Assembly: GCA_964442475.1 (NCBI GenBank) | Contig: CAYTZJ010000001.1 | Location: 1-60,072, forward strand | Length of the DNA: 60,072 nucleotides | Direction: 5' to 3' | Origin: an uncultured Candidatus Saccharibacteria bacterium | GTDB lineage: Bacteria > Patescibacteriota > Minisyncoccia > Phycocordibacterales > DATGWK01 | Shown: piece after piece, positions 1 through 60,072 of the stretch | How positions within the stretch are numbered: the first letter of the stretch is position 1 | Layout: the number at the start of each line of letters is the position of its first letter | The notes under the pieces: generated by a model | Database searches by the model: none | What the model saw: the letters and a program-made list of their open reading frames with translations, nothing else | Told to the model about the DNA's origin: nothing | Made by a program: the position numbers and the translations under genes

Positions 1-1139
1 GTTCTGGTAGAAATGCGATCAATCACATGATCAACTCGAAAGTTCGGGGTGTAGAGTTTATTGCGATCAACACTGATGCGCAAGATCTTCACAATTCTCT
101 TGCAAAGAAAAAGATTCACATTGGTAAAAATCTAACTCGTGGTCTTGGTACCGGCATGAATCCAGAACTCGGCCGACGTGCAGTGGACGAGGCCCAAGAA
201 GAAGTTCGCGAAGCAATTGCTGGCGCAGACATGGTGTTTATTGCGTGTGGTGCAGGTGGAGGCACAGGTTCTGGTGCTGCGCCTCGAATTGCTCAAATTT
301 CAAAAGAACTTGGAGCTCTTACTGTTGCCGTCATCACAAAACCATTTTTCTTTGAAGGTCTACAACGCATGCGTATTGCCGAACAAGCAATCGAGGAACT
401 CCGAAGTGTTGTTGATGCAATGATTGTTATTCCTAACGATCGACTTTTAAGCATCATTAGTAAAGAAACAACTGCAAAAAGCGCATTTGCGATGTGTGAT
501 GAAGTCTTGCGCCAAGCAGTCGAAGCAATTTCCGATCTTATTACAACTCCAGGTCTCATCAATATCGACTTTGCTGACGTCAAAGCGATTATGGAAAATG
601 CCGGCCCCGCACTTATGGGTATCGGTAGCGCAGCTGGAGAAAAACGAGCTGAGGAAGCAGCAAAAATTGCTATCAATTCCCCTCTTCTTGAACTTTCTAT
701 TGCTGGAGCAAAGGGTGTTCTATTCTCTATCGCGGGTGGTGACGATCTCACCATGTTCGAAATTCAAGACGCTGCAAAAATCATCACAGAATCTGTTGAC
801 CCAAGCGCTAAAATCATATTCGGTACCATTCGAAACGACGGTATGAAAAAGGGTGAGGTTCGAATTACAGTTATTGCGACAGGCTTTCCTGAAAATGCCA
901 TCAGAAAATCAATTTTCCAGGAAACTTCAGGTAGTAAACCTATGGAAAAGAGAGTTGATGACGCTGAAAAGAAAGGAAAAATCTATAACACCATTCCAAC
1001 TCCAAGCACTACCTCTACTCCAGTAAAAACCGAGGATTCACAAACAGAAAAGAAACCCATCCCCGCTCAACCTGACGATATGGATGATGACGAGTGGTCT
1101 GCTGTTCCAGCGTTCTTAAGACGATCTAAGCTTAAGTAG
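1..1139 (+). CDS. ftsZ: Cell division GTPase FtsZ, 5' end cut by window edge
   Basis: ORF 27..1139 stays open in frame back to nt 3 (SGRNAINHMI). Tubulin signature GGGTGSGAAP, NDRLL, and a conserved C-terminal tail DDDEWSAVPAFLRR. Confidence 0.95.
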   Translation, partial: SGRNAINHMINSKVRGVEFIAINTDAQDLHNSLAKKKIHIGKNLTRGLGTGMNPELGRRAVDEAQEEVREAIAGADMVFIACGAGGGTGSGAAPRIAQISKELGALTVAVITKPFFFEGLQRMRIAEQAIEELRSVVDAMIVIPNDRLLSIISKETTAKSAFAMCDEVLRQAVEAISDLITTPGLINIDFADVKAIMENAGPALMGIGSAAGEKRAEEAAKIAINSPLLELSIAGAKGVLFSIAGGDDLTMFEIQDAAKIITESVDPSAKIIFGTIRNDGMKKGEVRITVIATGFPENAIRKSIFQETSGSKPMEKRVDDAEKKGKIYNTIPTPSTTSTPVKTEDSQTEKKPIPAQPDDMDDDEWSAVPAFLRRSKLK

Positions 1140-1241
1140 ACATATTCCAGCGAGCAAAACAATTCGCATGGGCTCTCCATGGGCTCAGAGGCGCCCAAAG
1201 AAATTTCGTTTTGCGGTATGAGATATGTGGTTTAAAATAGA

Positions 1242-2165
1242 ATGATGATTTACGATTTAGCAATTTTAGGTGGCGGACCTGCCGGTGTTGCCGCTGGTGT
1301 ATACGCGTCGAGAAAAAGACTTTCGACCGTTTTTATTACTGCAAATTTTGAAAGTCAAAGCACCGTTTCTGATGATATTCAAAATTGGATCGGAACCATT
1401 TCTATAAGTGGCCAAGAGCTAGCAGAAAGCCTTCAAAAACATCTCGAACATTACGCTGAAGATGTTGTGAAGTTACAGATTGGCGAATATGTAAAAGAAA
1501 TTTCAAAAAAAGATACACACTTCGTCATTATCACAGATAAAGCATCTTACGAGGCTCGTTCTGTCCTTATCGCAACAGGAAGCATTCGACGCAAACTCCA
1601 AATCCCAGGTGCTGCTGAATTTGAAAACAAAGGTCTCACCTACTGTGCTTCGTGTGATGGACCACTTTTTGCAGGTAAAGACGTCCTTGTCGTCGGTGGC
1701 GGCAATGCGGGCTTTGAAACTGCGGCTCAGCTTCTTGCGTACACAAAAAGTGTCACACTCATTCATAAAGACTCAACCTTCAAAGCCGATGCGGTGACGG
1801 TACAAAAAGTCATGTCTCATCCAAACATGAAAGCTCTTACCGACATTGAAAGCGTGAGCATTGCGGGAGACAAATTTGTTACTTCTTACACATTTAAAAA
1901 CAAAAAGACCGGCGAAGAAACAACTCTTCCTGTTCAGGGTGTTTTCGTAGAAATCGGAGCAATGCCAAATACAAGTTTCGCAAAAAATGTTGTTGAAACT
2001 AATCAGTACGGCCAAATCATCGTTGACCCAAAGACACAGATGACCAAAACTTCAGGAATCTGGGCTGCTGGTGACTGTACCGATGGTCTGTACCACCAAA
2101 ACAACATTGCTGCAGGTGATGCGGTAAAGGCGTTGGAGGATATTTATCTATATTTGAAGGCGTAA
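1242..2165 (+). CDS. trxB: Thioredoxin-disulfide reductase-like flavoprotein
   Basis: FAD motif GGGPAG, NAD(P) motif GGGNAG, redox-active CASC in CASCDG, C-terminal GD motif; 307 aa. Confidence 0.85.
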   Translation: MMIYDLAILGGGPAGVAAGVYASRKRLSTVFITANFESQSTVSDDIQNWIGTISISGQELAESLQKHLEHYAEDVVKLQIGEYVKEISKKDTHFVIITDKASYEARSVLIATGSIRRKLQIPGAAEFENKGLTYCASCDGPLFAGKDVLVVGGGNAGFETAAQLLAYTKSVTLIHKDSTFKADAVTVQKVMSHPNMKALTDIESVSIAGDKFVTSYTFKNKKTGEETTLPVQGVFVEIGAMPNTSFAKNVVETNQYGQIIVDPKTQMTKTSGIWAAGDCTDGLYHQNNIAAGDAVKALEDIYLYLKA

Positions 2166-2219
2166 AAATACAAACGATGCCTCACTCGAACAGTCCCCGA
2201 CTGTTCTCGCGGATCATTG

Positions 2220-2292
2220 TGGGCGATAGAGGACTCGAACCTCTGGCATCAACAACGTCAATGTTGCGCTCTACCAACTGAGCTAATCGCCC
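2220..2292 (-). tRNA. tRNA-Val (anticodon GAC)
   Basis: Reverse complement folds as a cloverleaf: GGGCGAT acceptor, AGCTCAGTTGGTAGAGC D arm, anticodon loop TTGACGT, GGTTCGAGTCC T arm. CCA is not encoded. Confidence 0.9.
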
Positions 2293-2372
2293 TTATTCCG
2301 ATGTCTAAGTCTACCAAAACAGCTAATCGCCCTTATTCCGATGTCTAAGTCTACCAAAACAGCTAATCGCCC
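2281..2372. repeat. 40-bp tandem repeat (2.3 copies) built from the tRNA-Val 5' fragment plus leader
   Basis: 2281-2320 is identical to 2321-2360, followed by a 12-nt partial copy. Each unit holds the first ~23 nt of tRNA-Val and a 17-nt upstream leader. Confidence 0.95.
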
Positions 2373-2486
2373 GATAAACCTTGCCGATTCTAACAGAAAA
2401 AACGATTTATTTAAATACTAAGTCCATAGACTTTGTGCTAATCTATTTCTCAGGAAAAGTACACAAACAAAAGAAAGGAATTCCGA

Positions 2487-3050
2487 ATGTTTGACCCAAT
2501 TGTCTTGATGGCGATTTCTAAATCTAATGAAATCGCAGACTTAATGCTAGTTGCCAGAGAACTCAACAATCAACGCTCAGTCGCCGCAACTGGAACCCTA
2601 TTTGGGAAACCAGAGCTGCCCAAAAGCATCGCACGCGTCATTGGTGTACATCACGACACATCAGAAGAAGAAATTCTCAAGTTTCTGAGCAAAGAAACGA
2701 CTATTTTGATTTTGGGAATTGACGAAACCAATCAAAACCTGACGCCGTTTTTGGTAATAGCGGAAAGAGCAAAATTGTTAGACATTCCCGTGTGCATCTA
2801 CAGCGCAGATCCAGTATTCCACACCAAGTTCGATGCCACATCGCCTGATCTGCAAAGCTTCAGAACATGTATCTCGTGTTGTTTTTGGTCAGGTGAATGT
2901 CCTAACACCAAAACAAGAATACAAGGAATTTTCAAAGATGCAGGAGTGATTTCTGGCTGCAATGTCAAACGTAATCCCAACGGAGCACAGTCAATCGCTC
3001 GACACATAGAAGAAATGTGGCTTTCTCATGTGGCACGCAAATGCCAATAA
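2487..3050 (+). CDS. Hypothetical protein, Cys-rich C-terminal part
   Basis: 187-aa ORF followed by a strong terminator. No family recognised by eye. Confidence 0.5.
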   Translation: MFDPIVLMAISKSNEIADLMLVARELNNQRSVAATGTLFGKPELPKSIARVIGVHHDTSEEEILKFLSKETTILILGIDETNQNLTPFLVIAERAKLLDIPVCIYSADPVFHTKFDATSPDLQSFRTCISCCFWSGECPNTKTRIQGIFKDAGVISGCNVKRNPNGAQSIARHIEEMWLSHVARKCQ

Positions 3051-3089
3051 GCCAAAACACCAAAAGGAATTCGACAAACAAAACAAAAA

Positions 3090-3119
3090 GAGACGGTTCA
3101 AGCCCGTCTCTTTTCTTTT
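3090..3119. terminator. Bidirectional intrinsic terminator
   Basis: GAGACGG / CCGTCTC stem with A-run upstream and T-run downstream, between convergent ORFs 2487..3050 (+) and 3170..3589 (-). Confidence 0.8.
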
Positions 3120-3169
3120 ATTAATACACTTATTCCCAATTGCTAATGCTTAAAAATGTTTCGCAACAA

Positions 3170-3589
3170 CTACCTCCATGAACCAAGAATAAAGCCAAAA
3201 ACAACAAATAATACAAGTTGGTATCCTGCACCGATAAGAAACAAGGTCCATTTATCTTTTTTGGACTTGTTGCTCCACATATAAAGCCCAGCCATAGTTG
3301 GAATAACAAAACCAGCCCAAATCCAAAGGGCATTTGTTACACCACTCGCTTCTTTCCATCCGAGAATATAGTGAACAAGTACATACACCTGAAAAAGTAC
3401 CAAAATAAACTGAGAGACATACATCTTCCACATTCCCTTCATCGCTTCCTTCATGGCCGCTGGGTCGGTTGGCATAACAAAACCCATAGCTTGCATAAAT
3501 TTTTTACCAAACAATGGACCGTGCCACACATGTCCAATAACCATTGCCAAAACCGCACATACTAAAACTGCCCAGTAGTTAATATCCAT
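3170..3589 (-). CDS. DUF1761-family membrane protein
   Basis: 139 aa, four predicted TM helices. The N-terminal W-HGPLFGK-F motif is typical of DUF1761 as recalled. Confidence 0.6.
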   Translation of the reverse strand: MDINYWAVLVCAVLAMVIGHVWHGPLFGKKFMQAMGFVMPTDPAAMKEAMKGMWKMYVSQFILVLFQVYVLVHYILGWKEASGVTNALWIWAGFVIPTMAGLYMWSNKSKKDKWTLFLIGAGYQLVLFVVFGFILGSWR

Positions 3590-3594
3590 AGTAC

Positions 3595-3969
3595 TTATAA
3601 CTTAATTATTTTTCTTACTAAAATACTATACTCATCACCCTGTCTTACACCTTGAACTGTCACGGTATGATTCGCAAACGGAAACGCCGGAACAGCTGCC
3701 ATTGATTTACATGGAACAATTTTTACACCCTCAGCACATTGGCTATATTCATCAAAAACAAGTGCATAACCAATCTTTGATTCTTTATTTTGAATAGTGC
3801 CATCAGATTCTTTGTACTGTTTCCACAAACTTGCAGCTTTAGTGTTTGCGGGACCACTAAAAATAAGTGTTCCTTTTTCACTAAATCTGTTTTTTATTGC
3901 ATGAACGTACGCAAACGTACCGATAATAGCTACAACTAATAAAAAACCGGCAGTTTTTTGCTTGCTCAT
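3595..3969 (-). CDS. Small membrane-anchored hypothetical protein
   Basis: ORF 3595..4107 is trimmed to Met47 (ATG at 3969) because the upstream part overlaps tRNA-Ser. N-terminal TM helix FLLVVAIIGTFAYV. Confidence 0.55.
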   Translation of the reverse strand: MSKQKTAGFLLVVAIIGTFAYVHAIKNRFSEKGTLIFSGPANTKAASLWKQYKESDGTIQNKESKIGYALVFDEYSQCAEGVKIVPCKSMAAVPAFPFANHTVTVQGVRQGDEYSILVRKIIKL

Positions 3970-3996
3970 GGCTAAATTATAGCAAGCTTTTAAGAG

Positions 3997-4083
3997 CGGA
4001 AGTGAGAGGATTCGAACCCCTGATGCCCTTTCGAGCATGCCGCTTTTCGAAAGCGGTGCATTCGACCACTCTGCCACACTTCC
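3997..4083 (-). tRNA. tRNA-Ser (anticodon CGA), long variable arm
   Basis: Reverse complement GGAAGTG...CCGCT TTCGAAA AGCGG, then a long variable arm and GGTTCGAATCC T arm. Confidence 0.9.
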
Positions 4084-4156
4084 ATGGGTCAAGATCAAAA
4101 TATACACTAATTTTTACAGATTTATCAAAAAATGATAGACTTCTTCTCGTTCTTAT

Positions 4157-4200
4157 GACCCTATCATCTATCGATTAGGAGTTTTCCCTCTAACAAGAGT
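4157..4200 (+). pseudogene. Degenerate copy of the 5' half of tRNA-Glu
   Basis: GACCCTATCATCTATCGATTAGGAG matches the first 25 nt of the tRNA-Glu 79 nt downstream with 4 mismatches. Weaker similarity continues towards the anticodon loop. No 3' half is present. Confidence 0.7.
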
Positions 4201-4235
4201 AGAATCGATGGGGCTTAGAATTTAAAGCAAATATT

Positions 4236-4307
4236 GGCCCTATCGTCTATCGGTTAGGACAGTGCCCTTTCAAGGCGCAAAGCTGGGTTCGACTCCCAGT
4301 AGGGTCA
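4236..4307 (+). tRNA. tRNA-Glu (anticodon TTC)
   Basis: Cloverleaf GGCCCTA...GTGCC CTTTCAA GGCGC...CTGGG TTCGACT CCCAG TAGGGTC A. Confidence 0.9.
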
Positions 4308-4317
4308 CACGAGAGAA

Positions 4318-4342
4318 AAACCCAGCCAATGCTGGGTTTTTC
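4318..4342 (+). terminator. Intrinsic terminator after tRNA-Glu
   Basis: CCCAGC caat GCTGGG hairpin followed by TTTTT. Confidence 0.8.
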
Positions 4343-4470
4343 AATACGTGGGACGGCCGGAGGCATGTTTTGCCAGTTGGCAAAACAGCCGAGGCGGGGT
4401 CGAGGAAATTTGCGAGTGACGACGAGCAAATTATCCGTGACCACATGAATTTTTTAGTTATAATTACTCG

Positions 4471-5001
4471 ATGTTCACAATTAATACCCCTAAAACAGAC
4501 CAGGATATTAAAGAAATTCAGGAAGTCTTTTTTCAGACTTGGATGGTCACGTATCCAAATAAAGAACACGGGATAACCAAAGAAGATATCAAAGAAAAGT
4601 TCAAAGATCGATTTTCTTCTGAAACAATTCAAAAAAGAAAAGAGAGTTTAATGAATCCAGCAAAAGAACACCAGTTTTTTGTTGCTCGAGATGAAGAAAA
4701 AATAATTGGAGTATGCAGAGTCACCCTTCATGATGACAAAAACCAACTTCAGGCAATCTACGTGCTACCCGAATATCAAGGAAAAGGAGCTGGGTATTTA
4801 TTGTGGCAAAAAGCTCAAGAATATTTTAATCCTAAAAAACCAACCGTTGTTCAAGTTGCAACTTATAATACGCAAGCTATTAATTTTTATAAAAAATTGG
4901 GATTTATAGACAACGGTAAACGATTCACCGAAGAGAGACACAGAATGCCCATAAGCCAATCACTCATTCCAGAAATGGAAATGGTGCTTAGTCCAAAATA
5001 G
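4471..5001 (+). CDS. GNAT-family N-acetyltransferase
   Basis: Acetyl-CoA binding motif YQGKGAG followed by INFYKKLGF; 176 aa. Confidence 0.8.
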   Translation: MFTINTPKTDQDIKEIQEVFFQTWMVTYPNKEHGITKEDIKEKFKDRFSSETIQKRKESLMNPAKEHQFFVARDEEKIIGVCRVTLHDDKNQLQAIYVLPEYQGKGAGYLLWQKAQEYFNPKKPTVVQVATYNTQAINFYKKLGFIDNGKRFTEERHRMPISQSLIPEMEMVLSPK

Positions 5002-5017
5002 GGTTAATATAAAATGC

Positions 5018-5332
5018 ATGGTTACACAAGAGCTCAAAAATTTCGTTAACTTTATCCGCACACAGAGCGTTGTTGGTCTTGCTGTTGGTTTCATTCTCGG
5101 TAAAGCAATTTCAGACCTCGTTGCCTCGCTCGTAAACGACATCATCAATCCCATTATCGGGCTTGCTCTTTATCGTTTAGGTGATTTGAACGAGCTTGTA
5201 CTTCACATTGGCAATTCAACTATTTCATATGGAAAATTCATTAGCATTTTAATTAATTTTATTATTGTTGCCGCTGTTGTTTATTTTGGAATTACAAAAA
5301 TAATTGGAAAAATCGACAAACCAAAAAACTAG
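5018..5332 (+). CDS. mscL: Large-conductance mechanosensitive channel, short form
   Basis: N-terminal FVNFIRTQSVVGLAVGFILG plus ...DIINPIIG motif and two TM helices. Confidence 0.8.
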   Translation: MVTQELKNFVNFIRTQSVVGLAVGFILGKAISDLVASLVNDIINPIIGLALYRLGDLNELVLHIGNSTISYGKFISILINFIIVAAVVYFGITKIIGKIDKPKN

Positions 5333-5374
5333 TTTATATACTTGACTTTTTTTGTTTTATTGTATAGGCTATAG

Positions 5375-5538
5375 GCAGGATAGTTCTTTTGAAAGGGTTG
5401 AGAGGGCGTGAGGAAGCGGTTTCCAGGTTTCCGATCAGTTTTTACAACTGTTCACTCACAACCACCCCTTCCTTCGCCCTCTCATTCTCCCTTTCATCGT
5501 TCTCATCCCACGCATCCAATCGGATGCGTTTCTTTTTT
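5375..5538 (+). ncRNA. Candidate structured small RNA 1 (long purine/pyrimidine rod plus terminator)
   Basis: TTGACT at 5342-5347 lies upstream. Arm 5391-5419 pairs with 5465-5495 for about 25 bp. Terminator ACGCATCC/GGATGCGT at 5510-5529 is followed by a T-run. ORF 5389..5601 here looks non-coding. Confidence 0.5.
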
Positions 5539-5564
5539 GACAAGAAACACATTTGCTATATATT
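5537..5564 (+). promoter_or_regulatory. Sigma70-like promoter (TTGACA-16-TATATT)
   Basis: TTGACA 5537-5542, TATATT 5559-5564. The -35 box is fused to the preceding terminator T-run. Confidence 0.55.
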
Positions 5565-5570
5565 AGTGAA

Positions 5571-5671
5571 AGACAGGAGAAGTATTATTTTATATTCATG
5601 AGTAGCTACGTGCCGCGACTCGTTGTTGCGGTTTCAAGGACCATACCGACGGCTCGGTATGGTCCTTTTTT
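5571..5671 (+). ncRNA. Candidate small RNA 2
   Basis: Bounded by the promoter at 5537-5564 and the terminator GGACCATACCGA/TCGGTATGGTCC (5638-5665) plus a T-run. Confidence 0.45.
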
Positions 5672-5698
5672 GACAAAAAATGAATAAAGTAATATAAT
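5670..5698 (+). promoter_or_regulatory. Consensus sigma70-like promoter (TTGACA-17-TATAAT)
   Basis: TTGACA 5670-5675, 17-nt spacer, TATAAT 5693-5698. The -35 box is again fused to the upstream terminator T-run. Confidence 0.65.
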
Positions 5699-5704
5699 GG
5701 TAGT

Positions 5705-5790
5705 AGATTCATTTTGCCTTTCTTGGCCTGCGAGGCGCGCTTCCCTCGCAGACACCGACCGCGCCCGAGGTACAACGGGCGCGGTTTTTT
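5705..5790 (+). ncRNA. Candidate small RNA 3 (two GC-rich hairpins)
   Basis: Hairpin CTGCGAGG/CCTCGCAG (5728-5751) and terminator CCGCGCCCG/CGGGCGCGG (5758-5783) plus T6. Confidence 0.45.
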
Positions 5791-5862
5791 ATTTACATTT
5801 TGGATATGTTATACTCTGCTCACTAATCTCCATCTTAAAGGAGACAAATTTAAATAAATCAC

Positions 5863-6105
5863 ATGAAAAAAGTACAAATTTACTCAACACCAGTTTGTAA
5901 ATACTGCAAGCTTGCAAAAGAATACTTCAGTGCAAACAATATCCCCTACGAAGAATTTGATGTGGCTACAGACGTTCAAAGGCGTCAAGAAATGATCGAC
6001 AAAAGTGGCCAAATGGGTGTGCCAGTCATTGTTATTGGTGATTCTGATCTTGTTGTTGGTTTCAACAAACCAGTGATTGCAAACCTTCTCGGTTTACCGG
6101 CGTAG
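5863..6105 (+). CDS. Glutaredoxin-like (NrdH/YruB-type) small redox protein
   Basis: 80 aa, CKYC active site near the N-terminus, GVPVI motif. Extended -10 TGtTATACT at 5807-5815. Confidence 0.8.
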   Translation: MKKVQIYSTPVCKYCKLAKEYFSANNIPYEEFDVATDVQRRQEMIDKSGQMGVPVIVIGDSDLVVGFNKPVIANLLGLPA

Positions 6106-6193
6106 ATAAAACTCAAAGGTCTTATCTAGACTCAGGTTCAACATATTACAAAAGAAGAATCAATGAAATTTGGCATTAACCTTGCCAAAACAA

Positions 6194-6265
6194 GCCGCCG
6201 TAGTTCAATGGATAGAACAACCCCGTCCTAAGGGGTAAATGTTGGTTCGATTCCAACTGGTGGCA
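6194..6265 (+). tRNA. tRNA-Arg (anticodon CCT)
   Basis: Cloverleaf GCCGCCG...ACCCC GTCCTAA GGGGT...GTTGG TTCGATT CCAAC TGGTGGC A. Confidence 0.85.
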
Positions 6266-6307
6266 CAAAAGATGGCACAATAAGCCTTATTTTGCTAGAA
6301 TTGCCCA

Positions 6308-6565
6308 ATGGATTTTCACGATAAGGAGTTTTTTGACAAGTTAATGTCGCTTACAGAAGAAAACAATCGAATGCTTCGTCATATTCGAAGATCGGCTTTT
6401 TGAGCGGGTATTACACGTACTGTGTACTGGTTAATTTTAATTGGTATTTCAGTTGGCACATATTATTATGTCCAGCCATACGTTGAACAACTCATCGCAA
6501 CATATCATGCCACCCAAGAAGCAACAACAAAAATCCAAGGTATCGTAAATCCGTTTCAGAGATAG
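6308..6565 (+). pseudogene. Small membrane-protein ORF interrupted by a single in-frame TGA (6401-6403)
   Basis: Hand translation gives MDFHDKEFFDKLMSLTEENNRMLRHIRRSAF*AGITRTVYWLILIGISVGTYYYVQPYVEQLIATYHATQEATTKIQGIVNPFQR. The frame is coherent across the TGA and a clear TM helix follows it. Confidence 0.5.
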
Positions 6566-6602
6566 TCGTATTGTTCCAAATTAACATCGAAAACGAGTAA
6601 AC

Positions 6603-6626
6603 GCCGAGATAGCCGTTTTGGTAGAT
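6603..6626 (+). pseudogene. Partial copy of the tRNA-Phe 5' end
   Basis: GCCGAGATAGCCGTTTTGGTAGAT versus genuine GCCGAGATAGCTCAGTTGGTAGAG, located 73 nt downstream. Confidence 0.75.
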
Positions 6627-6675
6627 AACATCAAGTCACCACAAACATAAATATTGGCAGTAACTTTAAAATAAC

Positions 6676-6748
6676 GCCGAGATAGCTCAGTTGGTAGAGC
6701 ATTTCCCTGAAGAGGAAGGGGTCGCCGGTTCGAGCCCGGCTCTCGGCA
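6676..6748 (+). tRNA. tRNA-Phe (anticodon GAA)
   Basis: Cloverleaf GCCGAGA...TTTCC CTGAAGA GGAAG...GCCGG TTCGAGC CCGGC TCTCGGC A. Confidence 0.9.
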
Positions 6749-6771
6749 CAGTGTAGACAAATACAACCTAA

Positions 6772-6798
6772 CAAAACCCCCTAAGTAGGGGGTTTTTA
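6772..6798. terminator. Bidirectional intrinsic terminator
   Basis: AAACCCCC taagta GGGGGTTT with flanking A and T runs, between tRNA-Phe (+) and the hsp20 gene (-). Confidence 0.8.
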
Positions 6799-6800
6799 CA

Positions 6801-7262
6801 TTAGTTATTTCTCACTCGCAATTTGGATTGTCGATGTTTATCAAGTTTTGGCAAACGAATAATTAGCAATCCATGCTTTTCCACAGCTTCTGAATCTTCG
6901 ATCTCAACTTCCTGAGGAAGGGTTATAGTGCGAGAAAAACTACCCCAATAAAGCTCTTTATGAAAATAATTATCATCACCAATACTACGTTCAATTTCCC
7001 TTTTTCCCTTAATGGTTACCATATCGCGAGTGATTGTAATGTCGAGATCCTCGGGACGAACACCAGGGACCATGGTTTTGATCACAATGTCATTAGGAGT
7101 TTGGTAGACGTCTACCATGAGCTCACCATCACCAATTTCCATATCGATCTCTTCGGTATCCCCATCTACAGAAATCCGCCTCGACGAAGTCTCTTCTTCG
7201 GTATCATCTTGAACCCTTACGGCTCCAGTCAAACGCTCAAAAAATGATCTCTTTTCTTTCAT
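6801..7262 (-). CDS. Hsp20 / alpha-crystallin small heat-shock protein
   Basis: Alpha-crystallin domain DVYQTPNDIVIKTMVPGV...FSRTITLPQEV...GLLIIRLPK. Confidence 0.85.
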   Translation of the reverse strand: MKEKRSFFERLTGAVRVQDDTEEETSSRRISVDGDTEEIDMEIGDGELMVDVYQTPNDIVIKTMVPGVRPEDLDITITRDMVTIKGKREIERSIGDDNYFHKELYWGSFSRTITLPQEVEIEDSEAVEKHGLLIIRLPKLDKHRQSKLRVRNN

Positions 7263-7957
7263 AATGTATTAATTTGATTTAATCTTTTTATTTTTTCAAA
7301 AAACACTAGTAAGCAAACGACCGAAAACCAGAGTACAAGGAATGTTCCAAGAATATTACTATTGTTATTACTCATTATAGATAAGTTAAAAAGGCTATGC
7401 AATATCGTTGCTATAAAAATTCCAATTATTGTCGTAAATCTTCTGTCACTCTTGCTTCTAAAAAAGGAAAGAGCAATACCAAGACCAACCGTAGCTGAGG
7501 TAGTAACATGAAGAAGGCTTGCACCAATAAAACGAAGATTACCCGTAGCAATAACATCTAAAATACTGTTTCTTTCACCAAAAGCACCTATCATAAAAAG
7601 AAAATTCTCTACCGCTGTAAACCCAAGTGCAGCAGTAACCATAAAAATAACCGCATCAATTGGTTCATCGAACGATTTACTTCGTAGTGCGATGATATAT
7701 GCCGCACCAAACTTCATTATTTCTTCGATAAGCGCTAACGCAAAAACAAAAGCAATTGATCCTTCAGGGAAAAAACCATAAACAACACCCTGTGTCGGTA
7801 TGGTCAAAACAACTGAAACCATTCCTGCAATAAAAGTTATAACAATAAGTCCTCGTGGTTCTGGATGTGCGCTGTCTTCTCTCAACCAAAACCAAAGCCA
7901 AAGAATAGCTGGCACCAAACCGCCAAGAAAGACGTACAAAAGAACCTCCAAATTCAT
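7259..7957 (-). CDS. PrsW-family intramembrane protease
   Basis: Multi-TM protein with EEIMKF, FTAVENFLF and HSLFN motifs. Its TGA stop overlaps the hsp20 ATG (ATGA). Confidence 0.7.
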   Translation of the reverse strand: MNLEVLLYVFLGGLVPAILWLWFWLREDSAHPEPRGLIVITFIAGMVSVVLTIPTQGVVYGFFPEGSIAFVFALALIEEIMKFGAAYIIALRSKSFDEPIDAVIFMVTAALGFTAVENFLFMIGAFGERNSILDVIATGNLRFIGASLLHVTTSATVGLGIALSFFRSKSDRRFTTIIGIFIATILHSLFNLSIMSNNNSNILGTFLVLWFSVVCLLVFFEKIKRLNQINTL

Positions 7958-7972
7958 AGAAAAATTATAACA

Positions 7973-10159
7973 CTATGCATGTGGCCACTGTTCGACCATC
8001 AACATAGAACCTTTTGATGTTGGTAATAGTGACCAAATTTCCTCTGTTACAAACGGCATGCATGGATGAAGAATTCGCAATGATGTTGTGAGTATAGTGT
8101 ACAAAGCATGTTGACGCGAAAGTTTTATCTTCTCGTCTGTTCCATTGAGAATCGGTTTTGATTCCTCAATAATTTTATCTGCAATCTCAGTCCATATATA
8201 CTGATACATTTTTTCTGCAGCAATATGAAGACGATAATCTTCGTACTCTGATGTTACTTCAGCCACAATTTCATTGAGACGTTCAAGAAGCGTTTCATCT
8301 ACCTTCGTAAATGAAACTTTTTTATCAAAATTGACTCCTTCAGAATTTTCGAGAACAAATCGGCTAATGTTCCAAATTTTATTAGCAAAATGCTTATACC
8401 CCTTAACTTTATTTTCATCGAATTTCACATCATTACCAATCGCTGTACCCGACAAAAGTCCCATACGTAACGCATCAGCACCGTATTTCTTTATAAGTTC
8501 AAGTGGATCAATACCATTACCTAAGGATTTACTAAATTTTCGACCCTGCTTGTCTCGAACCAAACCATGAATCATGACAGTTTTAAATGGTACTTGTCCA
8601 AGATGAAAACCACTCATCAAAATCATACGAGAAACCCAAAGTGGCAAAATCTCATATGCTGGTGACATGAATGAGGTTGGATGAAACACGTCAAGATCTT
8701 TGGTTTTTTCTGGCCAACCGAGTGTAGAAAATGTCCAAAGTGCGGAAGAAAACCATGTATCAAGCACATCTTCTTCTTGTTTCCAGCCGTCGCCTTTTGG
8801 GGGAACAACGTCACAATAAACCTCATTGTTTCGGTACCAAACTGGAATTCGATGACCAAACCAAATCTGACGTGATATACACCAATCACGCAAATTTTGT
8901 ACCCAATGAAAATAGGTTTTACTGAACCTTTCTTGAGGCATATGTACTGCACCACCTTCGACAACCTTTTTCATCATCTCTCTGAGAGTAATCTCTGAAC
9001 CAGTTTTAATTCCCGGAATTTCTGAATAAGGAATTGTGAATGATTTATTAACACCAATCCACCACTGAAGTTTTGGTAACGGTTCGACAACAGCGCCTGT
9101 GCGCTCTGATGTAGAAATATTCTGCATTATATCCTCCTCTTTTTCTAAAAGACCTTGAGATTTGAGCCACTCAACAACGATTTCTCTTGCTTCAGTAGTT
9201 TTTTTACCATTAAGTGGTCCATCGACAGTCATTTTTGCATACTCATTGATAACTTGAGGTTTTGGTAAATTATTTTTTTCAGCAATTTCCCAATCAGTGT
9301 GGCTATGAGCAGGTGTCACACCCAGAGCTCCAGTGCCGAATTCCATCTCTACAGATGAATCTGCAACAATTTTGATATGAATTGGCACCTCACAAAAAAC
9401 CGCATCATATTTTTTACCCACAAATCTTTGGTATCGAATATCGTCAGGATGAACAGCAACAGCAACATCACCAACCTTTGTTTCCGGACGAGTTGTGGAA
9501 ATAGAAATTGGAAAATCTTTTGAATATTTGAATGTGTAGAGCTTGCCCGAACGTTCTTCATGAACAACCTCATCATCAGAAATGGTTGTTTGACCTTTTG
9601 GATCCCAATTCACAATTCTATTTCCGCGATAAATCAGTCCGGCATCATACATCCGTTTAAAGGCAGTTGCGACAGCAATATTTCTTTTTTCATCAAGCGC
9701 ATATGCGTATCGTGACCAATCGAGTGATGCACCCATAGATCGAATTTGGTTTAAAATTATACTTTCGCTGTTTTTTGCATATTCCGAAACTCTTTTCACC
9801 AATTCATCTCGTCCAATATCATGACGACTTTTACCTTCATTTTTTTGAATGTCTTTTTCAACACGAGCTTGAGTTGCAATTGCAGCCGAGTCTGTACCAG
9901 GAATCCATAATGTCTTTTTACCTCTCATTCTTTGAAAACGCACGATCGAGTCTTGTAATGAATCCTCGTAAGCATGCCCAAGATGAAGAACACCAGTCAC
10001 ATTTGGTGGCGGCAATACGAGTACAAAAGATTCTTTTCTATTACCAGGTAGATTATCTGGATTAAAATAGCCGGAATCCTCCCAACGTTTGTAGATTAAT
10101 GTTTCTGTATCCTCAGGATTGTACGGCTTGAGAAATTTTGGATTTAAATTTTTAGCCAT
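7973..10159 (-). CDS. valS: Valine--tRNA ligase
   Basis: HIGH motif (HLGHA) and KMSKS motif (KFSKS). Start moved to Met20 (MAKNLNPKF) of ORF 7973..10216. Confidence 0.9.
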   Translation of the reverse strand: MAKNLNPKFLKPYNPEDTETLIYKRWEDSGYFNPDNLPGNRKESFVLVLPPPNVTGVLHLGHAYEDSLQDSIVRFQRMRGKKTLWIPGTDSAAIATQARVEKDIQKNEGKSRHDIGRDELVKRVSEYAKNSESIILNQIRSMGASLDWSRYAYALDEKRNIAVATAFKRMYDAGLIYRGNRIVNWDPKGQTTISDDEVVHEERSGKLYTFKYSKDFPISISTTRPETKVGDVAVAVHPDDIRYQRFVGKKYDAVFCEVPIHIKIVADSSVEMEFGTGALGVTPAHSHTDWEIAEKNNLPKPQVINEYAKMTVDGPLNGKKTTEAREIVVEWLKSQGLLEKEEDIMQNISTSERTGAVVEPLPKLQWWIGVNKSFTIPYSEIPGIKTGSEITLREMMKKVVEGGAVHMPQERFSKTYFHWVQNLRDWCISRQIWFGHRIPVWYRNNEVYCDVVPPKGDGWKQEEDVLDTWFSSALWTFSTLGWPEKTKDLDVFHPTSFMSPAYEILPLWVSRMILMSGFHLGQVPFKTVMIHGLVRDKQGRKFSKSLGNGIDPLELIKKYGADALRMGLLSGTAIGNDVKFDENKVKGYKHFANKIWNISRFVLENSEGVNFDKKVSFTKVDETLLERLNEIVAEVTSEYEDYRLHIAAEKMYQYIWTEIADKIIEESKPILNGTDEKIKLSRQHALYTILTTSLRILHPCMPFVTEEIWSLLPTSKGSMLMVEQWPHA

Positions 10160-10522
10160 TAAATTATGCTTATTTTGAACATCATAGCATGCGCGAATAT
10201 TCGAATAAAATTCCAATTAGAGCTACTTGACTTTATTTAAAAAATATATTAGGATGTTGATGTCGTAAAAAGGACAAAAATAAATTGTAAAGGACAAATA
10301 TTATCAGTCCTACGAAAAAATTATTGTATACAAAAGTTTTTTAAAGGACATAATTTAAGTAGGTGTATAAAAGTCATTTTATCACATTTTGGCTTAAAAT
10401 ATGGCTTTAATAAAGACATTGGATCGCCTAATTTGATTGACTTGTTGGCTAGAAATCATTAGCATTCGGGTTGCGTCTGGAGTAAACATTACTGGCTAAA
10501 TTAACTGAGGATCGGAACAAAC

Positions 10523-13500
10523 ATGAAAACTCCACTATTTTTTTCTTTGAAGCAAAATCTTGGCACAAGACTTTTTGTGCTTATTGTTCTTGTATCTATT
10601 GTCATTCCTCAGACTTACACACTTTCAATTCCATTGGCATTTGCTGATGATGAGACACAAAACACAGAGTCAAGTAACACAGGTGCTAATGTTGAAAGAG
10701 AAACTGAAAGTTCAACTGATGAAGCAGCAAATAATTCCCGTGTTAACAATGCAACGGATAATATTGAAAAAGACGTTATTGATACAAACTCATCAGTTGG
10801 TTCCATCGATCATTCTTCAATCGAAATAGTTAATATTTCTAATAATGAAAGCATTAACGATATTTCTACGATTCCTGTCACATCAGTAAATGTGAATCCA
10901 ACTCTAGACATCAATAATTCTTCTGAAGATAATGCGAACAATTCTGGAAACACTACACACAACACATCAACAAACAACAACGATTCATCACACGAAACCG
11001 AAGATATTCAGCCGGAAGTAGCGGGGGCAAACAGCCTAACCACTACCCCTCAGACGGGCTCAATTACCGTATGTAATGTAATTGCAAAAGCTGATGGACA
11101 AATAGTCTCTTCACCAGCGGGTCTTCCGAATGCCGCTTTTTCATTAAATCTTCGAACACGAATCGGCACAGGAACCCCAATTCAAACCTCTCCTTCAATT
11201 CAAGAGTTTGATTTCTACTCTCATTTATTTACACAAACAACCCCTTCGCCAATTCCTGTGAGTGCACAGTGTATAAAATACAAAAACTTTGAGCTCAGAC
11301 AATACATCTACTCTCCGGTTACAGTAACATCTGAAATCAGCAATAGATGGGAAACACCGAAATACAACGATCAATTCATTACTTCTGTGAATTCGGTTAA
11401 TAGTTTCTACCCGTACAGCCAAGAAATGTTTGATAATAATCAAGCAAATGACGGACAAAGAAACGAAGATGCTGACGGCATCATCACTCTTACAGCCAAT
11501 CGACCAAACCGAGTTTTGGTTATTCTAAACAAACTCAAACCAGTCACACCACAAACAGGTTCAATTACTGTTTGTAATATGATTATTACTAAGAATGGTC
11601 AAATTGCCACGAGCTCTGCGGGTCTACCAGCTGGACAATTTAATATCAACTTTTACCCACTATCGAGTCCACAAACCCCTGTTCAAAACTCAGCCTTTAA
11701 CACTGCCACGTTTAATCCAGCAATACCTTCAGTTTCTGGACTTGCCGCAGAATGTAAGAAATATGAGCACCTACCACTCCAAGCGTATGTGTATACTCAA
11801 GAAACTATTACCGGTGCATCAGATGAAACATGGCAAACACCAAAATATAACGACGGGTACATATTACCTCCAAACCAACTTAATAACTACTTCCTATACA
11901 GCCCAGAATCCTTCGATAACGATCCCTCAAATGACGCTCTAAAAAACGAGGACTCCGACGGTATTATTACCCTAAACGTTAACCGACCAGACCGAGTGTT
12001 GGTTGTAATGAATAAACATAATTTGGTCGGGGGTGAACCGCCACCAGCCTGTGCAAACGGCATAGAATTATCTGTCACAGAGTTTGGTACAGCCGTATCA
12101 CAGGGTCGAATTACTTACTCACCTATTGTTGTTGATGCAGGAACCACAACCGCGACCTTTACGATACATAACAATACAGGTTGTACAGCACCCGTTACCC
12201 TAACGAGTTACAAAATGTTTGATCCGCCACCCGTTCTTTCGACTCAGGTGCTCTTTGATCGAGCAGGCGTAATTCAAGCAACATCAACCACAATCCTAAA
12301 AGTAAGAATTCCTAACTGTGCTGCTCAAATTGACGCATGGTTTGGAATGGCACCAGAATTCTTAGTTGATTCAAATCCATATTCCTACCCCTCTGTTCCA
12401 CATGTTCTAAACGCGTTACTTGTTCGACAAGACCAATCATGTAATACAAATCCAGTTAATACCCCACCCACAATTACCCTTATTGGAAGTAACCCTCTTA
12501 GCATTACCAAAGATTCAATCTTTACTGACCCTGGAGCAACAGCAACAGATGTTCAAGATGGAAACCTCACAGCTTCTATCGTGGCAACAGGTACCGTCAA
12601 TACAAGCGTGGTTGGTACATACACTCGCACTTATACCGTTACCGATTCTGGTGGTCTTTCTGCTTCAACAACTCGAACAGTCAACGTTACAAGTGGTGGT
12701 GGTCCAACAAATAACCCACCAACAATCACAGTTCTCGGTGATAACCCAATGATTGTTTATATTCACACAACTTTTACTGACCCTGGAGCAACAGCAACGG
12801 ATCCAGAAGACGGTAATCTCACAAGCCAAATCGTTACAACCGGCTCTGTGGACACCAACACTCTTGGTAGTTACACAATCACCTACACCGTTACAGACTC
12901 TAAGGGTGTTTCGGTTTCAGCTAATCGTACTGTAAATATTATAGAAAACACAGACAACAATGGTGGAGGCGGAGGTGGAGGTGGTAGTCGTCGCAAAAGT
13001 TCTGGAGGCAGAGTTCTCGGTGTAGAGACCGGTCCTACTGCGTGTTTTTATCTAAACGACTATCTCCGACGTGATCTCAATAATGATCAAGGTGAAGTAT
13101 TGAAACTTCAATTGTTTCTAAAGTATTTTGAAAATGAAGGCAACCTCATTGCAACCGGTAACTTTGACCAAGCTACCTTCGATGCCGTATCACGATTCCA
13201 AACAAAGTATTCAAGTGACATATTAAGTCCATGGGGCTATAACGCACCAACTGGTTATGTTTATATTCTGACAAAAAAGAAAGTAAACGAAATATTCTGT
13301 AAAACAGCGTTTCCAATAAACGCACAACAGCAAGAGGAGATTAATAACTTCAAATCCCTCATTCAGGGCCTTCATGATCGTGGTTTAACTGTTCCCACAG
13401 ACGGTACAATGATGATTGATGATCATGTAATAGATGTAAAGGACACAGTTGGTCTGGCAACATCTACCAATCCAGAAAATCCAAATTCGGAAATGGTTGT

Positions 13501-13891
13501 AAAGGACAAAATGATAAAGGACAAAATGAATACGGAACATTTGAGAGCTGTAGCAGCAGCAATCTTCAGCATACCCAAGGATCGAGAAACGATTTTACAA
13601 GGTATTTATTTCCTTCTAATAGCGCTCATCGCAATCTATCTCTTTACTGAAATCATTGTCGGTAGCCAAGACTTGAGTAAGCTTACGAAATACCGAATAC
13701 AATCTCGAAAGGCCACGGGCTACTTTGCAGGTCTCATTGTTGCAATGATTGCGGCAATCTGGTACCAAGCATTCAGCATCATCGTTCCACTCTTAGTTCT
13801 TGCGATTATTTCTGGAATATTCCTTGCGTGGACAATGACAAAAAAATCAGACGACGACACAATCAATCTTCCTCCTTCTTCAAACCGATAA
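10523..13891 (+). CDS. Giant multi-domain cell-surface protein
   Basis: N-terminal signal/TM. Two ~170-aa internal repeats (TPQTGSITVCN...W-TPKYND...DGIITL). Two DUF5011-type Ig-like repeats (PPTIT..GDNP..FTDPGATATD..DGNLT). Gly8 run, peptidoglycan-binding-like domain, three C-terminal TM helices. Confidence 0.75.
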   Translation: MKTPLFFSLKQNLGTRLFVLIVLVSIVIPQTYTLSIPLAFADDETQNTESSNTGANVERETESSTDEAANNSRVNNATDNIEKDVIDTNSSVGSIDHSSIEIVNISNNESINDISTIPVTSVNVNPTLDINNSSEDNANNSGNTTHNTSTNNNDSSHETEDIQPEVAGANSLTTTPQTGSITVCNVIAKADGQIVSSPAGLPNAAFSLNLRTRIGTGTPIQTSPSIQEFDFYSHLFTQTTPSPIPVSAQCIKYKNFELRQYIYSPVTVTSEISNRWETPKYNDQFITSVNSVNSFYPYSQEMFDNNQANDGQRNEDADGIITLTANRPNRVLVILNKLKPVTPQTGSITVCNMIITKNGQIATSSAGLPAGQFNINFYPLSSPQTPVQNSAFNTATFNPAIPSVSGLAAECKKYEHLPLQAYVYTQETITGASDETWQTPKYNDGYILPPNQLNNYFLYSPESFDNDPSNDALKNEDSDGIITLNVNRPDRVLVVMNKHNLVGGEPPPACANGIELSVTEFGTAVSQGRITYSPIVVDAGTTTATFTIHNNTGCTAPVTLTSYKMFDPPPVLSTQVLFDRAGVIQATSTTILKVRIPNCAAQIDAWFGMAPEFLVDSNPYSYPSVPHVLNALLVRQDQSCNTNPVNTPPTITLIGSNPLSITKDSIFTDPGATATDVQDGNLTASIVATGTVNTSVVGTYTRTYTVTDSGGLSASTTRTVNVTSGGGPTNNPPTITVLGDNPMIVYIHTTFTDPGATATDPEDGNLTSQIVTTGSVDTNTLGSYTITYTVTDSKGVSVSANRTVNIIENTDNNGGGGGGGGSRRKSSGGRVLGVETGPTACFYLNDYLRRDLNNDQGEVLKLQLFLKYFENEGNLIATGNFDQATFDAVSRFQTKYSSDILSPWGYNAPTGYVYILTKKKVNEIFCKTAFPINAQQQEEINNFKSLIQGLHDRGLTVPTDGTMMIDDHVIDVKDTVGLATSTNPENPNSEMVVKDKMIKDKMNTEHLRAVAAAIFSIPKDRETILQGIYFLLIALIAIYLFTEIIVGSQDLSKLTKYRIQSRKATGYFAGLIVAMIAAIWYQAFSIIVPLLVLAIISGIFLAWTMTKKSDDDTINLPPSSNR

Positions 13892-13904
13892 ATCATTAAT
13901 ACAC

Positions 13905-13944
13905 AAAAACCACCCCATCGAACACTCGGGGTGGTTTTTGTTTT
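13905..13944. terminator. Bidirectional intrinsic terminator
   Basis: AACCACCCC / GGGGTGGTT stem with A-run before and T-run after, between convergent genes. Confidence 0.75.
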
Positions 13945-13951
13945 ATTGGAA

Positions 13952-15109
13952 CTAAGAAAGTCTTAAGTTTCCTTGGGCCTCAATCACCGAACGATCCGAC
14001 ACACCATCCTTTTCATATCGAATATAGGCAGCGAGCGCAATCATGAGTGCGTTGTCAGTTGAAAGATTGGTCTCTGGAACAAGAAGTTTTACATCATCGA
14101 ACTCTGAAACTAATTGTTCAAATGATTTTCTAATTACCTGATTTGCAATTACCCCACCTGCAATAATCAACACCTTTGGATTATTTTTTTTAATAACGTG
14201 ACTGGTTTTTGTTACAAGCGTTTCAATAATAGCGTCCTCAAAAGCAACACAAACTTCTTTTTTTAGTTGTTCGTCGATCTCACGAACATCCCTTAGGGTA
14301 TATAAAACTGCCGTCTTTAGGCCTGAAAATGAAAAATCGTCATCCCCGCTTTTTAACATTGGTCGAGGAAAGTTGAAACGTGAAAAAATTCCTTCATCTC
14401 GAGCTTGTCTGGCATACTCAGCAACCTTTGGACCACCAGGATACGCCAAACCAAGCATACGTGCCACCTTGTCATATGCTTCACCCACAGCATCATCTCG
14501 GGTTTCGCCAAGAATTTTATATGAAAGCCAATCGTTAACCAACACAAGTTCTGTATGACCACCAGAGATAAGCAATGCAAGTGCTGGAAACCTTATAGGA
14601 CTACGAAGATTAAGCAATACAGAGGAAATATGACCCTCCATGTGATTAACGGGCATTACAGGAATACCCCATATTTCACCTAGAACCTTTGCGGCATTGA
14701 TTCCGACCCAAAGTGCCGGTTCAAGACCTGGACCATTAGTAACTGCGATTAAATCAATCTTTGGTTTCTGAACAGACTCAATAAAACTAATTATTCTTTC
14801 GGACAATTCTGGTTCCCGACTTAAATCAAGTTTAATTTTTTCTTTAATATCTGTTTCAAGATTATTTTTTTCATTCTTGAAATATAGGCCCGCTTCTTCA
14901 AAAGCCTTTTGAATAAGGGGTGCAAGGTTCTTTGAGTGTTCACGTTTAGCAAGATTTGGAAAAACACCTCCATATTGTTCATGGATTTTGATTTGAGATA
15001 AAACCAAACTCGAAAGCACGGTAAATGTGGGCTGAACTAAGCCACCCTCTGCTTCAATAATACTTACCGCTGTTTCATCACAGCTTGTTTCTATTGCTAA
15101 AATTTTCAT
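13952..15109 (-). CDS. tsaD: tRNA N6-adenosine threonylcarbamoyltransferase
   Basis: ETSCDET, HMEGH and SGGHTEL motifs. Start moved to MKILAIETS (ATG at 15109). Confidence 0.9.
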   Translation of the reverse strand: MKILAIETSCDETAVSIIEAEGGLVQPTFTVLSSLVLSQIKIHEQYGGVFPNLAKREHSKNLAPLIQKAFEEAGLYFKNEKNNLETDIKEKIKLDLSREPELSERIISFIESVQKPKIDLIAVTNGPGLEPALWVGINAAKVLGEIWGIPVMPVNHMEGHISSVLLNLRSPIRFPALALLISGGHTELVLVNDWLSYKILGETRDDAVGEAYDKVARMLGLAYPGGPKVAEYARQARDEGIFSRFNFPRPMLKSGDDDFSFSGLKTAVLYTLRDVREIDEQLKKEVCVAFEDAIIETLVTKTSHVIKKNNPKVLIIAGGVIANQVIRKSFEQLVSEFDDVKLLVPETNLSTDNALMIALAAYIRYEKDGVSDRSVIEAQGNLRLS

Positions 15110-15212
15110 AAATGTGCGAGATACCGGAATCGGACCGGTGTCTGATGCTTGGGAAGCATCCATTCTGCCACTAAACCAATCTCGCTAAAACATGTATACG
15201 AGCTAACGGGCA

Positions 15213-15584
15213 TTACTTTAACCCAAACCATGAAGCAAATCTAGTCCAAAAAGTATTCGGCGGAGATGGTGTTACAGGTGGTTTATCGTTCTTATCACGA
15301 ACAATGACAATCATTGTTTCATCCTTTTTAGCAACACCAAACTTATCTCGGATCTCTTGATCGAAACCGGGCTGACTTTTTACATATGCCAAATCATGTT
15401 CCAACTCAGATTTTCGAAGTTTAAGTTCATTGAGTTCGGCCTGCGCTTCTTTCAGACTTTGTTTACTTTCCTGGCTTTTTTTATAAATATTCCAAGTTGG
15501 TCGAAGTAAAAAAATAAAAAGCACCAGAAATACCACGATGGTGGTCTTTGAATACAGCCGTCGCTTTATTTTGAGGTACTCCAT
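15213..15584 (-). CDS. Septum formation initiator (FtsB/DivIC-like)
   Basis: N-terminal TM helix followed by a coiled coil (LKEAQAELNELKLRKSELEHDL). Confidence 0.65.
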   Translation of the reverse strand: MEYLKIKRRLYSKTTIVVFLVLFIFLLRPTWNIYKKSQESKQSLKEAQAELNELKLRKSELEHDLAYVKSQPGFDQEIRDKFGVAKKDETMIVIVRDKNDKPPVTPSPPNTFWTRFASWFGLK

Positions 15585-15697
15585 AGATAAATTATATCTT
15601 AAACCATATTAAAAACCGATCAGTTGCGAAGTTGATATTTTAGATATAAAATTCGCCTAACCCGTTGCCGACACATGTCGACCGAGGAAGATCAAAC

Positions 15698-15817
15698 ATG
15701 CTTTGGGATCAAAGAAATAGAAAAATAATTAAAATTGTGTGGGGTATACTTGCAGTCTTTGTAATTTTAAGTATGGTGTTGTTCTTTGCAAAAGGAACGA
15801 TTCTTACTACTCTCTAG
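15698..15817 (+). CDS. Possible 39-aa single-TM micro-protein
   Basis: Hand translation gives MLWDQRNRKIIKIVWGILAVFVILSMVLFFAKGTILTTL. GAGGAAG lies 9 nt upstream. Not in the ORF track because it is under 60 aa. Confidence 0.3.
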   Translation: MLWDQRNRKIIKIVWGILAVFVILSMVLFFAKGTILTTL

Positions 15818-15818
15818 A

Positions 15819-17603
15819 CTATTCAGACTGAACCATTTTTAAGAACACATCGTGTGGAATATCCACGGTTCCTTCTGCTTTCATGCGTTTTTTCCCCTCT
15901 TTTTGTTTTTCCCAAAGTTTCATTTTTCGAGTTCTGTCACCTCCATACATATGCTGAGTTACATTCTTTTTAAGTGCTGGAATAGTTCGTGACGAAATAA
16001 TCCTACCGAGCGCACGGGCCTGAACTTTTGTAGCAAACATTTGCTGAGGCAAAAGATTATATAATCTTTCAACCATATCTTTGGATTCCCTTTCAACTGT
16101 CAAACGAGATACAATGCGAGCAAATGCGGGTACTGGCTCATCCGCTACCCACATTTCAATTTTACTCACATCTGCATCACGCATTCCTGTTGCTTCATAC
16201 GAAAGTGAGGCGTAACCGGAAGAAGCACTTTTTACCTTATTGAAAAAATTACGCATAAGTTCTCGTAGTGGCATTTCTGCTGTAATAGAAGTCCTATTAT
16301 CACCAAAAGTATGAGTTTCGCCTACCATACCCTCATGTTCAAATAGCAATGTCATCATCGGGCCAACATATTCTGGTGGTACTATCACTGTGACTTTTGC
16401 CCACGGTTCACGAACAGCCACGATCTCATGTTCCTCTGGAAAAAATGAGGCGGAAAAGATACTAATTGTTTTGCCGTTTTTGAGATCAATTTCATAATTA
16501 ATACTTGGAGTCGTAACGATAAGATTAAGATTTGATTCACGGCGAAGTCGCTCAGAAACAATTTCCAAATGAAGCATACCGAGAAAACCACAACGAAAAC
16601 CCTTACCCAAAACCCCCGACGCTTCTTCTTCGAATGAAAAAGATGAGTCACTTAATTTGAGCCGACCAAGCGCAAGTCGAAGCATTGGAAAATCATCTTG
16701 ACTTTCTGGATAGAGTGAAGACCAAACAACTGGCCGAGGCTTGAGATAGCCTTCCATCGGTGGCATCGTATCACGAACCAATGCCACCGTATCACCCACC
16801 GAAGCGATACCAGGCTCCTTGATTCCCGTTACAATATAACCAATTTCACCTGCAGAAAGTGCAGCGGTTGGGGTTTCCTCCGGAACAAAAATCCCAACAT
16901 CGTTTGCATTAAATTCCTTACCTGAAACACAAAATTTGAGTTGGGTGTTTTTGCTAACCTTACCACCCATAATACGTACATATACAATGACTCCAGTATG
17001 ATTCGAATATTGAAAATCAAAAACAAGCGCTCGTAAACCTGTCTTGTCTTCATCTTTTGCCATTGGTGGTGGCACACGTTTAAGCACAGCATCAAGAAGT
17101 GCTTCTACTCCAGCACCAGTTTTACCAGAAACCTCAACAATATCTTCTTCTTTGCACTCAAGAAGTGTGATCATTTCTTTGCGGACTCGTTCGACACTCG
17201 CAAGCGGTGAATCAATTTTTGAAATAACTGGAATAATTGTAAGTCCTTGGTCACGGGCCATAGCGAGTGTGGAAAGCGTTTGCGCCTGAACACCCTGTGT
17301 TGCATCAACCAAAAGAACGGTTCCTTCAACCGCCTTAAGAGCACGAGAAACTTCGTATGAAAAATCGATATGCCCCGGAGTATCGATAAGATTAATAATA
17401 TGATCCTTATATCTCATTCGAACCGGTTGCATTTTGATCGTAATTCCCCGCTCACGCTCAAGATCCATACTATCGAGTACTTGATCCTTCATCTTGCGTT
17501 TTTCGATCGTACCTGTAATTTCGAGCAATCGATCTGCCAGGGTTGATTTGCCATGGTCAACATGGGCAATGATAGAAAAATTTCTGATTTTGTTTGTATC
17601 CAT
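15819..17603 (-). CDS. lepA: Elongation factor 4
   Basis: GTPase motifs AHVDHGKST, DTPGH and SKID, with a LepA-type C-terminal domain. Confidence 0.95.
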   Translation of the reverse strand: MDTNKIRNFSIIAHVDHGKSTLADRLLEITGTIEKRKMKDQVLDSMDLERERGITIKMQPVRMRYKDHIINLIDTPGHIDFSYEVSRALKAVEGTVLLVDATQGVQAQTLSTLAMARDQGLTIIPVISKIDSPLASVERVRKEMITLLECKEEDIVEVSGKTGAGVEALLDAVLKRVPPPMAKDEDKTGLRALVFDFQYSNHTGVIVYVRIMGGKVSKNTQLKFCVSGKEFNANDVGIFVPEETPTAALSAGEIGYIVTGIKEPGIASVGDTVALVRDTMPPMEGYLKPRPVVWSSLYPESQDDFPMLRLALGRLKLSDSSFSFEEEASGVLGKGFRCGFLGMLHLEIVSERLRRESNLNLIVTTPSINYEIDLKNGKTISIFSASFFPEEHEIVAVREPWAKVTVIVPPEYVGPMMTLLFEHEGMVGETHTFGDNRTSITAEMPLRELMRNFFNKVKSASSGYASLSYEATGMRDADVSKIEMWVADEPVPAFARIVSRLTVERESKDMVERLYNLLPQQMFATKVQARALGRIISSRTIPALKKNVTQHMYGGDRTRKMKLWEKQKEGKKRMKAEGTVDIPHDVFLKMVQSE

Positions 17604-17686
17604 ATTTTTATCTCAAACCCCCAATCTAAGCTTTCAATTCTGAATGTGTTCACACATTCAGGGCTTGAAATTTAGTTTTGAGATTG

Positions 17687-19372
17687 TTACACCTCGGGGT
17701 CGGGTCCGATTACAGGAATTGGAGCTTTCCAGAACTTACCATGCAAAGCAGTCATTGTTTCCCTAAGCTCCCTACTACCCAAGAGGGCGAGCACTATAAT
17801 ACCGCATATAATGCCCACTACACCAGCAATAGCGCCTTGGCTTAAAACACCAATAAATGTATCGAGTGTGAAGATATTTTGAAGTAAATTTAAACTAATG
17901 TACGTGGCCATACCCATAACCAAAGACACAAAAAGAAGTTGTAGTGTAGTTCGAATTAAGCTTTTTGCAACACCCTTGTAGTCTCTATTGAACATATACA
18001 CATGAACTAACGCGGCGGCAATACTACCGATTGAAAAAGCTAGTGGTAACATGAGCACTGTGGTTCCAGACACATCAGTGACCCTAAATAGAGCTTCAAC
18101 AAAATACTGAAATTGAGGAAAAGCGATTACAAAACGAGCCAAAAATGCTGCTGTAGCAATAATAACAAGTGCCGAACAAATGTTGATATAGAATGGAATT
18201 CTTGTATTGCCAGCTGCATATCGAGCGCGAGTAAAAACTAATATTAAACTCTGAGCAGCAAGAGAGATCACAAAAAGAGCAAGAGCGGCCGCTGTAAGAC
18301 GAGTATCCTGCCAACTAAATTCTCCAGAACCCAAAATAACTCGAACTATATGAGCGCGAAGTACAACAAAAAGTGCCACGAGTGGTAATGAAAAGAAAAT
18401 AATATATCGAGCTGTGGTATCAACCAATTCAACAAATTTTGTTCTTTCCCCTCGCGCAAACAAAACTGCCATGGAAGGAAATGCGGCTAAGGAATAACTC
18501 ACTCCAACAACAGAAAGTGGTACAGATTGAAGATTCCAGGAAAGACTAAGAATAGAAATTGAACCTGCACTCATAAGTGAGGCGAGTGAAATAAGAAAAA
18601 ATTCACTTACTTCTTGAGCAGACATTGCGAGCGTTCGTGGAAACGCAACAACAAACATTCCAAAGGCAGTTCGATATTTTTTAAACGAAAAAATAATTCT
18701 AGGAAATAAACCCTGTCGCGCCACAAACGGAACTTGAACTAAAAAATGAAGAACTGCTCCAATTGCCACTCCCCACACCAAACCGGCCGAACCAAAACGT
18801 GGAGCCAAAAAAACAATACCAAAAATAATTCCAGCATTATACAAAAGTGGACTAATGCCATAAATAAAGAATCTGTTGTACAGCTGAGTTACACTTGCAA
18901 TTAAATTCGACAAACCAAGCATAATTGGCGACAACAACAAAATCCTTGTAAGAAGAATAATTTCACTTCGGAATGGTTCTTCAGAAAAACCCGGGAAAAT
19001 TTTTGCCACAAACAATGGAAAAAGAAAAAAGATTATGGCCGAAATTGTTACCATAACAATAAGAAAAATTGAAAACACAACACTCAAAAATTCTCGTCCA
19101 ACATTTTTACTTATTTTTACCCGCTCAGAAAGAAACGGGATTATAATCGAAGCCGAAAAAAGAGACGCAACGACAGCAAAAAGAAAATCTGGAACACGAA
19201 ACGCAGCGTAATACAAATCGAGTGCCTGACTTGCTCCAAAGGTATGAGCAAGTAATCTGTCTCGGACTAAAGCCAAAACCTGAGACATGAGGGCAAATGC
19301 ACCCAAAAGATACGCGGCATCGTGCAGACCACTAATTTCCCTACCCAAAAAACTAATAAATTTCTTTACCAT
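17687..19372 (-). CDS. murJ: Lipid II flippase MurJ/MviN
   Basis: 561-aa polytopic membrane protein with MviN-like N-terminus. TAATG overlap with the upstream gene. Confidence 0.8.
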   Translation of the reverse strand: MVKKFISFLGREISGLHDAAYLLGAFALMSQVLALVRDRLLAHTFGASQALDLYYAAFRVPDFLFAVVASLFSASIIIPFLSERVKISKNVGREFLSVVFSIFLIVMVTISAIIFFLFPLFVAKIFPGFSEEPFRSEIILLTRILLLSPIMLGLSNLIASVTQLYNRFFIYGISPLLYNAGIIFGIVFLAPRFGSAGLVWGVAIGAVLHFLVQVPFVARQGLFPRIIFSFKKYRTAFGMFVVAFPRTLAMSAQEVSEFFLISLASLMSAGSISILSLSWNLQSVPLSVVGVSYSLAAFPSMAVLFARGERTKFVELVDTTARYIIFFSLPLVALFVVLRAHIVRVILGSGEFSWQDTRLTAAALALFVISLAAQSLILVFTRARYAAGNTRIPFYINICSALVIIATAAFLARFVIAFPQFQYFVEALFRVTDVSGTTVLMLPLAFSIGSIAAALVHVYMFNRDYKGVAKSLIRTTLQLLFVSLVMGMATYISLNLLQNIFTLDTFIGVLSQGAIAGVVGIICGIIVLALLGSRELRETMTALHGKFWKAPIPVIGPDPEV

Positions 19373-21780
19373 TAGTTAGACTCAGTAATTGGTAAATCTT
19401 TTCGCTTTTCAGGTTTGGCATCCTTAGAAGGCGCTGCTACAAATGGCGCCCTGCCAGCCTTAAGATTTTCGAGAATTGCATTTAGCTCTGAATTGTTTGG
19501 ATTTAAATCCTTGAGTTCTTCAAAAATTTTAATCGCCTTTGCTGTTTCGCCCGCATTTGCATAACTTAAACCAAGAAAATATTTAGCATTTGCATAGACC
19601 GGTACAAGCGATATTGATTTTTCGAATGCAGCAACAGCACCTCGATATTCCTTTGCATCATACTTTAGAAGACCGAGTCTAAAGAAAATCAATGGATCAT
19701 CGGGGGTAAGAGTAACAATCTGTTCAACACGTTTGATCGCAGCACTTAGGTTGCCTTGTGTGGCGTCAAGTTGCGCCTGAAAAAATATTGCGTCGATATA
19801 ATTACCCTTAAATTCTAGTGATTGATTCAAATATTCTTGAGCAGTCTTAAGATCTTTATTGGATGCAGCAAGTTGAGCCAGAGCAAGATACACTTGTGGG
19901 TTTCGTGGACTAATCTTATTAGCTTCTTCATAACCAGTCTTTGCAGCCTCATAAGCACCCTCAACACCAACTGGCACAATCGTGCTATATACCTGAGCAA
20001 CAATTAATTTATTTTCAAGACGTGATGGATCAGAAAGCTCAGCAAGACGCGCAGCCTCTACTGCACTTGCAGTTCGTTTCTGAAACTCGTTTCTTTGTTC
20101 TTCTGTTATTTCAGTCTTACCATTTGCTTCGGCAATTAACGTATTAATCCTTGATACATTAAGTTGTGCCAGAGATCTATAATAAATATCCCGTTTTGAT
20201 AATCGAATAGCATCAAGAATTTTTGCTTCGACAATATTTGCATCAGCATTTTGAGTTACTGAAACAATCGCTCTTTGGAAAGATACTGATGCTCGACCCT
20301 GTTCAAAAATAATATAACTCAAACCCACAGTAGCAATAAGCACAATGACACCGATCATTGTTGCGATAAAGCCGATCTTTGGATATTTAATAAATTCAAA
20401 TGATTTATTAAGTGTAATACCTGCAACCGCCGTCGAAGCCATAAACAAGCCGGTAAAAAAGAATGTCAAAAACAGAATCACGGTTCCTGGGGTGTAGAAA
20501 ATATTCATAATCCACAAATAGACAACGACACCAAGTGAGGATGTAACAAAAAATCGTGTTGATCTATCTGTATAGCTTGAAAATAAAGACTTAATGCCAA
20601 GCCAAACAATAGACATCAAGAAGAGTAGCCACGCAAACAGTCCCACTATACCGGTTTCAATAATAGAGGTTGGAACAAAACCAATAGCAAAATCAAAATT
20701 TGTATTCCAAAAATTTGTAAGATTGATATTAGGTCGGTACATCTGCCACGCAACACTAAAACGATTTGGACCGGTTCCGAGCACAGGATCTACCTGCAAA
20801 TTAGATTTAAAAACATCATATGTTGCCTCCCATGATGGACGAATCTCGATATTACTAACTCCAAATCGCGCACCTAGATTTGAAGCAAGATCACCACCAA
20901 GCGGCAAAACAAAGACAAGTGCAATAATCGAAATTATAAGAGACTTGATAGCAATTCGATGACGAGGCATTTCGAGTCGTCCGTCAGCAGTTAATTCCAG
21001 GGTTCCAGAAATTCTTTCTGCAACAGCAGTCGAGTGAGCTGCAGTATAAACAAAAAAGATAGCGGCAACAATTCCCGCAACAATCCACATTGTTGAAAAA
21101 TTAACAACGATCATCACAAAAAGCGATAAAAACAAAACCACATACGCCACAGCTTTTTCAACCTTTTTGAGCTTCAAGATTTCAAGAGCGAAGAGCGAAA
21201 GCAACAAACTCACTCCAAAAAAGATCCCGAGCTCATTCAATTTTCCAATCGTATTGGCGGTTATTGATGTAAAAAAACCAATTGATAGAAATTTTGTACC
21301 CAATAAAAATCGTAACGCATGAAAAATACCGAGTAAACCAGCGCCTACAAAAAATATCGCATTAACGACATACAATTTTTTTAGATTTGAAAAAGAAATA
21401 GAAACAAGATATGTAAGCACCATCATGATAAGAACGAATGAAAAAGTGCCAACCTCAAAACCATAGCCGACCAAAGAACCAATTCGAGAAGTGCTTACAA
21501 GTGATGAAATCAGTATCACAACAACCAAACCCACCGATGTTGCCGCTAATACATTTCTCGGGAAAAAAACTGTTCCACGTTTTATGATCGCGAGAATAGT
21601 GAGTATAAATGCAAAAAGTACGCCGAGTGAGATAACAAGTGCCTTGAGATACACAAATGACAAAAATGGAGATGGGCTGAATGCAATTGGCACCAAAACA
21701 AGAAGAATTGTAAGCAAAACGAGAGGTAAATTATCTAATGTTATGAGTTTGCGGAGTACCTGCAATTTATTTAAAATCAT
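19372..21780 (-). CDS. O-antigen-ligase-like (Wzy_C) polytopic membrane protein with C-terminal TPR repeats
   Basis: About 12 TM helices followed by TPR-like repeats. Start moved to Met48 (ATG 21780) because the upstream ORF part overlaps a terminator and rnpB. Confidence 0.65.
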   Translation of the reverse strand: MILNKLQVLRKLITLDNLPLVLLTILLVLVPIAFSPSPFLSFVYLKALVISLGVLFAFILTILAIIKRGTVFFPRNVLAATSVGLVVVILISSLVSTSRIGSLVGYGFEVGTFSFVLIMMVLTYLVSISFSNLKKLYVVNAIFFVGAGLLGIFHALRFLLGTKFLSIGFFTSITANTIGKLNELGIFFGVSLLLSLFALEILKLKKVEKAVAYVVLFLSLFVMIVVNFSTMWIVAGIVAAIFFVYTAAHSTAVAERISGTLELTADGRLEMPRHRIAIKSLIISIIALVFVLPLGGDLASNLGARFGVSNIEIRPSWEATYDVFKSNLQVDPVLGTGPNRFSVAWQMYRPNINLTNFWNTNFDFAIGFVPTSIIETGIVGLFAWLLFLMSIVWLGIKSLFSSYTDRSTRFFVTSSLGVVVYLWIMNIFYTPGTVILFLTFFFTGLFMASTAVAGITLNKSFEFIKYPKIGFIATMIGVIVLIATVGLSYIIFEQGRASVSFQRAIVSVTQNADANIVEAKILDAIRLSKRDIYYRSLAQLNVSRINTLIAEANGKTEITEEQRNEFQKRTASAVEAARLAELSDPSRLENKLIVAQVYSTIVPVGVEGAYEAAKTGYEEANKISPRNPQVYLALAQLAASNKDLKTAQEYLNQSLEFKGNYIDAIFFQAQLDATQGNLSAAIKRVEQIVTLTPDDPLIFFRLGLLKYDAKEYRGAVAAFEKSISLVPVYANAKYFLGLSYANAGETAKAIKIFEELKDLNPNNSELNAILENLKAGRAPFVAAPSKDAKPEKRKDLPITESN

Positions 21781-21852
21781 GCTTACTTTGATGAAATAAT
21801 ATACAGCTATTATCTCAATTTTACCGAGTATTTTCAATCGATCTCTCAACAC

Positions 21853-21877
21853 AAAACCCCGCTTTAGGCGGGGTTTT
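21853..21877 (-). terminator. Intrinsic terminator downstream of rnpB
   Basis: Minus strand reads AAAACCCCGC ctaaa GCGGGGTTTT. Confidence 0.75.
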
Positions 21878-21884
21878 GTAATTT

Positions 21885-22302
21885 GTGTTTCTGGGTCTAT
21901 AAGCCGAATTCTGTCCAGCAAAGCTCCGTGAGGAGCAAAGCGTGGATAACTATTTATCTAGCCCCGTGATTACTCTCGGGGTCAAGCGGCACACTCACAA
22001 CCTTTCGGTTCGAGTCCGGCCTTGCACACAAGTAAGGATTTAGCCGTTGCAACCGATACGTTACCGTACCGACTCATCCCGCGTGGCTTTCAAAGAAAAC
22101 CATGGGAGCTGTAGTTCTTTCGTTCTACAGCGTCTCTGTTCGCACCTCGTGGATCACTCCAGACGGGCGTTACCCGCTACCCTTCCAATTTTGCCCATCG
22201 CAGGTGATGCAAAATTGGTATGTGTTCGGACTTTCCTCCAAACGTCTCCATTTCGCCCCTTGGGCTATACAAGACGATGGCAGTTATCCAACCCAGAACA
22301 AA
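21885..22302 (-). ncRNA. rnpB: RNase P RNA (bacterial type)
   Basis: Minus strand contains GGAGGAAAGUCCGAACAC (CR-I, plus-strand 22224-22240) and GGACAGAAUUCGGCUUAUAG (CR-V, plus-strand about 21898-21917). P1 pairing joins UUCUGGGU (5') to ACCCAGAA (3'). Confidence 0.85.
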
Positions 22303-22335
22303 AAAATAGTAACATAAAATCAGAACAAAAGCAAA

Positions 22336-25300
22336 CTACGGCTGGGTTGAGCCACTATCATTAGAAACATCAGCTGAGTCTGAGTCTGAGTCTGAGTCTG
22401 CAGAATTTTCTGAACGGTCTGAAACACTGTTTCCATTATCGCGTGAAGGTTCAACTTGGGTTTGTGCGTCTTGATCTGAATCATTTGAAACATCAGTTTG
22501 TGGAGAATTCTTTACATCATTTTTTAAATCTCCAGCAACCCCATCGATAAACGAAACGTCTAAAGTGGCCGAAACATCATGTGCAGTGTCACCCGTCGTT
22601 GGAATACTTGGTGCAACAGGCTCAGCATCGCGTCCGTCATTAGGAATTTCCTCATTAGAGTTTTGTCCACATTCGCCAGCAAAATTCTTAAGTTTACCCT
22701 TAATAATTTTTACACAATACGGTTTCCCAGTCGCTTCGTCATAAAGTGTGATACCTGTTGGCTTTTCTGAACTACCAACGATAAGCTCTCCAACTAAAAC
22801 ATTTTTAAACTTGGCAACTGACTCAGAAAATGAAATACCAAAATCTTCGAGAGTTTGGAACGGATTTGACCAAAGTCCGCCACCACCATTCCCAATACGA
22901 ATCTGTGATTCAACCGCAGCAAGTCGTTCCTCGATAGAATCGAGTCGCAACTGTTGCGCCTTTGCGACACCGAGATTAAAGACGGAAAGTTTATACACAT
23001 CAACATCACCGTTTGCAGTAAGAATTTCGCTTGGAGCATCGCTCGCCAAAATTCCAAGTCGATTTGGGGTGCCTGTTTCATCGTTAAATCTAAAGGTTGA
23101 AATATCAATTTCAGTAAGCTTGTTTGCAAAGGCAACTAAATCTTCTTCTTGGAGTTTATTAACATTTGTAATGTCATCTTGGTCTGCCTTAGCCACAAAA
23201 CCTCGTGCTCCAACATCACCAGAGACTTGAAGTTTGTACAACGAATCATTTACACCAATTCCAACATTTCCAGAAGTATTAATTGTGAGTGAAGGAGATG
23301 TTGTCGGCGCATCATTAATAGAGATTCTTTGAGCAATTTCCTGGACTGATTTAACAGTGTCAGAAAGAATTGCTCGAACGTTGATATTTACCTCTCTACC
23401 AGCTTCGTTATACAACGCATATCGAGGATCTACTTGAGACACGTCTTCGGCAATAAAACCAATATCTCTTTTACCATTGTAATATCCTGGCTTGTAGTTA
23501 AATTCTACGGGATTGAGACTCATCAATCGTTCAAGGGATGACTGACCATCAAGTGCACTTATATTTTCCTTTACAGTACGAGTTGAAGAATCACATGTTG
23601 TTCCCCAAAGAAGATAGTGTCTAGTTGCATCAGTTTTTATACATGCAAAATATTCACCCCCCCCAGCTTCGACGAGATTATCGAATGCATAATGATACGT
23701 ACTTGAATCATCGATCGTAAGAAGTGCGGCATTACCAGCACCATTAACATCACCAAGCTGGATCACTCCTGTTGAATCATTAGAACTTGCATCAATTAAT
23801 ACCGCACCACCACTTGAACCCAAGGATGTTCCATTAAGATCAATAGTATAGTTTGGAGTCAAAGTATTAAAACCTAGGGAACCGTTACTAGCAACTACAA
23901 ATGTTGAACTATTTGTATTAATAACAAATGCAGGAGTAGTATCGTTATTTTGGATGGACAATCTAGCGAAGGGTGATGTTGTACCCACTCCAACTTTTCC
24001 ATTTCCAAGAACATTAAAGAGTGTTGCGTTTGTAGAGCTTGCTACTGCAAAGAGAGAGGTTGAGCCAGCAGAAGAAGTTGTTTGGACTGATAGCTTTGAA
24101 AATGGCGAAGATGTGCCAACACCGACGTTACCCTCAACAATTAAACCGTTTGTTGGTGCAGCGATAGTGTCGTATGTAGTACCGTATGAACCGTTACCAG
24201 AAACAGAGAGTTTTGACGCTGGAGACTGTTCACTAATTCCAACAGATGAACTATTGATTGTAATTACTCGAGTACTTGCACCAGTACCCAAATCAAGACG
24301 TGAGCTTAAACCAACTCCACCCTCAATAAAGGCTTTTTGTGTACCGTTTTGTCTCAAACTAATGTTTGGAACCTGACTGTTTGAAGAATCGTTAATTGTT
24401 AGATTAACTGCTCCAGCATTCTCAATCGTTGCAGACCCCCCAGACACATGAAATTTTGATGTGGGTGCTGCGATGCCCACTCCAACGTTCCCGTTCTGCA
24501 ATGCATACAAACTAGACGCAGCAGTAAGGCCACCTGCAAATGTTGAAGTTGAAGTTGTCGTAAATGCACTAAAATAAGAAGATGCTGATTGCCCCGCCAC
24601 CGAAAAGTTCGTATAAGGCGAAGATGTACCCACCCCAACATTACCACTAGCCAAAATATTAAAAAGTGTTTGTTTTGTAGAACTTGCCACTGCAAAGAGA
24701 GATGTGGTTGCAGAAGCAGATGGGCCCTGTAACGAAAATCGTGAAAAAGGAGAACTCGTACCAAAACCAACCTTACCCTCAACAATTAATCCATCGGTAG
24801 GAGCATTTATGCTGCTATATGTATCTCCAATCGCCCCATTACCTTTTACCGACAACATTGAACCAGGCGTAATAAATCCTCCAATACCAACTGCAAGTGG
24901 ATTTGTAGCTGCATCAACATTTTTAATAAAAATTCCCGGAGCATTTAGTGACCCACCATACTGCCAATTTAAATCATTATCAAAAATAGCAATTTGTTGA
25001 GTACCGTAAACAGAATCGTGTGCCCAAATACCAGTCTCATTACCCGCTCCAACACTATCATTGGCTGTTCCAGCATAAAGTCTTGCTGTTCCGCCTGTTG
25101 GGTCACCTAAATATGCCCCAGTACCCCACACATCAAGAGAAACTTCTGGAGATGAAGTGCCAATACCAACATATCCACTTGAACCATCAACTACAAGACC
25201 AGTTAAACCGTCATTTGTCCCATAAAAGAATTTATCAGTACCAGTCATATACGCAGAAATAAGCCTGTCATCATTGGTTATAAGACCAATTTCATCACCA

Positions 25301-26064
25301 ATTGAACCTGATGAAATAGCTGGACGAAAGGCACCTTGATATCCGCCAAGATAAGACAACGAACTATCAATATCGAGTGATGCGTTTGGTGTAGAAGTTC
25401 CAATTCCGACATATCCTGTCGAAAGAATACTGAATGCCGACAAACCACCGGTACCGAAAAATTCTGCAATCTTACCAGCACCATACTGTGCAACGCTCAA
25501 TGAAGTTGTAGCACTCGATGTTGCATTCGTACTGTCATTTCTAAAGAACTGTTCACTCGAAATACCATCGAGTCTGCCTGCTTCAAAAGCCGCTGGAACC
25601 GCCCCAAGAACTTTTCTTGGGCTCATTTCTCCGTCCCATAAAGGCGATCCACCAGAACCCCCAACTTCTACACCAAGGTAGAGTGTTTGATTAAAATCAA
25701 TATTTGTAAGCGGAGTTGAACTACCAAGCATGACGCTGAAAAGACCGTCAGTAACAGTAATGCGATTACCAGCAACAGTACTTCGATCTTCGGTCCAAAT
25801 TGCTGTGGTTGTTGCAGCAGTTGCAGAAGTCAAAAGCCAGAATTTCATATGATAAGTACCATCAGGCACAGCCACATTTGAAGCATTTGTGAGCTTACCT
25901 TGGTAATTAATTTGTGCATTAAAAGCCGCTTGTGCTACCAAGGGTGCACCAGCAGAAATGAAGCCATCAATTCCTACATGGCCTACCAAAACTACAACAA
26001 TGAGAGAAAATACCAAAAATGTTTTGGCTGTGAGAACTATTACTTTTTTTATTGTGTTTTTCAC
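22336..26064 (-). CDS. Tail-fibre-like giant surface protein with endosialidase-chaperone (peptidase S74)-like modules
   Basis: N-terminal TM. At least 9 degenerate repeats of the type (N/Y)VG(I/V)GT(S/T)SP...(L/F)-V. Module ENISALDGQSSLERLMSLNPVEFNYK...IGFIAEDV. A second, weaker module ISTFRFNDE...LGILASDAPSEIL. Coiled coil and an acidic SDSDSD tail. Confidence 0.7.
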   Translation of the reverse strand: MKNTIKKVIVLTAKTFLVFSLIVVVLVGHVGIDGFISAGAPLVAQAAFNAQINYQGKLTNASNVAVPDGTYHMKFWLLTSATAATTTAIWTEDRSTVAGNRITVTDGLFSVMLGSSTPLTNIDFNQTLYLGVEVGGSGGSPLWDGEMSPRKVLGAVPAAFEAGRLDGISSEQFFRNDSTNATSSATTSLSVAQYGAGKIAEFFGTGGLSAFSILSTGYVGIGTSTPNASLDIDSSLSYLGGYQGAFRPAISSGSIGDEIGLITNDDRLISAYMTGTDKFFYGTNDGLTGLVVDGSSGYVGIGTSSPEVSLDVWGTGAYLGDPTGGTARLYAGTANDSVGAGNETGIWAHDSVYGTQQIAIFDNDLNWQYGGSLNAPGIFIKNVDAATNPLAVGIGGFITPGSMLSVKGNGAIGDTYSSINAPTDGLIVEGKVGFGTSSPFSRFSLQGPSASATTSLFAVASSTKQTLFNILASGNVGVGTSSPYTNFSVAGQSASSYFSAFTTTSTSTFAGGLTAASSLYALQNGNVGVGIAAPTSKFHVSGGSATIENAGAVNLTINDSSNSQVPNISLRQNGTQKAFIEGGVGLSSRLDLGTGASTRVITINSSSVGISEQSPASKLSVSGNGSYGTTYDTIAAPTNGLIVEGNVGVGTSSPFSKLSVQTTSSAGSTSLFAVASSTNATLFNVLGNGKVGVGTTSPFARLSIQNNDTTPAFVINTNSSTFVVASNGSLGFNTLTPNYTIDLNGTSLGSSGGAVLIDASSNDSTGVIQLGDVNGAGNAALLTIDDSSTYHYAFDNLVEAGGGEYFACIKTDATRHYLLWGTTCDSSTRTVKENISALDGQSSLERLMSLNPVEFNYKPGYYNGKRDIGFIAEDVSQVDPRYALYNEAGREVNINVRAILSDTVKSVQEIAQRISINDAPTTSPSLTINTSGNVGIGVNDSLYKLQVSGDVGARGFVAKADQDDITNVNKLQEEDLVAFANKLTEIDISTFRFNDETGTPNRLGILASDAPSEILTANGDVDVYKLSVFNLGVAKAQQLRLDSIEERLAAVESQIRIGNGGGGLWSNPFQTLEDFGISFSESVAKFKNVLVGELIVGSSEKPTGITLYDEATGKPYCVKIIKGKLKNFAGECGQNSNEEIPNDGRDAEPVAPSIPTTGDTAHDVSATLDVSFIDGVAGDLKNDVKNSPQTDVSNDSDQDAQTQVEPSRDNGNSVSDRSENSADSDSDSDSADVSNDSGSTQP

Positions 26065-26073
26065 AAAAAGTTT

Positions 26074-27645
26074 TTATTGAAGAACTACATTCTCTGGTTG
26101 GGTCATCTGTTGCTTGCGATGACGATGCGCAAGTACGAGAATCAAAGCAGACAAAAGAATCAAAAGAAACCAGAGATAATTGAATCGATTATCACCTTCA
26201 CTAAATACATCAGGAATCTTTGCAATGATTGCACCACTAAGTGAAGCGAGACCTTGATGTTTGTAATCAAGAATCGCTAACGCGAATTCATACTTACCTG
26301 GTCTTTCAAACGCTGCAAGATTTGCCTCATAGGCAGTCTTGTCTTTGTTTACCCGAAGAAGAAACGAAAATGTTTTATCTTTATCTTCTGGGTCATACAT
26401 CGTGATCGCAATTGTTTTTAAGATTTCTGGAATTTTGTCATAGTCGATCGAAATCGTCAGACTTCTGTCGCCACGAACCTCAACAGTTCCTGAAACAATT
26501 GGTTTTTTTACTCCGTCCTGAATAAAATTAAGATCCCAGATTGAGAGCGACTTAAGCAATGGATCGATCAGATCAGAAGGGAGTTTGAGAATGTCAGCAA
26601 ACAACTGAGGTGAACCTGAACCGGTACCATCGAGAGACAACCTAATATCTGTGACCGAACCGGATGAATAATTTCCTACGAAATCTTTAGCAAATGCTGA
26701 GTAGTAATATGTCTTACCCGGTTCAACATTGCGATCTGTAAATTCTTCTGCTCGCCCTTCATAAATCACCTCGCCTTCACTTGGATCTCTTGGATAGAAG
26801 ATTGGAGATTTAACAATTCTTACTGATTCAAAATCAGTGTGAGGATTACGCCATGTAAGCAACACGTTGCCGTTCTTTTCTGTTGCTTTTAAATTTGTAA
26901 CGTTCTCTGGCGGATTAGAATCTGGAAGCGATAAGGTGTAGAAATCCTGATTGTCTATTACTCGTTTTCTTTCATAACCATCTACAAGCTCAATTTTGAA
27001 GAAATAATGTGTACCCGGCACAAGATCTGTGAGACGAATGACATGATCTTTTTTATAAAGATCACTTGCAAGACTGCCCACTTCAAAATCTTGAGTTTTG
27101 CCCCACCACACGAGAGCTCGCACAGGCACATTCGTTCCAAAGCTAATCAATGCTTCATTAAAGTCAGGTGCCACATTGAGATACAAAAGCGTAATCACTT
27201 GCTGGCCGCTTGTAGTACCACCGCCAACTGGAGTTGATACTGGAACATCAAATGTTGTAGCGGTTGATGAAGCAGAACGTGCAGATTCATTGTTTGCAGC
27301 ATCGATTGCAGAAACGGTATAGGTGTATGCGGTGTTTGGAGTCAAACCCGTATCAGAATAAGTCGTAGCTCCTCCTGATAATCCAATATAATTGTTGTCA
27401 CGAAACACTCGATAATCCGTGACAGCCGTATCGTCTGTTGAAGCAGTCCATGAAAGATCAATTTGGCTTGTTGAAACGGCAGTCGCGCTTAAATCTGTTG
27501 GTACAGAAGGCGCTATAAGGTCCGGCGTATCGTCGATAAGTTGAGAGACGATAAACTGATCTTCTGCTGCATGTGCATATGAATACGCAAAAACAACAAA
27601 AGTGATGATTGTGAGACTTATAGCAATGAACTTAATGATTTTCAT
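26074..27645 (-). CDS. Fibronectin type III domain surface protein, C-terminally anchored
   Basis: Signal peptide. FN3 signature PTDLSATAVSTSQIDLSWTAS...YRVFRD...TAYTYTVSAIDAANNES. C-terminal TM helix followed by HRHRKQQ. Confidence 0.75.
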   Translation of the reverse strand: MKIIKFIAISLTIITFVVFAYSYAHAAEDQFIVSQLIDDTPDLIAPSVPTDLSATAVSTSQIDLSWTASTDDTAVTDYRVFRDNNYIGLSGGATTYSDTGLTPNTAYTYTVSAIDAANNESARSASSTATTFDVPVSTPVGGGTTSGQQVITLLYLNVAPDFNEALISFGTNVPVRALVWWGKTQDFEVGSLASDLYKKDHVIRLTDLVPGTHYFFKIELVDGYERKRVIDNQDFYTLSLPDSNPPENVTNLKATEKNGNVLLTWRNPHTDFESVRIVKSPIFYPRDPSEGEVIYEGRAEEFTDRNVEPGKTYYYSAFAKDFVGNYSSGSVTDIRLSLDGTGSGSPQLFADILKLPSDLIDPLLKSLSIWDLNFIQDGVKKPIVSGTVEVRGDRSLTISIDYDKIPEILKTIAITMYDPEDKDKTFSFLLRVNKDKTAYEANLAAFERPGKYEFALAILDYKHQGLASLSGAIIAKIPDVFSEGDNRFNYLWFLLILLSALILVLAHRHRKQQMTQPENVVLQ

Positions 27646-27656
27646 ATGAACTGTAC

Positions 27657-28436
27657 CTAAAGAGTCACTGCGGTTAGGGTCGTGGTAGCAACATACGTAT
27701 CTTCGAGTTTAAAGCTCGAAGTTCCAACCGTAACTCGAAACTTAATTGTTGTTATCGTTCCAGACGGATGATTCGATGAACTGCGAGACGCAATTGTTTG
27801 ATTCGTCGTACTGAGTCCATCCCAACATTTGTCAGCAGAATCAGTGCCAGTAACTGAGCCACATGATCCCAACTCGTCCAAAAAGTCTGAAACAATATCT
27901 GATCCTTCCGGTGAAAATCCAAAACGTGCTTCGTCTGCTGGAACTGTGAAGTCATAGTCTGGAAATCCAGATGGCGCATAATCCGCAATCGTGTCAGAGG
28001 TTGTGTTGCCCTGCATTGCTGGACTCGAACTCGCCTTTATATAGAGTGCGTAACCAGATGGACTATCAGTCACAACCGTCACCGCGGTTGAACCATTTGA
28101 TGTGCCGCCAGTGATACCACCAAGCGAAGGACTCATTGCAACATCATCAGCCACATCATCAAATGCAATATATGTCTCGTGCATTTGCTGATAACCAGCA
28201 TGGAGTTTGTAGCTTGTACTATTTGAATCTCCAGTAGCAACTTCACCGCCCGTGCTTTCCAAACGATAACTTGCAGACTCACTCAAACCTCCACCAAAAT
28301 TCAAACTGTCACTTTCAATTTTGTAGTTTGAGCTCGACATTCCAACGGCAGACACCCAATCTACATTGCTAGCCAAAGCAAGAACCAAAAAGGTAGCGAC
28401 GATACTTATACCAATTGAGTTCTTAATGGTTTTCAT
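27657..28436 (-). CDS. Secreted beta-rich surface protein, paralog A (WxL-like?)
   Basis: Signal peptide and SxNYxxES repeats. Shares a block SPSLGGITGGTSNG..V.V.T....SGY...IKASSSPAMQ and a CW-GLST...Y-ATTTLTA C-terminus with ORF 29407..30075. Confidence 0.55.
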   Translation of the reverse strand: MKTIKNSIGISIVATFLVLALASNVDWVSAVGMSSSNYKIESDSLNFGGGLSESASYRLESTGGEVATGDSNSTSYKLHAGYQQMHETYIAFDDVADDVAMSPSLGGITGGTSNGSTAVTVVTDSPSGYALYIKASSSPAMQGNTTSDTIADYAPSGFPDYDFTVPADEARFGFSPEGSDIVSDFLDELGSCGSVTGTDSADKCWDGLSTTNQTIASRSSSNHPSGTITTIKFRVTVGTSSFKLEDTYVATTTLTAVTL

Positions 28437-28440
28437 TTTT

Positions 28441-29397
28441 CTATTTCTTCTTTATTTCGAATCTTGTGACGACAAACCGCAAAGCAAGAATCAAAACAAA
28501 AACAGTAGCAAGAACACCGAGTGCGATTTTCCAAGGAATGACCCAAAAAGAAATCTGCATCGTATCAACAATGTCTCCATAGCCTCTATTAATAGAAGCA
28601 ACGGCAGTATATCGACCGAACAAAAACGGACGATTCCATGAAATTTCCCTTAATCGCACAGACTGTGGCAAGGAAAACCACGGATCAACCTCAACAAACC
28701 CAACCTCTTGCCCGAGAATATTTTTGATTCTAATTTCACCATACGGATTAACGTACACAGAACCATTATTCTCATAAAGAAGTCGCATACCGATCGGACC
28801 GCTACCATAGAATTTTTGTCCTTCTACAGTACTGAAACCCGAAAGTCGACCTTCTTCATTAACTGGACCTGGAACTTTGACAAAGAACAACACACCGAGA
28901 CGAGAAACAATTGCTGCTGATTGTGGGCTTGTGGCCTCACGTTCTGTTGTACTCACAAGTACACTGCCGTAGTGTCCTCCTGGATCTACATCGGTTGGCA
29001 CATTAACAGTGACCGGAATTGTCGCTTTTTGACCATTTTCAAGCTCGAACGTAGACGATTCAAACTTCAAAAAATCTTTGAGCGAATATGGTCCACGATC
29101 ATCACCCAAAAGAACGATTGCTTCATTTGGATTTCTCGAACCAGTAAAATCTTCTACTTCGAGATGAAAAACTCTTTTTCCACCTGTTCGGTTTGAAACT
29201 GTAATAGCGGTTGTTTTACTTTCACCAGCCGCAATTTCAATTTCTATCTTTCCGGGTCCAACCACAAAATCCTGATACTGTATATTTGCAACATCGATAC
29301 TCTCAACCTTATACGCGGCAGATGCAGAAATTGGCACAAAAAACGCAATTATCAGACTTAGAGCAACTATGATTTTGGAATATCTGTTTAGGTTCAT
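28441..29397 (-). CDS. DUF916/DUF3324-like cell-surface protein with C-terminal TM anchor
   Basis: Signal peptide, two beta-sandwich-like halves (VPTDVDPGGHYGSVLVS; NNGSVYVNPYGEIRIKN), and a C-terminal TM helix plus basic tail. The architecture is recalled from Firmicute WxL/Csc clusters. Confidence 0.45.
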   Translation of the reverse strand: MNLNRYSKIIVALSLIIAFFVPISASAAYKVESIDVANIQYQDFVVGPGKIEIEIAAGESKTTAITVSNRTGGKRVFHLEVEDFTGSRNPNEAIVLLGDDRGPYSLKDFLKFESSTFELENGQKATIPVTVNVPTDVDPGGHYGSVLVSTTEREATSPQSAAIVSRLGVLFFVKVPGPVNEEGRLSGFSTVEGQKFYGSGPIGMRLLYENNGSVYVNPYGEIRIKNILGQEVGFVEVDPWFSLPQSVRLREISWNRPFLFGRYTAVASINRGYGDIVDTMQISFWVIPWKIALGVLATVFVLILALRFVVTRFEIKKK

Positions 29398-29406
29398 GTT
29401 GAAATA

Positions 29407-30075
29407 TTAATTGGTTGTTGCAGTAAGGGTTGTGGTTGCCTTATAGACACCCTCTGTAATAAGCGAACCAGAATTGATAGTGAGCTTAAAGGCAATTGAC
29501 GACGTTGACCCAGACGCCGAAGTTGCTGTTGTTCGAAATATTGTTGATGTTGCCGTGGTCGAAAGACCATACCAACACGAGCCCATACCTCCGGTATCAG
29601 CAGAACCGGTGTTGCAAGTTGACGCACCATCATCCTTGAATTTTTGTGCCAAATCAGCAGTTGTACTTGCCGAAACGCTATAGCCGAACTCCGCACCAGC
29701 AGGAACAGAGTAAGCAAAATCCGGAACACCAGCAGCTGCAGGAGTGTAATCAGGAATAGAATCTGTTGATGTATCATCTTGCATCGCTGGACTCGAACTT
29801 GCCTTGATCGTCATGGTGTAACCAGACGAATCGTTAGTCAGTACAACAACTGTAGTTGTACCGTTTGAGGTACCACCAGTGATACCACCAAGTGACGGTG
29901 TCATCGTCACATCCTGTGCTGTTGTAGCGAAGGAAATTTCAGATGTAATCGTCTGACTGACTATGAATTGATCCTCAATTGCAAGACCCAACGCAGGCTC
30001 AGCGATGACAAAAATCAACGCAAACGCCATTGTTAGGACAACCGCACCGAGGAAAGAATCTTTTAATTTTTTCAT
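29407..30075 (-). CDS. Secreted beta-rich surface protein, paralog B (WxL-like?)
   Basis: Signal peptide, EDQFIVSQ motif after the predicted cleavage site, and conserved blocks shared with 27657..28436. Confidence 0.55.
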   Translation of the reverse strand: MKKLKDSFLGAVVLTMAFALIFVIAEPALGLAIEDQFIVSQTITSEISFATTAQDVTMTPSLGGITGGTSNGTTTVVVLTNDSSGYTMTIKASSSPAMQDDTSTDSIPDYTPAAAGVPDFAYSVPAGAEFGYSVSASTTADLAQKFKDDGASTCNTGSADTGGMGSCWYGLSTTATSTIFRTTATSASGSTSSIAFKLTINSGSLITEGVYKATTTLTATTN

Positions 30076-30123
30076 GTTAATAAATTAATGCTACTAATCT
30101 CCACAATAAACGCATTCGGGCTT

Positions 30124-31113
30124 TTAAGGTTCTTCACCATCCTTAACTGGAACCATTACGTATAAATATTCTTGATCGTTTTTGTTTTTGAAGACTGGTT
30201 TGATCAAACCAGAAGTTCCTGTTTCGTCAGGAACGATTTTAGCTTCATCTGAAAAATTATTTTCTACGTACGCCTTAACATGCGCATTAGCATCAGGTGA
30301 ACCAGCAGATGGAACAACTACCAAACCGGATTCATCGCTTTTCTCGTTCTGCTGTGACCAGAAAAACGGTCGACCAATTTTTTGTCCTGTTACTGCAATA
30401 AAACTATTGACTCTCGTGATTCTGATTTGTGTCCCATTCACTAGATCAGAAATTTGTTGATCGAGATACATACCAATCGACGAGAATACATGTGACGTAT
30501 ATGCAACTGAACTCACAAGTTCAGATCGATAATTTTTAATGTGTACCAAAGAACCAGAGATTTGATTTTGAACAGCACTTATTTGGACACCACCCAAATT
30601 AATGTGCGATAGAAAATTTGATTTCTGATTGCCACCAATAACATTTGGCACAACAAAAACTAAAAGCAACACGACCACCAAAACACCACCAACAATTCTT
30701 TGAGCAAATACACTCGTTTGACGCTTTGCTTCTTTTCTATCAAGAAAGTTAATAGCTGCCTGATGGAAAGACTTGTATGACAATTCAGGATTAATACCAA
30801 AACCAAGGGGGTTGGTAATCGAGTTCGACATTGTGGCTGCACCAGCCCCAGCAGAACTATTGAAATTACTAACCTCAGAATTCTTTTGATAAATCGAGAT
30901 TCGTCCACGTGGCGTCAAACTTGCAGTTGTTCGATGGGCAAGAAGGGATTCTTCGGAAACAAACCATGATCTACCGACACGTCGGCAATCAAGTAAACTT
31001 TTTCGGCACAACTGTCCGATATAATCGGAATTATAGCCAGTTATTGAACTAGCTCGGCTTGCCGAGATATATTTTTTTCCTTCAAAAATCAATTCACTAC
31101 CCATGCAAATCAT
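30124..31113 (-). CDS. Membrane-tethered helix-turn-helix protein
   Basis: N-terminal excisionase/MerR-like HTH (ISASRASSITGYNSDYIGQLCRKSLLDCRRVGRSWFV), one TM helix (IVGGVLVVVLLLVFVV), then an extracytoplasmic domain. The start is ambiguous: 31176, 31113 or 31104. Confidence 0.6.
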   Translation of the reverse strand: MICMGSELIFEGKKYISASRASSITGYNSDYIGQLCRKSLLDCRRVGRSWFVSEESLLAHRTTASLTPRGRISIYQKNSEVSNFNSSAGAGAATMSNSITNPLGFGINPELSYKSFHQAAINFLDRKEAKRQTSVFAQRIVGGVLVVVLLLVFVVPNVIGGNQKSNFLSHINLGGVQISAVQNQISGSLVHIKNYRSELVSSVAYTSHVFSSIGMYLDQQISDLVNGTQIRITRVNSFIAVTGQKIGRPFFWSQQNEKSDESGLVVVPSAGSPDANAHVKAYVENNFSDEAKIVPDETGTSGLIKPVFKNKNDQEYLYVMVPVKDGEEP

Positions 31114-31414
31114 TATATTTTTTAGTAACAATTTTTTTTCAAAATTTTGGGGATAAATCAAAGAAACTTTTTGCACTAAGGATCACATTAAAAACATGGA
31201 TAAACAGTCACCATGAGGCTTATATGAGGTCATAATCCAAAATTCAAAAAAGATTAAAACGGGAGTTAACTTTTCTCCCTAAACTAATCAGTCAAAACTC
31301 TTAGTTTTAGAAAAAGTTTAAAACCAAATAAAATTAAAATGGGGATTACAAAGATTGATAGTCGTTATAAAAACAGTTACACTTTTTATATATCATTAGT
31401 AAGGTTTATATAAG

Positions 31415-31651
31415 ATGAACATTGAATTTATAACGATTAAGCAAGCAGCAAAACTTCTCGGAGTTACGCCCCTAACTCTTCGTAATTGGGACAACAGTGG
31501 TAAGTTCACAGCGTCTCGCCACCCGATAAATAACTACAGAGTTTATAAAAAAGCTGAGGTTGAAATGCTTATTGAGGACATGAAGTCAAAACAGATAAAA
31601 ACAAAAATCAATAAGCGTCAACCATTCAAACTTCAGATACGCCATGAATAA
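31415..31651 (+). CDS. Small MerR/excisionase-type HTH DNA-binding protein
   Basis: ITIKQAAKLLGVTPLTLRNWDNSGKF...YRVYKKAEV; 78 aa. Confidence 0.7.
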   Translation: MNIEFITIKQAAKLLGVTPLTLRNWDNSGKFTASRHPINNYRVYKKAEVEMLIEDMKSKQIKTKINKRQPFKLQIRHE

Positions 31652-31682
31652 AAAATACCACCCGAAACGGGTGGTATTTTTT
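31651..31682. terminator. Bidirectional intrinsic terminator
   Basis: ATACCACCC gaaac GGGTGGTAT with A5 before and T6 after, between convergent genes. Confidence 0.8.
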
Positions 31683-31701
31683 AACGTTTTTTTGAACCCC
31701 T

Positions 31702-33123
31702 TTAGCCAATTTCTTTGATCAATAATTCTTTGATAACCGTTGGATTTCCAGCTCCACGACTTTCCTTCATTGCCTGCCCAATCAAAAATTGAAGTGCCAC
31801 TTGTTTGCCATTTTTAAAATCAATAATAACAGTTGGATTTGCCTCAATAACTTTTTTAATGATTGGCACCAGAGTTTCTTCATTACTTTGTTGAAGCAAA
31901 TTATTTTCTGTAGCAATTGTTTTTGCGTCACCACTTTTTTCAAACATTATTTTTAATACTTCTTTTGCTCCACGGGACGACACTTCATTCTTTCCGATCA
32001 TTTCAATAAGTGCAGCAAAAGACTTTGGTTGAATTTGTGCTTCACCCCAACGAATAGGATTGGCTCGGACTAATGAAACCAGATCAGAGTTAATATAGTT
32101 GTTTGCGAGCACAATCCCCTTTTTATCTGACTTGAGTTCTTTTACTACTGCCTCAAAATAGTCGCCCCATTCTTTTGAACGAACAAAGATTTCCGCATCT
32201 TCGGTTTTCAATCCGAAATCAACAATCATTCGTTCACGTCGAACCCACGGCAGTTCTGGTAATTCTTTTTTTATTTTCTCTGATTTGAATTCTTCAATTT
32301 CTGAAATATATATCTTGGGTAGATCTGGGTCCGGAAAATATCGATAGTCATGAGAATCTTCTTTGATGCGTTGAGAAAAAGTAACTTCTTTTGTTTCGTC
32401 CCAACCACGTGTTTCCTGCACCACCTTCTCCCCCTTCTCTAAAAGTTCAATGTGTCGTTCAACTTCATAGGCAATTGCACGTTCAACCGCACGAAATGAA
32501 TTGAGATTTTTTACTTCAACCTTTGTCCCCCTCTTTCCTTCTTCTGCACAGACAGAAATATTTGCTTCAACACGCATTTCACCCTTTTCCATATTCGCTT
32601 CACCCGCACCAATATACTGAAGTAAAAGCTGAAGTTCTTTTGCAAAGCGAACCGCTTCTTCTGCAGAGTGAATTACTGGTTCCGTAACAAGCTCCATAAG
32701 AGGCACACCAGCACGATTGAAATCAACGAGGCTTTCTGAACCAGTATCATGAGTTGAACGAGCAGTGTCTTCTTCTAAATGAATTCGTGTAATAGCGATA
32801 CCTGCTAGTTCCCCACCCGAAACAAGTGGATGCTTATACTGACTAATCTGATAGCCCTTTGGTATGTCTGGATAAAAATAATTCTTACGATCAAACTCAG
32901 TAAAATCGGCTATATTCCCTCCTACTGCAAGACCCATTTTAATAACATGTTTTACTGCTTCTTTATTAATCACAGGAAGAGTGCCGGGATGACCCATACA
33001 AATAGGACAAACATTCACATTCGGACGGTCCTCGTTCGGATCGTTTTTGGAATCACAAAACATTTTTGTTCTGGTTTTGAGTTCAGCATGAATCTCCAAA
33101 CCAATAGTTGTTTTATATTTCAT
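31702..33123 (-). CDS. gatB: Asp/Glu-tRNA amidotransferase subunit B
   Basis: N-terminal IGLEIHAEL, CPICMGHPGTLP and C-terminal GatB_Yqey-like region. Confidence 0.95.
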   Translation of the reverse strand: MKYKTTIGLEIHAELKTRTKMFCDSKNDPNEDRPNVNVCPICMGHPGTLPVINKEAVKHVIKMGLAVGGNIADFTEFDRKNYFYPDIPKGYQISQYKHPLVSGGELAGIAITRIHLEEDTARSTHDTGSESLVDFNRAGVPLMELVTEPVIHSAEEAVRFAKELQLLLQYIGAGEANMEKGEMRVEANISVCAEEGKRGTKVEVKNLNSFRAVERAIAYEVERHIELLEKGEKVVQETRGWDETKEVTFSQRIKEDSHDYRYFPDPDLPKIYISEIEEFKSEKIKKELPELPWVRRERMIVDFGLKTEDAEIFVRSKEWGDYFEAVVKELKSDKKGIVLANNYINSDLVSLVRANPIRWGEAQIQPKSFAALIEMIGKNEVSSRGAKEVLKIMFEKSGDAKTIATENNLLQQSNEETLVPIIKKVIEANPTVIIDFKNGKQVALQFLIGQAMKESRGAGNPTVIKELLIKEIG

Positions 33124-33193
33124 GGTGGTTATATTAACAGGCCAAAGGCTTTGAACGCTAGGCTTCAGGTATTAAAAAACAAAAAACTCAAAC

Positions 33194-34168
33194 TTATTTT
33201 TTCCTCTTATTTAAACAACTCACTATTGCATCACTGAGAATCTTTATTGATTCTTCATTAATAACTGAAACAACATATACCTCACCACATTTTTTAAGGG
33301 CTTTTTGTTTTAGTTTTAAACTTTCTGAATCAACAGTGTCAGTTTTGGTAAGAATAATCATTTCTGGTTTCTCTGTAAGTTCTTCATTGTACTTTTCAAG
33401 TTCAGCGCGAACAGTTTTGTATGCAGTTACAACATCTTCATTCTCACAAGAAACACAGTGAAGGATCAAACTAGTGCGAGTAATGTGTTTAAGAAATTTA
33501 TAACCCAAACCCTTTCCGCTCGAAGCTCCAGCGATAAGACCGGGAATGTCTGCTAGTACAAAGCCAAAAAGTGGACCCAAGTGTGGGTCAATTGTTGTGA
33601 ACGCGTAAGCTCCAACTTTTGAAGCGGCATTTGTAAGTGCATTTAAAAGACTTGATTTGCCGGCGTTAGGCAAACCAACCAGACCAGCGTCAGCAACAAG
33701 TGAAAGTTCGATTTCAAAATCTGCTTCTTCCCCCGGCTTACCCAATGTGCTTTGCTTAGGACGGACGTTTGTAGACGCCTTGAAATGTTCGTTACCAAGA
33801 CCGCCACGACCCCCCTTAAGAATCTTAATCACTTGTCCATCCTCAAGAAGATTTACAACCTTACCAGTCGAAAGATTCTTCACACTCGAACCAATTGGCA
33901 GATCGAGAATAAAATCCTCTCCGGCCTTTCCGTCACAACTATCGCGGAAACCATCACCACCTCTTTTAGCAGAAAATTCTTTGATATGACGGTACTGGGC
34001 AAGAATATTTAAGTTTCTGACAGCACGAACATAAACATCACCGCCAAAACCGCCGTTTCCACCGGCGGCCCCTGCTTTGTCCCTGCCCTTTTCATGTCGC
34101 CACCGGACAACACCGTGTCCGCCTGCGCCAGCACTTATATGGACCTTTATCTCGTCTACGAAGGTCAT
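33194..34168 (-). CDS. obg: GTPase Obg
   Basis: Gly-rich Obg fold (GAGGHG, GGNGGFGGDV), G1 GLPNAGKSS and G3 DIPGL. Start moved to MTFVDEIKV. Confidence 0.9.
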   Translation of the reverse strand: MTFVDEIKVHISAGAGGHGVVRWRHEKGRDKAGAAGGNGGFGGDVYVRAVRNLNILAQYRHIKEFSAKRGGDGFRDSCDGKAGEDFILDLPIGSSVKNLSTGKVVNLLEDGQVIKILKGGRGGLGNEHFKASTNVRPKQSTLGKPGEEADFEIELSLVADAGLVGLPNAGKSSLLNALTNAASKVGAYAFTTIDPHLGPLFGFVLADIPGLIAGASSGKGLGYKFLKHITRTSLILHCVSCENEDVVTAYKTVRAELEKYNEELTEKPEMIILTKTDTVDSESLKLKQKALKKCGEVYVVSVINEESIKILSDAIVSCLNKRKK

Positions 34169-34238
34169 TACAGCCAAACTATACGTCAAAATGGCCCTAT
34201 TTCGCAAGGAAAGGGCCTATATGGGCAAAGTACCGTCT

Positions 34239-35123
34239 TTAGGCTTCTAGAGCGATTTTAGCGAGTTTTAGGGCTCCTTCCTTGCTACCAGCTTCAGCTA
34301 CAAAACACATATTGTGGCAGAAGTTGGCGTCTGAGACCCCCGTCACAGCCACTAGATCTGCACCACTTTTACCTGCCCAGGATGCCGGTAGGTCTTTCCT
34401 ATTCACAAAGCCACCAGGACTGTTTCGTACAGTTCTAAGAACCCATGTTTGCTTTTTGGGATGAACTACAAAAAGAGGTTCGGGAAATTTTGAAAGGATT
34501 CCTTTCCACGGATACACTTGATCAAGAATAATAAGACGCTTATCCTCAGTCTTGTGATAAATTTCAGCGACAGACCCTTCACCATCTACCACGCCCTTCA
34601 TCAACTCAATTTCTCTAACTAGTAATTTTTTTGCAAAGTCAACAGCAATTAAAAAATTCTGATCAATGTGTGAATCATCCTCGTTCCACGCTGGATTCAT
34701 GGTTCGAATAAATGTTTGAATGTCGTAATGAAAAACACCAGTAAATATTTCTTTTGAGATTGAAACACCGTTGTCTAGAGCATCCATTGGTTGGATTAAT
34801 TTTTGCTCGATCATGTTTGAAACTTCTTGTGAGCCCGCAATCTTTTCACCATACTCTTTCCAAACCAAACCAAAAGCGGCGTATGGAATTCCGTTTGGCC
34901 TCTTCCCTGCTCCACCAGACTGATGATGGTCAAAACGATTTTTACTCGGATCATGGATTCCTCCGACATCAACAACGTAGTCACCTTTCTCAATTATTTT
35001 CTGATCTCGTGTTCGGATAACTTTTACCTTTCCCAAAAGCAAAGAAAGGCTAGCCACCGCAAAAACATCGTCAGCGTGAAATTCTCCACTATGGGCGACT
35101 ACTGTTTTAGATTTGAACAACAT
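34239..35123 (-). CDS. MYG1/UPF0160-family metal-dependent hydrolase
   Basis: HSGEFHADDV near the N-terminus and a DHHQ motif; 294 aa. Confidence 0.7.
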   Translation of the reverse strand: MLFKSKTVVAHSGEFHADDVFAVASLSLLLGKVKVIRTRDQKIIEKGDYVVDVGGIHDPSKNRFDHHQSGGAGKRPNGIPYAAFGLVWKEYGEKIAGSQEVSNMIEQKLIQPMDALDNGVSISKEIFTGVFHYDIQTFIRTMNPAWNEDDSHIDQNFLIAVDFAKKLLVREIELMKGVVDGEGSVAEIYHKTEDKRLIILDQVYPWKGILSKFPEPLFVVHPKKQTWVLRTVRNSPGGFVNRKDLPASWAGKSGADLVAVTGVSDANFCHNMCFVAEAGSKEGALKLAKIALEA

Positions 35124-37821
35124 GTCGACTACGATACACGAATTTTCTTAACTCTTCAACCAAAACGATTGAAAATGAAAGTGCTACTGCAATCGCTATT
35201 TCGGTAAATGTAAGTGCAGTAGTCTTGAGGAGTTTTTGCATTACCGGATTGTAGATTGCAAAAAACTGAAGAGAAATGACAATACAGGTTGCAATAATCA
35301 GATAGTGATTACCAAAAATTTTCTTTGACCACATTGATTCGTGAGCAGATTTTACGTTCCACGCATTCCACCACTGCAATGCAGCAAGCACGGTAAGCGA
35401 CATGGTATAGGCCTTTGCCATATCAATTCCACTATAGTGTCTAAAAATAAAAATAGTCACGACGGCCATGGTGAGGCCCATGGTAAACGAACGAAAGATG
35501 GAGTGTTTATCAAAAAAGAAACCACTACCATTTCGATTTATACGTTTTTTTACCTGCTCTTTTGGTTCAAACGCCAAAGCTACAACCAAAAATCCATCTG
35601 TCACAAGGTTGAGCCACAAAATCTGGGTGGGAAATACCGGGGGCGGCAAAAACAAAAGCATCGCCCCCACCACGCTTAAAAGTTCACCCATACCTGTTGA
35701 AAAAAGATACAAAATAACTTTTTTAATACTCAAATAGATATTTCTACCTTCGTTGATGGCCGAAACAATACTTTTGAAATTATCATCAAGAAGCACAATG
35801 TCTGCTGCTTCCTTGCTTACCTCGGTGCCAATTTTACCCATTGCAATACCCAAGTCCGCAGCGACAAGCGACAATGCGTCGTTTACACCATCGCCGGTCA
35901 TAGCAACAATGTCACCGTTCTTTTTTAAAAATCGAATAATATCGAGTTTTTCTTCTGGAGATACTCGAGCAAACACCGATGTTCGAGGAAGTTTTTTAAG
36001 AACCTCACCAACCGATATTGATGTCAATTCACTTCCAGTAACAATAGAATCACCATCCCGATAAATCCCCGCCTCACGAGCAATTGTTTCTGCCGTTACT
36101 TTATGATCGCCTGTAATCATTACAATCCTTACCCCACTTTCTCGCGCCGCCTCTACAGATTCGCGAACACCTTCGCGTAATACATCTCGCATCCCCAAAA
36201 GCCCCACAAACGTTGCACTTGAAATAGGATCCTTATTAAGTTCACCCTTAAAATCTGAAACATAAGAAACCGCCAACACCCGCAACCCATCGCGAGACAT
36301 TGCATGAACCAAATCTTCGATCTCTGTTTTCGCTGCTTCAGTAAGTTTTTTAACATGTGTGCCAATTCTGATATTGGTTGAAAGACCAAGCACAGACTCA
36401 GGTGCACCGACAATAGAAAGAAATGATTTATTTTTAACAGAGTGAAGGGTGGCGTGATATTTCAATTTTGAATCGAATGGAATGTCATTGATCTGCGGTT
36501 CTTCCTGTTCAAGTTCATCTTTATGAAAACCAACCTTCTCCCCCAATACAAGCATGGCTGCTTCTGTAGGATCACCAGCAACATGCCATATTCCTTCTTT
36601 TTCGTTAAGAACTACACGCGCATTGGCACAAAACGTTGCGATTTTACCCATAAAAATAATTTCTGGATGATTCGCTGGGTCAACCGGAATACTATCGTAA
36701 AGAACATCACCCCGAGGTTCATACCCATTTCCTAAAATAGAAAAAGTTTTACCGCTCACAAAAACTTTTTCTATCATCAATTCGTTTTTCGTAATTGTGC
36801 CAGTTTTATCTACAGCAATAACACTAGTCTGCCCAAGCGCCTCCACCGCCGCAAGATTTTTTACCAAAGCATTTTGTTTTGCCATGCGATACGCACCAAT
36901 AGAAAGAACGAGAGTAATTACAACCGGCAATCCCTCTGGAACAAGAGAAACAGCAACTGCAACGGCCGTAAAAAACATTTCACTAATAGAATTACCGTAA
37001 AGAATTCCAATACCAAAAACAATTACTGAAACAGCAAGCACACCAATACCTACCTTTTTCGAAAGTATTCGTATGTCTTTATTTAGAGGAATTTCTGTAT
37101 CAAGACCAAAAATTTTCTGAGAAATACCACCAATAACTGTTTGCACACCCGTAGCAACAACAATCGCTTTCGCAGAACCAGCAACAATAAAAGAACCCCT
37201 AAAAACCATGTTTCTCTGATCTGCCGGATTTGTAATAGACTGCGAAATCGTTTCTGAGTTTTTTGAAACCGGTTCAGACTCCCCAGTAAGCGCAGATTCA
37301 TCTACTCGTAAATTCTTTACTTCAAAAAGCCGAGCATCTGCTGGAACCTTATCACCCTCCCGAAGTACAATAATGTCACCAGGTACAATTTCCTCATCAA
37401 CAATAAGTTCTTCCACCCCGTCACGAATCGCAACGGCTTGGGTTTTTGTAAAATTTTGAAGCGCCCGTAATGTATTCTGTGCCTTTCCCTCTTGGAAAAC
37501 CCCGATCACTGCATTTGCAAGAAGTACAGCCAAAATAACAACCGTATCAGTAACATCGCCCAAAAAGAACACAATGATACTTGCAATTACTAATATATAA
37601 ATAAGCGGACTTTGAAACTGGTGCAAAAAAATCTGAAACAATGAAAGAGTTTTTGTTGCAGGCAAACTATTACTTCCATATCGTTTTAGTCTTTTTACAA
37701 CCTCAGTCAGTGTCAGACCGCGCTCACCAGTACTAAAGTGTGTGAAAAGATGAGAGACATCTTCGCTCGCCCATGAGCGCTTCACGATCTCACCCTTGGG
37801 TTGTACAACCAACTTTGTCAT
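35107..37821 (-). CDS. Cation-transporting P-type ATPase (type II, Ca2+-ATPase-like)
   Basis: Phosphorylation motif DKTGTIT, TGES, hinge TGDGVNDA, about 10 TM helices. Confidence 0.9.
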   Translation of the reverse strand: MTKLVVQPKGEIVKRSWASEDVSHLFTHFSTGERGLTLTEVVKRLKRYGSNSLPATKTLSLFQIFLHQFQSPLIYILVIASIIVFFLGDVTDTVVILAVLLANAVIGVFQEGKAQNTLRALQNFTKTQAVAIRDGVEELIVDEEIVPGDIIVLREGDKVPADARLFEVKNLRVDESALTGESEPVSKNSETISQSITNPADQRNMVFRGSFIVAGSAKAIVVATGVQTVIGGISQKIFGLDTEIPLNKDIRILSKKVGIGVLAVSVIVFGIGILYGNSISEMFFTAVAVAVSLVPEGLPVVITLVLSIGAYRMAKQNALVKNLAAVEALGQTSVIAVDKTGTITKNELMIEKVFVSGKTFSILGNGYEPRGDVLYDSIPVDPANHPEIIFMGKIATFCANARVVLNEKEGIWHVAGDPTEAAMLVLGEKVGFHKDELEQEEPQINDIPFDSKLKYHATLHSVKNKSFLSIVGAPESVLGLSTNIRIGTHVKKLTEAAKTEIEDLVHAMSRDGLRVLAVSYVSDFKGELNKDPISSATFVGLLGMRDVLREGVRESVEAARESGVRIVMITGDHKVTAETIAREAGIYRDGDSIVTGSELTSISVGEVLKKLPRTSVFARVSPEEKLDIIRFLKKNGDIVAMTGDGVNDALSLVAADLGIAMGKIGTEVSKEAADIVLLDDNFKSIVSAINEGRNIYLSIKKVILYLFSTGMGELLSVVGAMLLFLPPPVFPTQILWLNLVTDGFLVVALAFEPKEQVKKRINRNGSGFFFDKHSIFRSFTMGLTMAVVTIFIFRHYSGIDMAKAYTMSLTVLAALQWWNAWNVKSAHESMWSKKIFGNHYLIIATCIVISLQFFAIYNPVMQKLLKTTALTFTEIAIAVALSFSIVLVEELRKFVYRSRHVVQI

Positions 37822-38873
37822 TACTCAATAGACTTATTTTTCATGATGACTGGATACAGTTCAAGGAGTGCAAACAAAAGACCGAGAACAACTGGTCCAG
37901 CGATAAAACCAACGGGGCCAAAGAAACTAATTCCTCCAAGTACAGAAATCAAAATTAAGAACGGATGAATTTTAACTCCTCGGTTGATAAAATACGGTGC
38001 AAGAATGTTGTCGATGAGACCAACAGCAAAAACAACCCAAATCAAAAGTCCGATGGATTGAGAAATATTTCCACTCAAGAACAAAAATATTATTGCTGGA
38101 ATATTTACTAAACTTGTACCGAGAGCAGGAACAAGAGATGCGACTGCTGCTACCGTACCCCAAATCACAGGATTCGAAACACCAAACAGCCAAAAACCAA
38201 CACCCGTAAGAATACCTTGAATAAGACCAATTAAAAGCTGGCCACGCAATACAGAATTAACTGTCAAAGAAATTTTATTCAGAATCAAATTGTCATACGC
38301 ATCAAAAAGTGGGCTCCACGCCAAAATATTTTTGATGAGCCTTTCGTGATCTCGAAAAAGATAAAACAAGCACAAAACATACAAGAAAACACCAAGAGTC
38401 ACTCGCAAAATTCCAGAAAAGAATGACGAAAGATGGCTTGTAAGCCATTTGAACACCTGTTCGGTATACTGACTAATATTAAGAAAATGATTGAGTTTGA
38501 AGTTAGAACCAGGAATACGACTGTGAACATAATTTTCAATGTTGGTAACAACTGTTTCGATCTGGGCGCTACCAGCTGAAATATTTTGATTTTTAAGATA
38601 AAAATCAGTAGATTCTTTAATCAAAAGATTACCGATAAACAAAAGTGGAGTAATTATCACCACAAGAACAATGGCAACAGAGAAAAGTGCGGCTAGATTT
38701 TTTTTATTCTTTAGACTATTGAGTATTTTGGTATGGACCGGCTTAAACAAAATATAGGTAATAATCGCAAGAAAAATAGCATTAACATATGGTGCAGTAA
38801 TGAAATAAAAAAGTACTGCCACCAAAACCAAAAAAATCACATAAAAAATCAACTGCGAAAATTTAGCATTCAT
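37821..38873 (-). CDS. AI-2E family transporter (PerM/UPF0118)
   Basis: 350-aa polytopic membrane protein with the topology and C-terminal Gly/Pro-rich helices typical of the family. TAATG overlap with the ATPase gene. Confidence 0.65.
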   Translation of the reverse strand: MNAKFSQLIFYVIFLVLVAVLFYFITAPYVNAIFLAIITYILFKPVHTKILNSLKNKKNLAALFSVAIVLVVIITPLLFIGNLLIKESTDFYLKNQNISAGSAQIETVVTNIENYVHSRIPGSNFKLNHFLNISQYTEQVFKWLTSHLSSFFSGILRVTLGVFLYVLCLFYLFRDHERLIKNILAWSPLFDAYDNLILNKISLTVNSVLRGQLLIGLIQGILTGVGFWLFGVSNPVIWGTVAAVASLVPALGTSLVNIPAIIFLFLSGNISQSIGLLIWVVFAVGLIDNILAPYFINRGVKIHPFLILISVLGGISFFGPVGFIAGPVVLGLLFALLELYPVIMKNKSIE

Positions 38874-38900
38874 ATTGGAATTATACCATGCGGTAACAAA

Positions 38901-41420
38901 CTAACCTTTTGTCATCAGTTTTTGGTGTTCTTCTGTGTTCTTAAGTCCGCAATTTTTATACTTTTTACCTGAACCGCATGAACACGGATCATTTCTTCCA
39001 ATATCAGGATTTGATTTAGAAAAAACACTCTGAGCCTTCTCACCGCTTTCAGCAATACGAGCAAATCGAACCTGTGGTTGTTCCCTAACCTCTTGAAGTT
39101 TTTCTGTTGGAGCTGTTCCGACTTGAGCACTAATGTTTGGAATTAATTTTAAAATTTCTTCTTTTATACTGTTTTCCATTGTTTGGAACATTCGAAGACC
39201 TTCTTTTTTGTATTCAACCAAGGGGTCACGTTGACCATAAGCACGAAGCTGCACACTACCGCGCATGTAATCCATTGCCTCAAGATGTTCAACCCAAAAC
39301 ATATCAATCATTTGCAGAATAAGTCTTTGGAGAACACGCGCAAACTGCTCAGCTCCAATTTGAGATTTTTTATCTTCAATAATTTTTCGCATTTCCGCAT
39401 CTTCTGGTGAAATTATTGAATCGACATATTCATAAACCACCTGAGCCTCACCGGTAAGAATTTTTCGACGACGTTCGTAAATAGTTTTTCTTTGAAAATT
39501 CAAAACGTCATCAAACTGCAAAACAAATTTTCGAGAATCAAAATTATGTCCTTCGATTTTTGTTTGAGCATTTTCAAGCGAACGAGTAATGAGTGAATTT
39601 TTGATTGGTTCATCCTCAGCCAAACCAATCTTACCCATAAGTTTTTTGATCGTATCAGAAGCAAATACACGCATGAGTGTATCTTCAAGAGAAACAAAAA
39701 ACTGGGTTTCGCCCGGGTCACCTTGTCGGCCAGTTCGTCCTCGAAGTTGATTGTCGATTCTTCGAGCCTCATGCCGCTCTGTTCCGATCACAAAGAGTCC
39801 ACCAAGCTTACGGACCTCTTCGGCAACTTCTGGCGTTGTGGGATTTCCACCGAGTTTAATATCAACACCACGACCGGCAAGGTTTGTTGCAACAGTCACC
39901 GCACCCTTACGTCCAGCTTGTGCAATAATTTCTCCTTCATTTTCATGATTCTTGGCATTTAATAATTCGTGTGGAATACCCTCATTCTTGAGATACGCAG
40001 AGAGAAGCTCATTTTTTTCAATAGAAACAGTTCCAACAAGTACAGGCTGTCCTCTCCCATGTAATTCTTTAATCTTTTTTGATACAGCCTTAAACTTTCC
40101 AAATTCTGTTTGAAAAATAAGATCATCATGATCAACACGGGCAATTGGTTTGTTTGTAGGAACAGTAGCAACCTCAAGTCCGTAAACTTTGAAAAATTCT
40201 TCTTTCGAGGTAAGAGCCGTACCAGTCATACCTGAAAGCTTTTCGTACATTCGGAAATAATTCTGGAACGTAATCGAGCCAAATGTGCGAGATTCTTTTT
40301 GGATTTTTACACCCTCTTTTGCCTCGATGGCTTGATGTAGACCCTCAGACCAACGGCGTCCGGGCTGAAGACGACCGGTGAATTCATCGACAATAACAAT
40401 CTCATCGTTTTTTACGACATAGTCGCGATCTTTTTGATAAAGTTCTTTGGCTTTTACGGCAGTTTCCAAATGATGCACATATTTGATCCCCTTGTCGGTA
40501 TAAATATTTTCAATACCAAGAGCCTTTTCGGCTTCAGTAATTCCATCATCGGTAAGGCTTATTGCTCGTCGTTTTTCATCAATAGTATAGTGAGTCTCTT
40601 TTGTAAGACCACGCACCATTTTTGAAAATGTTGAATAAAGATTTTCTGAATCAGAAGAAGGAGCAGAAATAATCAGCGGAGTTCGAGCTTCGTCAATCAA
40701 AATCGAATCAACTTCGTCGACAATTGCATAGTAAAAGCCGCGCTGTCGCAGTTTGCTTTGCTCGTATTCCAAATTATCCCGAAGATAGTCAAAACCAAAT
40801 TCGTTGTTCGTACCATATGTAATATCAGCGGCATACGCTTCCGTTCGAGTTACAGGACGCAAAAATTCTCGGACTACTCTAAAAGACCCAACTTCATCAC
40901 GAGTTTGGTCGAGTTCTTTGTGGTTTGGGTCGTATATAAAAGACTCATCGTGGTTGATAACACCAACAGTCAAACCAAGCGCGTTGTAGATCTGTCCCAT
41001 CCACACAGCATCACGTCGTGAAAGATAATCGTTGACTGTAACCACATGCACTCCTTTTCCCGTAAGGGCGTTAAGGTATGCTGGCAATGTTGCAACAAGA
41101 GTTTTACCTTCACCAGTTCGCATTTCTGCGCCACCACCACGGTGCAACACCATTCCACCAATAAGCTGAACATCAAAATGTCTTTGGCCCAACGTTCTTT
41201 TTGATGCTTCGCGGACAGCTGCAAACGCTTCGGGCAAAATGTCATCAAGTGATTCTCCCTTTCCTAAGCGAGATTTGAGTTCAAGTGTTTTGACCTTTAA
41301 ATCAGTATCAGAAAGAGCCTGGAATGTTGGTTCCAGGGCGTTTATTTTCTTTACGACTGACTCAAGCGGTTTAATGATTCTCGTGCTTGAATCCCCCAAA
41401 ATACTGCTTAAAAATGCCAT
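38901..41420 (-). CDS. secA: Preprotein translocase ATPase SecA
   Basis: Walker A MRTGEGKT, DEVDSILIDEARTPLIIS and C-terminal zinc motif CSCGSGKKYKNCG. Confidence 0.95.
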   Translation of the reverse strand: MAFLSSILGDSSTRIIKPLESVVKKINALEPTFQALSDTDLKVKTLELKSRLGKGESLDDILPEAFAAVREASKRTLGQRHFDVQLIGGMVLHRGGGAEMRTGEGKTLVATLPAYLNALTGKGVHVVTVNDYLSRRDAVWMGQIYNALGLTVGVINHDESFIYDPNHKELDQTRDEVGSFRVVREFLRPVTRTEAYAADITYGTNNEFGFDYLRDNLEYEQSKLRQRGFYYAIVDEVDSILIDEARTPLIISAPSSDSENLYSTFSKMVRGLTKETHYTIDEKRRAISLTDDGITEAEKALGIENIYTDKGIKYVHHLETAVKAKELYQKDRDYVVKNDEIVIVDEFTGRLQPGRRWSEGLHQAIEAKEGVKIQKESRTFGSITFQNYFRMYEKLSGMTGTALTSKEEFFKVYGLEVATVPTNKPIARVDHDDLIFQTEFGKFKAVSKKIKELHGRGQPVLVGTVSIEKNELLSAYLKNEGIPHELLNAKNHENEGEIIAQAGRKGAVTVATNLAGRGVDIKLGGNPTTPEVAEEVRKLGGLFVIGTERHEARRIDNQLRGRTGRQGDPGETQFFVSLEDTLMRVFASDTIKKLMGKIGLAEDEPIKNSLITRSLENAQTKIEGHNFDSRKFVLQFDDVLNFQRKTIYERRRKILTGEAQVVYEYVDSIISPEDAEMRKIIEDKKSQIGAEQFARVLQRLILQMIDMFWVEHLEAMDYMRGSVQLRAYGQRDPLVEYKKEGLRMFQTMENSIKEEILKLIPNISAQVGTAPTEKLQEVREQPQVRFARIAESGEKAQSVFSKSNPDIGRNDPCSCGSGKKYKNCGLKNTEEHQKLMTKG

Positions 41421-41543
41421 ATTTTTACAAGGAACATATTGTAGCAGAAAACGAGTTTTATTTCATGGTCAACTCAGATTTTTAAATTAAACCTCACAAA
41501 CAAAAAACCTCCTTTCGGAGATTTTTTGTAAACACTTTGCAAA

Positions 41544-41627
41544 CTATCGTTGTCGCTTTGTAGCTTTCTTTTTAGACTTCTTTGAAGCTGTTCGCTTCTT
41601 TGTTGTCTTTTTTGTTTTCTTTTTCAT
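41544..41627 (-). CDS. Possible 27-aa Lys-rich micro-protein
   Basis: Hand translation gives MKKKTKKTTKKRTASKKSKKKATKRQR, followed by a weak hairpin with T-run at about 41500-41528. No RBS seen. Confidence 0.2.
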   Translation of the reverse strand: MKKKTKKTTKKRTASKKSKKKATKRQR

Positions 41628-41756
41628 TATTTTTGAGAACTGATCTCAAATTATTAGCGAACAAAAATCTTTTCCGACCACACTTTTATTATGAGACATT
41701 TTATTTTCAACACAATAGAAAAAAAATTTAAAAGTGGATAAGTACAAAAAAAAAAT

Positions 41757-42773
41757 TTACAAAAAACCTATCGGAATAACTTCCCATTCAATTTCAATTC
41801 CCGTTTTATTTTTTACTTCGTTAAAAATTTTGTCCGCTAGTTTTTTTATTTCTATTGAAGTTCCTCCACCAAAATTTACGAGCGCGAGTGGTTGCGTCTT
41901 GTACAAACCAACATTCCCCTCCCTATATCCGTTAAAATTACAAACCTTATCGAGAATCCAAGCTAGTGGAATTTTTTTGAAACCACCGTATGCAGGGAAA
42001 AAAGGCAAACCTGGATACAAACCAGCAAGTTCGGTATATCTTTCCTCTGTGACTATTGGATTTTTAAAAAAAGATCCTGCAGTACCAATTTTTGTAATAT
42101 CAGGAAGTTTGTTTTTCCTAATGTCTATTACCACATTCCTAACTTCTAAAGGGGTTGGCTGTTTTTTTCCAACAAAATAATTAGCGAGATCTTTGTATGA
42201 GAGGTTCGGTTTACCGCTTTCGCTAAGACGCATTGCAACTCGAGTTACAATAAGTGCTCTACCTTCTTCTGTTTTAAAAAAACTATCCCGATATCCGAAT
42301 CGACACTCCGAGTTAAGTAATGTGCGAACATTCATGATTTTCGGATCAAAAACTTCAACCCATTCAATTACTTCACGTATTTCTGTTCCATATGCTCCGA
42401 TGTTTTGTACCGGTGCCGCACCAACAGATCCAGGAATCCATGAAAGATTTTCTATACCTGCTAAATTTTTTGAAATACTAGTAGCAACCACCGTATCCCA
42501 ATGTTCAGACGCTCCTGCAATAACAAGATTTGATTCAGGAAATTCAATTCCATTAATGTTCAACTTAATAACAACTCCATCATATCCTTCATCTGAGACA
42601 AGAAGATTAGAACCACCACCAATCACAAAGTATGAAAGCTTTTTACTAAGAGCAAAATTAATTGCAGATTTGAGATCGGAAATTTCATTTACATTGATCA
42701 AAAAACGAGCTGGGCCACCAACCCGAAATGTAGTAAATGAAGCCAGGGGCACATTAGGAAAAATTTCAATCAT
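41757..42773 (-). CDS. murB: UDP-N-acetylenolpyruvoylglucosamine reductase
   Basis: FAD-binding N-terminal region (FRVGGPA, GGGSNLL) and MurB C-terminal domain. Confidence 0.9.
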   Translation of the reverse strand: MIEIFPNVPLASFTTFRVGGPARFLINVNEISDLKSAINFALSKKLSYFVIGGGSNLLVSDEGYDGVVIKLNINGIEFPESNLVIAGASEHWDTVVATSISKNLAGIENLSWIPGSVGAAPVQNIGAYGTEIREVIEWVEVFDPKIMNVRTLLNSECRFGYRDSFFKTEEGRALIVTRVAMRLSESGKPNLSYKDLANYFVGKKQPTPLEVRNVVIDIRKNKLPDITKIGTAGSFFKNPIVTEERYTELAGLYPGLPFFPAYGGFKKIPLAWILDKVCNFNGYREGNVGLYKTQPLALVNFGGGTSIEIKKLADKIFNEVKNKTGIEIEWEVIPIGFL

Positions 42774-42917
42774 TGTAACTTCTCATCACCATCGACTGCG
42801 TAACTCCATGGATATATTATGAGTGCAAGCGACAGTGAGGAGGAGATGCAATGCACCACCTCGTCATCATAAATGATGACACCCTTAATACAAAACCATT
42901 CACTATCAAAAACTTCT

Positions 42918-42958
42918 CAAGAAAAACTAAACTCCACGCGCGTTAAGAAGTTTAGTTT
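42918..42958 (-). terminator. Intrinsic terminator
   Basis: 10-bp stem AAACTAAACT/AGTTTAGTTT with a 15-nt loop, then T4 on the minus strand, directly after the stop of 42961..45162. Confidence 0.5.
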
Positions 42959-42960
42959 TT

Positions 42961-45162
42961 CTATTTCGTTGGATTACGCCCAGCTTGGATTTCTTTAATG
43001 AAGTATTCGATTTCCTTTTTTCTTTCTGGGAATTTCGTCAGTGTTTCTTGAAGGATGGTGAGTGATTTTGTTCTTTGACCATTTGCAAGATATCCAGCAG
43101 ATAGACGAAGCCAAAGCGATGCGTCTTCTGGAGACATCTTCACACGGTTTTCAAGTATTTTTATTGCACCCAACGGGTTACCAGTATTTGCATAAGCCGA
43201 AATAAGTCTTTCGTCAAAAAAATTAGGGTCTTTCGAGAGTTCATTTACCAACTCATCTGCCAGTTTGTTTTGTTTTGCATAAAGAGCGGCAATTGCATAC
43301 AAAACCTTAGACTCGGAACTAGTTTTCTCGAGTTCATATGCAGTCTTAAAGTAATCAAGAGCAACAACATAATTACCCGCGGTTAATTCAGAGAAACCTA
43401 TTTCATAGTATGCCCGCTGTTTCTTTGGTGTTAGTTCCAAAGCCTTTATCAAATAAGGTTTCGCACCCGAAACATCACCCATTCGAGTCCGAATCCCCCC
43501 CATAGAAAGAAGGTAACGAGCATCATCTGGAAATCTAGTAATTGTTTTATCAAGATTTTCAATCAGTAAAACAGCGAATTCTCGTCTCGTCTGTTCAGAA
43601 ATATTTTGATTATTAAAAGCATTAAACTGACCAATCATTTGATCCGTAGCCTCACCTGTTGCAAATGTGTTTGCATCAAACGCAGCCTTAAAATACCCGA
43701 GGCTTTGCTCGGTAGTTTTACCATTAGTATCAAGTGCTCTAATGATATCTCGATTGGCACCAATTTGTTTTACGTTCCAGGTGTAAACCGAAACGACGAC
43801 TAAAATAATCGCGATAGTTGGAATTGCTGCCTGAGAAATAGCTTTGTTATTACTCAATCTTTCAATCCATTGTGGGGCGTTTTTGTTTCGCACAGATTCT
43901 GAATGAATAAATGCGAGCAATGAAAAGAAATAAACATAACTAATGAGATTATCGAATACGAATAGGTTCTGGAAAAAATAGGCGCCGAGCAACCCAACCA
44001 ACAAACTCTTCTGACCTAAAGAAAATTCTTTATTTTTCCAGATCAAGAACAGTGCACCCACGAACAGAGACATGTATGCTAAAAAACCCACAATGCCCGT
44101 TGTAACAAGCCAATCGAGCACGATGTTGTGAGCCCTATCGAACCACGGCTCCTGATTGTACATTCGAGGGTCGTAGTATTTATTAAATACATAATTAAAA
44201 TTTTCCTGACCCCATCCAAGAATTGGCCGATCCTTAAAGCCCTGCCAAGCCATTGGCCACACAAAACGTCGACCCTGATTATTGATTGACTCGAGTGAAA
44301 GCGAAGAAAAACGACCGAGAGTTGGACTGTTGGTTACAAAGTTAGTATTACGAGCAGCAAAGAAACCGCCCACCACAAGAGCAACCAAAATCAAAAGACC
44401 AATACCCATTTTGCGAACCATTGGTCTGTGCTTTTCAAACAATGCAATACCAAGAGCGGTCAAAATGAGTCCGCCAAACAAAGCCAAAATCGCACCTCGA
44501 GTTGCTGTGTAATAAAGAGTAATAAGTTGGCACACAAGCGCAAGTCCATACCATCCATACAATGGCCATTTATTTTTTACCCCTCTTTCATACACACCCA
44601 GTGACAGTAGCAAGGTGATGAAAATATTGAAAAGCATATAGACGGCAAGATACGTAGCGTTTCCAAACGTACCATCAATTCGAACTCCACCTTGATTTAT
44701 TTGAATCTTTCCGGCTAACTGCAAAAAAGTGTAGAAAGCCATAATGATGCTTGCAAAAATAGAAATATTGAAAAACAAACGCCAACGTTCTTTGGTATTT
44801 AGAACAGAACTTGCAATGAAGTAATAAGCAGTAACATGAAGTAGTGTAAGAAATCCGTCCATGCGTTCGTAGTTACTCCAAAAACTGTGGTAAAAAGAAT
44901 GTCCAAACACATCCGCAATAAAAACAACACCAACAAGACTTAACACGGACCAAGAAAGCCAAGACATCTTGGGTCGCACCGAAGACTCAAAAAACATACC
45001 TATAATCCAAAAACCAAAAAGAATTTCAATCAAAATCCTAAATGTAAAACCCTTGCCTGTAATAAAAGGAAAAAGCTGGGTGTCGGCGATAATGAAAGGA
45101 ATAAAGAGAACAGCAAACAAACCAGCGATCAGTGAATACGACAGTAAATTATTAGATTTCAT
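42961..45162 (-). CDS. O-antigen-ligase-like (Wzy_C) polytopic membrane protein with C-terminal TPR repeats
   Basis: Same architecture as 19372..21780: about 12 TM helices plus a TPR-rich C-terminal half. Confidence 0.65.
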   Translation of the reverse strand: MKSNNLLSYSLIAGLFAVLFIPFIIADTQLFPFITGKGFTFRILIEILFGFWIIGMFFESSVRPKMSWLSWSVLSLVGVVFIADVFGHSFYHSFWSNYERMDGFLTLLHVTAYYFIASSVLNTKERWRLFFNISIFASIIMAFYTFLQLAGKIQINQGGVRIDGTFGNATYLAVYMLFNIFITLLLSLGVYERGVKNKWPLYGWYGLALVCQLITLYYTATRGAILALFGGLILTALGIALFEKHRPMVRKMGIGLLILVALVVGGFFAARNTNFVTNSPTLGRFSSLSLESINNQGRRFVWPMAWQGFKDRPILGWGQENFNYVFNKYYDPRMYNQEPWFDRAHNIVLDWLVTTGIVGFLAYMSLFVGALFLIWKNKEFSLGQKSLLVGLLGAYFFQNLFVFDNLISYVYFFSLLAFIHSESVRNKNAPQWIERLSNNKAISQAAIPTIAIILVVVSVYTWNVKQIGANRDIIRALDTNGKTTEQSLGYFKAAFDANTFATGEATDQMIGQFNAFNNQNISEQTRREFAVLLIENLDKTITRFPDDARYLLSMGGIRTRMGDVSGAKPYLIKALELTPKKQRAYYEIGFSELTAGNYVVALDYFKTAYELEKTSSESKVLYAIAALYAKQNKLADELVNELSKDPNFFDERLISAYANTGNPLGAIKILENRVKMSPEDASLWLRLSAGYLANGQRTKSLTILQETLTKFPERKKEIEYFIKEIQAGRNPTK

Positions 45163-45201
45163 TGGTTAAAAATATCACAAAGTCAGTACAAGCAAAAATC
45201 A

Positions 45202-46236
45202 TTAAGGTCGCATTGTTTTGACAAGCTGATTAAAAAGATTGTCCAAACTATGCTTTTTGGCTTCATCTCTAAGTTTTTTTCCAGTAATTGCCTTATGTTC
45301 TGATGATAGTTTCAACACATAATCAAGCTTTTGCGCCAAATCTGTCGAATCACGATCCTTAAACATTAACACTTCTCCAATAGTACTCCTCAGAGATTCA
45401 TTGGAAACAAGAACGAGATTTTCACACATCATTGCCTCAATTACTGTTTTATCAAAACTACCTGAATCAGTCAGATTCACAAAAATTTCGTACTGATTAT
45501 ACACATGTGGAGTTTCAGTATTGGGAACACCTTTTTTGAAAATCAATCTTCCGGCCTTAACCAAACCTTCAGCTTGAGATCTAATTTTTAAATAGTACTC
45601 ATGATCAATTGATGTTGGATCACCATAAATACATGCTACAAAATTAGAATTTTTCTGACTTAACAAATAAAGCGCATCGATAAAGACATCAATATGTTTT
45701 ACTGGTGAAATTCTTGTTACAAGCAAAATCGAATTGGGAATTTTATTAATTTCAGGATTTCTATAAAAGAATTCTGAATCAACACCAACTGGCATGAGTA
45801 ATGTTTTTTTGAATCGTGCAGTAAATGAACCACGTGAAGTACAAAAAACCTTATCCGAAACCCAAACAGCGTATCGAGTAAAGAAGTTGCCTATTTTATG
45901 ATTACGCCAAAAATAAATTTTCTTACCTAATAATTTCCAAATCTTCCAACCAAGCACAACATATTCCTGATTCATGTGAACAAAAACCGCATCATAGTTT
46001 TTTCGTTCCGACAAAATATATGAATAAAAATTTAGTATATATCTGAACCTAGATACCTTCTTCTCCTTACCCAACGAAAGAATTTTTACATTTTGAGGTA
46101 AATGATGTTCACCTTTTTCTAAACAAATAACTGTTACGAATTCAAAATTTTTAGAAAATTCATTGAGCCATCGATGAAAAAAACCGAGAATTGCATCTTG
46201 TTTATCTACCTTTTGAGTAATTACGAGTAATTTCAT
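45202..46236 (-). CDS. Glycosyltransferase (GT-B fold, family 4-like)
   Basis: Start moved to MKLLVITQK (ATG 46236), abutting the upstream stop (TAATATG). C-terminal E-x7-E-like region. Confidence 0.7.
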   Translation of the reverse strand: MKLLVITQKVDKQDAILGFFHRWLNEFSKNFEFVTVICLEKGEHHLPQNVKILSLGKEKKVSRFRYILNFYSYILSERKNYDAVFVHMNQEYVVLGWKIWKLLGKKIYFWRNHKIGNFFTRYAVWVSDKVFCTSRGSFTARFKKTLLMPVGVDSEFFYRNPEINKIPNSILLVTRISPVKHIDVFIDALYLLSQKNSNFVACIYGDPTSIDHEYYLKIRSQAEGLVKAGRLIFKKGVPNTETPHVYNQYEIFVNLTDSGSFDKTVIEAMMCENLVLVSNESLRSTIGEVLMFKDRDSTDLAQKLDYVLKLSSEHKAITGKKLRDEAKKHSLDNLFNQLVKTMRP

Positions 46237-46237
46237 A

Positions 46238-47137
46238 TTAGCCCTTAATGTTTTTACTCTTTGGTGCCGCGGCAAGAATTTCATCACCATATACACCACG
46301 CAAAAGATCGAGGTCTTTACCACTTTGAAGCAAAAGGGAAATGTTTTTCTCTTTCATTGCCTCAATCATGGTCATTCCAACCGCATCACCAACAAGTTCT
46401 CTGTATAGTCGCGAAAGTGTTTCGTAGTCCTTAATATGACAGTCACCACCAACACCTCTTCCCGACTTTGGATTTGGCTCAATGTGCCATTTTGCAATAA
46501 CTGGATCCTGAAACGCAATCATGGGGTCTGTAATAATAAGATCTTTGATATCCGACCATTTCACACCAAGTTTCATCGAAAGATCAAAAAGAATATTCAT
46601 GTAAATTGATCGAGCAAAAAGCGATGTATTGTGAACATATTTGAAGAACTCAGCTGTCTCCGAGGAAACAATTTTTGCAGGCGCTTTCGGTAACACTTTT
46701 ATTACAACTTTAGCGCGTTCAACATACGCTCTAGATTTCTTTGGAATACCGATAATATTTTCGATCGGATGAGCGGCATCGTACATAGCAGTGCCACGAC
46801 TCAAAAACTCTGGACTGTGCATCACAAAAAGTTTTGGAAACTGTCTTTGAATTGAAGTGGTTGTGCGTGGTGCAAGAGTTGATTTAATAACGACCGTTGT
46901 GCCTGGTGCAATGTTTGTAAGAGCGTTACGAACAATACTGTCATCAAAACCATTAGGAGTTGTTGGAGTTGGAACAGCAACAAAAACAATACCGCATTCT
47001 TTTAATTTTTCTTTATTGATATTGTACGGTGCTTCAAGTGCATAACGAACTACCTTGTAACCGCGTTTTTCAAAATCATCAGAATAATTCTTACCAATCC
47101 AACCCTGTCCAATAAAGCCAATCAGTGGTTTTTTCAT
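46238..47137 (-). CDS. UDP-glucose/GDP-mannose dehydrogenase-family protein (short)
   Basis: Rossmann motif GFIGQGWIG, VAVPTPT, SPEFL and a GGDCHIKD catalytic-Cys-like motif. Confidence 0.65.
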   Translation of the reverse strand: MKKPLIGFIGQGWIGKNYSDDFEKRGYKVVRYALEAPYNINKEKLKECGIVFVAVPTPTTPNGFDDSIVRNALTNIAPGTTVVIKSTLAPRTTTSIQRQFPKLFVMHSPEFLSRGTAMYDAAHPIENIIGIPKKSRAYVERAKVVIKVLPKAPAKIVSSETAEFFKYVHNTSLFARSIYMNILFDLSMKLGVKWSDIKDLIITDPMIAFQDPVIAKWHIEPNPKSGRGVGGDCHIKDYETLSRLYRELVGDAVGMTMIEAMKEKNISLLLQSGKDLDLLRGVYGDEILAAAPKSKNIKG

Positions 47138-47164
47138 AGTTTCACTATTATATTCGCAACACCC

Positions 47165-48307
47165 TTACTTTCCAAATACGGATTCTAGACTTTTTTTATA
47201 AACCTCAAGATACTTTTTTTTGTCAGAAATCACGACCTTCTTTATTCGCAAACTTGCTTCTTGGGCAAAATTCATTCGTAGACCCTGATCTTCAATAAGT
47301 TGCGAAATTTTTGTAACCAAACACGCGCTATCACCGATTGGACATACAAGTGAAATACCATCTTTGAGCAAAATATCTGCAATACCCACATCGGTAGAAA
47401 TTACTGGACAACCCGCAGCTACTGCCTCAACGAGCGTAAGTCCATAGCCTTCAAAGTTTGATGTGAGCAAAAACAAATGTGCAGTTTTATAATACGAACA
47501 TAGATCAGACTGCCATTCTTCAAACACCACATTATGTTTTAGATTTAGTTTTTCAACTATTTTTTTGAGTTTGAACTTTTCTGGACCAGAGCCAACAATG
47601 ACTAAACCAACTTTTGGGTACTTGTCGGCAATCTGTTTGAATGCACGCAAGGCAAGAGGAATGTTTTTTTCTGTAGTAAGCCGAGATGCCATGAGAATGA
47701 TAAAAGTAAATTGTGGATATTTTTTTTGTAAATCAATGGTAACTGGAGCATTTTCGTATTTAGAAACATCAACAAAGATCGGCAACACTGTCGGCTCAAT
47801 ATTGGGAGCAAGTTTTATTTTCTTAAGATTTTCAAGAATTTTCTGGCTCACCACACGCACACCGTCTGCTTGTGGCAATACCTTGCGAGCGATCCTAATC
47901 CGAATTTTATTAAGTATTGACCCCTGCACAAAAAATGGATTCGAAAAGTCAGTGTGGATTTGAACATGAAGAGGTAAGCCAAATTTATTTTTGATTTTTA
48001 CTCCTGCTAAACCCGTTTCAAACGGGTCTTGAACAGTTACCACGGTGTCCGTCGGTTTCAAGGTTCGATTCTTGATGATTTCCCCAGCAATCTTTACTGC
48101 TCCTGCAATATACGTTAACTTTGAAAATGAGTTCGTTGCATACACCCAAACATTGGAAGAAAGCTGAACCCTTGTTTCAAAACCTGACTTGGTAAAAACA
48201 ATAATGTGAAGCTCATCAAAGAGCGTTCCGTACTCAATTTGTCTTTGTCGGACCGCACTGTCGTCCTTAAACAAATTTCTATCTGTTCCAATACTAATGA
48301 CTTTCAT
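47165..48307 (-). CDS. Glycosyltransferase family 4
   Basis: GT-B fold with FEGYGLTLVEAVAAGCPVIST motif. Confidence 0.8.
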   Translation of the reverse strand: MKVISIGTDRNLFKDDSAVRQRQIEYGTLFDELHIIVFTKSGFETRVQLSSNVWVYATNSFSKLTYIAGAVKIAGEIIKNRTLKPTDTVVTVQDPFETGLAGVKIKNKFGLPLHVQIHTDFSNPFFVQGSILNKIRIRIARKVLPQADGVRVVSQKILENLKKIKLAPNIEPTVLPIFVDVSKYENAPVTIDLQKKYPQFTFIILMASRLTTEKNIPLALRAFKQIADKYPKVGLVIVGSGPEKFKLKKIVEKLNLKHNVVFEEWQSDLCSYYKTAHLFLLTSNFEGYGLTLVEAVAAGCPVISTDVGIADILLKDGISLVCPIGDSACLVTKISQLIEDQGLRMNFAQEASLRIKKVVISDKKKYLEVYKKSLESVFGK

Positions 48308-49313
48308 GAATATTCTTAACTATAGCTAAAATTTCGTCAGTTATGTCAGCCCAAGAATGGATAAAATTAAATGCGGCGACCTTCTGCTGTTGTGCCCGAT
48401 AGTTTGCTTCGTCGGACAAAAATAGAATCTTTTCCTTTATATCCTCAACATTCTCTGGATCAACGAATATACCAATATCCTTAATTCTCGGCATTAGCCC
48501 GTTTTCCTGAGTAAGAATAAAGGGTGTATTAGTTCGAATCGCATCCAAAACCATGTTAGGACTAATATCGCCAAGCGAAACAAGAATTACTGCATAACTT
48601 GAAGAAATCTTTTCGAAGAATTCTCCGTATGGGGCATTAGAGGTATCAAGGGCAATACTTGAATCAACTTTCTGGGCTTGTACAAATGCCTCTGTTAGTT
48701 TTGGCAGGTTTTTCCATTTGAGCGGTCTTGTCCCAGCAACAAAAACTCTTTCTCTCTCATTGTTTTTTGTTTTTTTCTCACCATAGAAATTCTCAACAAC
48801 AAAATTCTTTTTCGCATCAAGTTCGTATGCCTGTTCAAAAATCTCCTTCTGCCAGTGTGTGCTAAATATAACTGCAGACATATTTTGCAGAGTCCATTTT
48901 GTAATACTAAAAATTATTTTTTCTTTCCAATTCAACTTTAAAAAATTTTCCTTATAAAAATTCTTTAAAAGAACCAAATCACCTGTTCTTTCAACATACG
49001 ACTCCCACAAAAAATCACCGCCAGTTCGGACAATAATTTTTTTATTAAAAAACCTTGCGGCAACGACAGCTGGCCACCCAACACTAAACGTATCGAGCGC
49101 GAAGATAAAGTCTACTCCACGCAACGAACACAGAGTACGCCAAAAAAAAAGCTCGTGACGAATGATGGGTGGAAGTCTATGTTCAAGTCCATATGTAAGA
49201 ACTTTCACGATATTTCCCCGCTTTTCAAATTCTTCCCTTATCTCTTTTGCATACTGTGCCGGGCCACCAATTTGTGGTGGATATATACCAGTACAGATTA
49301 AGATCTTCGCCAT
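48294..49313 (-). CDS. Glycosyltransferase (GT-B fold)
   Basis: N-terminal ILICTGIYPPQIGGP motif; overlaps the downstream GT gene by 14 nt. Confidence 0.65.
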   Translation of the reverse strand: MAKILICTGIYPPQIGGPAQYAKEIREEFEKRGNIVKVLTYGLEHRLPPIIRHELFFWRTLCSLRGVDFIFALDTFSVGWPAVVAARFFNKKIIVRTGGDFLWESYVERTGDLVLLKNFYKENFLKLNWKEKIIFSITKWTLQNMSAVIFSTHWQKEIFEQAYELDAKKNFVVENFYGEKKTKNNERERVFVAGTRPLKWKNLPKLTEAFVQAQKVDSSIALDTSNAPYGEFFEKISSSYAVILVSLGDISPNMVLDAIRTNTPFILTQENGLMPRIKDIGIFVDPENVEDIKEKILFLSDEANYRAQQQKVAAFNFIHSWADITDEILAIVKNIHESH

Positions 49314-49421
49314 ATAGGCCCAAGTATAGCCTTTTTAAGCTTTGGGCTCTAGGCTTTAGTCATTCGGTAAAATTAATATGAGAATTAATATCTCAGTAAG
49401 CAATATTTCACAATCAAATAA

Positions 49422-50558
49422 CTAGTAACCAGTTACCCTTTCAAAAATCTCTTTTTTCATCCTTTCTACGATAAAATCCCAATCATATTTCTTAAAAACA
49501 AGCTCCTTAGCGTTTTCAACCACATCCTGACGAAGTCGAGTGTTGTACATAATACTTCGCACAACTTCTGCAATATTCTTGGGGCTTTTTACTTCACAAA
49601 AGAAACCAGTTTTGCCTTCGGTAATAAAATCTGGAATACCACCAACAGGAGTTCCGATAACTGGAATTCCTGCCGCCATTGCTTCAATAAATGAATTACC
49701 CAAACCCTCAGAAACTGAAGGTCGAATAAAAATATCTGAAATTTTTAAATACTTTGGTAAATTTTTATGCTCGATAAAACCAATAAATTTTATTCTATCT
49801 AAAACATTTAAATGTGTTGCAAGATCTTTGAGTTGATTTTCTAATTGCCCCGTACCAAGTATCAAAAATTTTACCTTTTCTGGTAATCGTGGCAGTGCTT
49901 CGATCACATCAGCAATACCATTTTTTTCCACCAACCGAGAGGCTGTGACAAGATAAATATCATCCGCAGTTTTACCTAACTTTGTTTTAATGTCTTCAAG
50001 TTCTGACCATGCGTAACTTTTAGTAAACAAAGCCAAATCAACTCCATTAGGAATTACCACAATCGGCTTCTTGGTTCCCATGCTTTGAGCAAAATCTGCA
50101 AGATAATTTGAAATAGTCTGAATAATCGTTGCCCGTTTAAAAATCTGACGAAAAACTGGCGAAAAAAATCCTACACGTTTTTTAATATATTCAATCGGAT
50201 CACCTTCTTGAAGAGTTAGGATGAATGGAGTTCGTGGATTAAAAATCTTAAATAGTAACGCGGCAAAACCGTTATAGCTTGCCATTATCGACCACGTAGC
50301 ATCAAACCCAATTTCTCTATGTAGATCGAGCGCTCTTTTTACACCCCCAAACGGCATTAGATATTTACCAAGTTTTCCTCTACCAATGCGATGCACATGA
50401 ACATTACCAATTTTTTCTTCCGCGTTTTGATTACCATCAATATTGATAGTGATCATGTGAAATTCTATATCAGTGAGCCGATCGGTAATTTCTTTTACTG
50501 CAATTTCAGCACCACCGACAAATGGATGATATGCAACTGAGAATATGAGAATTTTCAT
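49422..50558 (-). CDS. Glycosyltransferase family 4
   Basis: GGAEIAV near the N-terminus and SEGLGNSFIEAMAAGIPVIGT motif. Confidence 0.8.
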   Translation of the reverse strand: MKILIFSVAYHPFVGGAEIAVKEITDRLTDIEFHMITINIDGNQNAEEKIGNVHVHRIGRGKLGKYLMPFGGVKRALDLHREIGFDATWSIMASYNGFAALLFKIFNPRTPFILTLQEGDPIEYIKKRVGFFSPVFRQIFKRATIIQTISNYLADFAQSMGTKKPIVVIPNGVDLALFTKSYAWSELEDIKTKLGKTADDIYLVTASRLVEKNGIADVIEALPRLPEKVKFLILGTGQLENQLKDLATHLNVLDRIKFIGFIEHKNLPKYLKISDIFIRPSVSEGLGNSFIEAMAAGIPVIGTPVGGIPDFITEGKTGFFCEVKSPKNIAEVVRSIMYNTRLRQDVVENAKELVFKKYDWDFIVERMKKEIFERVTGY

Positions 50559-50606
50559 AGATAAGCACCATTACCATATCATAAAAAAATAACCCAGTAT
50601 TTTGGA

Positions 50607-52400
50607 TTATTTTTTTGTCTTAATATCCAATACTCTTCGCAATACATCTTCTGGAACCTCTTTTGGTTGATTAGTTTCAATTGTTGCAGGACGTACTACC
50701 GATTCATGTTTTTGTTTCTGCTCTTGATTTATTGATTTAGTTTCTTTTCCAACTATTGGCGTTGATACTGGCTGAGATTCTGACGATACGTCTGAACGCA
50801 CAGATTCTTTTTTTGCTTTTTCAACAATATCCTTAAGTGCATCCTTAAGCTGGTTAAGATTTTCTTTTGAAGGACCTTTGTTTGGTTTTTTAAGTGTATT
50901 AAGAGAAAGTGGAATTGGAGCCTGTTGAGCTTGTGGCTTTGGTTGAGGTTTGGGTTGAGGTTGAGGTTTAGATTGAGGTGTTAGTTCACTCACATGAGCT
51001 GTTGGGACAAAAACAGGAGCCGGACGGGACTCTACCTTTGATATTGCTGGTGAAACAGGCTTTTCCCCATTCTTGTGTTGGTCAGTAGATTTGTTATCCC
51101 CTTTTTCGGACGTAATTGGTTCATGCCATTTTTTGATCGCGTCTTCAACCTCAAGTCGTTCGCGAGCAAAGGTTTTTCGGGAATGTTCGATAACATCATC
51201 TTTGCTGTTAATTTCTGGCTTTTTAATCGGCGGTAACGTCGAAGCAGAAAAAGGTTGCGACGAAACACCATCAATCATGAGCTTAAGGTAAATTTGAACA
51301 AAACCGAGATTTACTAAGTCTTCGGCCGTAAACACTGGTGCAAATTCTTTCTCCAAAACTTCAGCATCAAAAGCACCGACTCGAAACGTCACCATGGTTC
51401 CAACGTTACCAAAAACCGCCGCTCGAACCTCTTCTGACATTTGTTCAATGTATTGATGTGCAATCGTCAGACTCAATTTATATTTTCGAGCTTCAGAAAG
51501 AATGTCGGCAAAAGATTCGTTAGCAAAAGACTGAAACTCGTCAACGTAAAGATAAAACGGTGGCAAGGTTTTCATTCTTGTTTCAGAAACATCGGCACGC
51601 GAAAGCGCAGCAAGATAAATTTTAGTAATGATCATACTACCAATGAGATTGGCATTAGTTTCACCAACTCTGCCCTTAGAAAGATTAATGATGAGAATTT
51701 TTTTCTCATCCATTATTTTTCGAATATCAAAACTCGATTTTGGCTGGCCGATAATATTTCGTACCAACGGATTAGAAATAAACTGACCAATTTTGTTCTG
51801 AATCGCAGCACCAGCTTCTTGCATGTATCGCTCTCCATACTTTGCAAATTCATCAACCCAAAAAGATTTTACTGATGGATCTTTAATATTCTCTACAACC
51901 TTCTTTCGGTAATCTTTATCGGCCAACATTCTGTTAACACCAACAAGTGTAGAGTCTGGATATTCCAAAAGTGCAAGCAAAATATTGCTCAAAATATATT
52001 CCATTCGAGCAGACCACGCATCTACCCAAATCTTTTTAAATGCACTCATCAAACCGTTAGCAACCAAATGTCGTTTGCCTGCACCCACATCTTCCATGAC
52101 ATTAAATGAAATCGGATATTCGGTATCAAACGGTGCGAAATAAATCACATCTTTAATGCGTTCTGGTGGCACATATTCAAGGAGGAGATCGGCGGTTTTG
52201 CCGTGTGGGTCGATGAACGCCATTCCATTGCCATTCTGGATATCCTGAACTGCCATGTTTTCAAGCAATGTCGACTTACCCATACCGGTCTTGCCGATCA
52301 CATACATGTGACGCCAACGATCTTTAGTTTTGATACCAAAGGGCACCCGCTTATTGCGAGAATCGGTTTCAGCAAAATATGTTACTTGTTCTTCGTTCAT
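50607..52400 (-). CDS. VirD4/TraG/TraD-like (type IV coupling protein-like) P-loop NTPase with low-complexity C-terminus
   Basis: Walker A GKTGMGKST, Walker B LYVDEFQSF, AHQY motif, and a PQPQPKPQPKPQ tail. Start moved to MNEEQVTYF (ATG 52400). No N-terminal TM helices seen. Confidence 0.6.
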   Translation of the reverse strand: MNEEQVTYFAETDSRNKRVPFGIKTKDRWRHMYVIGKTGMGKSTLLENMAVQDIQNGNGMAFIDPHGKTADLLLEYVPPERIKDVIYFAPFDTEYPISFNVMEDVGAGKRHLVANGLMSAFKKIWVDAWSARMEYILSNILLALLEYPDSTLVGVNRMLADKDYRKKVVENIKDPSVKSFWVDEFAKYGERYMQEAGAAIQNKIGQFISNPLVRNIIGQPKSSFDIRKIMDEKKILIINLSKGRVGETNANLIGSMIITKIYLAALSRADVSETRMKTLPPFYLYVDEFQSFANESFADILSEARKYKLSLTIAHQYIEQMSEEVRAAVFGNVGTMVTFRVGAFDAEVLEKEFAPVFTAEDLVNLGFVQIYLKLMIDGVSSQPFSASTLPPIKKPEINSKDDVIEHSRKTFARERLEVEDAIKKWHEPITSEKGDNKSTDQHKNGEKPVSPAISKVESRPAPVFVPTAHVSELTPQSKPQPQPKPQPKPQAQQAPIPLSLNTLKKPNKGPSKENLNQLKDALKDIVEKAKKESVRSDVSSESQPVSTPIVGKETKSINQEQKQKHESVVRPATIETNQPKEVPEDVLRRVLDIKTKK

Positions 52401-52505
52401 AGAACTGTTTACAGAAATTATATCAAAATGTAAAAGAAAAAGCCCCGACTTTAGCCAAACGGCTGAAATCGAAGCTTCCATTGTTTACGCTTTGGATATT
52501 GAGAG

Positions 52506-53735
52506 CTATCTTCCAATCGGTTCAAGCGCTCCAGCCGTATAGATATTACTTGGTGCCCAGAGCATCCATGAATCAAGTCCAACGTCATTTGTAGCTCGAA
52601 TTTGTGCTCTTACTTCAGCAATGTCGTAGTTTCCACCATAATCAAAGTCTTGCAGCCACGGACGAAGTTTTTTGTATGAATTTTGAGAAAACTGAGGAGT
52701 TGAGGTTGGGTAACTAGCATCCATCGCTTTCGCTCTTTCAACAGCACTACCCATTACAAACTTGATAAGTTCATACGGAACCTTATTTGGATCAGCCCAA
52801 CCATTGAACGTTTTTGGATAATGTGATGGATACACCATTGGTGCAACATAATCAAAATGAGGCAATGCTTTTTCTAACACTTGCCCAATTCCCAAATCAT
52901 CATAATTTGTCGTGACCATACCAAAAAGATCTGCAGAAGTTACAATCCCCTGTGGTCTCAGTCTGTCATTCAAATACACAAAAAATTCCTCCAGTGCTTC
53001 TGAACGTGTTTTGTTTCTACTCAAAGTAAAATCAGTATCTTTCATGTTTCCATCCGAAGGAAATCTGATGTAATCAAAATTTATCTCATCAAAACCAATT
53101 TTGTATGACTCTTCTGCAAGTGTGGCAATGTAATCCCAATGTTCACGTGCTCCAACATCAATAAAACTCAACCCCTTATAATCTTTCCAAACACCACCAT
53201 CAGACAATTTTCGCACCGCAAGTTCTGGGCGCAAATTCGACATACGAGGATCCTGAAAAACGGTAATTCTTCCAATAACGTAAATATCTTTTTTATGCAA
53301 AGAGTCAATAAATTCAAGCATGTCCACCGCACCACATTCATCAGACACAGAATCAACAAGTTTTGGATTATCAGTCGTAAAACTAATATAGCCAGTAAAA
53401 TCTTTGATATCGATTATCACAGAATTAAGTTCAGTCTCGTCAATCAGCTTCACAAGCTTGTCTCGAAAATTTCGAGTTCCAACAACACACTGACTCATGT
53501 AAATCGATTTGACTGGATGTGGTGTCTTTATATGTACCGGAACAATTGTTGGCACAACAGCAATTTTTGGTGTCGTGGTTGAATTCAAATTTTCTGAACT
53601 GACTTCAGGAGTAGTTTTGTTGTCATACTGGATACTAAAAAATTCTGACGACGACATCGTCAGCACGCCAACCGAAACAATCAAAATAATAAGACCGCTG
53701 ATTTGTATATAAAGAGGTAAACGCGGTTTTGCCAT
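52506..53735 (-). CDS. Membrane-anchored putative glycoside hydrolase (GHL/DUF4015-like TIM barrel)
   Basis: N-terminal TM helix; VFQDP, EINFDYIRFP and WLQDFDYG motifs recalled from the putative glycoside hydrolase family. Confidence 0.5.
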   Translation of the reverse strand: MAKPRLPLYIQISGLIILIVSVGVLTMSSSEFFSIQYDNKTTPEVSSENLNSTTTPKIAVVPTIVPVHIKTPHPVKSIYMSQCVVGTRNFRDKLVKLIDETELNSVIIDIKDFTGYISFTTDNPKLVDSVSDECGAVDMLEFIDSLHKKDIYVIGRITVFQDPRMSNLRPELAVRKLSDGGVWKDYKGLSFIDVGAREHWDYIATLAEESYKIGFDEINFDYIRFPSDGNMKDTDFTLSRNKTRSEALEEFFVYLNDRLRPQGIVTSADLFGMVTTNYDDLGIGQVLEKALPHFDYVAPMVYPSHYPKTFNGWADPNKVPYELIKFVMGSAVERAKAMDASYPTSTPQFSQNSYKKLRPWLQDFDYGGNYDIAEVRAQIRATNDVGLDSWMLWAPSNIYTAGALEPIGR

Positions 53736-53747
53736 GTAACTACAAAA

Positions 53748-54077
53748 TCAGAAAGTTTTAACAATATTTGAACGATCTTTTATCGACGCAAGATCGGTAT
53801 AGGGTTCTTCATCATCACTTGCAAAACGCGGACGACTTTCAACAAAAACTTCTGAACTTTTAATTGGCTTTGTAGGCATTTCGATTTCATTGAGCCTTTT
53901 ATTACGTGCATATATAAAAGCAAGAATAATCACTGAGAGACCTGCCACCATTAAAAAAATTGATTCATATTTACTTGGGAAACCGAAAAATGGTACAAGT
54001 AAAATCAGGAGCCCTATAAGAAAAAGAATGCGATTTTGGGTAATCATTGGCACAACTATATCATACACATCAACCAA
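53748..54077 (-). CDS. Small two-TM membrane protein
   Basis: 109 aa, TTG start per ORF track, two hydrophobic helices, TGA stop. Confidence 0.45.
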   Translation of the reverse strand: MVDVYDIVVPMITQNRILFLIGLLILLVPFFGFPSKYESIFLMVAGLSVIILAFIYARNKRLNEIEMPTKPIKSSEVFVESRPRFASDDEEPYTDLASIKDRSNIVKTF

Positions 54078-54093
54078 AACACCCTGTGGAATA

Positions 54094-55395
54094 CTAAGAA
54101 ACCAACATTTTTGCTAATTTGTTTACATCTCCGGCACCAATTGTAAAGACAACGTCATTCTTTTTAAGATTTGTTTTTAAAAAATCAACCGCACTTTCAA
54201 AAGTTTCAAAAGCCACAGATCTCCTTCCCTCTTTTTGAATTTCTTGGACCAATGTGTAATTTGAAATTGTTGGATCTTTTTGTTCACGAGCAGCATAAAT
54301 CGGCAAAATCAAGATCTGATCTGCAGAAGAAAACGCATTACCGAACTCATAAAAATGTTCTTTGGTTCGACTATATAAATGAGGTTGAAAAACTGCAATG
54401 ATTTGATTGTTAGGAAACTTCTCACGAGCCGCTTCAAGTGTTGCTTTTATTTCCGTTGGATGATGTGCGTAGTCATCGTAGACAAAAGCTCCAGATTTTG
54501 TTTGACCTATTTTCTCAAAACGTCGCCACGTACCAGTGAAATTTTTGAGACCTGAAAGAATTACCTCTTTAGAAATACCCAATTCCTCGGCAACCACCAA
54601 AACCGCCCTCGCATTTTTAATATTATGCTGGCCCGGAACATTAAGAGTAATATTCTCAGAAACAGAAGCATAATCCAAAACTTTTTTGTCAAAATTAGAA
54701 AGAATTGGTTTAACATTATTATCTTCAAGGTTTGTGACAAGTATTCCGCCCTCTTTTATGCCATGAATGAACTCAGAAAATCCTTTTTGAATTCCCGTAA
54801 GATCTTTGTAGTAGTCGAGATGGTCATCATCGATGTTTGTAATAATTGCAATGTCAGGCTTTATGTTTAAAAACGAGCGCTTGTACTCACAAGCTTCTAC
54901 GACTAAATACTTGCTTTTACCAGAAATAAAATTTGTTCCTGACTTCAAGAGACTTCCAACAATAACTGTTGGATCAAGGCCGGCCTCTATAAGTACCTGA
55001 GCAATCATTGCAGTCGTTGTAGTTTTTCCATGAGTACCAGCAACTGCGATCGTAAATTTATCTTTAGAAATCAAACCGAGAGATTCTGGATATGAAATTG
55101 TTAGAATATTTTTTGATTTAGCAGCAAGAAATTCTAAATTGTCATCAGAAATAGCAACAGTGTATATCACAAGATCTATTTCCTCAGGAAGAGTCGCTTG
55201 AGTGGCACCAATATGAATACGAGCCCCAAGCTTTGTAAGTTCATCGGTAATTAAAGAAGCGTTCATATCTGAACCGTATACTTTTTTTCCTTCATGCAAA
55301 AACATACGGGCAACGGCAGACATACCAATACCACCAATGCCGATAAAATAGACAGATTTTATATTTTGTAGATTGATTGTCTCTTTGTTAAGCAT
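54094..55395 (-). CDS. murC: UDP-N-acetylmuramate--L-alanine ligase
   Basis: GIGGIGMS, GTHGKTTTT and Mur ligase middle and C-terminal domains. Confidence 0.9.
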   Translation of the reverse strand: MLNKETINLQNIKSVYFIGIGGIGMSAVARMFLHEGKKVYGSDMNASLITDELTKLGARIHIGATQATLPEEIDLVIYTVAISDDNLEFLAAKSKNILTISYPESLGLISKDKFTIAVAGTHGKTTTTAMIAQVLIEAGLDPTVIVGSLLKSGTNFISGKSKYLVVEACEYKRSFLNIKPDIAIITNIDDDHLDYYKDLTGIQKGFSEFIHGIKEGGILVTNLEDNNVKPILSNFDKKVLDYASVSENITLNVPGQHNIKNARAVLVVAEELGISKEVILSGLKNFTGTWRRFEKIGQTKSGAFVYDDYAHHPTEIKATLEAAREKFPNNQIIAVFQPHLYSRTKEHFYEFGNAFSSADQILILPIYAAREQKDPTISNYTLVQEIQKEGRRSVAFETFESAVDFLKTNLKKNDVVFTIGAGDVNKLAKMLVS

Positions 55396-55452
55396 ATATT
55401 TATCTTGAATCTGAAAGGTTAAAACTCAACTCTAATACATGTATGTTCAGAT

Positions 55453-56787
55453 TTAAGATTTAAGATTCATTATCGCGGCATTAAATTGATCTCCTCTATC
55501 ATACTCATTCTTGAATAGACCAAAAGAAGCAAATCCAGGACTCATTAAAATTCGATCGCTAGATATAGAAAACTTTACAGCTTCACTCACTGCTTCATTC
55601 ATGCTACGAACAAAAACTATCGGCAGACGAGACCTCATTTCCTCAATTTTATCTTTTATTGTATCTGTGCCACTACCCGGCAAAACAACTAGCGCTTTTG
55701 CATATTCTGGTATCAAAGAAAGCAGTGAATCGACTTGCAATTTTTTATCCGCCCCACCAAAAATAAGAATAGTTTTCTTGTCTTTTCCTAGCGCCTTAAG
55801 TCCCGCAATTGTCGCCTCTTGGGTGGTGCTGTTTGTATCATTATAGATATCAATTCCATTGAAATTTCTAATTTTTTCCAATCGACCCGGAGCAGCTTTG
55901 AATTTTTCTACTGCCACCTTGATAGTTTCTTCTGCAACCCCCAAAGCCTTTGCCGCTGCGCTTGCAAGAGCGATATTAAGTTTGTTGTGTTCACCAGGAA
56001 TTTGAACCTGCCATAAACCAGGGACGTCGCCTGCTTTTGCAACCACAACCTTGGAAACGGGTTTTGGGCCAAATTTTTCTATGTATTCCAATACCTGCTC
56101 GCTCACGACTAATGTGTCATCAGGTTTTTGAGAGCGATATATATTAGCCTTGTCAGCAAAATATTTTTCCATACTACCACCGTAATAATTCAAATGGTCA
56201 CGCATAAAGGTCGAAAACACGGCGACTTTTAACGAAAGATCTTTAAATCCCTGCAATTGCCACGAATCAAGTTCAAGCACCGCAACATCACCCTCTTTTG
56301 TTTTGTTCAAAAAATCTATGGTAGAAACACCAAGAATATTTCCACCAAGAAAAACCTGGTGTCCTGTACCTTTGTAGTGTTCATTTAAAATTGCATGCAA
56401 AAGATACGAAACTGTGGACTTACCACGAGTTCCTGTCACCCCCACAACAGTTGCCTTGGTATTTTCTACAAAAATCTGTGTGCTCATTTTTATCGGCACA
56501 TTGTTTTTTTCTGCTTCTGCAATAAAAGGAGACTCAAGCGGAACCCCTGCAGCCTTGATAACCAAATCAGCATTTCTAAAATCCTCGAGCCGGTGTTCAC
56601 CCAACACAAATTTAATGTTGTTGTATTTTTTTAATATCTCGAGTGAACTCGCCAAATCTTTTTCTGATTTCAAATCAGTTACCGTAAGGTCGGCACCAGC
56701 TTCTGCAAAAAATGCCGCATCACCCACACCTCGGCCAAGAAGTCCGAGTCCCATGAGAGTTATTTTTTTATTCTTAAAATCAACCAT
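55453..56787 (-). CDS. murD: UDP-N-acetylmuramoylalanine--D-glutamate ligase
   Basis: N-terminal GLGLLGRG Rossmann-like motif, GTRGKST P-loop, Mur ligase domains. Confidence 0.9.
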   Translation of the reverse strand: MVDFKNKKITLMGLGLLGRGVGDAAFFAEAGADLTVTDLKSEKDLASSLEILKKYNNIKFVLGEHRLEDFRNADLVIKAAGVPLESPFIAEAEKNNVPIKMSTQIFVENTKATVVGVTGTRGKSTVSYLLHAILNEHYKGTGHQVFLGGNILGVSTIDFLNKTKEGDVAVLELDSWQLQGFKDLSLKVAVFSTFMRDHLNYYGGSMEKYFADKANIYRSQKPDDTLVVSEQVLEYIEKFGPKPVSKVVVAKAGDVPGLWQVQIPGEHNKLNIALASAAAKALGVAEETIKVAVEKFKAAPGRLEKIRNFNGIDIYNDTNSTTQEATIAGLKALGKDKKTILIFGGADKKLQVDSLLSLIPEYAKALVVLPGSGTDTIKDKIEEMRSRLPIVFVRSMNEAVSEAVKFSISSDRILMSPGFASFGLFKNEYDRGDQFNAAIMNLKS

Positions 56788-56830
56788 TTTCTAACCAATT
56801 TATTGGGTAATTGTACATTTTTTCACACAA

Positions 56831-56858
56831 AGAAAAAGGCGGTCTTTCATAGACCGCC
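56831..56858 (-). terminator. Intrinsic terminator overlapping the stop codon of 56847..57776
   Basis: Minus strand reads GGCGGTCT atgaa AGACCGCC followed by TTTTTCT. Confidence 0.7.
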
Positions 56859-57776
56859 ACGCTGACTACCTTGAGGTAACCTGACCACCAGCACACCATT
56901 TCGCGTTTGATCTCCACGCCGACAGCTGTGCCAGACACGTTCTCCAAACTCATCAACCTCAGTCGCAGTGTCAGTAGGGTCAACAGAGAAATGTTCAGAG
57001 TCTGTTGGCACACCAGACCTTTCCAGTTGAACCTTCACCACTGCAGCAAGGTCAATGGGACATTGATCGTATGGTTTGCCCACTACCTGCGGGCCAAATT
57101 CCTCTACGAGATGCCTCGCCAACTCCACATTCTTCTCACCATAATCCGGATGATTAGAAGGATGAGTAAACGACGGAGCCTTAATGCCACAAAGCATCGC
57201 CACCTCAACACTATCTGTCCGACCGAACCAGCCCTGAAGCGACGCGACCACCACACTTTGGTAAGTAAGATGATGTGTTGCCCGAACCTCAGCCGGTTCA
57301 ATCAAACTGTTTCGCCCCCCATGACACCCAACTACGAGTCCATTTGGCATGCGAAACACCAGAGTGTAGCAGTCGGCAGAGGGCAGAAAGTACGCTCCGG
57401 GCTCGGTGAGGCGAACACCGTCACCATCACCGCCAAAATGGAACTCGACTCCATCAACAACAATACGATCTCGGTAGAGATCGGGATCGTCGTTGATCAC
57501 TGTGCCGACAGTTCTTTCACGAATGACCGCATCCCCTTTGAGATTTGAGAGATTGGGGTCCTCGAATGCAAGGGGTGTAAACACCCGCGTCACGCCGCAC
57601 TGCTTTGCGTAGCGTGCAAGAACCATAAACAGATAGGACTTATTCTCCGACTGCATATGATTCCAGTCATGAGGCCTGCCGAAAGCAAACACGCGAACGG
57701 TTTTCCTAAACAAATCGAATTGTCGTGTTGGAAGTATCCGCTCAGAGGCGGAGCTTCCGAGAACCTGTTCAGCCAC
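56847..57776 (-). CDS. Diverged DUF152 / PgeF (YfiH, laccase-domain) family-like protein, G+C-rich
   Basis: PSADCYTLVF...GCHGGRNS resembles the ADC-P...HAGWRG core, and HSCRRG...TRNG resembles the C-terminal SYRR...GR motif. Start set to GTG 57776, 6 nt after the perfect SD AAAGGAGGTG (plus strand 57781-57790). Confidence 0.4.
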   Translation of the reverse strand: MAEQVLGSSASERILPTRQFDLFRKTVRVFAFGRPHDWNHMQSENKSYLFMVLARYAKQCGVTRVFTPLAFEDPNLSNLKGDAVIRERTVGTVINDDPDLYRDRIVVDGVEFHFGGDGDGVRLTEPGAYFLPSADCYTLVFRMPNGLVVGCHGGRNSLIEPAEVRATHHLTYQSVVVASLQGWFGRTDSVEVAMLCGIKAPSFTHPSNHPDYGEKNVELARHLVEEFGPQVVGKPYDQCPIDLAAVVKVQLERSGVPTDSEHFSVDPTDTATEVDEFGERVWHSCRRGDQTRNGVLVVRLPQGSQRGGL

Positions 57777-57883
57777 AAAGCACCTCCTTTGAGTGGTTAC
57801 GATAAAGACCAAAAAACACCGACATAAACGTACTACTTAAAAAACTCTTGGTCAACAGCTGTAAAAATGAAGTAACGACCTGC

Positions 57884-57957
57884 GTGGGCGTACCAGGAGT
57901 TGAACCTGGGACCTCGTCATTATCAGTGACGCGCTCTAACCACCTGAGCTATACGCC
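57884..57957 (-). tRNA. tRNA-Ile (anticodon GAT)
   Basis: Reverse complement GGGCGTA TA GCTC AGGTGGTTA GAGC G CGTCA CTGATAA TGACG AGGTC CCAGG TTCAACT CCTGG TACGCCC A. Confidence 0.9.
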
Positions 57958-58151
57958 CACGCAAACAACAACTTCATTTTTACAAGAACCGAGCGAACCA
58001 TTTATATCGTAATCGATATCAGTGACGCGCTCTAACCACCTGAGCTATACGCCCACGCAAACAACAACTTCATTTTTACAAGAACCGAGCGAACCATTTA
58101 TATCGTAATCGATATCAGTGACACGCTCTAACCACAACAACTATACGCCCG
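57920..58151. repeat. 96-bp tandem repeat (2.4 copies) made of the tRNA-Ile 5' half plus a 57-nt leader
   Basis: 57921-58016 is repeated at 58017-58112. A third, diverged 39-nt copy of the tRNA 5' half sits at 58113-58151. Confidence 0.95.
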
Positions 58152-58260
58152 CAACGTCCTTTCTGGCGAAACCTTAAATTATCAGAAAATGTGCCTTTAA
58201 ACAAGACTGTGCCGGCAACAAAAAACCACGAGCTCCGCCAGTGGTCTTCATCAGAACATA

Positions 58261-58698
58261 TTAACTCTTGAGCTCTTTCTTCACTTTCGTCCAGTACTTC
58301 TCCGTACTAGACTTTTTCCAACCGTTGGGTCCACCGTTCCAAATCCTTGCTCGATCTTCATCCGTTGGCTCTCGACCCAAACGTTTCTTGGTCGCGTAAA
58401 GCCCAATGTAGCATTCGAAGATCTTGATCGAAAGACTTCGGTCGTTCTGGCAGTCCTCGGCACGATAGTTTGTGCCGAGGGCTCTGTTCACATCGTCAAC
58501 ACAAGGTTGGCGAATCTGAAGACAGCCGTAGGCTTTATTCTTCAAATTCGTATCGCCGACGACTGAGTCATCTCCTCCAGATTCCACCTGGATGAGGGCT
58601 TCAACAAGACTTGCCGAGGGCTCGCTTGCTGAAACCTGTGCACCTAGACAAACAAAAGTAAGAAAGCTGAAAAGAACAATCCATTTTTTCGAAAACAT
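58261..58698 (-). CDS. Secreted lysozyme-like / lytic transglycosylase (SLT-like) protein, G+C-rich
   Basis: Signal peptide; catalytic-type motif QVESGGD followed by AYGCLQIR; AAGGA 7 nt upstream of the ATG. Confidence 0.55.
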   Translation of the reverse strand: MFSKKWIVLFSFLTFVCLGAQVSASEPSASLVEALIQVESGGDDSVVGDTNLKNKAYGCLQIRQPCVDDVNRALGTNYRAEDCQNDRSLSIKIFECYIGLYATKKRLGREPTDEDRARIWNGGPNGWKKSSTEKYWTKVKKELKS

Positions 58699-58867
58699 GT
58701 GTAATTCCTTTTACACATTCTTGCTTTCCAGAAACGGCACATGCCGATTCATTGAGCAATTAAATAATATCATTATATAAACAAATTGTCAAGTTTTGAT
58801 GAAAATAAAAAAGGACCCCAGTGCAACGTAGCAAAGGGGCCCTACTCCACAGGAACAAACATCACCA

Positions 58868-59326
58868 TCACATGGCGCCACAGGGAGTGAAACACCCCCT
58901 CGGACACTGATGGTCATCATTACCCCTGTTTTGCACAGGCAGACCACACTGAGTGCAGAACCGAGTCTTGCTCATGGCAAGCGCAACGGTCATGCAATTG
59001 ATGGTGTCCGAAATGACTGCGGGCTTCTCGAGGTTGCCAGCTCTGATCTTGTATCGAGCACGTGCAACTACGTCATCCCTGACTCCAGGTTCCCTTCCTC
59101 CTCCGGAGAAAAGCCGGCGTGAAGGGGTCATCCTCTGACGATGCGCGATGTGCCCCGGCATTTGGCCGAGACCAGGTTCCGGCATGTCGGAATCTGTCAA
59201 AATACCTCGCTGAGTTTGAGTCCGACTCAGCTTGGTCGTTGGGACGCGTGGGCCGAGATTCTGAGCCAAAGGCTTAATCTCTGCCAACCGTCCATCTCCA
59301 GCATGCTTTCCGTGCATCTGACACAT
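58868..59326 (-). CDS. Hypothetical protein, very G+C-rich, C-terminal Cys cluster
   Basis: Start set at Met39 of ORF 58868..59440 (ATG 59326), preceded by GGAGG with a 7-nt spacer. CTQCG...CPRGC near the C-terminus; TGA stop. Confidence 0.45.
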   Translation of the reverse strand: MCQMHGKHAGDGRLAEIKPLAQNLGPRVPTTKLSRTQTQRGILTDSDMPEPGLGQMPGHIAHRQRMTPSRRLFSGGGREPGVRDDVVARARYKIRAGNLEKPAVISDTINCMTVALAMSKTRFCTQCGLPVQNRGNDDHQCPRGCFTPCGAM

Positions 59327-59408
59327 GTCAAAACCTCCGTGATAATGTGAAAAGATCCGTTTCGGTCTGCTGGAATGATAGCACCCATACCTCATTTTGT
59401 CAAACAAC

Positions 59409-59437
59409 AAAAAACCACCCAGTGGGTGATTTTTTTC
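59409..59437. terminator. Weak bidirectional hairpin with flanking A/T runs
   Basis: A6 CCACCC agt GGGTG A T7, a 5-bp stem. Lies downstream of the 16S 3' end on the minus strand. Confidence 0.3.
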
Positions 59438-59585
59438 CATCCTTTATTTTGTTCCGTTCTTTGTTGTCTGTCTTTCCAGACGGTCATGTTGATTTTAGGA
59501 TTCAACAAAATCCATTGTATTCCAATAAATTGGAATACAATACCGACACAGTTACCGATGCATTAAAATGCAGTCAGATGTTTCA

Positions 59586-60072
59586 ATTTGAAATATTCCA
59601 CGAGCAGCTTCCGCTACCCGTGCCTTGTTACGACTTACTCCCTGTCACCGAGCTTACCTTAGGACCGCGCGAGGCGATACTTCGGGTACTCCCGGCTCCC
59701 TTGAGTTGACGGGCGGTGAGTACAAGACTTGAGAACGTATTCACCGCAGTATAGCTGACCTGCGATTACTAGCAATTCCGGCTTCATGGGGTCGAGTTGC
59801 AGCCCCCAATCCGAACTGGCGCATCTTTTATTACGATTAGCTCAGGGTTACCCCGTCGCGGCGCGTTGTAGATGCGATTGTATTATGTGTGTAGCCCCGG
59901 ATATCAGAGGGTCATGCTGACCTGGCGTTATCCTCGCCTTCCTCCCAGCTCAGAGACTGCAATTTTTAAAAATTGTAATCTTTGAGCTGGGCAGTCTCGC
60001 CTGATACATGTAACAGACAACGAGGGTTGCGTTCGTTACCCCACTTAAGGGAACAATTCAAACCACGAACTG
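59586..60072 (-). rRNA. rrs: 16S rRNA, 3' ~480 nt (continues beyond window)
   Basis: Reverse complement contains AAGTCGTAACAAGG (1492 region), TTGTACTCACCGCCCGTCA (1392 region), GCTACACAC, AACGAACGCAACCC, and helix 45 with a GGAA loop. Confidence 0.9.

Follow-up and report, generated by a model that had tools for sequence, protein, structure and literature searches.

The window analyzed here, 60,072 bp in length, is the whole of contig C1 of a 628-kb metagenome-assembled genome (MAG) of 55 contigs, G000, from an ultrasmall CPR/Parcubacteria bacterium. A 16S rRNA gene, represented by its 3′ part (59586-60072, minus strand), is cut off by the contig end, and from there the minus strand carries, in order, a G+C-rich stretch with a doubtful open reading frame (ORF), a secreted lysozyme-like gene (58261-58698; weak Destabilase/SLT matches), a promoter-like site, half copies of a tRNA gene, an intact tRNA-Ile gene, a 321-amino-acid ORF, and murD and murC. 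G+C content is ~50% in the final 3.3 kb of the contig versus 39% in the genome. The tRNA-Ile(GAU/GAT) gene, called by both ARAGORN and Rfam (72 bits), lies at 57884 or 57885 to 57958 on the minus strand, does not encode CCA, and matches at 100% identity in eight relatives, of which seven belong to the same genus and one (G008) to a second genus. Only tRNA or 16S families of Rfam matched, with nothing for the leader, trailer, or inserts described below.

The upstream lysozyme-like gene ends in a hairpin and T-run (58220-58246, minus strand; conserved in G004 and G005), and thus the tRNA unit appears to have its own start. A predicted promoter-like site lies at 58176-58204 (minus strand), 5′ of the oldest half copy, with TTGTTT at 58199-58204, 17 nt of spacing, and the extended -10 sequence TGATAATTT at 58176-58184; it is conserved in relatives and was not called in a strict consensus promoter scan. 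A candidate second promoter within the repeat unit (TATAAAT) was rejected because it has no acceptable -35 box and the consensus scan did not rise above shuffle expectation. Accessory genes in the interval from 16S through tRNA-Ile to murD differ by lineage (window positions 58261-58698 and 56847-57812; L028:1301-1795; L031:4392-7288; L021:428-1036) and include i-type lysozyme-like, PgeF/Cu-oxidase_4-like, and Amidase_2 genes, a restriction-modification (R-M) system, and a group II intron domain with a LAGLIDADG ORF.

Tandem 5′ half copies of tRNA-Ile

Next to the intact gene, TRF detected a period-96 array of 2.4 copies at 57921-58150. The first unit (57921-58016, minus strand) comprises nucleotides 1 to 37 of the tRNA itself (57921-57958) and a 58-nt leader, x (57959-58016); the second (58017-58112, minus strand) comprises a 5′ pseudo-half (58017-58054) and a second leader (58055-58112), and a repeat search found the two units to be 100% identical. 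Beyond them lies an older, diverged 5′ pseudo-half of 38 nt (58113-58150, minus strand; 87% identity), whose five mismatches fall in the D arm (four) and the anticodon stem (one). On the tRNA strand, every copy terminates in ...CACTGATA, i.e., at nucleotide 37, and is followed by T rather than by the A38 of the gene. A sequence-only reading of the window had described a 96-bp tandem duplication with copies that stop after nucleotide 37, as well as a third, diverged 5′ half, and both descriptions hold. None of the other G000 tRNAs has a 5′ half copy.

The same reading had expected that a sibling genome would preserve the unduplicated state, and G004, a member of the same genus, does so: it aligns across the whole locus minus exactly one 96-nt unit (95 gapped columns). 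The one 5′ half that G004 has, much decayed, aligns with 58113-58150 of the window and shares TTGTTGTG with it; the degenerate copy of G005 is likewise orthologous to this pseudo-half. From the missing unit and the alignment of the old half, we conclude that the ancestral state was old pseudo-half, leader, and tRNA, in that order, and that the perfect repeat stems from a recent unequal crossover or slippage between the old pseudo-half and the true 5′ half. The junction at nucleotides 37/38 was not made by this event and was inherited from the old pseudo-half, which is common to other genera and families.

The array consists of perfect head-to-tail units, and the old pseudo-half and the true 5′ half at its bounds are preexisting direct repeats 96 nt apart with 10 identical terminal bases, GTCACTGATA. 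Comparison with G004 establishes the extra unit in the G000 assembly; for the mechanism we infer that an unequal crossover or replication slip at GTCACTGATA would have added one perfect 96-nt unit recently. It is very unlikely that this unit is an artefact of a short-read metagenome bin and that the true genome holds a single G004-like unit or some other copy number. Perfect tandem repeats are easily miscounted, the MAG is fragmented, and the locus sits 2 kb from a contig end inside 16S; however, the contig is continuous through the array, k-mers longer than 96 can by our reasoning resolve a two-unit array with distinct flanks, and similar secondary tandem units occur in the independent assemblies G001, L032, and L034.

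A leader/trailer helix around the tRNA

The intact gene is bracketed by an exact 14-bp inverted repeat, of which the leader arm (TGTAAAAATGAAGT on the tRNA strand) lies at 57971-57984 and the trailer arm (ACTTCATTTTTACA on the tRNA strand) at 57860-57873, both on the minus strand. This repeat had been noticed in the sequence-only reading, correctly as to its exactness and with coordinates that were one base low. An identical second leader arm recurs at 58067-58080 in the duplicate unit. By our estimate, a perfect 14-mer inverted repeat has a chance expectation of ~0.003 in 1.3 kb. A further 12-bp inverted repeat (57881-57892/57952-57963) lengthens the acceptor stem by 5 bp, and G-U pairs carry the helix into this extended stem. 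Two other features of the leader are repeated with the unit. A small hairpin, ATATCG-ATTA-CGATAT (58004-58019, minus strand; second copy at 58100-58115), begins at A35 of the pseudo-half and is retained in relatives with other stem sequences. The conserved motif GGTTCGCTCGG (57989-57999, minus strand; second copy at 58085-58095) lies in relatives opposite the trailer motif CTCGCT.GCC over an internal loop; this trailer partner has been lost in G000.

Among the 31 G000 tRNAs tested, tRNA-Ile has the strongest flank complementarity and none of the others is comparable. Across the lineages that carry the nested arrangement described below, the duplex energy of each leader with its own trailer ranges from -28 to -57 kcal/mol versus cross-lineage means of -14 to -18 kcal/mol; good cross-pairing is confined to close relatives, and lineages without half copies have no such helix. 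Constrained folds gave the same layout of helix, internal loop, and helix in 11 lineages with unrelated arm sequences. Between G000 and G004, matches number 74/74 in the tRNA, 27/27 in the leader arm, 25/27 in the trailer, 24/28 in the hairpin and motif, and 22/38 in the pseudo-half. Mismatches on the tRNA strand are of the G-U type in 40 cases versus 17 of the A-C type, a modest excess that lends modest support to selection at the RNA level; the lineages are not independent. Judged from these sequence comparisons, the helix is maintained by compensatory changes.

Bacterial rRNA precursors have leader-trailer processing stems that are RNase III substrates. G000 encodes an RNase III (C13:12168-12893; Ribonucleas_3_3 at 3.8e-40, with a dsrm domain), and the earlier comparison of the 14-bp stem with rRNA-operon processing stems is reasonable for that reason. 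From the duplex energies, the shared fold, the conservation between G000 and G004, the flank complementarity, and the presence of RNase III, we take the 14-bp repeat for the central part of a helix that would clamp the precursor and provide a double-stranded site for processing. The suggestion of a stem bracketing the tRNA is supported and extended to a longer helix kept by compensatory change in relatives. The helix of x with its complementary trailer, x′, is probably an RNase III-type processing clamp: it would pair in the precursor RNA, keep the genuine tRNA ends side by side in the presence of the decoy 5′ halves, and offer a double-stranded site for a predicted RNase III-type cleavage. 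As in rRNA processing stems, long-range complementarity brackets a mature RNA, the setting is an rRNA operon (3′ of 16S), compensatory change is seen, and RNase III is encoded; unlike those stems, the tRNA-Ile helix brackets one tRNA and runs straight into its acceptor stem, and its cleavage is proposed from sequence. In the minimum-energy fold of the G000 transcript (57852-58180, minus strand), the trailer and the 3′ acceptor strand pair with the upstream duplicate unit. Thermodynamics alone thus does not let the clamp tell two identical units apart, and the new copy is a perfect decoy that could compete with correct folding of the tRNA.

Nested tRNA-Ile genes in related genomes

We compared the loci of relatives with the tRNA by BLAST and ran one pattern scan each of GTDB genomes and JGI metagenomes; the scans demanded a junction at nucleotide 37, which places the frequency of other junctions outside their reach. 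BLAST revealed 5′ pseudo-halves that end at nucleotide 37/38 in G007 and in G008, a member of a different genus, and 3′ pseudo-halves that start at nucleotide 35/36 in G001, G006, and G007. The scans returned 18 loci, of which L022 is a chance match in a coding region and L017 is complex and rearranged; the others, some of them near-duplicates, share one architecture and carry the labels Yonathbacteria, Zambryskiibacteria, Nomurabacteria, and Vogelbacteria or come from unnamed lineages. At least 12 related Parcubacteria loci have the complete arrangement, in which an outer 5′ half (to nucleotide 37) and an outer 3′ half (from nucleotide 35) flank an intact tRNA-Ile with its long leader/trailer helix. 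The 5′ pseudo-halves that end in ...CACTGATA|T occur in G007, G008, Yonathbacteria, Nomurabacteria, Vogelbacteria, Zambryskiibacteria, and metagenome loci, and 3′ pseudo-halves that start at A35 beside the same intact tRNA occur in G007, L018, L019, L021, L026, L028, L029, L030, L032, and L034.

Read on the tRNA strand, the 5′ part of the module runs from the outer 5′ half (nucleotides 1 to 37) through T and a hairpin of the form ATATNN..NNATAT, a short base helix, the motif TTCG(C/T)TCGG, and a variable leader arm to TGCGT. The intact tRNA-Ile follows, and then ACGCA, the complementary trailer arm, the motif CTC(G/A)CT.GCC, the base helix, and the outer 3′ half, which starts with ATAA at nucleotide 35. 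Some genomes keep only the left side (G000, G004, and G008) or only the right side (G001 and G006), and others keep traces (G002, G003, and G005). What remains in G000 is the working tRNA with x and the orphan 5′ half before it and the proximal part of x′ after it; the 3′ half has been lost. The sequence-only account of the array and stem was in this respect incomplete: it overlooked the conserved tRNA-in-tRNA module of which the locus is most plausibly the left remnant.

The outer tRNA-Ile copy of the nested loci is decaying. In MFD, the outer 3′ acceptor strand, CACGCGC, stands opposite a 5′ strand, GCGCGAT, that it does not match; the halves of Vogelbacteria, G012, and G014 carry large loop insertions (in the D-loop in Vogelbacteria and G014); and several relatives have lost outer halves. 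Both outer halves are almost intact in Nomurabacteria-type loci, the inner tRNA is deleted down to 9 nt in Vogelbacteria, and extra module fragments are found in L032 and L034. We infer that the outer halves are nonfunctional relics. Their high identity to the working gene points to repeated re-duplication or gene conversion, of which the G000 unit is a live example. In the outer 3′ halves of L019, L026, L028, and L030, several lineages have ATAA(C/A)GCCGAGG in place of ATAATGACGAGG, either recurrently or from a different source allele. No publication that describes such nesting of tRNA genes in CPR bacteria came up in full-text literature searches.

Origin of the nested arrangement

With somewhat better than even confidence, we favor the reading that the G000 locus is the left-hand remnant of a tRNA-nested-in-tRNA module conserved in this Parcubacteria order, in which an insertion gave rise to the module, the paired flanks act as a processing clamp, and part of the whole was recently amplified. 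In an ancestor, a protein-less segment of ~190 nt would have come into the anticodon loop of a resident tRNA-Ile gene. This segment would have carried a complete tRNA-Ile with leader x in front and, behind it, a trailer x′ able to pair with x, and its arrival would have left an orphan 5′ half (nucleotides 1 to 37) upstream and an orphan 3′ half (from nucleotide 35) downstream. Secondary tandem amplification among the direct repeats so created would have followed, and re-duplication or conversion, as above, would have kept the orphan halves gene-like.

Three observations on the flanks bear on this reading. In eight lineages, the DNA beyond the outer halves shows no relation to x or x′; the outer halves keep the spacing from the promoter and from the downstream tRNA-Leu that is expected of a simple gene; and the start of the leader pairs with the end of the trailer up to both junctions. 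Given these observations, a single insertion fits better than two independent tandem duplications. Similarity of the outward flanks to x or x′ is confined to G000, G001, and L032, plus a faint trace in G008, and points to secondary tandem amplification in those genomes; the weak likeness to x in G008 also fits a plain tandem duplication. We found no enzyme, circular form, or empty site that would indicate insertion, and the module is single copy in G000 and hence gives no sign of present mobility.

An unlikely alternative dispenses with insertion. A tRNA gene with a preexisting leader/trailer stem would have undergone separate, purely local tandem duplications of the leader with the 5′ half and of the 3′ half with the trailer, with end points placed in the anticodon loop through microhomology (ATA, or in G000 the 8-nt CTGATAAT of the promoter -10 region and the anticodon loop). 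Clear tandem units of this kind are present in G000, G001, and L032, G000, G004, and G002 have CTGATAAT in the promoter as well as in the anticodon loop, and the G002 leader resembles a deletion between the two CTGATAAT sites. Yet most lineages have TGGTA-type -10 boxes, for which reason we rejected the 8-nt microhomology as a general cause. The eight lineages without x upstream of the outer 5′ half and without x′ downstream of the outer 3′ half likewise speak against local duplication, as does the simple-gene position of the outer halves, and two independent events would need end points that coincide exactly with the base of one helix.

We accord a similarly low probability to classical integrase scars, that is, islands or prophages that integrated at the tRNA-Ile anticodon loop, displaced halves of the gene, and were later almost wholly deleted, leaving fragments 58 to 100 nt from the gene. 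Such crossovers and 5′ fragments have precedent: anticodon-centered crossover is the commonest tDNA sublocation, and in Islander 2083 attP sites are of the anticodon type and 159 islands have fragments of the 5′ kind (PMC4383910). Other families have plain 3′ fragments that start at nucleotide C32 shortly downstream of the gene (G012, G039, G023, and IMG/VR contig L035), the G023 fragment is an allele different from the resident tRNA, the 16S-murD interval is gene-variable and G+C rich, and tRNA-Ser 3′-end fragments exist in G000. The locus itself resembles Islander-type tDNA fragments (PMC4383910) in that a same-orientation partial copy breaks at the anticodon-loop sublocation, with 5′ fragments upstream and 3′ fragments downstream of the tDNA.

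The suggestion in the sequence-only reading that nucleotides 37/38 mark an integrase crossover nevertheless found no support. In G000, the spacer between fragment and tDNA is 58 nt without an ORF and holds no island of ≥2 kb with an integrase; across loci, an integrase or island lies between fragment and gene in 0 of ~20, and the neighboring ORFs of 10 loci (lysozyme, amidase, R-M, and LAGLIDADG) include no integrase or other recombinase. The search of the genome for an integrase, proposed in that reading together with one for an element with a matching tRNA-Ile half, yielded by motif scan a single Xer-like recombinase on another contig (C20), and IMG/VR scans for a free viral element with a matching attP half returned no pseudo-half junction and no module motif on viral contigs. 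One module-motif match in IMG/VR (L043) was a chance match within a coding region, and L035, which matched a pattern for an intact anticodon arm, carries a plain 3′ fragment and no module. Deleted islands, moreover, would not leave leader/trailer complementarity up to both junctions in every lineage. Unlike Islander-type fragments, those described here lie 58 to 100 nt from the gene and lack both integrase and cargo; the gap is filled by a leader/trailer pair that is conserved and forms a hairpin, and the intact gene stands between both halves rather than being rebuilt from one.

[quoted passage not shown] In both systems, the target tRNA is split and not rebuilt, and the insert brings a same-isotype tRNA, as seen in relatives with both halves (G000 keeps the left half only). 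In the actinobacteriophage case, an entire phage is inserted, which encodes its integrase and has a common core of ~10 bp (PMC10865867); the insert described here is ~190 nt long, has no ORF, shares no more than ATA, and is borne on a long stalk of inverted repeats. A bolder extension of the insertion reading, which we put forward tentatively as possible but less likely than not, is that very small cassettes without protein genes form a class of their own in Patescibacteria. Each would consist of a tRNA on a hairpin stalk, would enter the cognate chromosomal tRNA gene at its anticodon loop and replace it from within, and would be recognized through its conserved end structures by a trans-acting recombinase or nuclease. 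The recognized features would be the small hairpin with ATAT, the helix at the base, and the internal loop formed by TTCGCTCGG and CTCGCT.GCC, and G000 would be a decayed nest in which the direct repeats are still being amplified.

Archaeal and eukaryal tRNA introns lie at 37/38, and Nanoarchaeum has split tRNA genes. The remaining alternative, that the outer halves are exons joined at the RNA level after removal of a 37/38 "intron" that holds the inner tRNA, or assembled in trans as in Nanoarchaeum, is scarcely credible: the junction is at the canonical position, the halves have flanking complementary sequence that forms a long helix extending the outer anticodon stem, and both halves are nearly intact in Nomurabacteria-type loci, but G000 has no 3′ half, the outer halves elsewhere are truncated, enlarged by insertions, mutually mismatched (MFD; D-loop insertions in Vogelbacteria and G014), or lost from several relatives, and there is no evident bulge-helix-bulge motif. 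The interruption between nucleotides 37 and 38 is thus not accompanied by two intact, compatible exons, and the appeal of the sequence-only reading to the canonical intron position fails for lack of a 3′ exon in G000 and because of the decay of the outer halves in relatives. The archaeal, eukaryal, and Nanoarchaeum cases differ from this bacterial one, in which the outer halves are dispensable and undergo decay and the working gene lies in the interrupting segment; bacteria are not known to have a splicing endonuclease.

If tRNA-Ile genes have indeed been nested in this way, an essential single-copy tRNA gene in streamlined CPR genomes has repeatedly been overwritten by a small, self-contained copy of itself, with the debris recombining on. 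This would be a new mode of tRNA gene turnover and may also amount to a minimal mobile element of a new type or to concerted evolution in a new form. For work on RNA processing in organisms whose tRNA maturation is largely unstudied, the conserved leader/trailer clamp and internal-loop motif offer concrete targets. Half-tRNA arrays may also mislead tRNA annotation, island finders, and assemblers.

Other tRNA fragments and inserts were observed during the survey. In G000, tRNA-Ser 3′-end fragments of 19 to 26 nt occur on contig C3 (34630-34648), ~150 nt from the parent tRNA-Ser(GCT), and on contig C32 (31-56), with the parent tRNA-Ser(GGA) on contig C43; both resemble attachment scars of the T-loop/3′-end type. 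About 78 nt downstream of tRNA-Ile in L039 (G023:C54), the fragment CTGATAATGACGAGGTC differs from the resident tRNA, which has the anticodon stem CATCA/TGATG; the fragment is for this reason an older or foreign allele, which suggests gene replacement. The predicted viral contig L035 (IMG/VR UViG_3300009285_008404; 12327-12675) carries tRNA-Lys, tRNA-Ile, a 3′ half copy of tRNA-Ile from nucleotide C32 located 23 nt downstream, and tRNA-Ala; these tRNAs adjoin a tape-measure-like ORF that, judged by eye, seems to contain Cys-rich/HNH and intein-like inserts. A conserved G+C-rich element, AAGGCCGGAGCGCGACGGCGCGAGGCGGGGTCGCG..., without an Rfam match is intergenic in G000 (contig C46:776-817; L040) and occurs also in the T-loop of the outer 3′ pseudo-half in Yonathbacteria (L018/L025), in the D-loop of the 5′ pseudo-half in G014 (L037:1342-1431), and as three 131-nt tandem copies in Vogelbacteria-like contigs (L031/L033). 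A second hairpin insert, CCCCGACG...CGTCGGGG, is present in the D-loop of 5′ pseudo-halves of two families (L013:1399-1455; L024:1892-1931; L031; L033).
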